Positions 1 to 64,000 of a stretch of DNA of 64,000 bases are shown in pieces. Origin of the DNA: Sphagnum compactum (taxonomy: Eukaryota). Within the stretch, counting starts at the first letter, position 1; every line of letters begins with the position of its first letter. A program made the position numbers and the translations under genes. Where the stretch lies: positions 29,130,213 to 29,194,212 of the forward strand of contig OZ234493.1 in assembly GCA_965153455.1 (NCBI GenBank). Reading direction: 5' to 3'. The notes under the pieces were generated by a model. That model saw nothing but the letters and a program-made list of their open reading frames with translations. It did not search any database and was not told the DNA's origin.

Positions 1-879
1 CTGAGATTTGTCTGGAATGTATGAAACTAGTAGCTATCACATTTATTTTATGTGGACTCCAAACCAAGAAAATTTTGAACTCTAGAACTTTGAAGAAATC
101 AAGTCTAGATAGACTGAAGAGTCAACACCCATTTCACAATTTCTAGTGCCATTGACTTCTCTTCCTCTACAGGATAAGATGATTGCTTGTTCGTTTCAAA
201 ATAGCTCTGACTATGAGCCAACTAGCTATTGAAGGAACCTAGAAATAAACTATGTTGGGGACTTTTGTAAACCTATCATCTATGTTCTTCGTACAAAGAA
301 AATGCTGACTATTGCATATGTTCTTCTAATAGCAGTCAAGCTCGGCCATTGACCCAAAAATATCCCATGTAAGAAAAACACATATTGTGTCAAATATTAT
401 ATACATCAATGCAAATTTTATGCCATCTTGTGAAATTTAAAGGGTGCATGTGAAAGGCCTTTGTTAAATTAGGGTTGTACAAATCAAAAGTTTGTCAAAA
501 TCCAACAACCATGAAACAATGAAGGACAATCCTACTATAGACAATTGGGATCTATCACTGCTCTGAACATTGCCAAGGATCTTGGGTTTGCCATTTGTTG
601 TTTGGTTAGTGACTTTTGTCACCATGGTGCATTACACTCTATTTCAACCATTGCTGAAAGTTGTTCATGCTTGCAGAGGAGTTCACCATTGCAAGTCTAC
701 AATCAAGTAAACCCCATCATCATCCCTTCTAGCTTGGAAGGTATGTTGCCACCCTCCTTTCACCTACTACATGTAATAGGTAGCAATGATTTGATATGTC
801 AATGGAAAGATCTTTTCAAAACATTTTTTTCCCCTTAAAATATTTTCAATTATATTAAAACAAGAAAGGTATGAAGCCC

Positions 880-1080
880 CCAAGTGGTAGGACTCATAAT
901 TTGACAATTTTGGGATTCTTAATTGGAAATCATGGGAAAAAATGTTATTTGAATGTCAACCTTCACCAAAAATTGTAAAATATATTATAGGAAGGAGAAT
1001 GATGGATCCTACCAAGTCCAAACCATAGTGACGCTTGTGAGTTTGTGTTTGCCCATGATTCATCCATGCACCATTTTCAT
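880..1080 (+). mobile_element. Old, degenerate fragment of the same LTR-type repeat family as the solo LTR at 49115-50029 (opposite orientation)
   Basis: Aligns by eye to the reverse complement of ~49320-49530. For example 'gggaaaaaatgttatttgaatgt...ggaaggagaatgatgg...ccaagtccaaaccatagtga' corresponds to 'gggacaaaatgacatttgggtgc...ggggaaggtggtgg...ccaagtctgggccgtggtga', with many C>T/G>A changes. Confidence 0.7.
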
Positions 1081-2059
1081 TTTAAATTACATTAATCGCC
1101 TTTTCTTTTTTATTTGGAAAATTTGACATGACCATGAGCTTGAATTAAAAATTCATCCCAATTATGTCTCAAAACTTGCATGCATTGTTTCATTATAAGA
1201 TAGGAAACATGCTTCGATTTTACATTCTATTGCAAAACTAAAAAATGATAAGGTTATTTACTTTCAATACCATTTGATAGACCTAATAATGCATAAAAAA
1301 TAACTACTTTTGATTGGTTAGTATAATGATTGACCTAGATAGTTGCATTTAAACAAACTATCACCTTGTATTTTTTCATTTTTCATGTTTATAAGTGAGG
1401 ATTGTAAAACAATTGATGCATTATGTTGAATATAATGATTATAAATGTCTTGCTCCTTGCAAACAATTTTGAATCCATGAACATCTAGTATCTAAATGAC
1501 CAAGCATCATAATAATAACCTAGTTCTAGGTTTTTTAGGTCAAGATAAATTATTTTAAGTTTATCTATTTTTTATATCCACATCAATCTAACCCTACAAC
1601 AAAATCATGCAAGCATTGCACAAGGCGTTACACTAATATTTGCAAAGTTTTGTGGGGGTGTCGACCATCATTTCCAAATAGGGGACATGAATGGCATTAC
1701 TTTAAGCTAAATGGTTCCTTCAATTTAAAAAAGTGTTTACCTATTGTTTTCAGAGCAAACAACATGGTCATTAATCTTTCTTCCAACAAGGACTTGGACA
1801 TTGGAACATTACATACCCCACTTAGTAATGCCTGTGACATTAGTGGGGGAGGGGGGGGCGGGATGGTGGCCAACAAATTTAAAAATCAAAATCGTACTAA
1901 CCCAATGAGGAGATGCAATGTGTGCCCTAGAGGCCCATGATTTTTTTCTTTTGGAAAAAGGGGAAGGGGGTTGTGAGATTTTCCTTTTTATTTTTAATAG
2001 AGGGGGCTTGTGAGTGTTTTCTATTTTATTTTGGGTCATGGGTGATTTTTTGTGTCATG

Positions 2060-2345
2060 GCACACTTTTGTTTTGGTTTAGTTTGCAAGGTGGTTGTGAA
2101 GGTCCAAAAGTAGTTCTTTTTTTTTCACTTACATGGGTGACCCACATGGAGACAACACTAGAGACGAACGTTTTTAAAATAAGTTTGCAAGGTAGTTGTG
2201 GAGGTCCAAAAAGAGCTTTACTATTTTCACTTGCATGGGTTGGCCACATGGTAAAGAGATAAATTTTATTTTTGGTTTGGTTTACAAAGCGGTTGTCGAG
2301 GTCCAAACTTTTTTTATTCTTTTCACATACATGGGTGCAACATAT
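2060..2345. repeat. Degenerate tandem repeat, about 3 units of ~100 bp
   Basis: The unit 'gtttgcaaggtggttgtgaaggtccaaaa...ttttcactt(a/g)catgggt' recurs at ~2081, ~2182 and ~2280. Confidence 0.7.
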
Positions 2346-2657
2346 GTATAGAAAACTAAAGTTTTTTTTTTTCTTTCTAATTGGATCAACCTTTTTAATG
2401 AATTCATTGCTTTCTTTTCATGTCATTTTGTTTTTCTTTGTTCTTTTATTACTTCTTCTTCTTTGTGCTATAGAAAGATGAAAAAGTTTCATGCTTATGT
2501 AAGTAGAACTTGTTTTTTGCATGAAGATTTATAAAAGGTTCCAATTTTTTCACTTAGAACAATGCCAATTAATGGGCTATGTGTTAGGATTGTGTCAATG
2601 TGTCACAAGTGATTTTTTTTTGTTTTGAGTGACTAAACCAATTAAAGAGGTTTATAT

Positions 2658-3466
2658 TAGTGTTGGGCGGTTCTCAGTTCTTTTTTTAATTGGTTGGTTC
2701 CGATTTTTACATGATGTTGTGAAAACTTAATCGGTTTTTTATTATATATATTTTTGGGCTTGTGAGAATTGACCATGGTATCAAGATTTTTAATTTTCCT
2801 AGACTCGCCCAATTTTCAAATAAGAAAACTTTCATATGTACAAATATAATAGTTGGAATTCACATTTAATCTTTTCAACCCGATTATTGAGTTATTCATT
2901 AAATAAATCAAATTTATTCATTGATCAATTAATAATTTGATTACTTCACCATGTGAATTTATAATAGCAATAACAAAATAACAATAATAGCAACTCTCAT
3001 AAACAATAACACCAACAAACAAACAAAAACAAGAATACTTGCAACAAAAAGACCAACATGAAAAAACCAACACCAATGCAAGAAGAATAATAACACAAAC
3101 AAACAAACAAGAAATAACACATTTACAAAGAAAATAGCTTAAGCTCTTTTTATAAGTGGTCCTTTAACCTTAAATAATGCCTCTTCTTCCCTAACAGGTG
3201 ACTATTATTTAGGAAACTTTAATCTAACACAAGGACTCTAAAAACAAGATGTAGGTTTTATGAAAAAAATTGTTCAATTCTCCAAAAAACATATTCAAAA
3301 AAATTGAAACCAATTTTCATTCATATGAAAACTTATTAAAGGTCGATTCTCATTCTAGTTCTCACATGTAAAGGTGCCAACTAGTTCTCCCTATGAGAAC
3401 GCAATGACAACTGAGGTAAAAAGTGGGTCAAAAATTGAGTGAACATTCGAGAACCACCCAACACTA
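2658..3466. mobile_element. Non-autonomous hAT-type DNA transposon (809 bp)
   Basis: TIRs TAGTGTTGGGCGGTTCTC (from 2658) and GAGAACCACCCAACACTA (ending 3466) match at 17/18 positions. Flanking 8-mers gtttatat / gtatatat match at 7/8, consistent with an 8-bp TSD. No coding capacity. Confidence 0.8.
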
Positions 3467-3569
3467 GTATATATTTTAAAAAATAAATTGTCAAGGTTGT
3501 CCCCTAAAACTAATCAATATGAATCACATTATGTATCCCAATGTGTACAAAATGGCACATTTTTTCGAA

Positions 3570-3915
3570 AGATTGGTGTGTACCATTACAAATTATCGCA
3601 ACCAACACCCCACTAATCAATTCCTCCTTTCAGTAATTGAAATATTTAGTTGCTTACACGAACATGTCGATGTATTTTTACCTGCTTGTGCCAATGTCAT
3701 TTGGAGCTTGAAAAGGTTAAAGGGCCTTCATCTTTTTACCTTGGTCACCTTTCTTCATCAAAAAGTTTCAATCACATTATAAAGGATGCAAGCATGCTTC
3801 ATGTTAAGTTGGGCAATAACTGTAGGCTTAGCTACTTCCCAACTTCCACCCCTTCAAAACACACCTCCCATCAACACAGCCGACCTATGGCAAGCTCTCA
3901 ATTTTTGACATGAAA
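3570..3915 (+). mobile_element. 3' fragment of a CRE-like (RLE endonuclease) non-LTR retrotransposon
   Basis: Translates as 'FLLSVIEIFSCLHEHVDVFL...LVTFLHQKVSITL*RMQA'. This resembles the 'F.P.A.E.FG...SI.LQR.QA' C-terminus of RLE-type elements and contains a stop. Confidence 0.6.
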
Positions 3916-3948
3916 AAATATGGTTGACCTACTACAGCCGGTCAATTT

Positions 3949-4020
3949 TAGACATGGAGAGATTTTGACATCTATTTTGAGGCGGTTGGTTCTAGACATG
4001 GAGAGATTTTGACATCTACT
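3949..4020. repeat. Short direct duplication (26 bp x2)
   Basis: 'tagacatggagagattttgacatcta' occurs at ~3949 and ~3993. Confidence 0.85.
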
Positions 4021-4169
4021 TTGAGCCAACTTGACATCCTATAAACTCTCCATTTTCCTTTTTCTCACTCCTTTGTATATTTTCCTAATCTATGGTGTGT
4101 TTTTCAAATAAAACTTTACAGTACTTAAAACCAAAAAGATTTGATGTGTGATATAGACTTGATGCCTAA

Positions 4170-4542
4170 GAGCATCCCCACTGGTGCTGAGTATGTGACC
4201 CCGCATAAATATTTCTCACATCCAAGTTTAGTTATTTACTTTTCTTAACCCTCACCCATATAATCGAAACTGGAACTGCAAATAGGTGGAAACTACTGAT
4301 AGCAAACCACTGGACCAATCATTATGATTGGCCAATCAAGAACAGGGATCAACAGTCAGATCATACTTATTACACTCTTCTGTAGCGGCACAGTTTTACT
4401 ACGCTTGTAAACTGCCTCAGCAAATTGACCCAAATATGCATGAGAAAAACCATCATCCTGAGCCAAAGAGGCATATATGTTGACGTTTCTTCATCCGATT
4501 TTAATGTGCAGGATCACATACTGAGCACTGATGGGGATGCTC
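4170..4542. mobile_element. PIF/Harbinger (Tourist-like) MITE, 373 bp
   Basis: Imperfect ~32-bp TIRs GAGCATCCCCACTGGTGCTGAGTATGTGACCC / GGATCACATACTGAGCACTGATGGGGATGCTC, with an exact TAA TSD at 4167-4169 and 4543-4545. Confidence 0.9.
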
Positions 4543-5149
4543 TAAGGTAGTTGACAAGGGTTGGAAAGGGGAAGGAAGAACTAGCGAGTGTGAAAATGGC
4601 CTCAGTGCCTCACCTTGTAATATCAAAATTTCAGTTTAATGGCAACAATAAAAATGAAGTTGCATATTTAGGTGATGACAATTGACTGTGCAAATCCATG
4701 TCTGATCCTACATCAAGAGCTTGCATAATTGAACAATTAGTTGAAGGCCATACGGTTTGCATGCCAATGACAAAAGGTCCCTTTAATCGATGAAAACATC
4801 TTCCATGCATCATAATGGAGGTGCTGTCAAATACAAAGAAGAATACCTTGTAGTACTTTACATGTTCAATTATTTGACCTCTGGAGATTAGAGTCAGACA
4901 TAGTTTTGCACAGTTAATTGTTATCAACTTAACTATAAGGTGCCTTCACACTTGGTGTTAGCGACTCTAGTATTTAGTCTCCTAACACTTGTCATTGAAG
5001 ACCTAAATCCACTTACCATGAAAACTTTAGGTTAAGTTAACATTCAATTAACATTAAGCTATCATTCAGTGCCACCTAGAATGCCACCTAGATCCTAGTA
5101 GCCAAATTTCGGTGTTTTTTTTTAAACTTCAGATTTCTCCATTGGGTTC

Positions 5150-5285
5150 TAGCATGTAGTCAAAAATGTGAAGGTTTCTTAAACTTTTTTGCTTTCATAT
5201 CATGTTTATAGCCAAATTTGGCTAAACTGTCTGACGGATGATGGATGGATAACTACTTCAACTACATCACAAAAATGATGAATGA
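5150..5285 (+). repeat. Dispersed short repeat family (other copies at ~43620-43800, ~52620-52740 and reverse at ~57705-57820)
   Basis: The shared core 'aaaaatgtgaagg...tttatagccaaatttggctaaa...gatg...cactt...ctacat.acaaaa' is present in several copies. Confidence 0.65.
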
Positions 5286-5503
5286 AAAAATAAAACCCCT
5301 TGCATTGGCCCCAGTGTGAAGTGTGTGTACTAATGGTACTATGGTTTAAATGTGAAAGGATAAATCAATCTGCAATTTAAAAATTTTAAAAAAAAAACAA
5401 ATTAATTCATAGCAGGCTGCTAGGAATCTTGACCTAGCCCAAAATAAAGGAGAAAAAATTTCCCCGGTGACTTCTCCGGCCTTCGATTTGGCAGGGCACA
5501 ATA

Positions 5504-5541
5504 TTAGGGTTACGGGATAATGGATATTAGGGTTAGGGTTT
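5504..5541 (+). promoter_or_regulatory. Telo-box cluster (TTAGGGTT / TAGGGTTT, reverse of AAACCCTA) upstream of CENP-O
   Basis: 'ttagggttacggg' at 5504 and 'ttagggttagggttt' at 5527-5541 lie ~270-300 nt before the ATG. Telo-boxes are typical of plant proliferation and housekeeping promoters. Confidence 0.55.
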
Positions 5542-5806
5542 ACGCGAGGCGCAACGGCAACACACAAGATAGCAAACTCGCAAGCACCTTGCACCAAGTA
5601 TCCCTCTTCGATCACCTTGCTCCTTAGAAACATGAGAGTAGCATGGAGGCTGTTCCATGCCAGTGGTTGTGTTGCTATGAGCGGGTTGTGTTTGTGTGTT
5701 ACGGCGCTTCTTTTTTCGTGTAAATTCTAACAAGCGCGCAGATGGAGGGGGTGGTCGTTAGTGGGTGAAATTAGGGTGGGCGGGGGAGAGGGGCAGGGCG
5801 AGAGAT

Positions 5807-7867
5807 ATGCCTGAGGAGAAGGAGAAGACAATGGTTCGAGGAGAGAGGAGGACAGCTCAACGGATCAAGCGTGTGCTAGCAGATATCACGCCCCAGCACT
5901 TGGAGCAGCTAACTAAGCAGGCGCGAGCGCTGACGGGGGACTATGAAATGGTTGAGGTTCAGGGAGGAGCGTCTATGGAGGTGATTCGTGCGCGGTTGTC
6001 GAATCCCAGCAAAGGCATTCAACTTTACGGGACAAGCTTACGAATGTGTATCCACCTCATGGAGACTTCGACGAGAATATGGAGGTCTGTATTATTATGT
6101 ATGCAAGTTCAAACCCTAGAAGGCACAGCCGAAGAAGTCTATCCAGAAGGTCTCACAAACACTCTTGGTCAAGGAATGGCAATGTCAGCAGCAAGAGGAG
6201 CGAATTTCTCATATGCATGAACTCAGTTGATTCGTCTCTCTTGATAATTTTGGATCTTTAGTTTTATCAAAGTTCTTTGGAATTCCAGTGTCCTTGCACA
6301 ACCTGGTGCTCTCCAATTACCCATCTCCTCCTTGTCAAATGATTGGGCCGGCTGCTCTTCACTAGGAGCAAGAAGAGCTTTGGTGATTGCTCAAATTTTG
6401 GTGGCCAGCAGTTATTGCAACTGATCTTGTCAATTTATGCAGTCAGAATTCAGGGCTGGAGAGACAGAAAGGGTTTTTTTGGAAGGAGAATCATGGAATG
6501 ATGATGTCATCACAGAGCTCCAGAGAAGAATCTGGGAGAATGGGTCAACTACCAGAGGGGAAGAGGACCAAGATATTGAAGAGAAGCCTGAATTAGATGA
6601 GAAACCCGGAGGTATGACAAAATTTTGTCCACTTTCATTCCAGTTAGTTTGTTCTCATTAGTGCCAAGTGTTAGGAGAAACAATGCCCTAGCATTGGGTT
6701 ATGTTTTTCTGCAGTTTTATGTTGGGGATGTGCATTTTGTCAGTATTGGCAACTGAGCCTTGAATGTTGCTGCCAACATGAAAATTCAATGTTGGGGCTA
6801 ATGTATGTAACAGAAAGCCAGAGTGTGACATATCAGCTGCACAGGAAGATGATCCGTGGAGTGAGTGGAGGCCAAATCTCTGTATGTTTTGACACGGGTT
6901 TTGGAGATGAAAAGTATGAGAGCTATTACTGTGTGCTGACCAGCAGTTCAGCAACTGATAAGCTTCATGTGACTGAGCACTCAATACCCTTCTTTCTACC
7001 ACTCCGGGAGCTTGAAAAGGCACACTTGACCACCAGCCCAAAAGTGTTTATTGACTATATTGGTGACATCTTGCAAGCCTATGTTTCAAGGCGTGAACAG
7101 GTATGCAACTTGTGTTTAAGTGTACCTACTGTTCAGCATCTGTCATTGTTTGTTCTAAAACCCCAAGATCACAGTTATCCATGGTAAGATCTCCTTGTGG
7201 CAGACAAAAGTGGTTCACTCCCAGGATACTGCAGTAGGATAGAACTGCAAAAAATTTGTACCTAGCAACATACCAATGCATGTCAGTGCAGTGTCCACAG
7301 GTGAGGAAGATCAAGGAAATAAAGGGTGAGTATATTGGAGAGTTGTATCACAGCCTTTCCTTCAGCTTGATTGAGCTGATGTTGAAAGAACCTGATTACC
7401 AGGTATATCTTACCATACACAGGGTATGTGATGTGTGCTTTTATGATCAAACTGAATGTGGCAACAAAATGTTTTGCAGCTTTTGCTATATTCAATTTGG
7501 ACACCTGGTCTCTTTGGTTGTTACTTTTGAGTTCTGTACAATTGTTGATTTTGTAAATTTCCTTATATTTCAGGTTGGGGTGAGCCTTGCATACTACAAT
7601 CTCACGTCAGAGCTTCCCACACAGAGTAGTGTAATTGCCTGGTCACATCCTGCAGAGTTGCGTCCTCGAACTGCAACCAAGAGACAAGCCACCACTGTGC
7701 ATTCCTCTGCATTCCACTTACCAAAAGCTGAAGCTTTTCTGCTAACTATACCATTACCAAAAGCATTGGATGAACTTTTGGCTGATTTACGAGCCACAAT
7801 AGGATCTCCACAGAGTCCAGCAGTGATTGAGGCTACGTCTCTTCTACCTGCTGAGACTGCCTTATAG
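5807..7867 (+). CDS. CENPO: Centromere protein O (CENP-O/Mcm21 family). Exons 5807-6084, 6443-6611, 6814-7100, 7301-7402, 7574-7867. Apparent 1-nt deletion at ~6005-6006; 376 aa if corrected
   Basis: Motifs RARLSN..QRH..LRDKLT, VFLEGESWND, YESYYCVL, EHSIPFFLPLRELEK, FIDYIGDILQAYVSRREQV, IGELYHSL and ELPT match plant CENP-O as recalled. All introns are GT-AG with consistent phases (0,1,0,0) once one base is restored. Confidence 0.88.
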
Positions 7868-7929
7868 GTTTTGTTGTAAGATGGGTGTAAAGCTTCTGCA
7901 ATTGTTGAGATGCAGTTTACAAGATACTG

Positions 7930-8175
7930 GGTGCATGGTACACATCCAGATGAACAGGAGACTCATTCAGGTCTGACAAGGAGACAATCAAGAACTCTAT
8001 GTCCAACCATTTTGCGTACCAGAAGCTGAAGATTCTGTGGATCATGCCATTACAGGAATGTTGAATGAATCTCACAGTGGATTTGCAAACTACTACAGGA
8101 GTGCTCCAGCAGGTGTCTAGGCTATACCTCTTCCACCTGCTGAGACCTTCTTGTAGGTTTTGTAGCAATGGAGAT
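7930..8175 (+). repeat. Diverged tandem duplicate of the 3' half of the last CENP-O exon (7635-7885)
   Basis: Colinear blocks: gcctggtcacatcc/gcatggtacacatcc; aagagacaa/aggagacaa; ccaaaagctgaag/ccagaagctgaag; ccattac/ccattac; tccagcag..ggcta..tcttctacctgctgagac..tt.taggtttt/tccagcag..ggcta..tcttccacctgctgagac..ttgtaggtttt. Confidence 0.8.
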
Positions 8176-8885
8176 GGAGATAGTCTCTGGTTGATGATGA
8201 CCATCACAGATATGGTGCTAGCACAACATGTTATAATCTTTCTTTGTCCGATTTCAGTACATGCTGACAAGATGAAGAGGAAAACTAAGATTGCATTCTC
8301 AGGTACATAAGTTACAAGATTGGAAGCAACAAGTGTGGACTGCAGGTACTTGCAGATTGCTAAGTAATTGCCATTGTTTTCCTTTTCCATGGGCTTCAAT
8401 GAACAAATTGACAGATTTATCAGTTTCTTTTTGCATGCTAATAATTAAGTTCTGTCACCTTTGATGTGAGCCTCAGTAGTCATGAGAGGACACAGTTACC
8501 TCCAAATCTGAGAAACCAGTTTCCAGGGATGTGTACTGGTTACTCAGCCATCTCCAGTTGGATGTGGAGACCTGGGAGCAGTGAGTTGCTGTGCTGTAGC
8601 TGGGAAAACAACCCTGATTATCTCAAGTTTCTAAATGCTGAACTGCCTCAGAAACAGGATGTATTCAGGGTTCATTGGCCAGTCCCAACACCATGTTTGT
8701 ATCGTTAGAAGCTGTAGCTAGAAGCTGTAGCAAAGACTTGAGCAACTGGTGACAATGACAATAACTTTTTGCACTGCATCTGAGTTTAATAGGGTTGCAT
8801 AATGCACAGTCTGGACTGTAATGTTAAAGCAAAACTCTGCAAAATTTATTACAATTACATTAAAAAGTGAGTGACCCAATGATTC

Positions 8886-11800
8886 CTAAGGATGCAAGGG
8901 GTTTGTTATGTATAAACTGCAGCCAAGGACATAGGCTAAAGTTGTTGCCAAACAAAACAAAACTACTTTCACAGACCAATCCAACTTCCGCACCTCCTCA
9001 TTCTCAATATCAGCTGCTGACACTGCTTCAGTGTTTGCAGCATCATTCAGGGGCACAGGCTCAATAGCAGCAGTCAGCTCTGCTGCAATTCTATTTTCTG
9101 ATAAGCTCATGTTGTCTCTAGCAGAACCACCTGTACCTAAACCATGGCCTCTTTCCAAAATCCTGTCCGGCATGTGAGAGACCCCTTCCATTCTCTCTGC
9201 ATCCAAGATTTTGTTTTCTTCCATTTCCCATGTTTCATGAAACCCAGGACTGCCTCCAGTGTAACCAGCTCTTCCCCTTGCTCTCCTTGTTACTGTTCCT
9301 TTGCTCTCCCAAGGGTCTGCCCTGAAGGCTGAACCATTTCCTTCACCAAATCCCTTTGGTAAAGGACCATTCTGTTGCCCCATGATATCTAATGATGCCC
9401 CATTTGTGTTCCATCTCCCATTTGATACAGCTCCATTTCCATTATTTGACTCCCACTTAGTATCACGTTTTCCTACAGGGCTTTGTTCCGTTGGCCATTT
9501 ATGAGTCTTTGAATGGCTGGCAGCCATTCGATTTTGAGCACTTGATGCACCTCTGGCACTCTTGCTCTGATGTGTGGACTCCTCTGGTTTTAATGGTGAA
9601 GCCTTTGGGAAACTATTCACTTCAACTGAATCCCCTTTCTGTTTCTGGACAATATCAACACTTGCATCCTCTGTTGTAGCATGCCCAGCTTGACCTTCAC
9701 TTGCCGCCTCCTCTCTTAAGCTAGCTGAAATTTCCTCATGCAAACTCCTTTCAATCTCCTCACCACTACTGTCCACACCAGAGTCACGAAAGACCTTAAT
9801 GTATGGAGCAAAACCATCATCCTCATTCGCACCAATGTCTTCATCTTCATTAACAAATGATTTATATGTCAGAGCTAGACGCACTCTCCCTGGCACTTTC
9901 TTGGCACCAAAAGGTCCATCTCGTTTTAAATTGATCCACTGGCTCCGAGGCACACAATCCTGAAGACACATGCAACATGTGTAGCTCAGCAAATTCCTTC
10001 TCAAGGATGATAAACAATCCCCACCTCATATCCACAAACAAACACCAGAGGTAATTTTACAGATCAATGATTTATTATAACTGTAATGACTCAGTTCACG
10101 GGTGGTTTCCCATTATGAAAAGCAGTTTCTGGATTGAAAAAGGTAATGATGTGTGTAGTCCATACGTAGGTCCAGGAAATACCTTGAGATCTGTTAAAGA
10201 GATTTTACAGTAGCCAATGTTGGGGTTGAGAGTGAGTGTGCTGTCACGAATCCACAGCATAAGCTTTTGCCTCCCAGGATCTTCAACCAAGAATTGGAAG
10301 TCCTGGTTCCACACAGGATCTTTGTGACCAGCTGGGTGGGAAGTCTCTTTGTTGCGCTTGCTTTCAATGACCTGATCTCCCAGTGCGAGAATACAATAAG
10401 GGTTGCTCCAGCCTGAGAACCCACGGATGGGTAAGTCTCGAGCTTCACAGACAGTTACTGACAGCTCCCCTACAAAGGCCTCACTGGGCTCTGCCTGCTG
10501 AGGCATAGTCTCTGTCACCCCTGATTTTAAAAGATCCAGAACGCCTGATGCGATTGACTCATCCATGGCCCCTGATTCAAGTGAAGACTCCATGGCCTCC
10601 ACAGATTCCATAGCATTTTGACCTTGTGGTAAGAAATCAAACGTGATGTGGCGTGGAAGAACTAAGAGTCGGGGAAGATCAACTGTCAACAGCTTGGAGA
10701 GAAAATTGGACAAGAAAGGAATGGAAAAAAGATTCACTACTCTGAAAGGGGCCAAAACCAGCTTGATTGTTGGAAGTTGAACAAATGCAAGAGATAAGGT
10801 TCCCACATAAGGCTTTACTGGGGCCAACCGCAGCTTTAACCACAGCTCGCCATCAACATCAAGGTCATACACACCAACCGGGATGGAAGTTTCTACACCA
10901 GCTGTGCCAAGTTTGAGATTGAGCAAACACCTTGCACCCCCTGCATACCTTAATCCAAAATGGTACTGCAAATCATTTGCTCGCCTGTTGGACAACGGTT
11001 CAGCATTTCAATATTCACACAAAGGAATGCCCAAAACACCATGATTGTTTGGAGCCCTTAAAAATCAAACAAGCCTCAACCCTTTGCAAAAAAATCTCCA
11101 CAAAATGCTGTTCTTGAGAGTGGACTTTCACCTTGATGTCCGACGCTGGACGTTGCGCACAATTAATGGCTCGTAGTCCAGATTGAACTCTGCAATCTCC
11201 ACCCGCTTCACATAATCTGGCTTCCCCAGGTTATCAATCGCAGGTTGCAACAGCTGAACTAGCCAACCCTCAAGGCTTCGTCTGTAGACCTTCCAGATTT
11301 TGTGAATGACCATATTTACCCATTCGACAGACTCTTTCTGCCCAGGGTTTGAACCCATCTCTGGCATTGCCGGCTGCCCCCTCTCTGCTGCAGTGGCTCG
11401 GACATAGCGCTCCTCTAAACACCAAATTCTTGCAACAATCCCTGCAAACAGGAATGCTACAACTGCACCAATGGTGGCAAAGAGGAAATCTCGCAAAGGA
11501 CCTGCTGCTGGGAGGAACGAGACAGGACGGGGAAAAGCTTGCACAGCAGCTCTTGTGCCATCCCACTTCCGCAAAGCTACCAAATAAATTCCATTCCTGC
11601 CTCTGTATTCATAATTCCTAGTTCTTCTTCCCTCATTGAGCATCCAGCTCCCTCTACCAATTTGACTACAAAACTTGCCAGCCCTATGTTGCAGAGAGTG
11701 AGCAGCTTCATGCTCCCTCTCAAATAGATGGAATCTGGTCCGATGTCTAAGAGTTCTGAGCCATTTCTTCTTAGCTGACAGACTGCTGCTACTTTCCTCT

Positions 11801-11916
11801 AACCAAAACTCAGAAAGATAAGGAGACACAACAAATGCTGCTGACAAACGATGCGGTGAAACACACCCAGTTGAACTATGATGCACACTCCAGTGCATTG
11901 GATATTTTTGTGCCAT
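8886..11916 (-). CDS. NTMC2T5: NTMC2T5-type (tricalbin/synaptotagmin-like) SMP + C2 domain lipid-transfer protein, ~886 aa. Exons 11916-11132, 10984-10183, 9959-8886
   Basis: N-terminal TM (FLFATIGAVVAFLFAGIVARIW); SMP domain 'KESVEWVNMVIHKIWKVYR...KPDYVKRVEI...RRTSR|RANDLQY...DVDGELWLKLRL'; C2 domain 'GELSVTVCEARDLP...NPYCIL...PVWNQDFQFLV'; 'LALTYKSFV' followed by an acidic linker and a C-terminal TM ending NP. GT-AG introns have phases 2 and 0. The start at 11916 is the first in-frame ATG and is inferred. Confidence 0.9.
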
Positions 11917-12678
11917 GAACCACGATTCAGATAGCTCGTGAGCGCAATGAGATGCATACAAAATTCTTTTCCCAATTTTTCTGAGTAATGATTTTGGTTC
12001 CAAATGGAGATGCAGAGAACTGATCCTAATGAACAGTTCGCTAAAAATCAGACCTCTAAACTCCACAGCAGACCACCCCAGAGCCACCACACCACCCACC
12101 CACAACAACACAAGACTCCCCACTCATCCATCATCGTGCTACGACAAAATGACTAACAGCAAACTCATCTCTTGAATTCCATTTCGCCACTGGATCGCTA
12201 GCTCATAAATCGCGGAATCTTTCTTCCCTCCGACTCCCGCATATTTACAGAAACAACATCCGCACAACAACAAACAAATGCTGTTTTTTTCACACGGAGT
12301 GTGGCCGCTACTCGTTACGCGTGTGGATTGAAATCCGGGTACGTGTCCCTCCCGTAGCATGCAAAAGCTCTGCGAAGGATACAAAATGCAATCATAGGGG
12401 TAGTAGTCGACAGACAGATCGCGGGACCCACGACGCAGATGGCCTGTTCTGTTCACGCCCTGTGGTCGAATTAGGGTTTAACGCTCCATCGTCTCCAGGG
12501 TCCTTCGACAAGTGTTTCCATACACTTTGATTTCGGTGTTTTTGCAAGAGAGGAATTACGAGGAATTAATTAGAGCCAATCGGAGGAGTCGAATTCCTAT
12601 ACAAAACCTCATCCATCGTGGAAGTGACTTCTCATCCAAAACCTCACACAACGTCGAATTGTTCTTTCTTTCTTGCAT

Positions 12679-12861
12679 CTCTCAGCTATGGTTTTTTTTT
12701 TGTGTAGGGAGAGGAATAGTTTTTTGGGAATTTATAAAGCATTTTGGAAAAAATCCCTTTTTCTTTTGGCTCTCAGCTATGGTTTTTTTTTTTTTGTAGG
12801 GAGAGGAATAGTTTCTTGGGAATTTATAAAGCATTTTGGAAAAAATCCCTTTTTCTTTTGG
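12679..12861. repeat. Recent tandem duplication, 2 x ~91 bp, upstream of NTMC2T5. A second ~45-bp duplication follows at ~12875 and ~12957
   Basis: 'ctctcagctatggttttt...gggagaggaatagttt..tgggaatttataaagcattttggaaaaaatcccttttt cttttgg' starts at 12679 and at 12770. 'ccatgaagttgcatgggt..ggtgggttcacaaagt' occurs twice. Confidence 0.9.
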
Positions 12862-13399
12862 GTGGGCTTAATCCCATGAAGTTGCATGGGTATGGGGTGG
12901 GTTCACAAAGTCTATAACCCACTCTTGAGTCGAGTATAACCCACTCTCCATTAATACCATGAAGTTGCATGGGTGTGGTGGGTTCACAAAGTAACCCACT
13001 TTTAATCTGATGAAAACTTGCAAATCGATAATAAAACAAAACACCCAAAAAAAGAAAGGGGGGGGGAAAAAAGGTACAAGATGGAAGGACCCAAGTCCTA
13101 TCCAAAAAAAAAAAAAAAAACCACCAATGGGGGCAAACCCCAAAGGGAACATGAACAAATCAAGTACTCAAACCCCCTAGGTGCAAGGAGCATATGAAAT
13201 AAGGAGAGGGGAGGAACACTTGAAAAAATAATTAGCGTAGAAGAACCTTCACCTATAGTAACAACATGCTTGGAAATAGAGGACACCCGTGCTTGTTGCA
13301 ACACCACCCACACCTTTTGCTTGTAAAATGAACACAAAACCAAAAAAGGAAGGTCTTTAGAGCCCTTCACATTTCATGTCATGTTGACACATCAATAAA

Positions 13400-16350
13400 A
13401 AAAGTTGTCGAAGACTTTTATGACTAGAAAAAAAAATTGATTCAACAGGTATCGATCACGATAAAAACATTCCTTAAGGCTTAACCTAAATTGCAACTAT
13501 AACAGCAATCCCATGAGATCAAATTGTCTATGAAAACAAATATGCTCGAATAAGGTTAACAATGACGATGTCAACCAACATTCGGATGCCATCCACCAAA
13601 ACCACAATGTCAACCCACCAATGCATAGACTAAAAAGTATGCAACAAAAGAATTTGAGTTTATTCACATAAAACATAAAATCTCACATCCCTTGCGATAG
13701 ATGCAAAAACATCTTGCATAACATCATGTGAAGTTGTTCTATCCTCACCATGGGTGCAACAAAGAAGGTGAATCCCCATAGGGTCCAAAGGTTGATCACA
13801 AATGCAATGTGAAAAACCAAAGGTTAAAAGATAGGGGAGGCCTAACCAAGTGAGCAACATAATGGAAAAAGCCTTTAAAATCAATTGAAAAAATATGGAT
13901 CTTTATGTGGGCAAACAACCATGCATTCACACTTGGCCTCGCACAAGATTTCAACACACCAAATGCAAATCAAAAGGCAAATCGAAAATGATGTTGAAAA
14001 AAGAACGGTCATGCAATCTCTCTAAAATATTCTCCTAAAGTCAATATGCTCCTCTCTACCAATTATTCAAAAGGGGGCATGCACGCCATCGCCATTAGGG
14101 GAAGAAGCTCTCGCGCCAACTTCAAATGGACCTAAAAGGATAGTGAACATGAGTTATTTGTTCTTATTACCTCCAATAAGAACGGGTGAAAGTTCAATAA
14201 AAACCTAAAGGCAATGACGGGACAACTAAAGCCCAACTCCCTAAATAAGCAGCTTGAACAATGCCTTCTCCAAAAATGAAGCCTAACCTTCCACTAAAAA
14301 TGGGGAGACAAATTTGCCATTGGATTAAGGGAGCTTAAGGGCATTCAAAAGAACTCGGGCCCGAAAGCCTTTCAAAACTTCCCAACAAAACCAAATCAAA
14401 AATGGCAAGTTAGAACTAAAAACCCAAAAGAAGGAGAAGCAACGGAATAGATAGGAAAACCTTTTAATGAAACACTAAAAGAGAATCCCAAATGCTACTT
14501 GGACATCCCCTAACTTTGAAAGCACATCACCATGACGAACATCCTCATCCAAAACTTCTCGCAAAAAGAATGAAAAAAAAGAACCAGAACCAAAAAGGAC
14601 ACCCAAGATCTTAATGTCATAACTCGGGGAACAAAAATTAATTGGGAAGTTGAATCTAAGAAACAAACTAAAAGGAGCCTAATCCAAACACTTATGAAAC
14701 TAAACAACCAACTTCATAAAATCCAACTAGGAAACAAAATGATCATAAGCAAAGAGAACCACATGGGTAGGGCCAAGGACATGGGTGTCATGATCAACCA
14801 AGGAAGGGAAAAGACACAAGGGAAAAATGTTTGAAAATAACACAAAAATAAGCAATCGCAAAAAAATGCCCAACAAGGGGGTCGCCCTAAAAAATGCCCA
14901 TAAATGAAAATACGATAAACAAATCTCCCGAAAGGGAATGATGACTAAAGAACAAAGGAAACTAAAAGGCATAAAAAGAATTAACAAAAGGGAAAAGATG
15001 AAACAACTAGCCTCTTGTTGTTTGAAACTTCTAAAAAATGGCCTTACACAAGATGGTGTTGAAGTCATTTGCTACATCCACCTAAAGCACCACACAATCA
15101 GGGTGGACATCCAAAGCAGCTTGAATACTATGGACCATTGCTTCACAACCACCCTTAACTTCCATGTTGAACTAATGTGGTGACAAATGAAAAGAAAACA
15201 CATTGTGAAAGTCTAAACATAAATTCTTGTTAAGCAACTGATAAAATGTTTCACTCACTACAATTAGTTAAATGCCACCTAAGGGTTTGACCAAAACTAG
15301 AAGCCTAGTAGCACCAAGAATGTGGGCCACAAATTATGGGATGCGGCCAACAACCACATGGGAATTCAACTAATGAAGTTGAATGAAATAACTAGTTGAA
15401 TCCTCAAGGTCAAAAATCCCAAAAATGCACAAAGACCATGCTTAATAAACAACTTGCTAACAAATGGGACATGTACAAAAAAAATTGACCTAAAAGAATC
15501 CATGGAAAGTTTCACATTTGTGTCCAGCTGAAAATCCATCAAAGAATTTAAATTCGAAAGATGTTGGGCTTATAAAGCACAAATTGTTTTTAATGACACT
15601 AAAGCTAAAGCAAAAGGGGCAAGATCCTTATCTGCATGTGCAAACTCCCTAACATGTATGAAGATTAGGCTTTATCCTAACCAATACGAAGGGGGCACAA
15701 CATGAGCAGAAATTTAAAAAGGCCAAGTTGCGAACAAAGTTCAGTTTGAAAACAAAGCCACTGCAAGCACTTGCACTTGAAAAAAATGTTTTACCTGAAG
15801 TTCCTCCTAATCCCCAAATAAAAATTGTCAAAGGCACACCCTAATCTCCCTATGCCTAGTTGTTTCATCATGAGGAGGAAGGACAAGACACTATTAAAGG
15901 AACAATATGAATAGATGCCAAGCAGTCACATCAAACAGGTTATGAATAAGCTAATTTAGAAGAAGGTGAAAAGCAACATGCATCTCTCAACAAAAAATAA
16001 AAGAAATGCACACATATAGTTGAGGTTGAATAAGACCCAAATGGAAGGCACTAAAAGGATCTAATGCAAAAATTGAAGCTTAAGTTGTTGCAAAGGGACA
16101 AGAGGCTAAAAGGGTGGCCAAGGAGTTGGCAGTTTTATTAAAATGTAAAGTTTGAAAAACTTAACAATGCCTTTAATGACAAGCCATGCCACACTGCGAA
16201 AGCAAAATGTCACAACTAGAACAAAGGACGTTGCATTGAACCCTACTCCTACCCCCGAGGGACAACTAATTGCACACCCAAACTAGAAACAAGTGGAAGC
16301 TCAAGAGCTGAAAGAAGCCCAACTACCCTAAAAAAATCCACATGTCCAAA
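13400..16350 (-). mobile_element. Decayed CRE-like non-LTR retrotransposon (RT + CCHC knuckle + RLE region), many stops and frameshifts
   Basis: Minus-strand remnants include 'HQFNMEVKGGCEAMVHSIQAALDVHPDCVVL*VDVANDFNTI' (RT, ~15055-15180), 'LFPSLVD.DTHVLGP' (catalytic DD region), 'IKILGVLFG', and 'CICDQPLDPMGIHLLCCTHGEDRTTSHDVMQD' (C-x-C...H...C, RHD-like). The outer boundaries are approximate. Confidence 0.75.
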
Positions 16351-18285
16351 AAACAAAAAAAAAACCTAAAACCACCCAAGGGGCAGCCCCACTAAAAACT
16401 AATTAATTAATTAATTAGGGCAAAACCCTCTGCAACATTATGGCCGAAAGGTCTCAACAAATCCTATTATCATGAAAAAAAATCCAATATTCCATGACCA
16501 TTCTAAAATGAAAAAGGCATTAATTCTCCCAAATCCAAGTCTTTGTAACTAGGTTTGGTGAAACCATCCCATGGTGATCGTCCTTCCTTGATTGTCATCA
16601 TGTGAATGTTAGATATATTTTCACAATGAGCACTTGAAACAATGCCAACGACTTTGTGATAGTTTTGAGGCATTGGACAACACAAGTGCAATTAAGCTTT
16701 TCACAATTGTTGCAAGCATCTTTGTAATGTTTGTGCTTAATAAAAACACTTGCTTGCAAGAAGCTAGAAGAAGTGTATATATGAATCAAACTCCAAGGTC
16801 TTCTTTTGAAATCTTGAAACATGTGAAAATACCATCTCATCTTTTTTTAACTTGTTTTCCTAAAGGGTTTTTGTTGTAAAATAATCTATAATTCAATTAG
16901 ATGTTGATTACATAATAGAAAATCTATTTTTTTATAGTTCAAGAACACTCTTGTGGTCAAGAACTTTACAAAATCATAATTCACATTTACTTGTCCTAGT
17001 TGTAAAGCAACCAACATGTTTCAACAAGCTAAAGATATACACACTTACATAACCTATAGCAAAGAAGTAAATTGTGAACGTGATTTTTCATTGGTTTGCA
17101 AGTTGGAAGCTAAAATGGCATTGTTATGTATGTGTCCATGATTGATGTCAATTTTTCTTCTCAAGTGTTGCATTTGAAAGGATATGTTTGCATTGGGCCA
17201 ATTCCATTGATCTTACATGTCAATTACACTTAACCTATGGCTTGTAGTCTACTCACAGCTTGCACTAGGCCAAAGTCAATGGAGCATTTATTGTGAATGC
17301 AACAAGAGTGTTGAAATTTTTTCCAAAATATGATGGTGAAGTTGTCATGAATGAAAATGAGGAAGGGTAAATTCAAAGATAAAAGGATCCAACAATGTGC
17401 CATGATGAGTCTTAAAAATAGTTCGGAGATATTAAGGTGACAACCCACCATTGACTACACCATGTTTAAATTATGCTAAAACAACGATAAAATGGTAGTA
17501 TTTTGATTCATTGGTTATAATCCTTTAAAAAATCATATTTTATATTTGTCAAATTATTGTCAAATTTATCCACAAATGGTACATTCATATATTGTAAGTT
17601 CATTGTTATATAAACATAACACACATTTTAACATGTGATGTAAAAAATCCAATAAACCATTAAAACCTAAGCATGACCTCCTTCATGATTACAAATGTAC
17701 CCATAGGTCCTTATAGTTGAGGCATATACGAAGATTCAATCTTTTGATCTTTTGATCTTTTGAAAAATTATCTAATAATGAGAATCTTGATAATGTGGTT
17801 TGATTTTTTTCTAATATGTAGTTGTATTATTATTATTCTTTTTTTTAATTTTTCACTTACATGGATGTGTTTTCCATGTGCTAGTTGAGTTGTGAAATCT
17901 ATTCTAGATTTTTTTAATTTGAGATTTTTGAAAACCTTTGAAACATTGTTTACATACATTTGGAAAACCCTGCATCACCAATCCATGAGTTTTTTTTGCA
18001 GTTAGACAATGTTTTTTTAATCAATACATATTTCACATATTTCTTGAAGTGCTTTCACAAATATGGACATGGGTGAAATGAGCTTGTAGAAGCCAAAAAA
18101 ATGTCAAGGCACAATGAAAATTGCAAATTGTGATAAATGTGATAATGTTCTAAATTATGAAAAGCATTCCAAGTTGTGTTTAATGATTAATTTGAGTGTT
18201 AAAAATTTCAAAATAAAAATTGATTTAATCCAATTTCAGGTTTTGTTTTAGTTAAGGACTTTTTGAAATTAACCAATTGGTGCAC

Positions 18286-18482
18286 TATAATGCATAGTTA
18301 TGACATTCTTGGTGCGAGAATGTTATGGAAGCCCAAAGAAGCAAGAATTTTAAAGAATTTTATAGATCAACCAGTGTAATTTGGTAAACATTCGCGGGTA
18401 AAGAATGTTATGACAAGGTGCTAAATGAAGAATTTTAAAGAATTTTAATGTGCAAAATGAAGAATGTCATCACTAGGCTATA
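18286..18482. mobile_element. Small MITE with ~23-bp imperfect TIRs
   Basis: The left end 'tataatgcatagttatgacattctt' matches the reverse complement of the right end, 'tatagcctagtgatgacattctt'. 'aagaattttaaagaattt' is repeated internally. Confidence 0.6.
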
Positions 18483-18699
18483 ATGTTCATTTTGTAAAAG
18501 GTCCTTTAGTTTTCTTAATTCAAACATGTTGATAGTAAAAAATAAAATTCACTTAATAAGAAATTACAAATCACATTCAACAACCACTAATTTTTAATGT
18601 GTAATTTGGTTTTTTCATTAATACATTTCAATTTTGTCTGTCAAAATTTCAAAAGTCTTATCACATCAATATGGGGTACAACATAAATGATGTATAAGG

Positions 18700-21600
18700 T
18701 CAAGCTATAGTTTACAATAATAGGAATTGAACCATGAAATCTAAGATATTTTCTGAAACAATCACAACCATTATAAGAATAATTGACATGATTTGCAAAT
18801 ACACAATGTTGTTACAAATTTGCAACAACACATATTGCTTTTGTTTACAAGCCTTGCATGTAACATATGAAAAGAAATAAAATGGCCACCTTTGTAGTTT
18901 CATCATCCTAATCTACAAATATTACAATTCAATCAATCTACAAGTTGAACTAACTTGAAGAACAACTTGTTGCACCAAAATTATTGTTTGCACAATTGTA
19001 CCAATTACAAGATTTTGATTAGTACAAATCCAAGGTGTCATCATTAATACTCTTACAAACAAAAAACAAGTACAAGAATTATTGCTTCACATTCTCAATG
19101 ACAATGTCACCATAGATGTAAGCTTTTCATTGATGTTTGTATTACCCCTTTGTTAGCACACATACAAATTCGACCTAATTAGAACATAATGTTTGAAAAT
19201 ATGGCATTAAACCAACATGATGATTTAGAAACTAACTCTAAACACATCAACAATATCTTGCACAATGACCTAAGTTTTGCCAACTTTGAAGAAGTTATAA
19301 AGACATGTCCAATAAACACATTACTCCAAAAGTTTCCTTAAATTACCAAATAAATACAAGTTACAATGTCATATTACATCACAATTGCAATTGCAATTAT
19401 GATGTACCAAGAAATTGCCCAAATTTACAAAAAATGACAAGGAAAAATTGCAAATTTACATAACATATCAAAAACATTTTCTTCCAAATTCACATCAATA
19501 TATATTCGACTAATTTCATTTTTTCATGTCAACATCTTGGATATGGATTAAAAAATGCACAACTACATAGGCATACTCTCAACACAAAAGGTGTGACAAA
19601 CATGCCTAACTTAGATAAAAATATTGTATTATAATATTAGATATCATGGCTTCCAATGCATTTGCAACATCATTTGATTATATGGAACAACTTTGTAAAA
19701 ACCTATTTGCCATGAGGTCCAACCACGCTATTAGGAGCCACACATGCCCTCTTAGACCATTATTTTATTCTTAGAATATTTTTAAAATATTTTTAATACG
19801 TATTTCAAAAACATTAAAAATCTTTAAATTTTTCTTAATACTATTATGTTAAGGTGCATATTAAAAAATATCCCAAAATATGGACCATTAAAAAATATTT
19901 TCAAATTGTGCTTTTAGTGTCAAAACTGTTTTTAAGCTGCTTTTATGTAATTTTTAAGTAGTGGTTACAGTTGTTTTTGGTACATGTTAGTATGATTGCA
20001 CCCCATGATACAATAATTAGGACCTCTTACATTTTTATTTTTTTTGTCACCTTCACCTTTGTAAAACAAAAATGGCTACTCTTATTTCAAATATTCCAAA
20101 AATTAAAATATATTTCCATGAAATTGAAAACATTTTGTAATTAGACAATAAAGCCTTAATTAACTTTATCCATGATAATTGGATAGTTGTAAGTTAGGGT
20201 GGATCATTTTTGACACATACAACACTCCATATAAATTTATTTTACAATGTTAAACTTGTAGTTTATTAATGGTATCATTGGTTAAATGTGGATTATGTGG
20301 TGAAAATTGAACACATTTAAGCTACCAAAAGAGTCATCCAACTAAACACATTTTTTAAGACACATGTTAAGAGGTCAAGGGGGGAAGGGGGGGGGGGGGG
20401 GGGGATCCAATAAAAAATAATTGAATTAAAGATTTTTGAAAAAAAATTCAAATTAAATCATTCAAAAGTTCATAATTTTTTTTGTTAAGGTTTTTCTAAC
20501 AAAGTCTTTGGATCTAAGTTTCATTTATTTAATGCATCATATAATGAATTCCTATAACACATTTGGAATGAAATTGATAATACAAATGTTTTTATATGGA
20601 AGTGTAGGATGCCATAACTATTCATATGTTGTCTCCTTCAAAAGTTCATTAATGTATGTTTGATGTACATTTTTGCATAATATTATTATGTATGTGTTCA
20701 ACTCTAGGTTGACAATCCAAAAGCACTTGAAAAAGCTACATATTGCTAATTTTACTAAATGTTTATTGCATCTCAATAGATTACACCTTATATAAAACTT
20801 CAATGCAATGCAAAAGATGAACCACTCTAACTTGCATCTACCCAATTAAATCACATGTGCTTAATATTACATTCATCAAATAACATGTTTCCACAAACTC
20901 AACTAAAAGATTCCACACTACTTGGAAAAACAATGGATTATCATTTCCATATAAAATTCCAAAATCATGGCAGTAGATAGGACTATGGTTAGCTTTAGGT
21001 AAAGATTACCCCCAAATATGGGGAAAATAACATTATCAAAATTGAGACATTCATCAATAAATACCTTAATTATGACATTAGTCTATTCCTTGAAAACTTT
21101 CATGAAGCCCAAACACATTGCCATACAAAAAATAACCATGCAATTTGTAGGTTTCATTTCCCTCACTTTCAAAATGTTCAAAACGACAATATTATATCTA
21201 ATATAAGAAGGTGTGATATTGTGTAAGAAAGCTTTTGAATTTTTAAATAAAATATTCACTACACTAAGAAAAATGGGCTTTGGATATGAATGGCAACACA
21301 ATAGTTCTTTGATAATTTGGCCATAAATGAAACTACTTACATTCATGCACTTCATTTCATAATAACACACCCTACTATCTTTCCCAAACAAAATCTTTCA
21401 AACATACATATGAGTGTTTCAATTGAAATCTGCAGTTTTGGTAAGCCAACACAAATTTACAATTCATTCTTGATCCCTAGGTGTTTCCATTGTACGATGT
21501 AGACAAAAAGTAGTCACAGTTTAACATTTTTCACTACAACATATTTTTTATGTGTTTCTATAAATATTTGAAGAGGGTTCTTTTGATGCAAATGTGCAAT

Positions 21601-21700
21601 TAAAGGTGGATAACATCCTAAATTGTCATAATGTTGTGAAATTGGTGCACATATCAATAATTCAATTGTTAATTGGAGTACATTTTTAATTTGCAACAAT
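18700..21700 (-). mobile_element. Highly decayed DNA transposon remnants, probably hAT-like
   Basis: AT-rich and CpG-depleted, with only fragmentary reading frames. The minus strand near 21300-21370 loosely recalls a hAT dimerization motif (W.KVHE...LAKL). Confidence 0.3.
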
Positions 21701-23355
21701 GTGTCACAAACACTATAATGTAAGGAAATGATTAAAAAATATTAATTTTAATGGGAATTTTTCCATAAAACTTTGCATATACAAAGAAACCACCATAATG
21801 AATAATCTTCCACATAAAAAAATTCAATTTCTTATAAAGTCAAAAAGTTTATATTAAATGATACAAAAATATTTAGTAGTACATTATGTTATTATAATGT
21901 TGATGATTATGATATTTTCAAGTTGTAAAATGTTCTTCCATTAAAGATGTAGTTGGGTTGAGTGTTGTCTTTATCATTCTACAAAAATAAAGTGAAAATT
22001 TAAAATGAATGGAAAATGGTATTCTATTATTAAATAGGGTGTTTTAAATAACATTTATGAAATTATTGACGTACATTTACATAAAGACACAATTAGGAAT
22101 CAATTTCATATTTATAGATTATGTAATTGAATTTATTTTTAAAACCCAAATCAATTTAATGTGATTTCTAGAAAAATTCAAAGTGGGTGAAATTTCATAT
22201 GTTACTACTTTTGATACTACATGTACTCCTAGTTTTAACATAAAGTGTGTACACTGTACCATGAAAACACCCCCCCTTATGTTATATCATCCTCCTACAC
22301 ATCCTACTTGACAAAAATAGGTAGGACTATAACAAATTAGTCGCAAAAAATATTAGACCAATTTGAAAATGAAAAGAATTCCTTACTCTTTAACAAGTAT
22401 GATAACTAAGTAATACCTCCTTCAATACGCAACAAAAGCTTGCGCAATTGGTCATTTATTTGATCCTTTCACACTCACTCCACCATTTATCTTGAATTGT
22501 ATTATTCTTGAATACATCACCACTTGAAGACAAAATTGTTGTGTTAAAACTTGAGTCTAAACTTTGTGCATTCTCTAAAGATGCCACCAACATAATGCAT
22601 GCTTCAAAAGTAAACAAATATGTGGCCGACATCTTTGTATAAGGAACATGTTCATTCATTGAATCCCAAGCAATGAGCTATATGCAATGATTGTTTCATA
22701 AAAAAACAAACACATCCACATAAGCCATTTCATCTACTCCTCACTCGTGAAGCAAGGACTAGGAAAACTTTCATGTTATTAGCCATCATTCAAGGTCTAT
22801 TAAGACACTAGACAACAACAACAACAAACCGACTGTTGATCCATTCAAATAGACCTTTAAAATGGCTTACACTGGAAAAGCCCTTTTCAGCATAGATGGT
22901 GCAACCCTTCACACTAGGCCTCTCAATTCTGTATGTCACACATAGTGAAAGTAAACCCCAAATGAGTCACTAAACTTATGACTCTATCACATGGAAAAAA
23001 TGGAAAAATGATATACCTCTTAAAATAAGACACAACTCCTTGTCAGACAAGGTTAGCCCGCATGTAGCGAATTCTTGGAGGTATAATGCTGATGTGTCAA
23101 TTTTTTATTTGTCTAGAGCAGAGCAGTCCAGGGGCAGTAGCCTCCAACCTTGTACACATAACTTCTGTTTAGACATTTTCAAGCTTCTGAATTGCCCTTA
23201 CATTGTCTCTCACAATCCAGAACTTCTCCCTCTCTTTTTTGGTCCATCTACAAGAAGGCTATGTACACATGAAGGAGGCTAAGAAACTTTTTGTCCATCT
23301 ATAAGAAGATTATGAAACTCTTCATCCACACACATGAAGGTTATCATCTACGATT

Positions 23356-23415
23356 GATAGCACTTATGGAGAGGGGGGCTACCCATTGGTAGCCCCCCTC
23401 TCCATAAATGCTATC
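23356..23415. repeat. Near-perfect 60-nt foldback: 28-bp arms (27/28 paired) and a 4-nt loop
   Basis: gatagcacttatggagaggggggctacc-catt-ggtagcccccctctccataaatgctatc. Confidence 0.95.
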
Positions 23416-24392
23416 TAGTCCATAGTTTGTGCCCCTTTTTCAAAATTCACTTGTTGGTATAACCTAGATTTTAATTTTTGCACATTTGAGGGGTTTACCA
23501 TTGGGGAGTGTGTTAGGGAGCCACATCTTTTCTATTTTAAAATGCACTCTCTCAACTACAAGAATTCAAATTCAAAACACACAAATGAATCACAAAACAA
23601 AACTTGATGTCAACCCACACCTCCTATTCCTTGATGTGCATGTTTTATTGTGTCACTTTGTCAATTTCAATATCGTTGGGCACCAATCTCATAGCACCAA
23701 CAAGTTTTCTCCAAGACACCTTTCACAACCACACTCAGATTTACTGCTCAGGAATTCAAGGTGTAACCACAGGCAAGAGCCATTATTACCAAATTGTACC
23801 TTTTGAACCTTTTTTTTCTAGTCTCCTTTCTCTACACATGATTTTGCATTGGTTGGTTTTTGGCGTCTTTTAAATTTGCAACAATAAAAGTTCTATTCAT
23901 TTCTTGTTTTACACATGGACTCTGAGCTTTGTGTATAATCTTATCCTCAAAGCAAAGATAGTTGCAAAGCAAAATTGTTTCAAAGCTGTCAAAGCACAAC
24001 AGCTTAAATCAACAAGATAACATTATTGTTCATGTCCAAGAAATTTTTTCTTAGTAATGTGAAGAAAAGATTCGTGAACAGAACGGTGTGTACAGGACAG
24101 AAGATCCACCTAAAATGCTTCTCACAATAGATTACCTTTTAGTGCTGATCAAGCAGTTTATGTCACATCACCATTACCATTGGATGGTTTACCACTAAAC
24201 TATCATTAGTAGGTAGCATCTAGAAAAATGAATTTCTTCTTTTTTCCCATGCCCTGGATACACCCCCTATACAGGTGTCAGTATATCAGTTGAAGCCAAG
24301 GGTAACCTGGAGTCTCACTAGATACACTGACAGAGAAGTCACTAGCCCATGAAACTGAAAAGTTCAGTTGATCTAATAAAGAGTATTTATAG

Positions 24393-27300
24393 TTAGGAGG
24401 TGTGCCTGATATGTGATGAGTAGCCACCAGGCACAGGATCCAAAATGATTGGCCCATTGCTTGATACCCTTTTGAATGGAGTTTCCTTGCCTCGCAACAG
24501 TTGAGGGATGTACACTTCGTCCATCTCAATACGGTGCCGTGGGTCATACATGTTTTCATCTCTTAATGCCTGCAGGATGGCATTAGGTGGCGCATTTCTG
24601 TACCATCAAGCATACAAAAGAACAATCATTTAGCATTCATCCTATTTACAAAAGTACCATGAGTTCTATCTCTTCCAAGCACAGTGTTCAAGTTTGGGTA
24701 ATAAAACCAAGAGGCCAGTGGTATCTAGAGTCTTATTCTCTTCAAAAGATGAGGGCTGAACAAGTTAGTAGCTTGGAGAACTCTGAGGCTTTGTACCATA
24801 GGATGGACATAATTACATGATCCTGATGATGCTTGTTCCAGAGGAATTTATTTACCTTTGAATTAGGATCTTGTACAGTGCCCTCAATATTGGGCATAGC
24901 TCCACAGGTGCCACTGGCTTATTTAATTCAGGATGCATCACACTTAAACTAGGTTGCCGCAGTAGTTCATGGAAGGCTTCCACTGCTGACACACCCTGCA
25001 CTCACAATAATCCAGAGGACATACATCAGATTTCATAATCAAACACAACTGCACACAATTTGTGCTGTTGATTACAGTAGTCAACATGTGAAGGTCAAAA
25101 AGGAGATTGCTTACATTGGCAGATGGTTGGAGAAGAGTTACTCACCTGAATCATGCCCTTCCCACTGATGTTGTCCCCCATTTCAATCTTAAGCTCCCCT
25201 TTAGCCAACTTCTCTCCATACCATGCATTGCGGCCTTTGAGCAGGGTAACATATGTGTCAGCTAGTAGAGGACCTGCCAATCTCTCTGGTTGCTCTGCGA
25301 GCAAATGTGTAATGTATATCATTTCTGATGTGCAGTGTGCAAAATACACAGCCTTGCTTGTAGCACTTTCATTTGTCAAAGCCCCTACCATCCCTGCACA
25401 AGTTCAGAGTTCCAAAATGTCAGCACTAGCTTGAAGCATTCACTTCATGAGAAATGCACATGATGCGACAGGACAGACAAATTTAGGACTGATTTACAGT
25501 GAAGGCCAAATTTTGGGATTGAAATTGCATTGCAAGCATTCTGGCACTGTAATTGGGCACCAAACAACCTTATATAGAATTGTCAACCCCAATAGAATTG
25601 ACAGATGACCTAACTTAGAGTGATTTCAGATCTGAAACAATCAGCAAACAGCAAAATGAGGAAACCCTTAAGAACAAGGGAAGAACCTTCACCAGCAACA
25701 TGTATGGTAGTAACCAGCTACCATAACCCCACTGACTTCATCAGCTCCTGGCACTAGGTCAAGGTCAATGTCATACATTGGCCAATGCACTGAGGTTCTG
25801 TCACAAGACTGGCAGTAGCTGAAAGACTCAGCAATGATGCTGGCTAGCTCAATACAACCTAAAAGAGAAGGGACAAGGACAAGGAAACAAAAAAGAAAGA
25901 GGGAAAAATAACAGACAAAGAAAAGGAAAAATACCAGAAACCAAAAGAGGAAAGAAAAAAGAGAGAAACAAGACAGAAGTTTAAGAGCATGATCTTTTGA
26001 GGACCAAGTGGGCCTTTAAAAGTCCCCCACTTAGGATAAAGAAATCCTTGAAATAATCATTTTGAAGATTCCAAAAGTCAAAACACCAAACAGAAATCTT
26101 TCTTTGTCATCCAGAAATCAAGCTCATAAACAAAACATTGAACTTTTGTCACCCAACCAAGACAATGCCTTCTTATCTCTTCTCCATTTCTATGTTTGAG
26201 AAAGGCTAAGCTGAAAAGGCATATTCCAGGGAGAAAATTGCTTGAGTCTGTACAACTTAAAAAAACTCTCATGAGTATCAAGCAATCTCCGCACTCAAGA
26301 TTAAGGAAACCAACACCAGGTGAAAAACTTTCCACTAAGTCAGAAAAAAACTCCTGGATAAGGACTGAAGTCCAGGAAGAAGAAAACTTAATTGTTAAGT
26401 CACTGTCATACCCATACCTGAGTTCTACCATCATTAGAGTCGGAAAAAGGCTTACCTGCACCAATAGCATAGACATTCTTGAGGCCTCCCATCACCTCAT
26501 GTGTGGTGAGATCACTGTTATCCCAAACTACAAAATGCGGCTGTCGTAAAAAGTGTGCCAGTGGCTTTCTCCACTTCTCTGAACCACAGATCCGAGCATT
26601 GGCATACTCCCTGTGGTACACTTCTGCAGCAATATTGGGCCCCCCTAAGTACAGCACATTCTCCGCTGGAACTCCAGCTGTCCACAGCCACCATTACAAA
26701 AACTTACATCATTTACAAAGGGGCATAGTCTCCTTCTGAGAGCACAAAGGGAAGAAGGTTGACCAGTCACTAGAAGGAATAACTTCTATAGGGCATTCCC
26801 TTAACTCAGACTTTCACCATCATCTTCAGGACTATTACTCTCTCTCATCAAAGTGCAGATTAATTTGTGAGCACCTCCCACTAGTAAACATATGGATCCT
26901 AATTCATGATAGTAGAAATCCTGAATGTGATCAGGCACACACTAAATGAACCCAATTCGATGGACTGCACTACACAATTCAAGCTCCATTCAAATTTGTT
27001 ATGGCGAAGCAAGGAAGGACTTGCAGGATACATGCCTTCAAGCATTCTGCAAATATAACCCACTGGACACATTCACGGATTATGCATCCTGAACAAGAAC
27101 CATACTGAGCTATGCAGTAATGAATGACATGTTGAGAGGAAGACAGATCATAGAGATCCCTTGTAGGAAACATTTAAGAAACTCATGCTCCATGAGTGAT
27201 CGCATTTGGCAAAATTTTACAAAAACCTAACCCCACCTGCCAGCCAAATATACAGTCAAAAGCACTCCATCCATCCCTTTTTTGAGTTCAATACCACATC

Positions 27301-28309
27301 ATTGTAAATATTTTTCTTCAGCAAAATAGGGTTCTACAATCCTTTCTAGGGAAGATGAAACAACTGACTTGTATCAACGATCATTTGTGTGGGGGTAATG
27401 ATGTGGGGGATGGGCTGCAGTGCAGCCTCCACACCCTTGGCCAAAGATATGATGACAGGCATGGTGCGGCGCTCTCTCCAGAATCGTCCAATTTGTTGGA
27501 AAACAGGACGGATCTCTGTGGAAGGGAGAGCGTTGACAACAATGTCTGCATCCCACACTGCTTCCTGCAGGTTGGTTACCACCTTGAGAGGACAAAGAGG
27601 GGTATCGATCATATTCAAACAAAATCCATCTCTTAGGATCTCGTCTGCATAGAGTGTTCGATCTCCTAGCCGAGCCTCGACGTATTTGAGGTATGCGCAT
27701 TTGCGTATGAGGCGCCGCAACACATCTTCTCGTGCATTGATCACTTCAAAGAGGTGCTCGGCTGTCGGTTTGTCAACTTCCTTCCCTCCTCGTCGCCATA
27801 TCCGCATCTGCACATTTCCAGTGTTGACGATACGAAACTGCTCAGACACTGGTGAACATGCAGTTGAATCCTAAGGCACCGAAACGGAGGAAAGTCTGCT
27901 AATGTCTACTACACTTCCGCTTCTCCGGAGAACACTCCGAAACTTGAACCTCGTCAAATGTTCATCCACAAGCAGATCGTCTCTTTCTTCCCTACTTTGC
28001 GCGAAGTCTCACATGACGGCTATGTCCGTGATTACCACAAATAGAGATAGAACAGTAAGAAACTGCGAAACACTCAACCTGCACAGAATCGCGCAGTGCA
28101 CCATACGCATCCTGCAGCAATGCAATGAAGACGCTCCCCCACGCACCAGCTCCCACACCAACGATACGTAATGCGTCCCCGTCGAGCTTCCCTAGTAAGC
28201 TCCGAAGCTCTGCTACTCTCTCCTCCCCGAATCCTGCCACATGCGCCGCCTTCTTGGCAGCCTCATGATTAAGGTAACCATTACTACTGACACCGCAATC
28301 GTCCGCCAT
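24393..28309 (-). CDS. GPDHC1: Cytosolic glycerol-3-phosphate dehydrogenase [NAD+], 494 aa. Exons 28309-28079, 27807-27369, 26677-26456, 25393-25146, 24995-24856, 24597-24393
   Basis: Rossmann motif [95 protein letters not shown]. All introns are GT-AG, and the exons sum to 1485 nt in frame. Confidence 0.96.
25647..25848 (-). ncRNA. Candidate structured RNA (copy A), possibly a ribozyme, at a retroelement 3' end
   Basis: Shares colinear blocks GCTAGCC, CTGAG, CTTGTGA-AGAA-CTCAGT, GAGCTGATGAAGTCAGTGGG, an 8-bp hairpin and ACATGTTGCTG with copy B. The hairpin stem shows compensatory changes. Confidence 0.45.
25647..26400 (-). mobile_element. Probable Penelope-like element 3' fragment in GPDH intron 3: decayed ORF end, T/C-rich tract, conserved structured tail
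   Basis: Weak similarity of '[15 protein letters not shown]' to the PLE RT C-terminal 'RF.R.CS...F' motif. A pyrimidine tract lies at 25860-25980 (minus). The tail at 25647-25848 is homologous to 38889-39087. Confidence 0.5.
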
Positions 28310-29279
28310 TTGCCCCCCTCCTTCTCTCTATCTCTATGTCTCGCGTTCTCTCTCTTCTCTTCTTCACTCAACCACCCGCTCCACGGCGATCTCTTTCTTC
28401 TTCTCCACCAATTTTTCAATTGAAGCAACTACCTCCGGAGCCTTGAGAATCGAGTCACAACCAGCAAAGCGGGCCTCGAGAAGAAGTATCATCATGGAAA
28501 GCAAACCCTACTTCCTCTATCTCGAAGGAAAAAAACAATAAATCATAGTAATAGACTTCCAAAGCCACGGAAAAAAAATGATGCCGGCAAGTCGGGGATA
28601 CACAACTAAAATGCTCGCAGACTGGAGTGCAATTGAAGCAAGGAAACGGAAAACCAAAAAGTGCAGAAACCAAAAATCGTTTTAAAAAAATGGAAGAAAC
28701 AAATGCAAATGTGAGTGAGCGAACTAAAGCTGACAGTTGCCGCAAACCGATTAGGAAGAGAAAAAGAAGGAGAAGAAGAAGCGTAGGAGATAGGCCAAGG
28801 GAAAATTGTAGTGGCAATGACTGACTAGTGTGTTGCAGCAGTGAAAGAAAACCTGTACCTGCAGAAATGCGACAACGCACACTCGCGCAGCAAAAGCGGC
28901 TAAGAAACAAACAAAACACAAGCGCCAAAAACAGAAGGGGAGAAAGCGCAGGTGCGCCTCTCTGTGCACGCTCACCTTTGGGAACGTCAAAAGTTCGGGA
29001 ACAATGAGAACTTCCTCTTTTTTTTCTCCTGCCCCCCTTCTTTTCTTTTCTTTATTTTTCGCTTTCGTCATGCCCCTCTTCTTTCCGGGCAGGATGAAAC
29101 CAGCACCTACACTGGTACCTTTGGTATGTCAGGATGGGGGAACTTTACCATGGTTAGAAGTAATTGAAAAAAAGCTTAGGGTTTTCAACCCAGGAAATGT
29201 TAAATTTGGACTCTGAGACCCTGATTTAATTAATATTAGGATGGGATCTTTACCATGGTAAAAACATTCAGGGTTATTA

Positions 29280-29870
29280 GTTTTCTTTTTCTTTTTCTCT
29301 TGCCCCTTTCTTTTCCTTCCTTCTTTCTTTTCTTTCCCACTCTTCTTCTCTTTTGGGCAAGGTTTCTAATACCTCTTTTTGTTCCTTAAATGGAAGGAAG
29401 TTAGAGTTAGGGTAGGCCTAAATGGGACTCTTGGAATTTTGTCCCTTCCTCCTTTCTTTCCCCTCTTCTTCTCTTTGGGCAAGTCTTCTTTTATCTCTTT
29501 TGTTCTTAAAAACAAGGAAGTAGAGGGAGGGGGAGGTGGGACTTCTTCCCTTCCTTCTTTCTTTCTTTCTTTCCTTCACCCCTTCTTCTTTTTTGGGTGA
29601 GTTCTCTTTTGTTACTTAAATGCAAGGAAGTAGAGGTAAGGGGAAGTGTGGGATTTTTCGCCTTTCTTTGCCCCCCTTTTTCCCCTTTTGGCCAAGTTCC
29701 CTTAAATATGCTATATGAAATGTCATGTCATTTGCTTTTATCTTTTTTGTTCTTTAAAATGCAAGGAAGGAAAGGTTAAAGCAAGTGTGGGGATTCTTTT
29801 AGCCCCTATGAGAAGTGTGTGGGTGTAGGGTATTTTTTTCTTTTTCTTTTTCTTTTTTCTTTGGGTGAAC
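29280..29870. repeat. Pyrimidine-rich low-complexity degenerate repeats upstream of GPDH
   Basis: The unit 'tcttcttctctttgggcaag...aaatg(c/g)aaggaagt(t)agag' recurs 3-4 times. Confidence 0.55.
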
Positions 29871-32800
29871 TTACTAGAGAAATGGTCATGGGATATTTTT
29901 TCAATTACAAATGAGAAATGTGCAAATGAAGAGTATGAATGAGAATTTTGTTCAATTATGAATAAGAAATGTGTGGGTGACAAGATTTTTTGTTTTTAAG
30001 CATATTGATTAGAATATTGTCATGAAAAGCAAAACTTAGAGCAAAAATTTGAAACTCTTGAGTATGTTTTGTTTCCCCATGCATCTTATTTGCAAGGATG
30101 CATTTAAAATTGGTTTCTACCCTACCCTTGAAGATGGAACTATTCTTTCCAACTTTCATTGTTTTAACATGAATGCAAACATGAGAAGGTTCAAGCAACT
30201 TTGTAGTACCAACATGTTGTTGACAATTGACCTTCTTGTTTGGTAACCTTTGAAGAAATGAAAGCAATCATGCCACATGCATTTTATTATTAAGTTACTT
30301 CATCAATGTTCAAATTGAAGCAAGGAAATATACATGAAGCTAGACAATTGAGATGATCTAAACAATTGGTACTTGTAGAGAACTACTCCCACATTTGTGT
30401 GACAAGAGTTGACAATGATTTTACATTATTGATTTTAAGTCATGCAATTGTTGATGTTTTGAAGATTCAAGAAGGCATTTCAATCCATTTGTCATTGTAA
30501 TGTTGTGGAATCAAAATCTTTATAGTGTTGTCATCAGTCAAGTTATCTTATCACTAAAGATCTTCCTATTCCCATAATCATAATATTCCTTATTTCTTCA
30601 TATAGGAAATGGAAGTTGTGAGAATGCATGTCAAGTTTATGAAATTTTAAGGTTTTTATTTAGTTTTTATTGCAACTTGCAACGTTATAGACAATGGTTA
30701 ATGAATATCATTGTAAATAATGTGGACAAAACAAATAACCCAAGATTAATCACCATCATAAGAATAAAAAATCTCAAGTATTTTGAACTTTTAAACAAAG
30801 ATTGATAAATATTGTTTGTCGATAGCAAGTATTCAATGAAACAAAAGGTAGAGTTTGACATCAATATGAAAATTTAGAATAAGAGCTGAAAATAATTCAA
30901 AACTTGAAAAATGTTACATGTTACATGTTAAACATGCAAATTATTTTCCCAAGATGGGTGAAATGTAAATGGTTTTTGAGTTTTAATTCCTTTTGGACAA
31001 CAATACATGGAAGCATTAATGTGACATTGCAAAATTGATATTTTTTAGTGATAGTGCACTTCATATATAAAAGTTCTTAATCTTAACAATTATACATAAA
31101 AATTTTAAATCATATAATTTCAAATCAATAATCATATTGATTATGTTTAATTCAAAGTCAAAAGATTCTTGTTAATTAAAATGATAATACATGAATGTAC
31201 ATGTTGAACTTTTCATTATTCATACTCAATGGCAAGGGTTTAAAAAATGCACATGTTATTCCAAGTCATAGAAGGGATTATACCAATTATACCATTTAAA
31301 AGGTACATGTATGAAAATGTGGGTAAGAGTTTAATTCATTCTAGTCAAATGGTTATGTAGTTGTCCTCTATTGAACTTTTATCATGTATAGTGTATGTGA
31401 TTTTTTATGAATGTTTTGATTTTGATCATCATTTTAATGCAAGGCCCACAATGCTTGGAAATTGGTTGAAAAAGGTTTAATTCTCTTATGATGTTGATTT
31501 ATTCTAGTGTTAATTTGTGATATAGGGGTATTTTTCAATATTAACTAAGATATGTATAAATAACAACCTAAGTTAGTATAAGATTTTAGAATAATCAAAA
31601 AAAGTGTTCCTTTTTCAACCACCTCCATTAAAACTACTAGTGCATTTGGCCATATCCAAAAGTTTTCTCTATAATTTGAACTCCTATTCATATTTTGTGT
31701 ACAATAAAATTGATTTGTTTCAAGTCATATGTATAACATGATAGACCAACTAACATGATAGAATTTCAAGTTTCAAAAGTGTATGGTTAAACATGTTCAA
31801 TGTTTAATAACACATAAGCTTAAAAGGATGTGAAGATCATTGTTGTCATGGTTTTGTTTTCTTTAATGCCACTCTTCTAAGCCAAATGTTCTTTACATTT
31901 TTATTTTTTCAATGACCATTGTCACCATATCTTTTTAATGTTACCATATTGTACTCTTTAATAGTGCCACTCCTCCAAGTCAAATGTTTTATACATTTTT
32001 CTTTTCTTTTCCAATGGTCTTATTCCTTTAATTATTTTACTTGTCAGTCTTCTTAGGATAGAGGATTCAATGTTTTTTTATTAATATATATTGTAATTAC
32101 TTAAGGTTGATCAACTTGTGTCATGAAATGTTGCTTGTTCACAACACTTTTATGTTAAAGGCTTAGTATGTGAAAGTTTTAATTTTAGGTTTTAGACCCA
32201 TTTATTTTAATGTTCTTTGCTCACATTGTTTCCATGTTGAATTAAATGTGTGCATTACATTGAAAGTGCTCACATCGTTTTGACATTTTTGGCTTGCAAC
32301 TTCAAGCTTTGGAACTACAATGAGGTATTCTTTGCTCATTTTGTTACTCCCTTGAAAGTCTTGACATTGTTGTTATGTTCACAATTCCCTCTCTAACTTG
32401 GAGGCATAATGTTTTGCTCATGTTACTTTTGTGGCAAAATTGTTAACAATGAGTTACCTAGCTTGTATTTTGCTCTAAAAGTGTTCGCATTGTTTTGTTA
32501 TTGCTTTCATATATATTGATCTAATTTTGACTTAATGACTTTATGTAAGATTTAATTTTTAAAAAAAATAACTATTTTTTTTTCATTGCATCTTAACATA
32601 GTTATATTTTAAAAATCTATTTGAATGCATGTTAGATATGTGATTAATCAACATTATTGTGATAAAATTAAAGATTATCCTCATGTTGATCATTAAATAA
32701 AAAAACATTTTTACTTTCAATACATTAAAACTTGTTTATGGCTACTTGTTTTTTTTTGTGAAATGAAGAAAAAATTGTTCACTTTACCTTGCCAACACTC

Positions 32801-33829
32801 ATTAATATGTCATATCCTTTTTAGTCCATGTGGTCAATTTTAACTTTGTGACTATTATAACACATATTTTATCCATATTTTTCAATAAGATCTCTATTAA
32901 GATCTATCATAATATGGAAAATCTTTAGATGATTATGTTAGCATTGAATTTGAATTTACTTGCCAAGTTAATCTAAAATCTAAAAAAATTGAGATTGTGA
33001 AGTCCAAAATCATCCGCTTGACTATGATATGGGGTGTATCATGTGCGACCAAGTTTGAAGGCCTCAAAATTGTGATGGGATGGGTTTAAGGCCAACATAA
33101 GGACCAAAAGAGAATTTGTTATTGTCAACCCAAAACATGGTAGTAGTGCAACATGAAGAAACATGTCGAGAATGAACTTGGACCAAATTTAGCATGAACA
33201 CAAAGCAAAGAAAATAACTATAGAGGGATACAAGGATGTTCATAAAAGGTTGAGAAATGAAGAATATTTCTCCATCAATCATCATTGCTTTATTTGGTTT
33301 TTTGAAAGCCCACCATAAAATTGGCCTAAACCAAAAACGATCTATGTATTGTATATGTATTGTTAACTATTGCATAACATGCAAACAACCACAACTTGCT
33401 TTGAAATTTGTGGATGTCAATATTTAAGTTACACATTTAAATTCATACATTTTTTCTTTAATCATAAACTTCATTGATGAAGGATGGGTCTTGTACCATG
33501 TTAATGTTATCAAAAATTGATATGGCATATATAATAAAATAGGTGTTTCCTTAGCCCTACATATGATATCATTATTAGTGAAATTCACCTTCATAAACAA
33601 CATTCTTGTTTAATATTATAAAATGAAAGGACAAAGTTGAATATTTTAGTTGCAACATCAAGACATTAATTGTAAATTGTGTTCATTTATATATTAGCAC
33701 CCTTGGAATTTATTTTGGACATGTTATGTTAAAGGCATACATGTTGACATGCCACTAACCATGATTAAGTTCATATCAATGTCATGAATATCATTTTCAC
33801 ATAACAAATGGAGTTCATTCATATGGATG

Positions 33830-34135
33830 TTCATCCATAATTCATAATTAATTCATAATTCACTCATAATTAATTCCCAATTCTTTCATAATTAAGTTTC
33901 GGTTCATTTTTAGTTAACTCATAGTTCATTTCTAATTAACTTTTAGTTCATTTTTAATTATATTTTAGTTCATTTCTAGTTAACCTCAATTCACTCTTGA
34001 TTAAATTTCAATTCATTTCTAGTTAGTTCATAGTTCATTTTTAGTCCACTTTCGATTAATTCTCAGTTCATTCATAATTAACTATTAGTTCATTTTTATT
34101 AAATCTTGATTAATATTCATAATTCACTTGTAATT
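33830..34135. repeat. Degenerate ~22-bp minisatellite
   Basis: Repeated 'tagttcattt(t/c)ta(g/a)ttaact' units. Confidence 0.7.
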
Positions 34136-34199
34136 AGAAAGCCTTTAAAAAATCTTCCATGGTGGGTGGGCACATGAAAACCTACATGAAAACTTCTTT

Positions 34200-35570
34200 G
34201 AACTAGGTCTTCAAAGGGGTGTAAATAAAAGTAGGACCTTTCATTACCTTCGATCTATTCAACACCAGTTTAAGGTATGATCTTGTTTTATAGCTTGTTA
34301 AGTTATTTTCGTTTTTACATTTTCTTACTTCATTGCAATAAAGATCTATTTGTACTTTAGTTTTGCACACTACATATTCTCAATTATATTATTTGTGTTC
34401 TCGTTTTAACATCAAAGAAAAGGTTATTGGAATGGGAGGAGGAAAACATATGTCCAAAGTCCATTTTGGTCCTTGGATTTTTTTTGAAAATTCCTATGAA
34501 TACTAGAGATTTACTTCCAAGGTGGTCTTATTTCAAGAAATAATTACATATGCCAATGCTATTAACATTTGTTCTCACATTAAATTTGAACTTTGCAAGC
34601 TAAGGTTTCAAGTGACCACACATGTCTTGTAATAGGAACAATACTTGTTTTATGCTTGTTGTGCATCAATGAATCATGAACCTATGAACAAGGGGATATT
34701 GGGTTTTTTCATGTGCAATGGACGCTATTTTGGTAAAATTATGTGTATGTAAGAAGAGTATCTTACAAAGGAAACCATTTTGCCACCTTTCCAATGTGGT
34801 TCATTGGAGCAAGAATTGACTATTTTATATGGTTGCATGGCTACTATGGCCTTCAAAATATTATAATAGTTGTTTCTTTCATTTGTCACCACTATTTCAA
34901 AAGAGAAAACTCACATATTTGCATTGATGCTAATTCGTTGATCAAAAGGATGCAAAATTTCATTGAGTATCTCAATAACTTGATCTAACATCTTGGATAC
35001 ATGTATGGTTCTAAATTTGATGGATATGTACAATGGAAATCATTTGTCCTTTTTTAACCAAAGTTTACAAAGAGTTACATCTTGAAAGGTCCCAAACCTA
35101 TTTTTTTATAAAATAGGTTTTCACTTAGGAACTCATTATTTTAATGTTATTGCCACCACAATAAAAGAAAATGGGAAATTGTTGGCATTTTGAATATTCT
35201 CTTCTTCACCGTACTTCTTTAATAAATGTTAAGACCACAAGTTCCATGTTGTGATGAAAGTTCATGAAACATAACTTTCACATGTTGGGTATTTTAATGT
35301 TGCAATTTCTTTGTATTTTAGACTTTCAAATAGAAGTTGAACGAATTGTTAATGTGACAAGTATCCTTACCAATTTGAAAAAACATCAATTGGTTAGTAA
35401 ACTATTTGAAAACACTAACTAGTGGTCATTTACAAAAATTGACCCAATGATGCAAAATGAAATTGCAAATTGGTGTCAAGATTTACCAAGTTTTTTTTGA
35501 AACTAAGGATTTCTTTTGTATTAAATGAAAATGAATAATTACAAGTTGATGTTGGGTATTATAAAGATGC
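34200..35570 (+). mobile_element. Decayed hAT transposase 3' region (dimerization domain)
   Basis: ~35250-35460 reads as a broken '..KVHET.LSHVGY...QFLCIL..QIEVERI.NVTSILTNL....VVIYKN.PNDA', which recalls the hAT C-terminal 'WW..HE....LARQ.L....SQIE.ERIFS...KNWP.D' motif. Confidence 0.6.
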
Positions 35571-38142
35571 ATGGTGAGTAATCAACATATGGTAATTTGA
35601 TTTTGCTAAAAGGAAGTGTGATAAAATGTTATATGTGTAGATGGTCAATTTTTTTGAATAGTTAAATTTAATCAAACAATGTTTGTTTGAAATGTGCAAG
35701 CATCTTCTAACATGTGCATTTTCTTGCTTGAGATCAATTTATTTTACAAAATTGCTTGAACATCATTTCTTGAAGTTTCATTTTATTAGATTTTTATGGC
35801 TAACTAATGTTTAAGAAATTTATAATTTGTAAATTTCATTGGTAGTCATGTCAATGGAATGGATTTAATGATGAAGTTAATTTGCACATTATTCATTACC
35901 TCTTACAAACATAGTACATAATTGTCTTCCCCCATATTTTTAACAATTATCCTTGCATTGTGAAGCTTAAGTATTTATTTCAAATCATTGTTGGCATCTT
36001 GGACACGATTTTCAATTTATTGTTTGGACTTATGAATGATTTGGTGTTTCTGTTCATCTATATCACCACGTTGTTCAGGTATTGCATCGAATTCAAATGC
36101 CCCATGCAATATTTTGTTTGTGCAAAATTGTGAAGTATTGTGAAATATTTTTGGATAAAAGGAATGTTTTGTTACAAGATTCTTGTTTTGTGAAAAAAAA
36201 TTTGCCAAAAAAGGAGCAATTTCTGGTCATATTCAATACATGGATGTGATAGGTAGCCAAATTATAGAAGGATATATTTTTTGGGGACAAGTACTAAGGG
36301 TTGGTTGATGTATAGTAATACATCCTTCTATTATGAAACTTGTTTAAAAAAACCCATGGTTCCATGTATAACTACAAGTTAAAACTAAAGGGTTTTGCTA
36401 GTGAATTTTTAAATGTGCGAATGTTTGTGAAATAGTTTGTTGACATATCTAGGTATATGTGAATTGCCATAATAAACTTAAAGTGCTATGTTTGGAATGC
36501 ATTCCATTATGTTCACCTTTTGATGTGTTCACGAAACTATCATTTGAGATGTCATGTCTACTCAAGTTTGCATAAGTTACTAAAAGTTCGTGAAGTGCTA
36601 TAGTTAAAGTACTTTTGCTTGGAATTTATAAAATTTTGAACAAGTTATTACACACTTATTTACGTGTCTAAGAAGATGAAAGTAAAAGATGATGTCAACA
36701 ATGGAGAGCAATGGTATTGTTCAATTATTGTCATTCACAAGAAAGAAAATGGTATGATAATCTGTCCATGACAAAAATCACAAGATTATGACCCCAGTTA
36801 TTCTTTGTCATGGTGGATATGATCTGATTGGAATTGACACAATGGTTACCTTGAAAGTGCCATTGTGCAGTAGTTTTCTCTGCAATCTCATAGATATATA
36901 TCATGGGGGACAATAGATGGCAATTGAACAATGGCTTACCCAGCAATTCACAAACCGTCAAAGACCTATCTTATTGCAGGCAGAGTAGGACCTCTTAGCA
37001 TTTCATACCCAAATTTAATATAATTTCATTACTTTGCGGATTCCACTGAAAGAGGGGTTTGGGGGTGAAAGGAGACCCAAAGGTAGGATGAGGGCCTACT
37101 CTGCGTGCAATAAGATTGTGAAGGCCTATTCTGCCTATTGCAAAATTTAGTTGTTTTCCAACAAATGCCAATTTTTACACCACCAAAATTGATGTTTTTC
37201 TGAGTTTCAATGTTTAAACCCACCTTGAATGTTAATATTCCTTTTTCAGGTCTTTTTAACCCTCATCAGGTTTATGACCAAACTCAGGGTTCTCATGCTG
37301 TACTTTCCTCACATTACGGATTTCTCTAATACATTACAAACAGAATAGACCCTCTAAAGTTTTTACCAACAAAGGCACCCCATGAAACAGATTCTATTCC
37401 CATTGTGCCTTTATTGCTTGCCCTGAAGGCTTATTTAGTTGCAGACTACACCCTATAAGACTACATCTCTAGTGTGTAATAATATCAGTGCAGGGTGTTT
37501 TATTCACAGTGCAAATTACCCTATTCATAATGTGACACGTCTATTGCCAATGTCTTCTTCAATCAATTACATGCTCTGATTATCTGATTAGTTTTGTTTC
37601 CAGAGATTTGCAGGGACGGAAGCACAAGCAAGACATGGAGATGCAACTGAGCTTCAGACCTGAAACCAACCAGGGAGAACAAAACTAGTGTAATGGAGGA
37701 TTTCTAACTCACTCCCAATGTATCAACTATCCACCCTAGTGATGCATTTGTTACCAGCATGAACCTGAGGCTATGAGCAGCAAGAGTGGAGTAAAAAAAA
37801 AGAGAGCAGATCTTATATGAGTCTTGGTCTAAAATGCAACATATTGATTCTCTGTCAAACTCCAAAGAAACCACAAAGTTTGACACAATGCACAATGATG
37901 TATATTCTTAAGTGGCTAATTCACAATAAAAGTCTACGGGCCACTTTAGCAACTCTAGAGATGATAGTAGTGCTAGTTTGCAAGTGGTCTGCTCCTGCAC
38001 TTGAACATGTTCATAACAAATTGTATACATGAATCATACTAACATCCACCACACAAGTGTTCACCACACCTGGAGATAGTGGAGCCAGTGAATTGATTGG
38101 CTCCTCTCCAGATTGCAGTGACAAGAGGCATCACATGAATCA

Positions 38143-41100
38143 TCAAGCAGCAGCAACTTCACTTTTGTCATCTTTAGCCCAAAAACTTGTAGCCTTTCCT
38201 GTCCTTGAAATTCGGTCCAGGACCTCATCAGGCTTCACATTTCCAGTAATTGTCACCTTCTGCTCCTGCAAGTCTATGTCATAGGAATTCACACCTGTAA
38301 TTGGAGCACAAAATCAGTTTCAAACTCTTATAATTCTGTCCACAAAAAGTCCACATACATGGACTGGGATATCATATCAGAGCAAGATCTCTTGAATCTC
38401 TTGATTCTGATAACAAGCACTGCAAGGTCTAATTTGAACACACTCTTCACAGACAGTCTCTAAAGGTATTCACTTCACTAATGGTTTGAACCTAAAACAA
38501 ACACTCATCCAATAATTCCATACATAAGTTGATATAACTTCACATGCATGGACATATCCAAGGACATAAGTTCAAAATAGGAGTACCATCCAACTTGCCG
38601 ATGGCTCTCTTTACTGCTCCCACACAGCCTCCACAGGTCATGGCAACCTTCAGGACAACAGTCTGCACAACCACCATTCTGGTAAGAGTTCATTGACTGC
38701 AGCAAGCAATAGATCATAATTCTCATGAGTATTGAAAAATATCCATAACTCATGATTAAAGGCAACTATTCCTTTTAAAATTCCTTTTAAGTCAAAGAAA
38801 AACTTCCAGATAAGGATTAAAGAGCAGGGAAAAAGAGATACACAGAAGGGAAGAACTTGTCTGAAACAACAATAAAATTAGCAGTATGAACAGCAGTGAC
38901 AGACCCTAAATTCTTGAGGGACCATCAACAGTAACATGTGTGATAGTGACTTTTCTATCACAACTTACCCACTAACTTCATCAGCTCACTGCAGTGGGTA
39001 TAGGCAAGTGTAATTATTACCATAAGTACTGAGTTTCTCTCACAAGTCCAGAAGCCACAGGATAACTTAGTGATGGTACGGGCTAGCACCCTTCACTACA
39101 AAAGGGAATAGACAGAGAGAATACAGAGGGTAAAAACAAAAGAGTGAGTCACATGAGGAAAAAAGAACAAAACATAATAAACAGAAGGGAGAAGACAAAT
39201 GAAGACCAATTCCACTTGGAAAAGCTTCTCATTTACCAGACTAATTACCCAATTCTACAAACTTCCCACAACTGAAATTTCAAATAGAAAACTCTCTTTT
39301 ATTGAGCAAACCTCTGATCCTCTTTAAGAAAACCTTGAAAGGGTAGCAGGAAGTTGAGATGACCATCTGAGAAACAAAGAAACCTTGAGAACTGAAAAGC
39401 CTCAAGAACCTGTAGAATTGACTATTGATAATGCCCCACTTAGCAGCAATTACAAGATTAGAATGAGCATGAGGCATATGGATCATGTCAATACCTTCCT
39501 TTTCAGGTTGAATATGATTATAGAAAATATCACTTGAAACTTCTAGCACTTTAGTCAATGGCTAAATCCAAAAGTTACAAGCAAAGCCATTAGACATACA
39601 ATTGAACCCACAAAACATTTTAGGGTGTATGCCGCCATTGAAAGAGTCTTTGTCCGGGTACATAAAACTCTCGAAAGTTCCAGACAAAAAGATCACCCAC
39701 AAGCCTATAAATTAGGGATGATCTCTGAGGGTGTAGAGTTGGACTCCAAAAGACATTTCAAAAAATCAAACTCAACTGCAGGAAGCAACCACAAGCACAT
39801 CCACGGGAACCAAAATTTTGAATCAGTCCAGCATCTCCCTTTGCAGTTTAAAACCTCAATATGCTCAGAAGGAATATGTCAATTTCGGCCAATGCACCAC
39901 TGCATATGCATCCATCTGAAGACTTCAAACGCCATTGCAATTGAGTGCACAATAGACTGTTTGACAGATAGCTCTATAATGGCCACTCCACAACAAAGAT
40001 AGATTCTGAATCTACTCTTGGAAACAGATTTTGCTGCTGAATTTGCTCATGGAAAATTGATCAGTCCACACCAATCCTTTCTTGTGATTATAAACCCTCT
40101 TCTTGACAACTCTGAACTGTTGTTGGTCACCTACTGGGAAGAACCTTAGCTTATGTTGTTTAACTGCAAGGAAACATCTGATAAACTAATGAATCATACA
40201 ACAGCTTATTCCACCACAATCACCAACTGGCCACTGGTTTGCTTGATGACATACTCAGTCACAAACTGACTTCAGAAGAAAATGCAGAGCAAGCTTGAGA
40301 CAGGTCATTGCAGAGTCACAGGTACTCATCATGGAGGACAGACACCAATGATTAGTGCCCACCCAATCATGAGATAATCTGAGTCTAAAGCATCAACTGA
40401 AGACAAAAGGAAGCACAAATTCTACATCACAGGTGTCAAGGTGCACCTCAAGCTATTCTTCACCTCTTTGCTTGGTAGACAACATACCACCTTGGCTTCA
40501 TTATTATTGCCAACAAGCATGTAAAGGACCATATTAGGAAAGCCTGGACCAGGCTTGACGTACACACCATGGCCTAGTTTTGGAACCACATAAAATAGTA
40601 AGTTTCTCCTTCAATTCTTCAGTCACAAACTGAAGTGTCAAGCACCACAACACCATCGTCAGAAAGGCTGGTCATGCCCTTGAGTCTGAGAGCTTCACAG
40701 GGAACTACAGAGGCATCTAGACTCGAGTCTGTTTGTGAAAAAAACAGCAAAAACATTCTTTGCCGCTTGCCAGAAAACCAAATCAACAGACTTTTGCACA
40801 CACGTCAAAGCGCACAATTCTTGAGACACTCGTGACAAAGCTGAAACAAGGCACTTTCATCGATGGAACAAACTGCCATATCAAACCGCGAAGTCCACAG
40901 TTTTTCACATAGCTCACTTCAAAGGCTTCTTTTACAGATAGATCTGCTATAAAACTTCTCCTGTGACGTGAATAGATCATCCTACCTAAGTCCAGAATTG
41001 TAAAAAGATATTTTTCTATTTCAGAACAAAGCGTTGTGAGACAACACAAGGCGTGGAGCAAGCGGAAATAAGCAAGCGATTGTTTTCAAAGGCACACAAA

Positions 41101-41215
41101 CCTGTGGAAGCGAAGTATGTCATGAGGATGGAGAGAAGAGGGGCCAGAAAAATGTTGGTTGAAAGAAAGTAGGAAGGGAACCATCGGAAAAAGGATAAAC
41201 CTCGGTAGAAGACAT
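38143..41215 (-). CDS. ATX1: ATX1/CCH-type copper chaperone (HMA domain), 80 aa. Exons 41215-41201, 38662-38587, 38294-38143. A possible 124-aa N-extended isoform starts at ATG 41602
   Basis: [80 protein letters not shown]. It has the MxCxxC metal site, the C-terminal xTGK motif, and the tiny first coding exon typical of plant ATX1/CCH. GT-AG introns are in phase (0,1). Confidence 0.92.
38889..39087 (-). ncRNA. Candidate structured RNA (copy B), possibly a ribozyme, at a Penelope-like 3' end
   Basis: GAGCTGATGAAGTTAGTGGG at 38987-38968, hairpin TGTGATAG/CTATCACA at 38962-38939, and a long stem TACCAT..ACTAAGTT/AACTCAGT..ATGGTA. Homologous to 25647-25848. Confidence 0.45.
38889..39540 (-). 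mobile_element. Penelope-like retroelement 3' fragment in the long ATX1 intron
   Basis: '[39 protein letters not shown]...YPFKVFLKR' matches the PLE RT C-terminal (S-N/H...K.G...SQ..RF.R.CS...GYP) pattern. A T/C-rich tract (39110-39200) and the conserved tail follow. Confidence 0.7.
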
Positions 41216-44200
41216 GGTGACGATCGAAGAAGATAGACACAATGAAACCTCGACTCTGCTCTTCCTGAACCCGCAAATGCTCCTCCGCGATGAAAAAAGC
41301 CCCCTCCGACGATGATCAACCAAAAACCTGGAGACGATAACAAAACCTGGAGGCAGAGAAAAGGATTGAGCAAGCAAGCAGACGATGATGACAAGGTTGA
41401 AGAATTACGAAGAGGAAAATCGCAGTGATATTGAAGCTAATAGAGGTCGGCAAAAATAGAAATAATAACAATAATGAAGTCAGGAATTGGAGAAGAGACG
41501 AAAACAGCAAGCAAACAACAGAGATCCGCAACAAAAGAAAAACGTTTTCCACAACACACAGAAAAACACTTTCGTCACTGACCTCTGTTTGTAGACACGC
41601 ATCTTCTTCCCACCTTTATCGGATGATATGCAGAACTCTCTCTCTGCGTCCGCGTCCCGCAGTGGAAGCACAACCACAAAGGAACTTGCTGTCGAAAAAG
41701 CCTCCTGCAAATTGCTTGTGAATCAGAGCATATTTTTGAAAAAAGAAGACATCAAATAATTCAAAAATAATAAAAAATAACAGCCTATTCCGCGTTCTTT
41801 CTGTCGCAGTCTTCACCAATCAATCAACGCACTAGGCTACCTACTTTCTAACTTACTTAATTTCCTTTGGAAGGTGACCACAATTATTGTGCCTCCCTCA
41901 TTTTCAGTTTTTTAGCTTCTCTTTTCATTATTAGGCTGCTATGATCACAGATACGCACTTATTAATTGGAACCCATTTACATAGGGTTTTTTTCTTGTTG
42001 CATTGGACATGAGCTTTCCATAGGAGGCTTGCATCTTCGTCGGCAATATGTAATTAATCAATGTTGAGCACTTTAAAAACACGTTCCCATTTAGAAAGAT
42101 AAATGTCATAATGTGATGATTCACAAATTATGTTATAATTCTTGCATTTGATCAATGTTTGAATGATACAGTTGCGACATGATTGTCAAAACAGGTAGCT
42201 AACTAAAAATAATAATAATGGAAAGCTGCTCTCATCACAGAATCTATGATCAGAGCAGCCTAATGAAAAGATGTCCAAAGTTAGCCTATGTATCATGGAA
42301 TGTGGATGGTGAACAAGGAAGAAGTTGTGTGAATAATGAAGCACTTCTTGGTCTTGAGGAAACCCTGGGCACCCAGCCCATTTTCCACCACAAGCTAAGG
42401 TATACATGTTTGCACGTGACTTCACAAAGACACATTCACTTGAGATGATAGTAAAGGAACGTTGCTGTTTGCTCCATAATATGAAAATTTGAAGCTCCAG
42501 CACCACAAAGCAAAACCATTGCAGCTTGTGAACTCATTATGAAATATGAGCCTGTAACATGTGTCTCTCTGTGCCTTGTCTTTGGTTCCCAGCAAGGTTA
42601 CTACTTGCACAGTAAAATACAAGAACTTGTTTTAGTACTTCAGATTGGGAAACTCTAATACAACATCATGCTAAATTTGCTCTTGGACAGTGGTGATGCT
42701 TCTAGGTCTCCAAATGGGAGGAATTCAAAAGACTTTTGTCCTATTTCATATTTCTCCCAAAATTGTGTGCATTTTGCACATCAGGTTGATTCTTTACATG
42801 GTAGTGTTTGATTGCTAATGAGAAGCTTTGATTATTCATGAGTGCAGTTTTTCAAATGTTTTACAGATGTTAATAGCGTGGCTTTTCCATACGATTCTGA
42901 CTGAGTGTGTTCGCCATTCTTTTGAATCCCCTATGTGCAGCAGAACGATGGAATTTTAGTGCAATCCAGCAGGTTCATGATGGTGCAGCTCCAAGCATTG
43001 TTGATTGTTTGATCTTCTGCTCAACAGGTGCAGTGACAGCAGAAAGTGCTGTTTCAGAGAGTTGGTATTTTTCATTCCTAAAGACCACAAAGAAATTTTC
43101 CAGTGTTTGTGGAGGCTACATGTACAATGTAATGCCCTGGCTTAATTTTTTAGTTATAAAGCAAGCTATGTTATACTTGATTATAATCTCTCCTCAAAAT
43201 GTGAAGGCACATTTTATATTAAGTTGCACATTAAATATCATGTTTCAGCACATTTGGTTCTATGTTTTCATTATTACATAATCTACATTAGAAAGCAAAT
43301 CTAAGACAAGGCTTTACTTATGGAAGGCCAAAGTGTGGGGGCATTCCTGAAATATGGGCCTACCTCACCTTCCACCTCATCAAGTCCCTTGATTCAAGAA
43401 TGGCCTCACCCTAGGGCGTACATGTAATTTTCCCTCTGCAAAACAAGAGCATTGATTTGCTTATGAGCGGGTTTTTATGTTTACTATCTTTGTAACAACC
43501 TTTTTTTAAATTGATGACATTTCATGAAAAAAGTGAATTAAAATTCAAAAGCTCCAAAAAATGATGTGATTTTGGAGATTTTCAATCACCAAAAGTCAGA
43601 AAAAAAATAGTAGAAGTAGCCATATTTATATATTTGGGTTTCAGTGTGTAGCAAACAAATATAGAAGGATGTTTAAAAATTTGTACTTCATATTTGGTGT
43701 GTATTCAAATTTGGTTAAACCTTGGTAAGGAGGATCACCATTTTTTTCACATCTTCCAATTGTTGATAGACACTTTGGTTGCAACAAAAAATTCATTAAA
43801 AACACATTGCATTCTAATGTTCCTTCTCTTCTCACATCTTATCATTTAAAGATTCATTTTTAAAGACCCAAAGATTTATATCTCTCTACCAACACAGACT
43901 ACAAAGACTAGGTAGAATGTCAAGAGTGTCTCTTGCTTCCTTTTCTAACAACCTCTTCATATTGCAAACTTCTAATCAGCCACTTAGTTTATATAGTCTG
44001 GGAGCTTTAAGCTTTAATTTCATGAACTTAACAGCTTAAAATTCGAAAACGAATTATGCCTCCCTTCATTTCCTCCTGATCACCAGAAATGGGACTGTCA
44101 CAATGTTAATGGGGGTCCCACACTTAGTGGTAAGTCCTGGTTAAGTCAAGGGTAGAAATTGCAAATTTAACCTTACGGCCACACTTCCAATGTTACGTAG

Positions 44201-45729
44201 CACAATTTATGATGTGTCTACCTACGTGGCAAGCAAATGTAACTGAATGTTAGCTTCAAAGTAGTTCACCAAATCTAAAGAAAACCTAGATTTGGGGAAA
44301 AATCGTTAGTGGTAGCTAGCAGTAGAACAAAATGTATAGGAGAAGGGCCTGAGTCCTTCCGTGATTTGAGATCTGTGCCCAAGGCCGGTAGGTTGAGGGA
44401 ACAGGTCGAAAAATGCAGAAGGTCCTGTACTCAGGTCCTTTTCCCACGTAAAGAAGAGCTGGGATTTTTTCACTTTTTAGAAATAGTGACAGGTTGGCTG
44501 GTACCTTCGGCTGGTACCTTATACTATATATTATGAACCTTACACTTTTGACACCAAATTAAATTATCATTTTTAAATGTGAAAAATTAAGCATTGGTTA
44601 CACTTGTTGTGGCTCGTGTTAGTGTGACTGCACCCTATAACATAGTCTAAAGAAATCCAATGTATATGTAGACAAATAGTTGGTAGTGTTGTCTAGCAAG
44701 GAGATATCAACATCAATTCTTAATTTCAAATAATCACCTAATATGACCAACTTCACTACCAATTTGTTGGTCCCACCTCTGTTGGTAATGAAATCCACCA
44801 CTATTGTTGTTAACTTACAATAACAACCAGTGCTATTGAATGGAACATCTAGTTTTGGGATTTTCTTTTTCTAGATGTATAACCTTTAGCATGTTCTACC
44901 CATGTAAAATGATTGTAATAAAAAAATAGACAACACAAATACTTCACAATTGGAATATGAAACACAAGTGGAACTGTATTTGAATCATAAACTCCAGCAA
45001 TTTGTTGTCTTGACACATTGGTTAGTGGTAGATGTTGTTTTGAATTGAACATGTCTTCTATAGCAAACCTACAACTAGTGACAACCAAATCTATAAGCTT
45101 GAATCCAATAGTTTTAGACCACTTAATGCAAGCTTTCATGAATTAATGGTGGCCTACTAATTGAAGCTTCCATGAACAATTTTAAGTACTACTGTTTGAA
45201 GTTGTGATAGTACTTACATATGTGGTGTGGGACTTGATGAATCTTTCATTTGAAATCCATCATCTATTTGTTCTTTCCCATAATCTATCAAAATGTTGGG
45301 AAATGAAGCGACCACACTGGGATTATTATCATGAACTAGGGCATGATAGGAAATGGTCGGCTTAGTATAATATATTAAACTGGCTGGTATAGTTTTTTTT
45401 AATATAGTAAGGTTCATAATATATCATTGGAACATGTGAATTAATTTAAAAAAATCTGATGAATAATAAGCTTTCCAAAACACTCATTAAACATTGTAAC
45501 ACATGTTTTTTAGCACTAAAAAGATTTATAAATAAACTTCAAAACTTTTGACAATTATGTACATTTTGAAATCTTTTACATAAATCTTGACATAATAATA
45601 TAAAAAAAACTATAAAGTTTTTTGAAGAATTTTAAAAAAATATTCTAGAAAATATTCCACCAAAAGTAATCCCAAAAGTAGGCGGGTGCAGCTCGTGTTA
45701 TCCCATTTCTACCTGGTATACACACGACC

Positions 45730-46140
45730 ATATGTCATAGAGGGATTCATGTATCACCCATCCTCATATGTGGGATATGGTAAAAGGCAAAAAGAAAGGG
45801 GAGTCTATGGATAGTGTTGTGAATTTCGTGAGGATCAAGTTCAAAGTGCCTTCCAACATCCAAGAGGTTTTAGTCCCTCTACAATATGCTAACCATTGGA
45901 GTGTGATTGTAATGAGTGCTTCCCATTTTATGCACTACGATCCCTTTCAAGACTACCAACATCTTGCAATTTGCAATTGTGCATCATGTTTTTGCAAAAA
46001 TGTGGGCTATTATATAAGGTAAATTGTCAAGGACACTTGAATGGAAGCGATTAGTATCAAAAAATAGTTGGGTGTGGCTTGATGGACCATAGCAACTATC
46101 TAATTGGGAGTGTGGGTTTTATGTCATGAAATTTATGAAC
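45730..46140 (+). pseudogene. Ulp1/C48 (SUMO protease-like) peptidase remnant associated with the MULE
   Basis: 'VLVPLQYANHWSVIVM...HYDP' carries the catalytic His and Asp regions, and 'GP*QLSNWECGFYVMKFM' carries the Q..N..ECG catalytic Cys motif. Stops and frameshifts are present. Confidence 0.75.
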
Positions 46141-47299
46141 AAATATGTCAACTACATGTATCCAGACAATGCTGCTAACATTAAAGTGCAATTGACCTTA
46201 CCCAACCCACAAAAGCTTTTGTTGTAATTGAGTACAAGATTATTTACATCCTGAATCTTGTAATTGTTTGCTGGTTGTAGGTGACACCAACTTGGTTTTC
46301 AAGGGATGATGCAATCACAATGTGTTCAATTCTAGTGAATGCAATATTATAGACATTGCGTATGTCAGATTTTGCAAACACAGGTTGGGTTATTGACTTG
46401 GGAGATGTAACTAGTGGTGGGGGATCAACATCAACATAGTTTGGGAGTGTTTTAGCATATCATAGAAGTGACGGAACTAGGAAGTTAGTGTCTTATGCTA
46501 GCTAATATTCAATAAAAACATTAAGTTTGAAATGGGTTTATAGCAACAACAACATAATCATACCAAGTAGACTTCATTGGTATAGTGTTTTTTGTGGTAG
46601 TGGTATACTATTTCTATGCGTGTGGAGAGAACTTCCAATAGTTAAATGTGCTTTTGGTTTGGTGCTAAAGCTGATGAAACTTGATGGGTTTGGAAAGGTT
46701 TAACACATGTTAATAGAGATTGAAACCATGCATTTTTATAGGTGGACATAATGCAATATGTATTTTGCTACAATTTAATAAGTGTTTATATTTGCAAAAA
46801 ATTATGTGATAACAATGTGGTTATAGTCCAAGGGAAAGTGGGATTCTAAGGGTGTTTCCCATCTTGGTAGTTTGGGTTGATTTGGAAATGTTAACAAGTG
46901 TTCATGTGCTAGTTCATTTTTTGCACTATTACTCATACATCTTGTCATGCTTTGTTTTTCATGTAGTTTCGGTTGTTACCATAGGTTGTGTTGTAGCAAA
47001 ATGCAGAATGTCACATGATCATTTACTGGTCATGAATACAAGGGTTGAGAGACCACCAATGGTGTCTTGGAACAATCATTGCAAGTTGTAAATACAATTG
47101 TCATAAAACAATGTTCTATAACATGCATATCACTAAAAGACTATGGCAATGGTATGGAGTCCCACAGAACAATACATAAACAAATAACAAAAAATACAAC
47201 TTAAATGAAACTTGTAATTTAGATACACAAAGTATTAGTAACCTACAATTACAGATCCATACCCACATTTGGTATCTTGGATTCCCTTGGCATTTAAAT

Positions 47300-50200
47300 G
47301 CGCATGTGCCTAGTTGCTCTAACCTTTAGGTGATTTTATTTTTGAACATGGGTTCTTAGGATTCCTTTATGCCTTCTAAGTGTGTTATCACCAATAGTAG
47401 ATGGAAACAAAGGGTCTATGTCTAGGTGTTCAAAACCAACAATCCCCCTAGCTATCAGGTCTTGTTGTTTGCCTTTCAATTCTTTCAGTCTTGATAGTAA
47501 ATCTAGTTGCAAAGCTAGAATTTCAATGGTAGTGGTTCTTATGTCATGAAATACTTGGTCAATGAGTTCCCCTAGGTCAATATATTTGACCTGGGCAATA
47601 ATGGTTGTCATCTCCAAGGTACCAATGTCTTCGTTTTTTGGGTTTATGTCAAATTATTGATCAGATTGTAGGTCATCACAAACCATGTGTCCAATTGCTG
47701 GAGGACCTTTGTTTACTCCATGGAATGTGCCTGTATTTCTAACAATGGCACCATCAAGGTGTAGCATTTTCAATACCTTCATGACATGTTTCCATGCAAT
47801 CCTTGTTCTGCAAGTGGGCAATCGCATTGTGGCCACTTAGATGATGGAATGTGAATGGTCCATACTTTGGGTGTGTAGTTGATGGATGTGACATATGCAA
47901 TGTCCTCCCCATCAGGACATAACAAGACATTGGAATCTAGAATATCTCATGCCTTTAACACTGCTGAGGCAACAATACCTTCTTGTTTCTTGTTTCTCAC
48001 ATACCCAAACAACTTGCATTGCACATTGTACCAATAGTGAGTAAGAACATTTCCAACAAGATGAAAAATCAGCCAATCCAATCTATGTCCAGTAAATCGT
48101 TCTTTGGAAGAAAAAAAGATTCATTAGTGTCATGCCCTACATGTGGAATGTTGTGATTGCCAACACACCACATTGTAGCCTTATGAGTCCAATGGTCTTT
48201 AAGATATTCAATGAATCGAGATGCATTGCATATTTGGTTGCCATGACATAAATTTGTAATTGTGCCCTCAAAACAAATCATTATCCAATGGAAAAGCTCT
48301 TGAATACATGATCTGGCCCAAAGCAAATAATACTTTTATTCGGTCTTCTACTTTTGCAATTTCTTTTACATCATTTTCTACCCATTGTTTGCACACATGC
48401 CATAAACATAAAAAATCATTGGCCCTTGGCCAAATATTGCTGCATGGGAAAACATCATCTATAGAAATTAATTCTTGCAGTAGTCTAATAAAATGTTTGT
48501 GAATGTCAAGTAAACATGAAATATAACATGTTTTGACGGAAATTAATGTTATGTAGAATAAATATAGTTTGTGGGAAAATATGTTGTGTAGCAAAGAATG
48601 ATCTGCCACACTATTTTGTTCTACAACAAAGTATGCACTATAATACACAATTAATAAACATGGAATTGTGGGTAGATTTAGGGAAATCAAACCTCAACAC
48701 ATTGATTTTAGCTTGAACATTGTCAACAAAGATAACATTAGGCATCCAATTGCTTGGTATACATTTTGATAATGCTTGAAGAATTGGGTCAAGGTCATTC
48801 TCTTGACTTTTTCCAATGACAATGAATGCAACCAGTTTCTCATTTTGCCATTCATCAAACACCATTAAGGTGTACAAAAGGTACTGCAAAGAACATAATG
48901 CCAACATTAGTTATGATGTTGTGGAACATATTAAAATTTATGTGGCATTGCATACAATAGCAAAAAGGGCATACCTTACTTTGATTAGTGTCAAATGTTG
49001 CATCAAAGATATTGTACTGCCATGCCCAAATTTTTGCATAATTTCCAATTACCATGGAGTTTGAATTCCCAATGTGAACGAAATGTCATCTTGGGTTTGT
49101 GAATTGAGATCCATTGACGCACCCCTAAGCTCCTTGATAGACTCAACTACGAGTCTAAGGTGAAAACAACGGAAGGCTACGGAGTTGGGGTACGTTCCCT
49201 GACTTGTAGCATTTCAGGGGTAGAGGGTGTGCTGGAGCTCTGGGATGGGGACTAGGATGAATGACAAGCAAGTCAATTATTCACACGGACCAGCACAAAC
49301 AAACAACAAGTTGGTTAGTGCATAGTTGAAGCACCTTTGGTACACGGACGAATCACGGGTAAACACGAACTCAGAAGACTCACCACGGCCCAGACTTGGG
49401 GGAAGCCACCACCTTCCCCCTTATAATATTCTCTATGCCTAGTCACGGAAATGCACCCAAATGTCATTTTGTCCCGGGACTCCCAAGTTGGGAGTCCCGA
49501 AATTCTCGAAATCGGGACTTTTGCGACTTTGGAGGCCCATAAGTTTTTGTTCAAACCTCTAATTAAGGTGAAGTCTAAAGAAAAGTTGTAGCCCTCGTTG
49601 AGAGCTTTCCAACTGTATATGGCACATTACCTACACACAAATAAATCAGGGCGATTCTCGACTTTTAATGGTCAGAAGTCAAATTGGCAGTTTGACTCCT
49701 AGCCTTTCTTTTGGCCATAACTTATGTTTAAAGTATGCAAATGGGTCATGCAAGCCCATTTTAGATATCTAAGTTCCAAGATCTTTCCAATGCTATAAGG
49801 AACTTTTCAATCCAATGAATTTTGACCCCTGCAATCGCCCTCTAAAATCTCGGGAGTCCATCGGGAGTCCAACTCCCAAAGTGGGAGCTCACTTAGGAGT
49901 GTGGGGGTTCATTCCCTCACACTCTCCTACATTCCCGAGAGCATGAAATGTGACTCCCAGGCTTCACTCTTAGCCTGCACCTTTGCAAGCCCTTGCCTTG
50001 GTCACGAGCCCAAGGCTAGGGTTGCGACATCCATAGGGGCATGTTGAACATAAAAGAAAATTGAATCAGGATTTTTTAGAACCCACATTTTAACAATAAT
50101 GGGGTCCTTGCAGTGTTTTTGCCAAGTTTCTCACGTCGAACATGAAAACAAAGGTGTTTCAAGTCACAAGTTCATTTTTCAATGCCATTTTTCTAACATG

Positions 50201-51450
50201 CACTTTGTGATGAATCATTACTTAAGTCAGGGATAGGCCTTGCCTTAGCAACCCCATTAGGTGTGCCTTCATACCATTTCACAATTGGGAACCTAGAACA
50301 TGCCGGTATCCAAGAACATATTTCCCATGGCATACTTGACCCTCTTTGTTTTTATGTTCTGCACTCAAGTATATCAACTAACAAAGGCTTTGGTCCAAAT
50401 ATGGTTGCTTTGCAATTAATTTTTTTTGACAACCATGTTTAATGGACATACTAGACATTGTTTTTGAAATACAAGTCTTTTGTTGTGCTTGATGGTTGGA
50501 TTCCAAGAAGTCCACCAAAGTTTTTTTCCCCTTCTTCTTGGTGGTTGTTCCATTCACTTGGTGATGCTTTCGTTTATGTTGTGTAAAGAATAATAGTTTT
50601 TGCATGTCCTCCGGGAGTACAATGGTGTAGTCTTCGAATCCAAAGTTACAAAAAAACCTGCAGCACAATGACATAAGCATTGAGCTCCAAAATCACACCA
50701 AACCTTGAATAGGAAATCATCCACATAGTATTCAGTTATTTGAAAAATTGAGATGTGAATGGTCATAATACACTTGGAAAATTAATACCTCAATTCAATT
50801 TATATATCATGAAAGGATGTTTAGTAGCAAACTTTCACAACATTTTAGAATCAAGGTACAACACCAGAACTTTGCAAACAACATAGAATTCAAAAAGAAA
50901 AGGGAGATTGGAAGGAGTATATTACAATGTGACAACCAACATTGCCAAAATTGCAATGTGGTTAATTATGCCAAAATTGAAGAACCAAAACAATACACAT
51001 ATAAAACTTAAGGCAAAATAGAAGTGCAAAATAAAGACTAGCATAGATCAAATGTTCTGTTGTTTGTTTCTTCACCTACTAATAACAAGTGATGTAGAGT
51101 TGGTTCTTGGGTGTGACAATGTGTTTGGGGGATTGCAAAGCTTATGTTCTTTTGTCTTTGTAAATTTGCAAGGGAATTTTGGATTATTTTGTTCCCCTTG
51201 CACAAAATCCTCAAATTGATCCCATGGAATGACCATAATTTCAATTTGCTTATAAAGATTGTGCCTAGATGTAAGATGAAGTAACCATATGATATGATCC
51301 TTCTGGAATAGTCTAGGAGGAGGTATGCATAGTTTCTTTCAAAGCTTCAATAAAATCCATTTTGTTTAAAGCAACAAAAGGTTCATTCTACAAGATCTTC
51401 AAGATTCCTGCATCATCCACAACCACCTTGTAATAATCTTGGTTTGAAAT
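47300..51450 (-). mobile_element. Decayed Mutator-like (MULE) transposase with SWIM zinc finger, interrupted by a solo LTR
   Basis: Joining across the LTR gives 'KNPDSIFFYVQHAPMD|LNSQTQDDISFTLGIQTPW*LEIMQKFGHGST..DATFDTN'. Further remnants are 'LYTLMVFDEWQN', 'WMPNVIFVDNVQAKINVLR', 'FLCLWHVCKQW' and the SWIM 'CDCPLAEQG..KHVMKV'. Boundaries are approximate. Confidence 0.8.
49115..50029. mobile_element. Solo LTR (915 bp) with 5-bp TSD
   Basis: Begins TGACGCA and ends TGCGACA (TG...CA, imperfect terminal IR). TSD TCCAT at 49110-49114 and 50030-50034. It is more GC- and CpG-rich than the host MULE. Confidence 0.9.
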
Positions 51451-54314
51451 TACATAAATGAAATTATGTACCCTAGAATGATATTTGTTACAAGATAGAC
51501 ACTTGGAAGCTTTAATGAAGAAGATTAAGCAAAATTAACATTCTACTATAGAAGACACTAAATTTTATATCTAAGGAATCTTGTTGCATTTTCAACAAGA
51601 AAGTAAGGTGAGTAAACCGTAAGTCCTTTAGATTCCCAAGCATAGTGGAATTTGAGGAATAATAAATTCTACTACATTCTTTCCCTCCCTCAGAACAAGG
51701 TCAAAAAATTGAACCTTCAAATGTGGCTTGTTATAATATAACAACAATGAAAACACAAACGTATTCAATTTTTATAAAATAAAAATAAACATAATTGAAA
51801 TCCTAGGTTGGAAACTTGAATGGAGTTTACAAGCAAAGATATTAAAAGAAAATTGAGAAAACACTAGAGTTTGATAAGCAAAGCAAGGTTAGCAAACCCT
51901 AAAGATAGGAGATGATGTGTTAAAGCAGTGGTGAAAGGGAAGGTTGTTGATTTGACTTCTTAGGATGGAATTGGAAAGTATTTCCCACTCTATAACTAAA
52001 TATATGTAAATAACACAAACTATTGCCATGGTATTCCATCACCAAATGCAATTTTGATGCATTTCTTGTAAGCTTGCAAGATATCTTGGTTTGTAAGTGC
52101 AATGCAAATTGGTTTATGAAAGCAGAATGTTAGAAACAAGTTTTGCATATGGGTTTTGAAGCAAAACATGAATCTCAATTTAAAAATATGAGGCTAGGTT
52201 TTAGGGTACGTGTTGGGTTTACTCTGCTTTCAAATGCTTGGTTGTGGGTGTTTCAAGAACCTTATCCCAAATGCTAATGTTAGATGGATTTCAAATTTGA
52301 TCTTCAACTCCCCCATTTTTTACACATTGCTTGAATTCCCTGGTCTTTTGAAGATTTACTATTCAGGTACGTAGTAGGACAATCCATACTTGAAATCCAT
52401 GGGGAAACAAATCTATATCAATTTGACTTATTCACAAAACACGAAAACTCTTCGTCGATGGTAACAACGATGATGCTTGAGATGGCTTGAGATGTTCTAC
52501 ATACAGTAATGAGAAGGGCTTGCATGTGTGACATGGAAGGCTTGTGGAGGGGCATCACATCCCAGAACATGCACTAGATAGAGCTCGATGGAAGGTATTT
52601 AATGACTTACTTATCATACAACAAAAAAATGTGAAGGATGCTTAAATGTTTTTACTTCATATCCTGTTTATAACCAAATTTGTTTAAAATTTATAATGGA
52701 AGATCACCACTTTAGCTACATAACAAAAATGACAAAAAGACACTGACCTCAAGATGACAAAATGGGAAGAATTATCAAGGGGACGTTCTTGAGAAAATGG
52801 CAAAAATTCAAGCATTCATTGGTTGATTGCACAATGTGAAATTCATGTAAATTGAATATTCCATAATTCAAGAATGAATTTTAGGTGCACCTCCAATTGA
52901 GACATGATTTTCACAACCCTTCACTTATCTACTTCTATGATAATGTTTTGCACATAATATGGTTAGCAATGAAATCTATAAGCATGTAACTTATATGTTC
53001 CCCAGCTAAGTTGGCTTTAGCCCCAGTTATTCTGCATGTTTGACCTGAAATGACTTTCATTCAATCCTAAGTGCTTAATATTTAAGACCAAGTTGAATTG
53101 AAAGAGTGAGATTTCAAATATAGTGCCCTTATCTCTCAAGCACAATGTTATAAGTAACATGCCACCACCACAAGGAACCACCCATGTACGGCTCGGTAGA
53201 CTTTTGGCAACTCACAAAAATTCAACCACCAAAGTCCAAATGTTAGTGGATGTGTGGGCATTCTTGGCTCAAAGAATGGTTGATTTTCAACCCTCACAAG
53301 GGTTCTGCTATACTCCAAAATTCGACCAAAGTGGTAAAGGAAACACATAATGACAAGGTGCAATAAAATGATCATGGGAACCCTGTGATGCCTTATGATG
53401 TATTCATCAGTTATGAGGGTCCCCATTTTGAGCATCATGCCCTGCTAGTTTTGTTGATTGTAACATGTATGTCTCATACACAATTCACCAATAATTATGT
53501 TTCACAAAGTTCATTGCATTCAATTAATGGAAAAAAATGATTGTAATCTCCACTACTCCATTTTCAATGAAATTAGGGTTTCACTTTTTGGATCAGATGC
53601 ATTTTAATGCTTTCAACCCTAATTCAATCATCACAAGCTTAAATTTAGACATTCTTATTGGCAACAATTTACAAGGTATGCATGATGTTACTTCAAGTTA
53701 CCCATTGGCAAATGTTACGAAAGACAAAGGTGCTCTCTAAAATAGTCTATTGGGAAAATACGGGGACAAGTCTTCCAAAAACTTTGAAAAGGGTTAAAAT
53801 GTATCAAAGTGCCTTTATTTTTTATGCTTATGGAATTATGAATGAGTCAAGTCAAATTTCTTCAAGTTTTGATCACTGATTTAATCTTGCACATTTGAAG
53901 ATTTGTGTTGTAGATTATAAATGTTATAGTGGGTTTTATCAATCTATAAATAATGACAATTTTTCTTTCAACCTACCATAGAAGCATGCCCATTGCCTCA
54001 TAGTGTGTGTATATAAAATAGAAATTCAGCACTAAATTGGGATGATTCATTTGCTACTTTCAATGAATATACTCTGCACTTAACCCATTTCTCGAAGATA
54101 TGATACCCACCCAGTAAAAGTCTCAATGGATTCTGGAGGACTTTGACAAATGCACCCCAAAAAGACTTATTCACATTTCAATAAGATTGTTGAGATAAAC
54201 ATAAGGGGTCAAATTGGACGAACATTGACATGTTGGTCACCGCTCTTAAAGTTGTAAGTAGCATGCAAAGGTCACACCAACAAAGTAGGAACAAATCAGT
54301 CATGAAACCCCCTT

Positions 54315-54696
54315 CCAAAGAGCACCCAGATAGCATCATAATAAAAAAGTCTTTAAGACCAAATTTACCACTACAATTCACACCTAGTTTTGCCACACCC
54401 ATTTATGAATTGTGACTAATGTATTGGCAAACCATCTTGATGGTAAAAGTGTTCACCTTCTGAGATATGTTCATGATAATGAAGACTGAGGATCCAATTA
54501 TGAACAAATGAGTAGTCTAGAATCCACTTCCAAAGAGCATCCTACATAACATCATAATCCTAGAAAAATGCTTTTTAGACCAAGTTTCCACTACAATCCA
54601 CAGCTCAACCATTTGTCAATATGAATTTTTAACTAAAGCATTGGCAAAGCGTCTTCACACTATGTTCACCTTCTCAGATGTGCCCATGGTAATGAA
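54315..54696. repeat. Old tandem duplication (two ~168-bp copies, ~215 bp apart)
   Basis: 'ccaaagagca.cc....a.catcataat...tt.agaccaa.ttt.ccactacaat.caca...attggcaaa...tgttcaccttct.agat.tg..catg.taatgaa' occurs at 54315-54482 and 54530-54696. Confidence 0.8.
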
Positions 54697-55448
54697 CATA
54701 CTTTGACACACAATGTCATTGGTGACAACTTTTTCTTCCATGGTAACAGAGGTCAATTTTCTTGCCATTGCTTCTGCAAACAAACGTCCTTGTGTCACCA
54801 TATCGTCAATGACACCTCCCTTGTTATTGAATTGGCAGTCTTATTTCCCAAGGTCACTGTTCAAACTTTGATACATACAGCAACTTCTCATATACTGGCT
54901 TTGGGCTCCCCTCTCTGCTGCCGTTTATGTGGCTTTCCTCTTTGGTAGTGTCGTCATTTTCAACAAAAGTGTTACAGGTGCACATGACCAGATGACCTCT
55001 CTCTTGTCTCTTCTTTAAGAAATTCAAAAGGTTTTGAAAACCAGCACCATATAAGACCTTCCTGTCCCATCACGACACAATTTCTTGGAGCTTGTAAAGC
55101 ACCAGGCAGAAAATTCTAGTGTATTTGCAGGTTACATTACCAAAGTGTGAGAATTTGTGGGGTATTGCTTTCTGAAATGTCTTGCATTATTTTTTTTCCC
55201 CATTTTTCCCATGATACTGGACAGGTATCTGTCAGGTATCACAAGAAAAAATGAAAATACAAAATTTCCTGCCATTAAGCTTGACTTTGGGTAAGTCCCT
55301 CCCTGGAAGCAGGGGTTTCCAATATATGCATCCCTCAGGTCCACCTCAGGGGTGCTTATTTTTTGAATGTAACATTACTGTGCAGCAAATTCCAAGAGTA
55401 TGTCACCACATGTAGATATGGGACAACTTTGGAGCTCAACTTAGTACA

Positions 55449-55643
55449 TGACGACCAGGGTGAATTGACCCCCACAATAAAATCCCCAAAACCCATTTAA
55501 ATGGCCATATTTGGCCCCAAAAATTATAGATTTAATTTACAGGAATGAGATTTATAAATATTTATAATATTTACAAGCAATTTAAATGGGTTTTGGGGCT
55601 TTTACCATGATCCCAATGTGGGCGTCAATTTGCCTTGGCGTTA
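55449..55643. mobile_element. Foldback MITE (~195 bp)
   Basis: Outer IR gaccagggtgaattgacccccaca / tgtgggcgtcaatttgccttggc and a perfect inner IR ccccaaaacccatttaaat / atttaaatgggttttgggg. Confidence 0.7.
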
Positions 55644-57354
55644 GGTGACCAGGAGGCCACAGGTCTTAAATTTGGCAATGACAAAACTGCCACATCAGTC
55701 TATGGTAGGCCCTTACTATTCTCATGGTTGTAATACTCCTCAAACTGCCACATCAGCAAGATCCTCTCTAATTCTTTCTAATTTGCATGCAGGCAACATT
55801 AGAGGGGTCATTGGTGAGATACCTTCCTATCACGAGAGGGATTAGCTCTCTCCCCTTTTTTGGTTCCTGTGGTTCCTGTGGGCTGTGCGTCTTTGGCCTT
55901 GGCTTTTTGTCTCCCCTTGATGGTTCTGGCGATTGATCTTTTATTGGATTTTCGTGAGTTAAACATTCTTTACATCAAGAAAGGCCTACTGGATACATAT
56001 ACATGTTCAAGTCAGGTCTTGGTGCTTCAGCCCCTTTTTTGGGTCTTTAATTCATGCATAATTGGCCAGCTTCATGGTGCATTTTGCAGCATTCCTCTCA
56101 TAGGCCATCAGTGTTCCAATGGTGTTTCCTGCCTTTAACACCAAAGAGAAGGCTATAGTAAAGGGCTTGCCCAGGAATGCTTACCTGGCAGAATCCACTG
56201 TCTGGAGCCTGCTCTCTAGTTTGTCAAGTACTTGGAGAAAATTTCCAGTACATTTGGAGGGCACCTTACATCCATTAAAGCCATCCAGGTTTTTGTTAGT
56301 GTACCTAGAGGGCACATTACCCAGTTAGATAGCCTCGATGGCAACCCAGCCGTTTTGTTTCCTGTCCGGAATTTATGCTTTTCCTAAAACCTCTCAATTT
56401 TTGTAAAGCCTTCAATAGATTGCATCCTTTTGTGGCTATTTCAGGAAAAAAATTTGGAAGCTTCTACACAATAATGCCAAACGCCAAAGGCTTTACCAAA
56501 ATCAGCGTTGTGCTTAGCTCTGCCTTCCATGGGCCCTTATTCCGGTAAAGCCCATGGCCTCGGGCTGTACCTATCATGTAATTATCCCTCCTAAAAAAGA
56601 GGAGGGATCTTGTGCCTATTCGTTGTGAGAGATGTTGGTACCTCCCTTTGAAAGAATAGATCTAACAAGAGTGCACTCATGTAGGTGTAATAACCCTACC
56701 CTTCCTAAGCCTCATGATCGATGTATGCTTAGGTTTTGTGATAAGGTTCACCACATGCTTTAAAATGGGTAAAGCTCAAAGGTGGGCAACATTCCCAAAA
56801 GGTGGGGTTGGGCTGTCCGGGAGGCCAATCCTAGAAAGGCCTCCCAGACAATCTGATTTTGGCTTGTCCTAGGCCCAATATTTTAGGACTACCGCCACCC
56901 TGGGGCTTTATCAAAATGTATCTGGTTCTTTTAGGTTCTACCAATTGTGTGATCGTGATTCCTTTGTCCTACCAACTCCTTGATTCATGTTCAAGCCTCA
57001 AGACTATCATGGATCTAATAGTTTTGTAGGGAGTTGTACTGGTGACCCACCTACCAACCTTAAAAACTGGAGGTGGATTTCTTTTCGCCTTTTTGTGGAG
57101 ACAGGCAAGGACTTCTTGTGTCGGTAATGGCTAGAGTGAACCAGCACCCAGCAGTGCACCATGGAAGAAGGATGGCAAGTGGTCAGGAAACAATTTTCTA
57201 TTGGGTTTTAGTTCTCAAACTAACCACGGTGGTTAGTTCCGTTGCCTATTGAACTACCTACTAACAACCTTCAATAGTAGTCAGGCAGTAAAAACAGCCT
57301 TACCTATCTATAAACCATCTAATTACATGGTAGTCACTTATTTTTTTACTTATA

Positions 57355-57660
57355 TTGTACCTATACATAAGTCCAAAGCTTACAAAATGGGTTATCAAGG
57401 TGAAACCTGATATTAACATTAACACAGTTGATGCTCGTTGCATCATTAACGAATATCCAATGGATGGTGCTCTGGTGGGTGCTGGTTCACTCTGGCAGCT
57501 ACGCCTTAAGGAAGGAGTTGCTAGTGTGTACCTTGCTAGTACAAGGACTTGCGATGGACTATAAAGGCTCAACAATGGGAAAGTTTACACTATTCCCAAC
57601 AAACCAGATCCTTGGTATTGTACAATATGGGTAGCTACAAAATGATGTCATGAGACTTAC
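57355..57660 (+). mobile_element. Possible Ty3/Gypsy aspartic protease remnant
   Basis: 'CIINEYPMDGALVGAGS' resembles a degenerate retropepsin 'I....VLVDGGS' motif, followed by 'NQILGIV'. The similarity is weak. Confidence 0.3.
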
Positions 57661-59131
57661 CTACGGAACTTGTTCTGTTCTCATTTGGCACCAATGTTTT
57701 TTTGGGGTCAATTTTGTCATGTAGTCAAAGTGGCAATCATCCAAAGGAAGATTTTGCCAAATTTGGCTACAAGCTAAATATGAAAGGATTTAAAAAAGTT
57801 CCTTCTATATTTTTTGGTTACATGTAACCATCACAATGTGTTACAATGTTATCACAATGTTATATCAATGATTGATCTACTCCTTTGTTAACACTTAATT
57901 TTGAACACATTGTTAAACTGTTGTAAAAACACACATACATGGAGGGGGCATGTTTGTGATGCTAAAATGCGTCCAAAGACTTGAAGGAAGGAGGAATTTT
58001 AAAAAAAAAAGGACTCTATGAAGGTGTAAGAAATAGGAGTGCGTCATAAAAGATATGATGGTTGTTGCATAAAGCAATGAATGAGAATTTCAAAGGCCAT
58101 TTGAACATCATCCATCATAAGGAAAAGGTCCATATGTCAAACATTCTTTAACATGACATCTTTGGTGAAAGATAATGTGAATGATGATGTGCCCAATGGA
58201 CCCCCAAAACTATAGTTCGTTCTGATGGGGTGATAACTAGGATGAGGTCTTGAATCAAGTGTTAGGCCAGAAGGTGACCATGCTACACATTTTTTAGGTT
58301 GGATAGAAAGACCTAAAGCACGAAGTTCGTAAACATGTTCATAAACATATGATACATATGAAGGGGGACCTATGATGTGAGGGTCATCTACGATGGATGG
58401 AAATAAACAAGAAGGGAAATGATTAACTTGGTGAGGTTTGTTGTGACTTTAACAAACTCTCTTGGACCCAAATGTGCCCCCTTTGTCTAATTGGAGTTGA
58501 TTGAAGCTTTCCACATCAAATCCAACCAATTCTTGAACTTCATATGGTTCTTTATACGTGCAATTAATTGAAGCATTCCACTCCATTTTGACCAAGCAAA
58601 AAAACTTAGTGTTGGCTTAAAGTTGGTCACACCAAAGACAATAACGTTTCTTCCAAGGTTAACATATGTTTTTTGGGACCATTTTCACCTCAGTCTCATT
58701 ATCTGTTGAAGTGGTCACTGATTGAGTTATTGGTTGGATCTACCCAAAAGTTGCAATGTCCTTAATGCCCATGTATATACTTCCATTAATAATTCTCGAA
58801 CCATTGAAGTTTCATTTTTTCAAAATTGTTCGCATTTACCTACAATTGGTGTTATAACCTTTACCTTTACAATGGGGAACGCATCCATCCACCTAGCCAC
58901 CAACCCACTTCGGTGTCATTTTTCATCAAGGTAAGGATTAATATTTATTTTTTTGTTAGGATAATTAATTGGCTTGTGTTTTCAATATAAAAAATTATTC
59001 TTATTGTGAACTTAATGTTTCAAGTGTTGCAAATGCACACAAGGGCTATTCATAAGTGTTGACACTAATGTTTTGAAATGCTTTGCAAAAATGTTCATTA
59101 GGGTCCAAAGGCAATGGTGTTTTGTTGAAGT

Positions 59132-61989
59132 CACTAAAAAAAAAACAAGTATTTTTCGATTGGCCTTTTGTGATTAAATTTTAATTGCAAGTGACATTTT
59201 GCAATTAAAATCTCCTTAATCACTTAAGACAAATCGCATGTGATAAATTAGTCACAAATGACAAAGGGCATCGAATAAAAGAAAAAGTCAACAAATGCAA
59301 ATTCATCTTTGACTCCATTGTATATTTATTGTCACATGCAACTAAAATGCAATTATTTTGGTCACAATTGAAGGCAAATGATGTGTTGTCGCATGTCCAA
59401 AGTTCGATTATTTAAAATATATTATTATTATTATTTTGAAATAATTTAAGACGTTCAATTCAAATGTTTGGATGATCTTATATTATGACATATGGCCTAA
59501 TATAAATATGCCACATCACACTTTTAAATGAATTTAATATTAAAAAATCAATATTAGGTTGGTACAAATGTAGGTGCATAAGTAGGTGCCTACAAACTTA
59601 AGTTACATACCTACCTACCTGTTTAGGTTAAAAGTAAGTAGGTAGGTTCTACCTTCTTACGGTAAATATTTATTCACACGTAGGTATTTAAGTAGGTAGG
59701 TACATAGGTCGACCTAGGTGGGCAGGTCAAACTAAGTACCTATTTAACTAGATAAATAAGTAGGTTGGGGAAGTAAGTACTTTAGAATTGTGCATAATTT
59801 TTTTTAAAATTTTGGGTTAAGCCTTTTGATTAATTCATCCCATTGTGCATAAATTTCTTAATGTGAAATTGGATGATCACACCCCTTGTTTATATAATGT
59901 TCAAAACAAGAATGGAAAACAAATAATATGGGATAAGTTTTGAAGGTTACAACTTTTTCACAACCTAAATTGTAACTCCAAAACTTTTTTCATATTTTGT
60001 TTTCTTAGTTTTTAGATTTCTAAACAACTCAAGTACATGGTTCATTAAATAATTAGATAATCATTTAATTATTAATGATTAAATTTACATATACTTAAAT
60101 TATAAATTATACACTACAAATATTAAGTATTTATTATCAATTATTCAAATAAGTAATAACTTCTTAATATTTAACAAATTACCTATCTAATTACTCATAA
60201 GTTAATAATACATAATTCATAAATAATTAAATATTTTAAAATAATTTACTAATTTTTAGAATTAAATCGAATTATAAATAATATAATTAATGTCAAATTA
60301 ATTTAATGACTATAATCTTAAAATATTTATTTAAAATATTTATTTTCAAATTATAAATAATGAATTAACAAATACTATTAGAAAGTAAATTCATACACGA
60401 ATATTATAATAATAATATTCAACTAATTACATTAATTACTATATAACTCCATTTATTGTTGTAAAAACTTTTATAGGTCAAGTATTTTTTCCTTTTGGTA
60501 ATTATTAACTATAAATAAAATAATTTGTTAAACATAACATTAATTTTTATAATTACTATAAAATATTTATCATAGATGATTCATCATAGGATTTTAAAAA
60601 CAGAAAATAAAATACAATATAATAATTCCTGAAATTAAAAATCATCAAAATAATTATTTTAACTACATTATAATTTTTTCAAAATCTTAATTCAGACTTA
60701 AAGTTATAAATTAAAGATTTTGAATAATTATGTTCACTTAGAAAATAATTATGCACATACTAATTAATTCTTATCTGAAGTAATTACAATGATTTTAAAG
60801 TAATGTAACATTAGTTACAATAGTTAATTTCTTTTAATATAAGAATATAAATTGTATAATATATAAAACAATGTTATAACTATAATTATTTAGTGTAACT
60901 TATAATTTAAAAATTCATCATTTATAATTATTTACAAAAGTGATTTATTATGGATAACACAAATAGAAAAAACCCTAAAAACTCAATCAATAATTTTCTG
61001 AAATAAAAATATAAAATTTAGATTCCAAAATAGGAATTCAAAATTCACATATCAATTTTTAGATCAAATAAATTTTTGAAGTTAATAACAAATTTCAGAA
61101 TTGAAATGTCAATTTTCAGATTCAAACAATAATATTCAAAATTGAAATGTCCATTTTTTTGTTAATTAATAATTTTTTGAATTGAAATATTAATTTTGAG
61201 ATTCCAAAATAATAACTTGGAATTCTAATTTCAGCTTCCAAATCAAATAATTTCTTAAAATTTAAATTAAGAAATTCAGAACTCAAGTATCAAATTTCAA
61301 ATTCAAATTCAAATATTTAAAATCAAAATGTTGATTTTTATACTCAATTATAATGTTTTGAATCGAAATAATAATTTTTAGATTTGAAAATAATAATTTA
61401 ACTTTCGAATATCAATTTTTAGATGAATTGTTTTCAATTTAAATTAAAAAATTCAGAATTGAAATGTCAATTTGCAGAGTCAATTAATAATTTTCATACT
61501 TGAAGTATATATTTGAGAATCCAAAATAATAATTCGAAATTGAAATTTCAAGGTTCAAATCAAATGATTATTGAAAATTTAAATGCCAAATTTTCAGAGT
61601 TGAAATATAATTTCACATTCAAATAAAAATGTTCAAAATTAAAATGTCCGTTTATATAATCAATAATAGTTTTCTGAATTGAAATACTAATTTTTGGATT
61701 TGAAAAGAATAATTTAGAATTCAAATATGAATTTTAAAATCAAATACGTTTTTTGAATTTAAATAGAAAATTTCATATTCAAATAATGTTTTGAACAATT
61801 GAAAAAACAATTTCAGATTCTAGTATCAAGTTTGAAATTCAAATAAATTTTTTAAAGAATTAAAATAGCAGTTTTCATAATTAAAATATCAATTTTCCGA
61901 TTTGAATAACAAATTTCAATGGTCAAATATTAATTTTGAGATTCATTATATGAACAATATACATACATATTCATATTTAATGTGTGTGT

Positions 61990-62043
<54 letters not shown>

Positions 62044-62354
62044 CTTAAATATAATTTTAATACGTACATTAAAATACACCCCTATGTCACTATAGATACC
62101 GTTAGGATGCAATTGATTTGGTGACTATTATGATTTATGGGACATATTAACCTATTAATGGATGAAAATAAACTTAAAATCCATCCAACGAATTGGATGA
62201 AGTTTCTAATAGTTGCATCATAGTTATGAAAATGACCAAAATAGTTGAAATTTGGTCTTGTAGTTGTAAATATTTCCCAATCTAGTCACAAACAACTACA
62301 AATCGCATGTAGTCATAAATGGAGTGGTTACATTCTGGCTGATTTTTACTAGTG
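59132..62354. mobile_element. Non-autonomous CACTA (En/Spm) element, 3223 bp, with AT-rich repetitive filler
   Basis: Starts CACTA (59132) and ends TAGTG (62354), with an exact 3-bp TSD AGT on both sides. Subterminal motifs (tagtcacaaa, aaatcgcatgt) are shared near both ends. No transposase. Confidence 0.85.
61981..62040. repeat. Compound (TG)n(TA)n microsatellite
   Basis: Seen directly in the sequence. Confidence 0.95.
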
Positions 62355-62357
62355 AGT

Positions 62358-63800
62358 TTACAAGTAAGCTTGAATATCCACCCATTTCTTTCATATTCAA
62401 TTGTTGTGTTCCTCTCTTGCTAAGTTGAAATTATAAACTCATTTTATTCCAAGGGTCGAATGTCCTTAAGTCATACAACAAGAAAATGTTGTGAGGTTTT
62501 CTCTACATTTTTGCATCCCCAACCAACACCACTGGGAGGCGGGTAATGGTTTTTCACATGGCCTTACTGCTTGGGTATCAAATAATTTAATAGACCCGGG
62601 CATTATGTGATGTTGTGGTGTCACACCTTGATTTGTAAGCCAGTTCTAATGCTCTAATAAACAATGTTACACAAAAAAAAATTCATGATCCTTATCATCA
62701 GAGATGTAGAAATGATTTTCTTTGATGAACTTTTAATTCTTTTCATTAGATCCACTTGTGGGGTCCACTTTGTATGTAGTGTGCACCAAGATTGTCACTT
62801 GAAATGAATGCCAATGCATTGATTGGATCTCATTCTAGATTTGAAAACTTTTAATTCTCAACAAAATCAATGTGTGATAAAATGCAATCAAAAGGTAAGG
62901 TACCCATAACTAACCTACATTGTGTATCTTGCCATCTTGCAACAAACTTGCGGGTGATAAAATGTTGTAACTTAGGTCACATGTAATCCAAAAACACAAA
63001 AAAATAGTTTATTTAAATTCTTATTTAATCATTTTCTTGGGTTTGCTTTCATATGTCACCCCAATAATATCTTGTTGAAAACATCTACAAGCCACTTCCC
63101 ATGAACCACCTGTAGAACACTCATGAAAACAAATTGCCAATTGGTTCACCCCACACTGAACACAATCCCCCATGAGGTAGTCCAACTTGTGCCACTCTTC
63201 AAACTGCCCTTTTAGGCAAACACAATTCTCCCACAATGCTATCACCCCCTTATATGAATTAATATGGGCTTGACAAATGTCCTACTCAGTAGCCTTGTCT
63301 TGCCAACAGATTGCACATTGACAATTGCATGCATTTTGTACATGAGCTCCCTTCACGTCATCCCTGAAGATATTCAAGCCTTGTCACAACAAATCAATTT
63401 CAACATGGTATTTGCAGCAACAAACATTCTTATCTTTACATGGTTCCACAAAGTAAGATTTCAGGCTTTCGAATTTCCTTTATTGAATTACTACCTCTGG
63501 ATGGATAGTTATAAACCAAAGGTAGAATGAAATCTGCAAAAACCAAATTCCTCAAAAAGTTAGATGTTTACTTCACCCAAATATTACAAACACAAATACA
63601 TAATTGCTTGATTTCTGTTAGATCCTATCCATGAACTTCTTTATCTAAACTTAAAGATCTTTCTCTTAATTGAACTTTCTGTATTTAAACATAATTACTC
63701 TAAAAGAAGACTATTTCACCTCTGATTGTTGCCCAAATTGTTTGGTTTGCAATGCAATATATTAATTTGTAGAAAGCCAAAGGTCTTTAAGAAAATTGAA
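62358..63800 (-). mobile_element. Decayed DDE transposase remnant of the 'DFxENY...EIQSxHW...ISDD.H' type (Sola-like assignment tentative)
   Basis: Minus strand: a Cys-rich N-part (CCCKYH, CNCQCAIC, CVQCG), then 'VARWQDTQCR...ILSHIDFVEN...EIQSMHWHSFQVTILVH...HFYISDDKDH'. Many stops. Confidence 0.65.
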
Positions 63801-64000
63801 AGGCATCATCATTGCCCATCCAAAGTCCTATGATCCTCCCTAATCCATCACCTAATCTAAGCATAATAAGACTATAATTTAAAAAAAGTCATTGCCAACG
63901 TACTGAATCCTTATGATTGATTTAGCAAAATGCCAAACTTAGTACCAAGGTTGAACCTTACTTGAGATTCTAGTAAGAAGTGTGTTGCATATGCTTCATA

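Follow-up and report, generated by a model that had tools for sequence, protein, structure and literature searches.

The question raised by this locus is what a conserved RNA of about 200 nt does at the 3' ends of two otherwise divergent Penelope-like element (PLE) fragments. The fragments lie in a 64,000-nucleotide stretch of a Sphagnum compactum contig (OZ234493.1), referred to here as the window. An earlier note, made from the letters of the window, had described the shared segment as a candidate novel or variant ribozyme, possibly a non-canonical hammerhead, or else as an RNA recognised by the reverse transcriptase (RT) of the element.

Two copies of a shared module

Both copies were found on the minus strand at the positions originally given for them (38889..39087 for copy B and 25647..25848 for copy A). 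Pairwise MAFFT alignment of A with B gave 79% mean column identity across 266 columns, and blastn aligned 127 nt at 70.9% (E 1e-8). In global alignments compared with shuffles, the ~200-nt module scored z=19.2, against z=1.6 for the 200 nt upstream, -0.5 for the segment 200-400 nt upstream and -0.5 for the 170 nt downstream. The shared blocks are thus set in dissimilar surroundings, as had been described; the likeness is restricted to the module, which is conserved above the neighbouring sequence. The core 20-mer occurred exactly twice in the 64-kb window (0.00 occurrences expected), and an nhmmer profile search of the window gave no third copy of the module, the next match having E=0.38. A scan of metagenome sequences for the 20-nt core yielded at least 122 further copies, the module copies analysed being drawn from one group of moss-like contigs plus the window. 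Block 1 of the module, which lies outside the search pattern, was common to families with non-aligning spacers and flanks. Chance similarity was ruled out by the 20-mer count, the further copies and the z score of the module.

Copy B is a truncated element in which the following features, all on the minus strand, were recognised.

38715..39702, minus: copy B, a 5'-truncated Penelope-like element with RT remnant, CT tract, module, T-rich spacer and terminal hairpin
39289..39702, minus: C-terminal coding remnant of the reverse transcriptase, ~410 nt (homology to the ORFs of metagenome copies)
39090..39230, minus: pyrimidine (CT)-rich tract 5' of the module (read from the sequence)
38885..39087, minus: conserved structured module (alignment and pair counts)
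39072..39081, minus: 5' strand of the long-range helix LR, 7/10 pairs kept (family-wide covariation)
39029..39070, minus: helix P1, CUAAGU...ACUCAG, containing the GAAAC box; partly decayed
39010..39020, minus: remnant of the variable hairpin P2
38968..38998, minus: hairpin P3, CCCACUG / UAGUGGG
38939..38962, minus: hairpin P4, UGUGAUAG / CUAUCACA
38929..38938, minus: 3' strand of LR, CAUGUUACUG, the block first noted as ACATGTT
38885..38927, minus: conserved UGAUGGUC linker and hairpin P5 region
38715..38754, minus: terminal hairpin CAUGAGU...ACUCAUG and 3' end of the element

The bound at 39702 was set by tblastn with the ORFs of metagenome copies, and the 3' end was placed against the 3' terminus of the family; the element extends about 170 nt 3' beyond the segment first noted, ending at the terminal hairpin. 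The loop of P3 in copy B is 17 nt long and contains GAGCUGAUGAAGU, with CUGAUGA at 38978-38984. The RT remnant matched the ORFs of four metagenome copies (L029, L054, L008 and L049) at 48-54% amino-acid identity (tblastn, E 1e-28 to 1e-34). RNA-seq reads spliced the minus-strand exon 38585-38664 to an exon beyond 40400, confirming that copy B is intronic and in sense orientation, and 293 reads had a loose end at exon 38585-38664. Depth in the copy B intron was only 0-7, and no piled read starts or ends were reported there.

Copy A belongs to a second family and was laid out as follows.

25560..26115, minus: copy A, a more deeply 5'-truncated element of the second family (3' end approximate)
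26043..26114, minus: last ~24 codons of the ORF (tblastn)
25850..25982, minus: pyrimidine-rich tract (at least 85% AG on the plus strand)
25665..25848, minus: conserved module (alignment to B)
25834-25843 with 25692-25701, minus: helix LR
25790-25831, minus: helix P1
25763-25783, minus: helix P2
25752-25758 with 25728-25734, minus: helix P3
25718-25725 with 25703-25710, minus: helix P4
25665-25680, minus: helix P5

The end of the copy A ORF was identified by tblastn at 50-72% identity across 17-24 amino acids (E 3e-4 to 6e-4), and its C-terminal peptide is also present in the homolog P0001. Eight metagenome copies are A-type relatives (L011, L033, L037, L042, L074, L080, L107 and L119). Copy A is presumably also intronic and sense, judging by the pieces of a glycerol-3-phosphate dehydrogenase ORF that flank it. 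In both copies the module follows a PLE-like ORF end (the RT remnant in B, the last ~24 codons in A) and a pyrimidine tract, in agreement with the earlier note, and family 1 copies likewise have a CT-rich tract ahead of the module.

The host elements

In family 1 the 3' end of the element was fixed near +250, and the 5' ends were scattered from -11 to beyond -1000. The ORF of L029 stops ~330 nt before the core motif and carries the RT motifs GIPMGTNCA and RFVDDLF; this C-terminal domain of the ORF is a PLE-type RT and could be aligned along the RT of long homologs. The identity as RT comes from homology searches and not from Pfam, which gave no RT or nuclease match for 67 ORFs around both copies or for the RT fragments; RVT_1 scores, all below the cut-off, were seen in two homologs. 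A CxC motif and a DK motif are present in P0002 (85% identity to the RT part of L029), and in the aligned long homologs, too, a CxC motif and a motif of the DK(G/A) type precede the RT core, the CxC/DK assignment being based on this close relative P0002 and not on the window copies. An N-terminal GIY-YIG domain was found in longer homologs at 35-46% identity, the closest relatives being N-terminally incomplete; its score was 22.7 bits in P0017, just at the cut-off, and below the cut-off in P0006 and P0007, and the motif was visible in five long rows of the homolog alignment. By its RT and the CxC and DK motifs of its relatives, the host family is assigned to the Penelope-like elements of the CxC-motif, N-terminal-nuclease lineage, similar to Naiad and Chlamys. 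Adjacent or tandem copies were also present (L071 and L072 share a contig, and L015 contains two copies).

A second kind of element was recognised, a short family of ~350 bp with a sharp 5' end that consists of the module and the 3' terminus alone and shares both with the 3' UTR of family 1. At least nine independent insertions have a common 12-13-nt leader just before TGCTAGCC, divergent sequence upstream of it, and the common terminus GGAGAUUUCUC...AGAUAU; the short element thus starts 12-13 nt before the module. No tRNA, 7SL or 5S match at E<=1 and no pol III-type head were found at the short-family loci.

A 14-bp terminal hairpin follows the T-rich spacer and stands directly before the 3' end of the element. 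Its positions were 84.7% paired, against 46-75% with slid partners, and covariation was observed at several pairs (G-C 30 / U-A 16; A-U 25 / U-A 19; A-U 31 / G-C 14).

Predicted fold and covariation

The module is modelled as a junction closed by the 10-bp helix LR, with P1 to P4 inside it and P5 just after it. The helices were drawn by eye from family 1 and then tested by pair counts on 59 pairs in 67 sequences, with slid partners and shuffles as controls. Paired cells made up 80.1%, compared with 34.8-48.7% when partners were slid, a comparison in which drawing by eye from family 1 in itself favours the drawn fold. The covariation score was 0.218 (slid, at most 0.088; shuffled, 0.175±0.004, 0/500), and 209 cells were changed on both sides against 91-120 with slid partners, these being counts of cells and not of events, most of which come from few differences between three families.

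Covariation in LR linked alignment columns 150-155 with 439-444, with the pair variants U-A 29 / C-G 20 and C-G 28 / U-A 17 and a transversion, G-C 23 / U-A 18. Covariation survived when transitions, which the earlier note had suspected of mimicking it, were set aside. Variants were also found in P4 (G-C 28 / A-U 19 / G-U 14; U-A 36 / C-G 21) and in P2 (G-C 34 / A-U 17), and variation in P1 was mostly one-sided. The 3' strand of P3 and the CUGAUGA loop were fixed by the search pattern, and P3 stands outside the covariation evidence. Many of the pairs are G-U, and because of these the fold is tied to the sense strand of the element.

Single-sequence folding gave a mixed picture. In the intact copy L014 the MFE structure recovered 10/10 pairs of LR, 8/9 of P2, 9/9 of P4 and 9/10 of P5; across copies, each helix was recovered in only 20-29 of 66-67 sequences, and the two window copies folded no better than their shuffles (z +0.66 and -0.30). 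From the MAFFT alignment of 67 sequences, RNAalifold returned only P4 and one small hairpin, a near-absence of consensus structure that is probably due to misalignment of the variable hairpins. A small CCC/GGG hairpin that replaced P3 in the MFE structure of L014 was rejected because the short family retains just two of its pairs.

Conservation of the module and its covariation accordingly bore out the claim that the Penelope-like fragments carry a conserved, structured RNA towards their 3' ends. The 8-bp hairpin with two compensatory pairs, on which that claim had drawn, is real and recurs in more than 100 copies. Two further readings had to be replaced. A third pair proposed from CTAA/TTAG in B and CTGA/TCAG in A was not upheld, as CUGAG instead pairs with CUCAG in helix P1, the CUAAG of copy B being a decayed form of CUGAG; and ACAUGUU, taken for a palindromic stem III, is the 3' strand of the long-range helix.

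As a separate observation, the GAUGAAG of the P3 loop, a loop that is pattern-fixed, may pair with a CUUCAUC that immediately precedes the terminal hairpin.

Proposed role and alternative explanations

Conserved, covarying as base-paired RNA and shared by an identified PLE and a short family, the module is a folded domain of the PLE 3' UTR that probably acts in cis as a signal for the element's own RT. The RT would pick and position its own RNA through the module, target-primed reverse transcription would start near the terminal hairpin, and the short non-autonomous family would use the same signal to engage the RT of the element; protein binding and a role in template choice are the steps that we infer. 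RT recognition fits best because the short non-autonomous family retains just the module and the 3' terminus. The module might alternatively be another kind of regulatory element, either a pseudo-LTR promoter acting as DNA or an element for RNA stability, export or translation, which appears unlikely. PLE pseudo-LTRs are thought to contain a promoter (PMC11167929), tandem or adjacent copies exist (L071/L072, L015), the CT-rich tract lies directly upstream, and words of the module occur in metatranscriptome contigs at a word depth of ~117. However, the compensatory changes, together with the many G-U pairs, suggest that selection has acted on pairing in the RNA and not on a DNA motif, which argues against a promoter, and a role in translation is at odds with retention of the module by the non-coding short family; a part in RNA stability is conceivable.

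The original hammerhead reading did not hold, as CUGAUGA sits in the loop between the two strands of P3 and a hammerhead topology was seen in 0/63 copies. A CUGANGA followed by stem II (at least 3 bp) and GAAA within 80 nt was found in 0/39 family 1 and 0/24 short-family copies, and the hammerhead was absent from the last ~1 kb of the elements, the portion examined being the last 1 kb at most. A non-canonical or permuted hammerhead built from the GAAAC of block 1 and the CUGAUGA box is scarcely credible: CUGAUGA is in all copies, although it was fixed by the search pattern, and GAAAC lies up to 90 nt upstream of it in 49/63, but this GAAAC forms part of helix P1, and a type II arrangement would require a stem II as well as two hairpins between the flanks, which the sequences forbid. 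No hammerhead match was obtained with Rfam in either window copy (E<=10) or in 20 loci totalling 34 kb (E<=1), and topology and Rfam together largely refute the permuted form. No ribozyme family matched the 64-kb window at the gathering score, and Rfam 15 models of hairpin, twister, twister-sister, pistol, hatchet, HDV-like and VS ribozymes gave no match in the window, the two copies or the 20 loci; the Rfam search proposed in the earlier note thus left the module without a matching family in any of these sequences. A self-cleaving ribozyme of a new class, perhaps assisted by protein and processing tandem or read-through PLE transcripts in place of the hammerhead, would accord with a module that no known family explains, and with PMC8557442, according to which canonical PLEs have hammerheads in their pseudo-LTRs, close to the 3' end of the element (Cervera and de la Pena 2014, cited there), N-terminal-nuclease PLEs are without canonical ones, and some of the latter have 'HHR_core' or 'HHR_half_core' motifs. 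It would also accord with the anole PLE hammerhead, which cleaves only with protein present (PMC11167929), and with a multi-helix junction in which GAGCUGAUGAAGU, UGAUGGUC and GAAAC are strongly conserved and unpaired. Such conserved elements are, however, equally expected in a protein-binding RNA, the letters that recall a hammerhead do not have its topology, and template recognition accounts at least equally well for the keeping of the whole module by the non-autonomous family; the lack of reported read starts or ends at copy B carries little weight at its depth. This new class is judged very unlikely, and it is just as improbable that the GAGCUGAUGAAGU loop, GAAAC and UGAUGGUC form its self-cleaving core in the hammerhead-less N-terminal-nuclease PLEs. 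A captured host non-coding RNA (C/D-box snoRNA-like, or a tRNA-derived SINE head), or chance, can hardly be entertained. UGAUGA and a conserved CUGA stand ~70 nt apart and both window copies are intronic and sense (A presumably), but the flanks of these boxes are not complementary, no snoRNA, tRNA, 7SL or 5S match over the module was returned by Rfam, and the module is always within a retroelement 3' UTR. The C/D snoRNA and the tRNA-type A/B box readings were both rejected, being without a terminal stem and without Rfam support.

Comparison with known systems

If the module is a recognition signal for the RT, it bears on a step that is hardly known, namely how a PLE chooses and primes its own RNA. 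In the anole element PAc, the only PLE studied in vitro, the RNA binding motif has been roughly mapped to a 172-nt stretch at the start of the ORF within a tandem transcript, with its fold undefined, and reverse transcription begins within a stem-loop (Frangieh et al. 2024, PMC11167929). PAc depends on a particular part of its RNA, starts at a stem-loop and does without target annealing, and the terminal hairpin before the 3' end resembles this arrangement; unlike in PAc, the candidate signal is in the 3' UTR of another PLE clade and is known here from sequence alone. A fold that is supported by covariation and kept by autonomous and short elements provides a concrete candidate signal that can be mutated. 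The results further suggest that CxC-type PLEs are abundant in a moss-like genome and that a non-autonomous family there depends on them. In a literature search, with Repbase and Dfam outside its scope, CxC-type PLEs in mosses were met only in passing mention; PMC8557442 mentions true mosses as a few BlastP matches only.

The module is like the canonical PLE hammerheads in being a conserved RNA near the PLE 3' end or pseudo-LTR with the letters CUGAUGA and GAAAC, and unlike them in having no three-way hammerhead junction and in its size (~200 nt and six helices, compared with ~50 nt). The elements agree with the Naiad and Chlamys PLEs, as presented by Craig et al. 2021 (PMC8557442), in the CxC motif, the C-terminal RT and the lack of a canonical hammerhead. 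The 'HHR_core' and 'HHR_half_core' motifs of those elements are likewise in part matched by a 3' UTR that holds one half of a hammerhead core, the other half being tens of nt away. That paper gives motif strings only, whereas the fold of the module, supported by covariation, puts the same letters in a different structure. The non-LTR retrozymes, non-autonomous derivatives of PLE pseudo-LTRs (bioRxiv 10.64898/2026.07.22.740005), are also short non-coding elements from the terminal non-coding part of a PLE and presumably mobilised by PLEs; unlike these animal elements with hammerheads and tandem or circular forms, the short family is dispersed, without a hammerhead, and in a plant.

LINEs of the stringent type share their tails with SINE partners, as in the example of eel UnaL2. 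The module and its short family are comparable to LINE/SINE pairs in that a structured RNA is common to an autonomous and a short non-coding element. As regards recognition structures in LINE and R2 3' UTRs (PMC5135761, PMC10499050), stringent-type LINEs, their SINEs and R2 are further comparable in having a conserved structured 3' UTR RNA with the rest diverged, and 5'-truncated copies. In contrast to LINEs, the enzyme served by the module would be the telomerase-related RT of a PLE; the module forms an extensive junction of several helices that lies 120-250 nt from the 3' end, with a separate terminal hairpin, unlike LINE 3' UTRs, and its short partner is without the pol III-type head of SINEs.

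Telomerase RNA has domains bound by TERT, among them the CR4/5 three-way junction and the template boundary elements. The PLE RTs, and with them the enzyme family concerned here, are the sister group of TERT, according to PMC8557442. By analogy only, the module may be likened to the TERT-bound telomerase RNA, as an RNA with a junction of several helices that presumably binds an RT of this kind.

Similarity between copies A and B

The earlier note had described a conserved module of about 200 nt shared by two segments of the window, copies A and B, each at the 3' end of a Penelope-like element (PLE) fragment. The features used here are as follows.

Coordinates of the copies and of the module
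25620-25880, minus strand: copy A, region aligned (MAFFT pair)
38860-39120, minus strand: copy B, region aligned (MAFFT pair)
about 25560-26115, minus strand: copy A, whole element (ORF match and 3' terminus comparison)
about 38715-39702, minus strand: copy B, whole element (ORF match and 3' terminus comparison)
39289-39702, minus strand: ORF remnant upstream in B (48-54% of amino acids identical to the family ORF, E 1e-28 to 1e-34)
about -128 to +105 relative to the core, sense strand: conserved module (family comparison)

In the pair alignment the mean column identity was 79% over 266 columns, and blastn aligned 127 nt at 70.9% identity (E 1e-8). The core, a conserved 20-mer of the module, occurred twice in the window against 0.00 expected. 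In global alignments compared with shuffles, the module gave z=19.2, whereas the flanks gave 1.6 (adjacent 200 nt upstream), -0.5 (next 200 nt upstream) and -0.5 (170 nt downstream). These values establish that the shared module is genuine and far beyond chance, and that the likeness is confined to it and stands above the neighbouring element sequence. No third copy was found in the window by an nhmmer profile of A and B (next match E 0.38).

Relatives and identity of the element

Metagenome contigs were scanned with the 20-mer, one position being left free, and at least 122 loci were obtained, often on contigs of 10-90 kb among those listed. The 122 listed loci were grouped by blastn into 56 of family 1 (B-like), 54 of family 2 (short) and 12 elsewhere, some of which are A-like. 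Removal of near-identical loci left 111 of the 118 complete cores. Conservation of the 20-mer among these loci is uninformative, since the loci were retrieved with it; block 1, a conserved 5' block, was used as an independent anchor and found 91 copies, 10 of which lacked the exact 20-mer and carried scattered substitutions or deletions in it. At L069:~870-1020 and in L110 (same repeat), the core region (GGAGCUGAUGAAGUCAGUGAGCAA...) is present in three tandem repeats inside the module.

Family 1 copies have a constant 3' end, about 250 nt downstream of the core, and 5' ends from -11 to beyond -1000, the combination seen in retroelements that insert by target priming and are truncated at the 5' end. 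In the longest copies there is an ORF with reverse-transcriptase (RT) motifs that ends about 330 nt before the core. The PLE-like ORF end reported upstream of the module was recovered as the remnant in B and as the last ~24 codons, all that remains, in A. Pfam did not recognise the A and B ORF fragments or the RT fragments. PLEs typically insert next to one another or in tandem. At L015:516-1150 a family 1 copy has the start of a 5'-truncated short-family copy within about 10 nt of its 3' end, and the copies L071 and L072 share a contig, separated by 1133 nt.

A protein search gave 22 relatives among 164 candidates, the closest being incomplete. One of them, P0002 (85% identity), has a CxC motif and a DK motif upstream of the RT, and an N-terminal GIY-YIG is present in longer relatives of 35-46% identity; Pfam placed it at its cut-off in P0017 (22.7 bits) and below it in two others, and the motif is visible in five alignment rows. 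The named matches were from a fern and a Sphagnum species. The autonomous element is a PLE, and the domain order of the relatives, as read from their sequences, appears to be that of the Naiad/Chlamys clade, an assignment in which the nuclease is known from relatives only and the family's own DNA is seen to at most 1 kb upstream. In Craig et al. 2021 (PMC8557442), true mosses are represented by a few BlastP hits only.

On the sense strand, the 3' UTR runs from the stop codon through a CT-rich tract (the pyrimidine tract noted earlier), the module, a T-rich and partly (TG)n spacer, and a terminal hairpin to ...AGAUAU, the element end. Both elements reach further 3' than the feature first described. 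A ~31-nt piece of the T-rich spacer of B (38782-38816, minus strand) also occurs in transcripts of other origin; it alone is matched by 19 and 15 poly(A) RNA reads, which continue into unlike sequence on either side.

The module is shared with family 2, which is without any ORF. Common to both families are block 1, the hairpins P3 and P4, the UGAUGGUC linker, a P5 hairpin and the terminal GGAGAUUUCUC...AGAUAU. At least nine independent family 2 insertions share a 12-13-nt leader as their start, immediately ahead of TGCTAGCC, and have unrelated sequence upstream of it. This common start, the unrelated flanks and the lack of an ORF indicate that family 2 is a non-autonomous element of ~350 bp, made up of module and terminus. 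No pol III-type head was found in family 2 by Rfam (related loci, E<=1). In one family 2 copy (L095:197-286) the P2 region is duplicated internally, giving a long near-perfect hairpin with a weak likeness to mir-3912, a microRNA precursor model, at E 0.36 and well short of the gathering score.

Proposed fold and covariation

Six helices were proposed by eye from the comparison between families.

Predicted helices of the module (sense strand)
Long-range helix (LR), family 1: CAGUAGUAUG with CAUACUACUG
LR, family 2: CAUCAUGA with UCAUGAUG
LR, A-type: CCAGCAUCAU with AUGUUGCUGG
P1: CUGAGU...ACUCAG, two inner segments
P2: variable hairpin
P3: CCCACUG with CAGUGGG, the 17-nt loop carrying GAGCUGAUGAAGU; 3' strand and loop fixed by the search pattern
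P4: the hairpin of the earlier note
P5: hairpin

Over 59 pairs in a 67-sequence MAFFT alignment (A2), 80.1% of cells were paired against 34.8-48.7% with partners slid by 1-3 columns, controls over which a structure derived from family 1 is favoured by that alone; shuffles paired in 76.6±0.3%, and none of 500 reached the observed value. The covariation score was 0.218, compared with at most 0.088 (slid) and 0.175±0.004 (shuffled, reached by 0/500). Both sides changed in 209 cells against 91-120 when slid, these counts being of cells and not events, with most double changes being differences between the three families; LR position 6 varies inside the family 1 cluster too (L112). For weaker measures, counting pairs or types, the observed values were reached by 10/500 and 78/500 shuffles.

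In LR, pairs alternate between U-A (29) and C-G (20), G-C (23) and U-A (18), and C-G (28) and U-A (17). The compensatory pairs claimed for the P4 hairpin recur (G-C 28 / A-U 19 / G-U 14; U-A 36 / C-G 21), its base has U-A 34 / A-U 10, and one P2 pair has G-C 34 / A-U 17. The LR change from G-C to U-A and that at the P4 base are transversions, so that C-to-T decay of CpG/CHG sites, against which the earlier note had cautioned, cannot explain them. RNA pairing in the module is under selection, and the frequency of G-U pairs assigns the fold to the sense strand of the element.

The terminal hairpin (52 sequences, alignment A4) was paired in 84.7% of cells against 46-75% when slid, its apical four pairs being fixed by the selection motif; its pairs include G-C 30 / U-A 16, A-U 25 / U-A 19 and A-U 31 / G-C 14. 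Variation in P1 was mostly one-sided. RNAalifold on A2 recovered little of the fold, and in single-sequence minimum free energy structures any given helix was present in no more than 20-29 of 66-67 copies; in that of the intact copy L014, LR, P2, P4 and P5 were almost complete. The window copies folded no better than shuffles (z +0.66 and -0.30), and B is decayed, with 7/10 LR pairs and damaged P1 and P2. About 20 nt before the terminal hairpin, family 1 has CUUCAUC (e.g. L014:1195-1215), complementary to GAUGAAG of the P3 loop, and family 2 has CUUCA at the same place. A contact between the P3 loop, whose letters are fixed by the search pattern, and the tail is possible.

RNA data and host genes

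For the region 37900-40400, the RNA evidence came from contigs of three metatranscriptomes and from the reads of a single poly(A) RNA run carrying the same species label. The RNA runs in which part of the stretch occurs bear the labels moss or plant metagenome; together with the named protein matches from a fern and a Sphagnum species, they make a moss the most likely host. The host gene of B lies on the minus strand, with an intron at 38293-38584 (255 reads) and an exon at 38585-38664 (minus strand) spliced to an exon beyond 40400, for which 293 reads have one loose end. This places B in an intron, sense to its host gene, as had been claimed. RNA depth was 0-7 over B against 200-300 in exons, and no read-end pile was reported at that depth. 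In short metatranscriptome contigs from other copies, module words reached a summed word depth of ~117; the family's module is thus present in RNA libraries.

The B host gene (37900-38664, minus strand) resembles a small gene of the heavy-metal-associated type (ATX1-like copper chaperone); its start codon is in the exon further upstream, past 40400, for which loose read ends are the only sign. That of A (25095-28330, minus strand) is glycerol-3-phosphate dehydrogenase-like: Pfam weakly matches both NAD_Gly3P_dh domains, and long pieces of matching ORF are present. Just upstream of this gene, the long stretch 28455-29800 is CT-rich and of low complexity.

Discussion

The module had been proposed as a novel or variant ribozyme, possibly a non-canonical hammerhead, with an RT-recognition RNA as another option. 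No Rfam family reached its gathering score anywhere in the window, and at E<=10 the module of neither copy was matched by a ribozyme, snoRNA, tRNA or other model. At E<=1, 20 related loci (34 kb in total) gave only two matches, mir-3912 (E 0.36) and snoZ242 (E 0.73), which were elsewhere or spurious. In the predicted fold, CUGAUGA lies in the P3 loop, where the strand 3' of it pairs back with the strand 5' of it, and GAAAC falls within P1; an arrangement of CUGANGA, stem II (3 bp or more) and GAAA was present in 0/39 family 1 and 0/24 family 2 copies scanned. On these grounds the hammerhead was rejected. No hammerhead permutation allows such pairing, and a permuted form is highly improbable despite the CUGAUGA motif. 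The module resembles the 'HHR_half_core' cases that Craig et al. 2021 (PMC8557442) list for the Naiad/Chlamys clade, described there as being without canonical hammerheads.

The module is probably an RNA signal for the element's own RT. The RT would recognise the module, and this recognition would position the terminal hairpin and the 3' end for target-primed reverse transcription; family 2 would be mobilised in trans through the same signal. Another regulatory role, as a promoter in the pseudo-LTR or in RNA stability, is unlikely. A new ribozyme is less likely again, and the ribozyme reading of the earlier note is accordingly not favoured. Captured host RNA or chance has a very low probability, the module being shared far beyond chance.

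For LINEs, structured 3' UTR recognition elements and short partners sharing their tails are well known. In the literature searched, with Repbase and Dfam outside its scope, there was no described 3' UTR fold for PLEs, no plant non-autonomous partner of PLEs and no account of this PLE lineage in true mosses. The module, read as a recognition signal and not as a ribozyme, offers a solid, testable handle on PLE template recognition. The proposed role fits the anole PLE, in which the protein needs a particular RNA segment, cDNA synthesis starts inside a stem-loop, and the hammerhead is dispensable in vitro (PMC11167929).
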